Positions 1 to 23,414 of a stretch of DNA of 23,414 bases are shown here, piece after piece. The position numbers and the translations under genes were made by a program. Below the pieces are notes generated by a model that did no database searches, had not been told where the DNA came from, and saw only the letters and a program-made list of their open reading frames with translations. Source of the stretch: Octopus sinensis (Eukaryota); assembly GCF_006345805.1 (NCBI RefSeq), contig NW_021836494.1, positions 1-23,414 on the forward strand, given 5' to 3'. The stretch's first letter is position 1. Every line of letters begins with the position of its first letter.

Positions 1-11301: not shown

Positions 11302-11337
<36 letters not shown>

Positions 11338-11384
11338 CAGTAGTAGTAGCCGTAGTGGTGAAGGTTACGGTGGTGGAATTGTTG

Positions 11385-11449
<65 letters not shown>

Positions 11450-11484
11450 TACTGCAGCAGCAGCAGCAGCAGCAGTAGTAGTAA

Positions 11485-11519
<35 letters not shown>

Positions 11520-11606
11520 CTGCAGCAGCAGCAGCAGCAGCAGTAGTAGTAATAGTAGTAGTAGTAGTAGTAGTAGTAGCAGTAGTTGTAGTAATAGTAG
11601 TAGTTA
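11177..11606. repeat. (GTA)n/(GCA)n microsatellite
   Basis: Read directly. Confidence 0.96.
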
Positions 11607-12081
11607 CTGTTGTGGTGATTTAGCCACGACGTAAGCCTTCACTACCCATACTTTATAAATAAAATACTTTCCAACCACGTCCGTCCCCGCTTTAAATTCC
11701 CCACCCCACCCGGCTTTGACTCACCCACCCCACCCCACCCCACCTCACCCCGCCACTCTTTTTCTCCCTCCCTCCTCATCCCTAGATATACTATCGAACA
11801 TGTTGCTCCCCTCTAAGTCCTTACGCTTTAATTTCAAGGAGATTTGGCTGCTATTTTTAGGAAGTCAATCGACCACTCAAAGGGACTTCTTTTTTGTGTT
11901 TTATTTATTTCAACATCCAGTGTCCATTTTTTTTTATCTCTGTTTACAATCTTCTCTCCATCCATCATTATCCTCGTTCCATATCTCTTCTGTTTCATTT
12001 TTGTCCTCCTCATTTTTATATTTTTAGACAGATACACCCCGAAAAAAAAATGATAAAATAATAATAATAATAATAAATAAT

Positions 12082-12401
<320 letters not shown>

Positions 12402-12631
12402 TTGGTCTAGAGCCAACGTGATTGCTTAACCTGTTACAAATAAAAGCAACATCCTCCTTGCAGAAAAACGGTGACAATGACAAGGCCACAGAAATGCGAC
12501 GAAAATTTTGACACATCAAGGGGAAAAAATGATAGGTACATGTAACGCAGCCGTTCTCAAGAATTTTTTATCCTGGAGAAATATATATATATATATATAT
12601 ATACGTATTCTTATATATACATATATGTGGG

Positions 12632-12830
12632 TCCGACCCCTCCACCTCACACGTCTTTCCTAATCAACCCCTTTTCCTCCTTCAAACGAGCCCGTAACCT
12701 GCGTGACTTCCTAGTCAACAGTTTCTACCCTACCCCCACCTCCTAGCCTTTTTCCTTCCCCTGCTCCCTCCCGTGCTGTCGCACCTGTCCCCACCTCTCC
12801 AATACCACCATCCTCACAGGCAACTCCTGA
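12632..12830 (+). mobile_element. Penelope-like element fragment (RT to GIY-YIG linker with Cys cluster)
   Basis: With one frameshift and a stop: SDPSTSHVFPNQPL/SSFKRARNLRDFLVNSFYPTPTS*PFSFPCSLPCCRTCPHLSNTT; R..NLRD.LV.S plus CxxxxCxxC is typical of Neptune-type PLEs. Confidence 0.75.
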
Positions 12831-13062
12831 GACATAATCGTTATTTTAAATTGTATTTTAGCAGTTTAAAGGCTTCACTGTATCTTCTCTTCATTAGGTA
12901 CTTCGCACTTATCTCCTGTCCTTGGATAACAAAAGTTCAATCTTCAAAAACTGACCTAATGTATGTAAAGTTACAGTAACAAGATTGAAGGAGGCTAAAG
13001 TTTCTCTCACAATCAACAGCTTCTTCAAAAGATTGTGAGAAACATAATCAGGGATAAACCAA

Positions 13063-14481
13063 CCCAAAAGTTCTGAGGTACGCTAAACCAACAATTTTGG
13101 AGTACGCTAGCCCAACAGTTTTGGGGTACGCTAGCCCAACAGTTTTGAGGTACGCTAGCTATGCCATCAGTTTGGGGTATGCTAACCCAACAGTTTTGAG
13201 GTACGCTAACCCAACAGTTTTAGGGTTCACTAACCCAACAGCTTTGGGGTACGCTAGCTAGGCCAACAGTTTTGAGGTTCACTAAACCAACAGTTTTGGG
13301 GTACACTAACCCAACAGTTTTGAGGTACGCTAGCCCAACAGTTTTGAGGTACACTAACCCAACAGTTTTGAGGTACGTTAGCCCAACAGTTTTGAGGTAC
13401 GCTAGCCCAACAGGTTTGAGGTACGCTAACCCAATAGTTTTGAGGTACGCTAGCCCAACAGTTTTGAGGTACACTAACCCAACAGTTTTGAGGTACGCTA
13501 GCCCAACAGGTTTGAGGTACGCTAACCCAATAGTTTTGAGGTACACTAAACCAACATTTTTGGGGTGCGCTAACCCAACAGTTTTGGGGTATGCTAGCCC
13601 AACAGTTTTAGGGTTCACTAACCCAACAGTTTTGAGGTACGCTAGCCCAAGAGTTTTGAGGTACGCTAGCCCAACAGTTTTGAGGTACACTAGCCCAACA
13701 GTTTTGAGGTACACTAGCCCAACAGTTTTGAGGTACGCTAGCCAACAGTTTTGAGGTACACTAGCCCAACAGTTTTGAGGTACCCTAGACCAACAATTTT
13801 GAGGTACGCTAACCCAATAGATTTGAGGTACGCTTAACCAACATTTTTGAGGTACGCTAGCCCAACAGGTTTGAGGTACGCTAACCCAATAGTTTTGAGG
13901 TACGCTAGCCCAACAGTTTTGAGGTACGCTAGCCCAACATTTTTGAGGTACACTAACCCAACAGTTTTGAGGTACGCTAGCCCAACATGTTTGAGGTACG
14001 CTAACCCAATAGTTTTGAGGTACACTAAACCAACAGTTTTGGGGTGCGCTAGCCCAACAGTTTTGGGGTATGCTAGCCCAACAGTTTTAGGGTTCACTAA
14101 CCCAACAGTTTTGAGGTACGCTAGCCCAACAGTTTTGAGGTACGCTAGCCCAACAGTTTTGAGGTACACTAGCCCAACAGTTTTGAGGTACACTAGCTCA
14201 ACAGTTTTGAGGTACGCTAGCCAACAGTTTTGAGGTACGCTAGCCCAACAGTTTTGAGGTACACTAGCTCAACAGTTTTGAGGTACCCTAACCCAACAGT
14301 TTTGAGGTACGCTAACCCAATAGATTTGAGGTACGCTAACCCAACATTTTTGAGGTACGCTAGCCCAACAGTTTTGAGGTACGCTAGCCCAACAGGTTTG
14401 AAGTACGCTAACCCAACAGTTTTGAGGTAAGCTAAACCAACAGTTTTCAGGCACGGTTACCCGTTTTGAGGTACGCTAAAC
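13063..14481. repeat. 24-bp minisatellite, about 59 units (cccaacagttttgaggtacgctag)
   Basis: Read directly; includes 23-nt variants and a higher-order duplication. Confidence 0.97.
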
Positions 14482-14796
14482 TAGTCAATGGTAAACTAAA
14501 TCCCGCCGGACTTTTTGAACAGCAAACCTAATGTAAAATTACCTTGAATACTTTTATTAGTGCGGCCCGCCTGATGATGAACCAGCTCCCTTGCTGCCCG
14601 CTTCTCGTAAATGGTTGCCCATGCCTGCACTAACCCAGCGGTTTGAAGGTACTCTACAGTTCTGAGGTACACTCACCCAACAATATACAATATTAATAAC
14701 GTTAAGACCTTATTCTATTCACTTTGGTGTAGTTCAGGTATTTGTATCTTTTTCTTACTGTTGTCTATGAGATGGCTATGTGTACCTCTTGTGAAT

Positions 14797-15425
14797 CAGC
14801 GTACCCAAAAACGTTTTGGTCAGCTTGTATGAATCAGTTTCGTTAGAGTACCTCAAACCGTTGAATTAACATATCTCAGAACTCTTGGAGTAGCTTCTTC
14901 AAAATATTCGGTTAGAGTACCTCGGAACTGTTGCATTCACGAATCTCGGAACTATTACGTTGGAGTACCTCAAAAACATTGGTTTAGAGTACCTCAGAAT
15001 CTCTCAGGGTGACCAGCAGACGACACTCAAATTCTGTCGAAACTGATTTCAACCATCTTCTTATTCAACCGAGTTATTTTGCATTCACGAACCTCAGAAA
15101 TGTTGCGTTAGAGTACCTCAAAAGTATTGGTTTAGAGTACCTCGAAAGTTCTCGTTTAGAGTATCTCAGAATCTCTCACAGTGATCAGCAGACGACACTC
15201 AAATTCAGTCGAAACTGATTTCAACCATCTTCTTCCGCCGAGTTATTTTGTGCTCGCGAACCTCAGAAATGTTGCGTTAGAGTACCTCAGAAGTATTGGT
15301 TTAGAGTACCTGAAAAGTACTGGTTTAGAGCACCTCAGAATCTCTCACGGTGATCAGCAGACGACACTCAAATTCAGTCGAAACTGATTTTAACCCTCTT
15401 CTTCTCCCACCGAGTAATTTTGTCT
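14797..15425. repeat. Inverted copies of the 24-mer, from about 14925 embedded in three 169-172-bp tandem units
   Basis: tttagagtacctcaaaagtattgg approximates the reverse complement of the 24-mer; cagcagacgacactcaaatt recurs at 15014, 15186, 15355. Confidence 0.92.
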
Positions 15426-15654
15426 GAAATAGCCTGTCGATAATTCTATGTCTGGGAAAAATTCCAGTCGACGCCAGAAGATGACGAATTTTTAAAATCA
15501 TTGGAAAGAATTTCCTCTGTTGTCCGGTGAAGTGGCTCGTGAGATGATTTGTGGAGTATTGTCAGCTTTTAAAGTGGTCAGTTCCGAACGCCATATTGTT
15601 GTTTGAAGTATGGGAAATAGTTTTTGAGTTCTATTATTGTTCGTATCACAAAGT

Positions 15655-17000
15655 GTATATGTATGTATGTATGTTATGTCTATGTATCAATGTATATGGG
15701 TATATGTATGTGTGTATGTTTTGGGTATGTATGCATGCATGTACGTATGTATGCATATATGTATGGATGTATTTATGAATGTAGGTACGTTATATGTATG
15801 TATATGTATATATGTATGTATGCATGAATGCATATACAAACGTATGTATCCATGACTGTACGTATTAATGTATGGATGTACGTATGTATGTATAAGTGTA
15901 TGTTGTACGTATGTATGCATGCATGTACGTATGCTTGTAAGTATGTATGTATGTATGTATGTATGTGTGTATGTATGTATGTATGTATGTATGTGTGTAT
16001 GTATGTATGTATGTATGTATGTATGCATGCATGTATGTATGTATGTATTATGTATGTATGTGTGTATGTATGTATGTATGTATGTATGTGTGTATGTGTG
16101 TATGTATGTATGTATGTATGCATGTATGTATGTATGTATGTATGTATGTATGTATGTATGTATGTTTATATATATGTATGTAAATGTATGTAGTGATGTA
16201 TGTATCTATGTATGTATGAATGTATGCATGTACATATGTATGTATGTATGTATGCATGCAAATGTATGTATGTATGTATGTATGTATGTATATATGTATC
16301 TATGTATGTATGCACGTATCTTCATATGAATATATGTAAATGTATGTATGTATTTATGTATGTGTGTAGGTATGTTTTATGTTTGTATGTGTGTTAGTAT
16401 GTATCTATACATCTGTGCACACACGTGCTCACAGATCCTGACGCACCTGCACACGCAAACGTATATGTATATGTAAACGTATATGAGAGTGTGTGCGTCG
16501 CTCACGTGTGTGTGGATGTCTATAACTATACATATACACATACAAATATACACACATATACACATTCCTACGTATATATGTACATACACACACATACGTA
16601 TGCACACAGGCATACATACATATAACACATACATACATGCATACATACATGTATACATACATATAGCATACATAGATGCATACATAGATATATACATACA
16701 TACATACATACATACATACACACATACATACATACTTATGTACATACGTATTGCATACATGCATACATATATACATACATACATTCATACATATATACAT
16801 ACATATATACATACATACATACATACATATCAATTACATACATATAACATACATACATGCACACACACATCCATCCATCCATACATTCACAAACACACAT
16901 ACATACATACACACATACACACACACATACATACATACATACATACATAATACAACATACATACATACATACATACATACATAAAGACACACATACATAC
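15655..17000. repeat. (TATG)n arm and (CATA)n arm in inverted orientation
   Basis: Polarity switches between 16410 and 16520. Confidence 0.95.
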
Positions 17001-17118
17001 GCCACAAATGATCACATTATCTGGAATTATAAAAATCTGCAAGACCTAAGATTTAAAGGAAGATAGTTAAAACAAGATACGTTCTTCACAACCTTGATAC
17101 CAAGTAAGTGGTTGGTCT

Positions 17119-17815
17119 TTACCAGTGCTGATTCCCAACATTTGTGAAAATCGATTGGTCTGTTGAAGAAATCCATTCCATAAACATTAAAACCCGCAAG
17201 ATTCTGTCATCAACTGGAAATCTCCACAGAAATAGTGATACCTATTTCTTCACTGCCCACAAGGTGCTAAACCCAGAGAGGACAAACAAGAACAGACAAA
17301 CGGATTATGTCGATTACATCGACCCCAGTGCGTAACTGGTACTTAATTTATCGACCCCGAAAGGATGAAAGGCAAAGTTGACCTCGGCGGAATTTGAACT
17401 CAGAAACATAAAGACAGGCGAAATACCGCTAAGCATTTCGCCCGTTGTGCTAACGTTTCTACCAACTCGTCGCCTTTTAGAAATAGTAATACCGACAGGC
17501 TCTACCTTAAGAAGAGACAAAGGATTTACAGGCTTAAGATCAGTGCGGACAATCTTTGAATGTTGCATAGTCTCTCCCTCTCTCTCTCTCTCTCTCTCTC
17601 AGACAGCACTTGCTAAACAACAGCAACAAAATTGAAGCGAACACTATCCTTCATGTTGGCAGCGAGCTCCTCAGGATGCTCTCTCTCCCTGGTGGCCTCC
17701 CATGCAACCCCAAATCAGCTGGACTAGCCTACCTCAATGGAGACCAGGATGAGAAACACTCCACATACAAAAAAAGATCATGCATGGCTATGTTCCCACA
17801 ACACTTGAAGAAGAG
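17119..17815 (+). pseudogene. Decayed R4/Dong-type RT thumb-region fragment, interrupted by a SINE-A
   Basis: LPVLIP/TFVKIDWSVEEIHSINIKTRKILSSTGNLHRNSD | RNSNTDRLYLKKR/GLRSVRTIFECCIVS...MHGY; DRLY...GL and K.MHG patterns of R4-clade LINEs. Confidence 0.75.
17242..17478 (-). mobile_element. Full SINE-A monomer (tail type A) with 14-bp target-site duplication
   Basis: agaaatagtgatac (17228-17241) and agaaatagtaatac (17479-17492) flank the element. Confidence 0.92.
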
Positions 17816-17822
17816 GGTAATA

Positions 17823-18756
17823 TTAATTTCGGATTTTGGTACAAGGCCAGCAAGCTCGGGGGAGAGGTAAATCGATTACATCGACCCCAGTATTTCACTG
17901 GTACTTAATTTATCGACCCCGAAAGGATGAAAGGCAAACACGACCTCGGCAGAATTTGAACTCAGAAATACTATTTCTTTACTACCCACAAGGGGCTAAA
18001 CAAAGAGAGGAAAAACAAGGACAGACAAACGGATAAAGTCGATTATATCGACCCCAGTGCGTAACTGGTACTTAATTTATCGACCCCGAAAGAATGAAAG
18101 GCAAAGTCCACCTCAGCGGAATTTGAACTCAGAACGTAACGGCAGACGAAATACCTATTTCTTTATTACCCACAAGGGGATAAACATAGAGGGGACAAAC
18201 AAGGACAGACATAGGTATTAAGTCGATTACATCGATCCCAGTGCGTAACTGGTACTTAATTTATCGACCCCGAAAGGATGAAAGGCAAAGTCCACCTCGG
18301 CGGAATTTGAACTCAGAACGTAACGGCAGACGAAATACCTATTTCTTTATTACCCACAAGGGGCTAAACATAGAGGGGACAATCAAGGACAGACATAGGT
18401 ATTAAGTCGATTACATCGATCCCAGTGCGTAAGTGGTACTTAATTTATCGACCCCGAAAGGATGAAAGGCAAAGTCCACCTCGGCGGAATTTGAACTCAG
18501 AACGTAACGGCAGACGAAATACCTATTTCTTTATTGCCCACAAGGGGCTAAACATAGAGGGGACAATCAAGGACAGACATAGGTATTAAGTCGATTACAT
18601 CGATCCCAGTGCGTAACTGGTACTTAATTTATCGACCCCGAAAGGATGAAAGGCAAAGTGGACCTGGGCGGAATTTGAACTCAGAACGTAGCGACAGACG
18701 AAATACCTCTAAGTATTTCGCCAGGCGTGCTAACGATTCTGCCAGCTCACCGCCTT
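17823..18756 (-). mobile_element. SINE-A pentamer: one head, four 184-nt bodies and a final body with tail type C
   Basis: Bodies 18523-18706, 18339-18522, 18155-18338, 17971-18154; fifth body 17823-17970; head 18707-18756. Confidence 0.95.
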
Positions 18757-18913
18757 AACGTAAGCTGAAAGAATATACGTTGTGGGAGTGAAAAAGCCAT
18801 CACATGACAGAATCCTGTCTACTGACTGGATGACACTTAATAAATGATGTATTGTGTCGAGACAACTCCATTTGTCTCGAAGTGAAACCTCTCTTGGACT
18901 CGTGATCGCTACT

Positions 18914-19338
18914 TTCTCTCTCTCTCTCTCTCTCTCTCTGTTTACTTGTTTCAGTCATTTGACTGTGGCCATGCTGGAGCACCGCCTTTAGTCTAGCAAA
19001 TCGACACTAAAACTTATTCTTTGAAAGTCTAGTACTTACTCTATCGGTCCCTTTTTGCCGAACCGCTAAGTTACGTGGACGTAAACACACCAGCATCGGT
19101 TGTCAAGCGATGTTGGGGGACAAACACAGACACACAAACACACACACACACAGACATATATGTACATATATACGACGGGCTTCTTTTAGTTTCCGTCTAC
19201 CAAATCCGCTCACAAGGCTTTGGTCGGCCCGAGGCTATAGTAGAAGACACTTGCCCAAGGTGTCACGCAGTGGGACTGAACCCAGAACCATGTGGTTGGT
19301 AAGCAAGCTACTTACCACACAGCCACTCCTGCACCTAT
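18914..19338 (-). mobile_element. Full-length SINE-C (tRNA head, CORE-like motif, (GA)n tail)
   Basis: Minus strand A box tggctgtgtggt, B box ggttcagtcc, accttgggcaagtg motif, GA-repeat tail. Confidence 0.88.
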
Positions 19339-19693
19339 CACAAAAATATAAGAAGATAGTGTTGAAAAATGTAAAGAACAATCTCCTGCCATTCGACAGG
19401 GAGTGCTCGTGACCCTCGACAGGACCTCCAAGATCGGAAGATTTTTTTTAACTGGAAACTTGGGACAAACGCTTACAACGGGGTGAACTCCTCTAAAGGT
19501 ACCCTGGTCTTATGTGATGACGTTAAACGGGACAACAGATTGATTCTACCTCGGAAGTAGACCAGGGTGGGATTTGAACTCAGAACGCAAACAGCCTGAA
19601 TGAATACCACAAGGACATAGGACCACTGTATTCTTTTGTGCTGCCAATCCTCACCGTGCCGGAAAAATTGCTTAGGAACATTTCTTCCGAACT

Positions 19694-19842
19694 TTATGTT
19701 CTGAGTTCAAATACCACTGGGATCAACTTCGCCATTCATCCTTTCGGGGTCGATAAAATAAATACCAGTGAAACACTGGGGTCGATGTAATCGACTTATC
19801 CTCTGCCCCCAAATTTCAGGCCTTGTGCCTATTGCAAAAACG

Positions 19843-19913
<71 letters not shown>

Positions 19914-19943
19914 CATTATTATCATTATTATTATTATTATTAT
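19694..19943 (+). mobile_element. 5'-truncated SINE-A (tail type B) with long (ATT)n tail
   Basis: ttctgagttcaaat...ggccttgtgcct then (ATT)n 19842-19943. Confidence 0.85.
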
Positions 19944-19945
19944 TA

Positions 19946-20095
19946 AGGCGGCAAGCTGGCAGAGTCGTTAGTAGGGCGACGGAAATGCTTAGCAGCATTT
20001 CGTCCGACTTCCCATTCTGAGTTCAAATGGCGCCGAGGTCGATTTTGCATTTCATCCTTTCGGCGTCAATTAAATAAACACCGATTGAGCACTGT
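19946..20095 (+). mobile_element. 3'-truncated, diverged SINE-A with head
   Basis: ggcggcaagctggcagagtcgttag...ttctgagttcaaat. Confidence 0.85.
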
Positions 20096-20127
20096 GCGCG
20101 CGCGCGTGTTTGCGTGTGTGTGTGTGT

Positions 20128-20320
20128 GGAGGCGCAATGGCCCAGTCGTTAGGGCAGCGGACTCGCGGTCGGAGGATAGCAGTTTCGATTCCCAGAGCAG
20201 GCGTTGTGTGTGTTTATTGAGCGAAAACACCTAAAGCTCCACGATGCTCCGGCAGGTGGGGGCGACCTCTGTTGTACTCTTTCGCCCCAACTATCTCTCA
20301 CTTTCTCTTCCTGTTTCTTG
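20128..20320 (+). mobile_element. SINE-B, 3'-truncated
   Basis: Aligns to 4248-4565 without the G-rich expansion. Confidence 0.85.
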
Positions 20321-20324
20321 AGTA

Positions 20325-20490
20325 ACGTGGAACAAATATAGTATTATTGGACGCTCAGGAAGGAAGGGAAGAAGGAGGGTTTAACGTTTCGAGCGGAGCT
20401 CTTCGTCGGAAACATAGGAGAATGAAAGATCCAGAGAAGGGAAGACGGAGGAAAAAAAATCGCCAACGGTACACACGCGGTCACATTTTG
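20325..20490 (-). mobile_element. Probable Penelope-like terminal (pLTR) fragment
   Basis: Carries a minimal hammerhead motif of the PLE type; pyrimidine-rich on the minus strand; no coding part. Confidence 0.55.
20379..20413 (-). ncRNA. Minimal type I hammerhead ribozyme motif (degenerate)
   Basis: Minus strand: GUUU [CCGACGA] A GAGC-UCC-GCUC GAAAC GUU^ AAAC; stem I GUUU/AAAC, stem II GAGC/GCUC, palindromic minimal stem III. Confidence 0.65.
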
Positions 20491-20492
20491 AA

Positions 20493-20536
20493 TGACGAAC
20501 GCCGTGCTACCCTAGACGGACCAGAAAGGTGGAGTA
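20493..20536 (+). mobile_element. Tc1 transposase fragment (DERRATLDGPERWS)
   Basis: About 90% identical to 21173-21215; ends at a TA. Confidence 0.8.
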
Positions 20537-20544
20537 TATATATA

Positions 20545-21525
20545 TACTGCTTGTCAAATTATTAAGCACCTCTGATTTTTTGAAATAATAGTATTCGTTT
20601 GAATTCAGATATTTTTTCACTGAATGATGGCAACATCTGCTTGCCCATGTTGTATAGTAAAATAATTTGGATCCGCGCAGATGTAAACAAATGGCAGCCA
20701 TTTTCGTGAAACAGCAACAATTTTACTGTCTTAAATTATTAGGCAAGTGCTCAATAAAAGTGTTATTATGGGCCAAAAACTTTGATTTAACATCAAATAG
20801 AAGTCCACCACAATCTCAGAGCTTGGAAAAACAGAAATGACATTGGAAGTATCAAAGATCCTGGGAAGAGGTCATTGAACTGTGAAGAAATTTGTGGAGT
20901 CTTCTGCTGTCTGTTTGAGGGCTGACAAGGGTAAATTGAGGGTTGTTTCCAGGCGTACCCTGTCACGTATAACGAGGGAAGATGCAAAGAATACCTGTCT
21001 GCCTGGTCGTGAAGTGTTTAAACGTTGTGATAGGGAAAACATTTTGAAATCTACCCGACGTTGCCTCCTGAAGCAGGTAACCAAGAACGTAAAACTTTTA
21101 CAAGGCTCCTTCTGAAGGGGCCAAAAGAGCAGAAGACTATATGAAGATAGATTTTTCAAAAGTCCTCTTTACTGACGAATGCCTGCTACCCTAGACGGAC
21201 CAGATGGGTGGAGTAAAGGATGGGTTGCAATTAGTGGCAATCATCCACATCGTTTGAGAAGCCAACAAAGGGGTGGCGGAATCACGATTTGGGCTGGCAT
21301 TATTGGAGACAGGTTGGTTGGTCCTTGGAAAGTTCCAGACGGAATTAAAATGACATCTACTGCCTATGTTGCCTTCTTGGAGGACAATTTTAAACCATGG
21401 TTGTAGAAGCAGAAAGTTTCATTACAGAGAACGCTGGTATTCATGCAAGATAATGCGCCCTCCCAGGCAGCAAAGAAACCCCTGGAAAACCTACAGCAAT
21501 TAGGCTTCCCTGGACACCGTTTTTA
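20545..21525 (+). mobile_element. Tc1-family transposon, 5' part with IR-DR-type end and decayed transposase
   Basis: Direct repeats tactgcttgtcaaattattaagcac (20545) and tactgtcttaaattattaggcaa (20724); ATG 20768; FSKVLFTDE, QQRGGGITIWAGI, VFMQDNAPS motifs; stops and frameshifts; third catalytic residue and right end absent. Confidence 0.88.
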
Positions 21526-21635
21526 ATGCATTTTAGTATTTAATGCGTTTTCCATTTATTGAGTAACTGAACGCCATGCATCCTGACTTTTGTTTACAAT
21601 AAGTTTATATATGTGTATGTGTGTGTGTATATATA

Positions 21636-22782
21636 TTGGGTTGGCAACTAAGTTCCCGCTGTTTTTTTAATTAAAATTTTTTAAAAGGTTTAATAAAAAA
21701 TAGCAACTAATTAATCAATAATGTATTTACACTTGTTTACAAGTTCTTCCCAACGTTCAACAAGATTTTCAATACCTCGTTGGTAGAAATCACTCGATTT
21801 CGACTCGAAAAATTGATCCAACCAAACTCTCAATTCTGCATTAGTATTGAACGAAACTCCGCGCATAGCATTTAAAAGAAATCGAAAAAGGTAGAAATCC
21901 GTTGGTGCCAAATCAGGAGAGTATGGTGGGTGTAGCAGCACTTCCAAGCCATGCTTTTAAATGGCTTCCTTGGTCATATTGGTCATATTGGCGATATGAG
22001 GGCGGGCGATTAGGTCTTTTCTCTTGAATAGCGTTGAATCGTTCCATCTGTTAAACATAGAGTTCCGCGTTGACCGTTTTGTTCCGTTGAAGTAATTCGT
22101 AATGGATAATCCCTTCCCAGTCCCACCATACGCACAACATCGTTTCACGCACGGTGTCACTTGTTTACCGGGGCTAAGCCATTCCTTACGCTGCTTCATA
22201 ATGATGTGCAGGCACCATTTATCGTCGCTGGTAACAATTCTGTAAATAAATCGTTGCTTGTATCCATGAGTTGAGCGGTGACGAGCAAGCAAACCAGCGG
22301 AGATTGTGGCTCGTTGATTTTTGTTGTTGTCACTTAAAGCATGCGGAACCCATGCTCCATACTTCTGAACCTTTCCCATCGAGTGAAGATGCTTCACTAT
22401 AGCAGTGTGGGAGCATTCCATTTTCTCTGCCAGTTCCCTTGTCGTTTGACGAGAATTTTCATGCAAAAATTGGTTTAATCGCTCTTCATCGAACTCAACT
22501 GGAAGGCCAGAATGAAGTGCATCTTTGAGGTCAAAATTTCCATTTTTGAACTTGGCATACCAATCACGAGCGGTTCTTTCAGCTATGGCACCCTTTCCAT
22601 ACTCAGCACAAATGACGCGAGCAGCTTTTACGGCCTTAGAACCTTAATTAAAAGTAAAAAGAAGGAGGTGTCGAAAATGCTCGTTTTTCTTAACTATTTT
22701 AATGATCTGAAAATAAACAAAAATTAACTAAAATTAACTAGAGAAAAAAAATAGATTCAAAAATTTAAAGACAGCGGGCACT
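21636..22782 (-). mobile_element. Mariner transposon, near full length, decayed
   Basis: TA then TIR ttgggttggcaactaagttcccgctg (21636-21661); partial opposite TIR cagcgggcact (22772-22782). Confidence 0.92.
21711..22706 (-). pseudogene. Mariner (DD34D-type) transposase pseudogene
   Basis: WVPHAL, IVTSDDKW, HPPYSPDLAPTDF motifs; HTH region ERTARDWYAKFKNGNFDLKD; in-frame stop, internal deletions, second catalytic D region lost. Confidence 0.92.
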
Positions 22783-22796
22783 CATATATATATGTG

Positions 22797-22870
<74 letters not shown>

Positions 22871-22912
22871 TGTAGTATATATGTATGTATGTATATGTAT
22901 GTATGTATATAT
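22783..22912. repeat. (TA)n/(TG)n microsatellite at the mariner end
   Basis: Read directly. Confidence 0.95.
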
Positions 22913-23239
22913 TTTTCATATATCCTTCATCAAATCCTTTATATTAATAATTTTTTGTTTATACTTTTGGCGGTGAGGAGAACAGTGATATGTAATTAAT
23001 GTAATTTAATCAAATTGATTTAATTATTCTACAATGAATTTACATGTTTTGATATCGCTGTTTGAAACGATCGTATGTACGTATTAAAATTCCTTTTATC
23101 ATCTTTTCTCCATTTTTAACAAATTTGTTGAGTTCTATGAGATACCCTTCCATAAATTCCCATAACACACCCTATACAAGTATTATTTTCATATTCACAA
23201 ACTTACGCCAGTCAGCTACCAGCAAAATATGAGAAGGCC

Positions 23240-23414
23240 CGGCGAGCCAAATGAGGCCATAACCTCGTGGCCTATGCCAGGGGCGTAACCAGCCCACTTA
23301 TGCGTACCTTTCCTTACTGGCACTTGTGCCCCGTGCTAGTAGGGTGCTAAGAGCACCATCCGAGCGTGATCGTTGCCAGAGCGGCTAACTAGTTTCCGTG
23401 CCGGTGGCACGTAA
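23240..23414 (+). mobile_element. Probable part of another interspersed retroposon running off the window
   Basis: GC-richer block (cagcccacttatgcgtacc; ccggtggcacgtaa) resembling an octopus repeat from recall only; single copy here. Confidence 0.4.

What the first reader, a model, noticed from the sequence alone, without database searches (positions are those of the whole stretch)
17823..18756. Head-less SINE-A tandem array: candidate self-targeting (homing) SINE
Seen: one tRNA-like head is followed by four exact 184-nt bodies joined at aagaaatag|gtatttcgtc, a site between the A and B boxes, then a fifth more diverged body with a different tail. The three head-proximal bodies are nearly identical; the fourth differs. 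Inference: tail-A copies insert repeatedly at the internal GTATT site of an older sibling SINE, reusing its head, so the old body ends up last. Rolling-circle reverse transcription or unequal crossover after a first insertion are alternatives.
Basis: partly seen in the sequence, partly recalled or inferred. Interest (0 to 1): 0.8.

Follow-up and report, generated by a model that had tools for sequence, protein, structure and literature searches.

The report
Head-less SINE tandem arrays, octopus
A short mobile element (SINE) in an octopus-type genome is followed by four extra promoter-less copies of its own body, all joined at one nucleotide. A second locus in the window has the same build, so this is a real and recurrent way of turning a jumping element into a small tandem repeat, but it belongs to a kind already described in clams and reptiles.

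Summary
On the minus strand, one 48-nt tRNA-like head (18754-18707) is followed by four bodies of exactly 184 nt. They are 90-98% identical and joined at GAAATAG|GTATTTCGTC. A fifth body of another subfamily with another tail closes the array, which ends near 17829.

A second, independent array (7941-8517, plus strand) has the same plan and junction and is flanked by one 13-bp target-site duplication.

The junction lies at the loop edge of a strong anticodon-like hairpin. A solitary tail-A element (17474-17243) has a 15-bp duplication, confirmed against an uninterrupted paralogue. Its target begins GGTATT, the same bases as the junction site.

The terminal bodies of the two arrays belong to different subfamilies, so the junction formed at least twice. 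Mosaic units and array-specific variants show that local unequal exchange or gene conversion also acted.

Best reading (about 0.35): tail-A copies insert site-specifically into sibling SINEs, are resolved by homology, and are then amplified in place. Template jumping within one insertion event, or a multimeric master element, remain real rivals.

The closest known cases are the TSD-(SINE)n-TSD arrays of the blood clam and SINE-derived satellites of squamates. I rate it a new variant of a known kind, of moderate interest.

The parts
18707..18754 (-). Array B head: 48-nt tRNA-like 5' part with an A-box-like motif (TGGCAGAATCG). It is the only head in the array.
18697..18722 (-). Anticodon-like hairpin GGCGAAATACT-TAGA-GGTATTTCGTC (11 bp). 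The array junction position is the first base pair of its 3' arm, next to the loop.
   Evidence: MFE -39.3 kcal/mol for the 102-nt head region, z = -3.67. The same hairpin is present in array A and in the solitary element.
18523..18706 (-). Unit U1 (184 nt: B-box-like motif, core, tail-A of subtype A2). It is a mosaic: 5 of its 7 differences from U2 lie in the first 47 nt.
18339..18522 (-). Unit U2 (184 nt, tail-A2), 98.4% identical to U3.
18155..18338 (-). Unit U3 (184 nt, tail-A2).
17971..18154 (-). Unit U4 (184 nt, tail-A of subtype A1). Its core differs from U3 at 2 of 102 positions and its tail at 11 of 82. It contains the only T5 run of the array.
17829..17970 (-). Terminal unit U5: B2-type core with a 16-nt 5' deletion and a B2-type tail (GCTGGCCTTGTACCAAAATCCGAAA). 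Its 3' end was set by comparison with a paralogue.
7941..7988 (+). Array A head.
7989..8353 (+). Array A inner units: U1 (181 nt, tail-A1) and U2 (184 nt, tail-A2-like), with junction AAAGAAATAG|GTATTTCGTC.
8354..8517 (+). Array A terminal unit: B1-type core and tail (GGCCCCCTCCCC...GCCTAGAGTAGAAAAG), with junction AAAGAAATAG|ATATTTCGTC.
7924..7936 (+). Upstream copy of the array A target-site duplication, AACCTGAGCCAAA.
8518..8530 (+). Downstream copy of the array A target-site duplication, AACATGAGCCAAA (12 of 13 bases match).
17243..17474 (-). Solitary SINE-A (head, core and tail-A1), 350 nt downstream of array B in the same host repeat.
17479..17493 (-). Upstream target-site duplication of the solitary SINE-A, GGTATTACTATTTCT.
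17228..17242 (-). Downstream target-site duplication of the solitary SINE-A, GGTATCACTATTTCT.

Best explanation
The array is a retrotransposition-seeded tandem that joins the 3' end of one element to an internal site of the next.

Inferred mechanism: a tail-A subfamily of an octopus tRNA-derived SINE integrates preferentially next to GGTATT. That sequence is also the start of the 3' arm of the anticodon-like hairpin in sibling SINEs. When the nick falls there in a resident B-type SINE, reverse transcription copies tail-A and the core. The 5' end is then joined through the long homology with the resident, so no second head is made. The result is one precise 184-nt unit, running from GGTATTTCG to GAAATA, inserted between the resident's head and body. 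Repeats of this step add further units. Unequal exchange or gene conversion between units also adds units and homogenises them.

Shown directly:
- the anatomy of the arrays
- the identical junction at two independent loci
- one target-site duplication around the whole of array A
- the GGTATT target of a solitary tail-A copy
- mosaic units

Inferred only:
- the site preference (it rests on one solitary copy)
- resolution of the 5' end by homology
- ownership of the head by the resident element
For: - Two arrays share the plan head-(core+tailA)n-core+tailB and the same junction.
- Their flanks are unrelated. Their terminal units belong to different subfamilies and are 72.8% identical, with B1 and B2 tails. 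The junction therefore formed independently.
- The order of tail-A subtypes differs: A1, A2 in array A and A2, A2, A2, A1 in array B. This argues for several separate events.
- Array A is bounded by one 13-bp TSD.
- The solitary SINE-A has a 15-bp TSD beginning GGTATT. An O. bimaculoides paralogue with a single copy of the site confirms the insertion. GGTATT occurs only 32 times on both strands of the window.
- Six of the eight tail-A 3' ends seen are followed by GGTAT and a seventh (U4|U5) by GTAT; only the L001 copy is not.
- The head of array B shares GAATCG and GGTGAG with B2-type copies. The head of array A shares GAAACG with B1 copies.
- The junction has no extended homology on its left side, so it did not arise by homologous unequal exchange.
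- B_U1-U3 share private variants, and units are mosaics. This supports later growth in place.
Against: - Only one solitary tail-A copy with both ends was available. The second copy (L001 21587-21700) is followed by AGAAAGG, not GGTAT.
- With the 13-15-bp TSDs seen elsewhere, the first 13-15 nt of the inner units should be of the resident's type. In array A they are A-type at positions 13 and 15. The nested duplication would therefore have to be 12 bp or less, or the resolution would have to be recombinational.
- Array B has no convincing TSD.
- Assignment of the heads rests on 2-3 positions, one of which is a CpG.
- The head of array B pairs perfectly with U1 in the hairpin (GAAATAC/GTATTTC). 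This could mean that the head and U1 came from one RNA.
- No array was found in 66 kb of O. bimaculoides or 21 kb of O. sinensis, so how common these arrays are in the genome is unknown.
Confidence: 0.35

Rival explanations
1. Template jumping within a single target-primed reverse transcription event. The LINE reverse transcriptase starts on a B-type SINE RNA. After copying GGUAU at the hairpin apex, it jumps to the 3' end of a tail-A RNA, guided by GGUAU/ATACC microhomology or by a processed 5' end. It repeats the jump and finally reads one tail-A RNA through to its head. All units arrive at once inside one TSD.
For: - One TSD surrounds array A.
- Each unit is of one subfamily from its first base: the inner units start A-type and the terminal unit starts B-type.
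- Different tail-A subtypes occur in one array.
- The junction sits at the loop edge of a strong hairpin.
- The head of array B forms a perfect hairpin with U1.
- The U4|U5 junction can be read as tail-A+GTAT joined to a copy truncated at TTCTGAG. Two independent O. bimaculoides copies are truncated at the same point.
- Template switching by LINE reverse transcriptase is the accepted route for exchange of SINE modules (PMC4758252).
Against: - It gives no reason for the GGTATT genomic target of the solitary copy, unless the RNA 3' end also guides target choice.
- The head of array B looks B2-like, not like the one known tail-A head.
- Mosaic units and array-specific variants need later DNA-level recombination anyway.
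- One tail-A 3' end lacks GGTAT.
Confidence: 0.25
2. A multimeric master element. The structure head-(core+tailA)n-core+tailB is itself a composite SINE that is transcribed and retrotransposed as a whole using the terminal tail. Unit number changes in the masters.
For: - One TSD surrounds array A.
- The unit consensus contains no T4 run. Array B has none for 740 nt, which is compatible with a long Pol III transcript.
- Array-specific variants could be lineage markers of a master.
- Dimeric and multimeric SINEs are known (PMC10702118, discussion).
Against: - The two arrays differ in terminal subfamily, in tail type and in the order of A1 and A2 units. At least two unrelated masters would be needed.
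- The solitary tail-A copy with its own TSD shows that tail-A alone is a competent 3' end.
- No further copy of either arrangement was found in the DNA available.
Confidence: 0.15
3. DNA-level events only. A tandem duplication arises by replication slippage or fork template switching at the hairpin, followed by unequal crossing-over, with no second retrotransposition.
For: - Palindromic hairpin at the breakpoint.
- U1-U3 share private variants, units are mosaics, and the arrays are homogenised internally.
- Unequal recombination is the explanation offered for the clam and squamate cases (PMC11481361, PMC10702118).
Against: - Duplication of a single element cannot make inner units of a subfamily different from the terminal unit, with a 23-nt longer tail, and do so twice on different residents.
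- A1 and A2 tails are also found outside the arrays.
Confidence: 0.1
4. Rolling-circle reverse transcription of a circularised 184-nt RNA, running from the hairpin loop to the end of tail-A.
For: - Unit length is exactly 184 nt.
- U1-U3 are nearly identical.
- The break lies in an anticodon-like loop, where tRNA-type processing acts. This last point is from general knowledge and was not tested.
Against: - Both arrays mix A1 and A2 units.
- U1 and U4 are mosaics.
- Extra jumps would be needed to attach the head and the B-type terminal unit.
Confidence: 0.05
5. Assembly artefact: mis-expansion of a single SINE.
For: None specific. Tandem repeats are prone to assembly error.
Against: - Every unit carries private substitutions.
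- Two loci with unrelated flanks show the same build.
- Array A has a clean TSD.
Confidence: 0.03

Closest known systems
TSD1-(SINE)n-TSD1 tandem-like SINE arrays of the blood clam Scapharca broughtonii (Martelossi et al. 2024, PMC11481361)
   Same: - First unit has a complete tRNA head.
- Middle units lack the head and are cut at one fixed position.
- Last unit has the same head truncation and a complete tail.
- One pair of TSDs surrounds the whole array.
- The host is a mollusc.
   Different: - Here the inner units belong to a different subfamily (tail-A) from the terminal unit, in both arrays.
- The junction lies at the apex of the anticodon-like hairpin.
- A solitary copy shows the same sequence at its genomic target.
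- The clam paper proposes unequal recombination and does not report a target preference.
SINE-derived satellites (sSat) of squamate reptiles (Vassetzky et al. 2023, PMC10702118)
   Same: - Tandem repeats made of part of a SINE.
- A longer terminal unit reaches the SINE terminus.
- Independent origin at many loci.
- Unit length is in the 150-180-bp class.
   Different: - Squamate arrays reach hundreds of units, are homogenised between loci and are subtelomeric.
- The arrays here have 3-5 units, are interspersed, and their units come from two subfamilies.
Double-insertion tandems of transposable elements, including site-specific R1 arrays (McGurk and Barbash 2018, PMC5932611)
   Same: - Tandems are seeded by a second insertion at the same preferred site.
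- Non-LTR elements give junctions between a tail and an internal site.
- The tandem later expands by unequal exchange.
   Different: - There the preferred site lies in host DNA (rDNA, promoters) and the target duplication is visible in the junction.
- Here the proposed site lies inside the element's own family, and the duplication would be hidden by homology.
Template-switch chimeras made by LINE reverse transcriptases, such as SINE module exchange and U6/L1 chimeras (PMC4758252; bioRxiv 10.1101/2025.02.02.635956, title and abstract only)
   Same: Two or more RNAs are copied end to end within one insertion bounded by one TSD.
   Different: Known chimeras join different RNA species, usually once. 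Here the same family would be joined repeatedly at one internal nucleotide.
Dimeric and multimeric SINEs, such as Alu and the Dip/B1 multimers of jerboa (as summarised in PMC10702118)
   Same: Several SINE-derived monomers lie in one head-to-tail structure.
   Different: - Those multimers consist of full-length monomers, or of a fixed dimer that amplifies as a unit.
- Here only the first unit has a head, and unit number and order vary.

Membership tests
tRNA-derived SINE | Internal Pol III promoter (A and B boxes) in a tRNA-like head | tested here: inconclusive
   The A-box-like motif TGGCAGAATCG has 2 mismatches and the B-box-like GAGTTCAAATTCC has 3. ARAGORN and Rfam report no tRNA. A cloverleaf-like stem and an anticodon-like hairpin do fold, with z about -3.5.
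tRNA-derived SINE | Short, dispersed, multi-copy element flanked by variable target-site duplications | tested here: met
   There are about 14 copies in the window and about 11 in 66 kb of O. bimaculoides. TSDs of 13 and 15 bp were found, and an empty-site paralogue confirms one insertion.
tRNA-derived SINE | LINE-related 3' tail or terminal simple repeat | tested here: inconclusive
   B-type tails end in (ATT)n. Tail-A is homologous to tail-B1: 0 of 500 shuffles reach the observed score. No partner LINE was found in the DNA available.
TSD-(SINE)n-TSD tandem-like SINE array (Martelossi et al. 2024) | First unit with a full head, middle units truncated at a fixed head position, last unit with the same truncation and a complete tail | tested here: met
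   Both arrays show this build.
TSD-(SINE)n-TSD tandem-like SINE array (Martelossi et al. 2024) | One TSD pair around the whole array and none between units | tested here: met
   Array A has a TSD matching at 12 of 13 bases. For array B the result is inconclusive. There are no spacers between units.
TSD-(SINE)n-TSD tandem-like SINE array (Martelossi et al. 2024) | Units belong to the same SINE family | tested here: met
   All units belong to one family, but to two subfamilies. The inner units carry tail-A and the terminal units are B1- or B2-type. This goes beyond what the clam paper describes.
Double-insertion tandem (McGurk and Barbash 2018) | Target site preserved in the tandem junction, and an insertion-site preference of the element | tested here: inconclusive
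   The junction begins GGTATT, as does the target of the one solitary copy. The second tail-A copy does not show this. The sample is too small.
Satellite DNA / SINE-derived satellite | Long arrays at many loci, homogenised between loci | tested here: not met
   Only 3 and 5 units at two loci. Units are as different between the two arrays as A_U1 and A_U2 are within array A, about 90-94% identical. No array was found in 87 kb of other Octopus DNA.
Composite (dimeric or multimeric) SINE family | The same multi-unit arrangement copied to many loci, each with its own TSD | tested here: not met
   The two arrays differ in unit number, subtype order and terminal subfamily. With only two loci the test is weak.
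CORE-SINE (the octopus OR2 family is listed as one in PMC4758252) | Conserved CORE domain | tested here: inconclusive
No curated SINE library was available.

The most novel reading that the evidence does not exclude
Tail-A elements are a self-targeting SINE subfamily. The 3' end of their RNA, or their LINE partner's endonuclease, selects GGTATT. That sequence is built into the anticodon-like hairpin of every sibling SINE. The family therefore supplies its own landing pads. Each hit is resolved by homology into a promoter-less 184-nt unit, giving a direct, sequence-programmed route from a dispersed SINE to an incipient satellite.
Probability: 0.3. Interest if true: 0.65.

Novelty: new variant of a known kind. 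Interest (0 to 1): 0.45.

Why it matters
How dispersed retroelements turn into tandem repeats is still explained mostly by appeal to unequal recombination. These two arrays add three concrete clues:
- a fixed junction at a hairpin apex;
- inner and terminal units from different subfamilies;
- a matching genomic target for a solitary copy.

Together these make a specific, testable model in which retrotransposition itself seeds the array by site-specific self-insertion or by template jumping.

Octopus genomes are rich in SINEs (4-12% in the papers read), and SINEs have been linked there to genome rearrangement. If such arrays are common, they would matter in three ways:
- as a source of recombination-prone repeats;
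- as a systematic source of error when SINE copies are counted and dated;
- as a natural system for studying 5'-end resolution in target-primed reverse transcription.

If they are rare, this is an ordinary local curiosity of a known kind.

Tried and rejected
- **More arrays through protein databases.** The antisense ORF that spans the junction found no homologue.
- **Pattern scans.** Exact scans for the junction and for the core motif found nothing in metagenome contigs or in bacterial and archaeal genome contigs.
- **Octopus DNA through transposon proteins.** Mariner and Ty3-like proteins in or near the window gave three O. bimaculoides loci and one O. sinensis locus. These hold about 11 copies of the family, one truncated tail-A copy and no array. 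Four ENA contigs fetched the same way share essentially no repeats with the window and are not octopus.
- **tRNA or Rfam identity of the head.** Nothing was found, even at E = 10.
- **CORE-SINE membership.** I make no claim either way.
- **TSD for array B.** None is convincing. The ATT-like run I first took for its tail is host DNA.
- **Segmental duplication of one array into the other.** Rejected, because the flanks are unrelated.
- **Seeding by homologous unequal exchange between GAAATA in the head and GAAATA in tail-A.** Rejected, because that would keep the loop CTTAGA in the junction, and it is absent.
- **Head subfamily typing as a discriminator between nested insertion and template jumping.** There are too few informative positions.
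- **Literature.** Searches found no description of such arrays in cephalopods.

Full report
**What the window is.** The 23.4-kb window is eukaryotic DNA rich in microsatellites and SINEs. Its repeats recur in Octopus bimaculoides and O. sinensis chromosomes fetched through a mariner-like and a Ty3-like protein. The source is therefore an octopus or a close relative.

**The observation.** TRF reports a 184-nt period, 4.0 copies, 95% matches and score 1327 at 17965-18708.
- Read on the minus strand, the array starts with a 48-nt head at 18754-18707.
- Four units of exactly 184 nt follow: 18706-18523, 18522-18339, 18338-18155 and 18154-17971. They are joined at AAAGAAATAG|GTATTTCGTC.
- A fifth unit (17970 to about 17829) lacks 16 nt at its start and ends in a different tail.
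- U1-U3 are 95.7-98.4% identical. U4 is 89.7-92.9% identical to them. U5 is 72-77% identical to the others.
- Each unit carries the B-box-like motif but no A-box-like motif. Both motifs are degenerate, and neither ARAGORN nor Rfam calls a tRNA.
A paralogue in O. bimaculoides shows that AAATTAATATTACCC after the array is host DNA.

**A second array.**
- At 7941-8517 on the plus strand the same plan recurs: a head, two tail-A units (181 and 184 nt) joined at the same nucleotides, then a unit with a different tail.
- The whole structure is flanked by AACCTGAGCCAAA / AACATGAGCCAAA, a 13-bp target-site duplication with one mismatch.
- The flanks of the two arrays are unrelated.

**The family.**
- Other copies in the window and in O. 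bimaculoides are mostly monomers with B-type tails, several ending in (ATT)n.
- Tail-A is homologous to the last ~42 nt of tail-B1, with about 23 extra bases in front: 0 of 500 shuffles reach the observed score. 'SINE-A' is therefore a subfamily, not a different element.
- Tail-A occurs in two subtypes, A1 and A2, and both are also seen outside the arrays.
- The terminal unit of array A is of the B1 subfamily and that of array B is of the B2 subfamily.
- The order of subtypes differs: A1, A2, B1 in array A and A2, A2, A2, A1, B2 in array B.
- The same junction therefore formed independently on different residents. A single inherited composite is unlikely.

**The junction site.**
- The end of the head and the start of the unit form an 11-14-bp hairpin, GGCGAAAUAC-loop-GUAUUUCGUC, with z about -3.5.
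- The junction is at the boundary between the loop and the 3' arm.
- To the left of the junction, tail-A and the head share no extended homology. A recombination between the GAAATA motifs would have kept the loop in the junction, and the loop is absent.
- The junction is therefore illegitimate, with at most a few bases of microhomology.

**The solitary tail-A copy.**
- A complete head-core-tailA element lies at 17474-17243 on the minus strand. It is flanked by GGTATTACTATTTCT / GGTATCACTATTTCT.
- I joined its two flanks and aligned them to O. bimaculoides. A paralogue about 65% identical (L001 19203-18799) runs straight across the site and has one copy of the 15-mer.
- This is a genuine insertion, and tail-A is a competent 3' end.
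- Its target begins GGTATT, the same six bases that follow tail-A at the array junctions (GAAATA|GGTATTTCG).
- GGTATT occurs 32 times on the two strands of the window, so the chance expectation is about 7e-4.
- The only other solitary tail-A end available (L001, 5'-truncated) is followed by AGAAAGG.

**DNA-level reshaping.**
- B_U1-U3 share variants seen nowhere else, and U1 and U2 share a further one.
- Five of the seven differences between U1 and U2 lie in the first 47 nt.
- U4 differs from U3 at 2 of 102 core positions but at 11 of 82 tail positions.
- A rare GG at positions 46-47 is shared only by B_U2-U4.
- All three units of array A, including the B1-type terminal unit, share GGAG where every other copy has GGGG or GGGA.
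- Unequal exchange or gene conversion has therefore acted within each array, and probably produced U1-U3.

**Mechanism.** Three retrotransposition-based models fit the anatomy.
- *(H) Nested, site-specific insertion.* Tail-A copies insert at the GGTATT of a resident SINE, with the 5' end resolved through homology so that the resident's head is reused. This model explains the solitary copy's target and the weak resemblance of each array head to the subfamily of its terminal unit. It is strained by one fact: positions 13-15 of the inner units are A-type, not resident-type.
- *(T) Template jumping within one target-primed event.* This explains why each unit is of one subfamily from its first base, and why the head of array B pairs perfectly with U1. 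It does not explain the genomic GGTATT target, unless the RNA 3' end guides both steps.
- *(M) A multimeric master element.* This is weakened by the different make-up of the two arrays.

Purely DNA-level duplication cannot make inner units of one subfamily on terminal units of two others. Rolling-circle copying cannot mix A1 and A2 units in one array. An assembly artefact is unlikely given the private substitutions in every unit, the second locus and the clean TSD.

I commit to H plus local unequal exchange at about 0.35. I give T about 0.25 and M about 0.15.

**Comparison with what is known.**
- The build matches the TSD1-(SINE)n-TSD1 arrays described in the blood clam (PMC11481361).
- It also belongs with the SINE-derived satellites of squamates (PMC10702118).
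- It fits the double-insertion route to tandem elements (PMC5932611).
- The new elements are the heterogeneous subfamily composition, the hairpin-apex junction and the matching target of a solitary copy.
- I found no report of such arrays in cephalopods.

**Limits.**
- Only two arrays and two solitary tail-A ends could be examined.
- No octopus genome could be scanned, so the frequency of arrays, the site preference and the ownership of the heads remain untested at scale.

Noticed in passing
window 7941-8530 (+): A second head-less array of the same family: a head, two tail-A units and a B1-type terminal unit, with the same junction and a 13-bp TSD. The finding did not mention it.
   Followed up: yes
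window 8558-8759 (-) and 8821-8975 (-): Two B-type SINE monomers in the opposite orientation lie directly after array A. Together with the array they form a large inverted-repeat configuration, tail to tail, about 40 nt apart.
   Followed up: partly
L002 22155-22592 (-), O. bimaculoides: Two full-length B1-type SINEs lie head to tail, separated by only about 8 nt. This is a tandem of complete elements, unlike the head-less arrays.
   Followed up: no
L001 21587 (+), L002 14450 (+), window 17967 (-): Two independent 5'-truncated copies begin at exactly TTCTGAGTTC. The 16-nt deletion of terminal unit B_U5 ends at the same base. This may be a preferred stop for reverse transcription just upstream of the B-box-like motif.
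   Followed up: partly
window 17100-17800 plus 18879-18912 (-); L001 18799-19269: Array B and the solitary SINE-A, 350 nt apart and in the same orientation, both sit in one copy of an unidentified repeat. That repeat has a paralogue about 65% identical in O. bimaculoides. About 120 nt between the host sequence and the head of array B (18755-18878) are absent from the paralogue.
   Followed up: partly
window 18927-19346: Another abundant repeat, beginning with (CT)n and containing GTCATTTGACTGTGGCCATGCTGGAGCACCGCC. It is 86-90% identical to copies in O. bimaculoides and O. sinensis loci and is probably a second SINE-like family.
   Followed up: no
window 13061-14479 and 14963-15404: A 24-nt minisatellite of 59 copies (AACCCAACAGTTTTGAGGTACGCT) is followed by a 169-nt tandem repeat of 2.6 copies that contains related 24-mers.
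   Followed up: no
window 21604-22764 (-): A degraded mariner-type transposon with an HTH_48 / Transposase_1-like ORF remnant. It is 80-84% identical in DNA to copies in all three O. bimaculoides loci.
   Followed up: partly
window 4379-4508 (+): A G-rich 16-24-nt tandem repeat (GGGGTGGGGTATTTGGGGGT). Each unit contains GGTATTTG, so the repeat offers several copies of the proposed target motif, and none is occupied by a SINE.
   Followed up: no
L004 (O. sinensis, 21 kb): There is no copy of this SINE family in 21 kb of O. sinensis, against 14 core motifs in the 23-kb window. Its abundance may differ strongly between regions or species.
   Followed up: no
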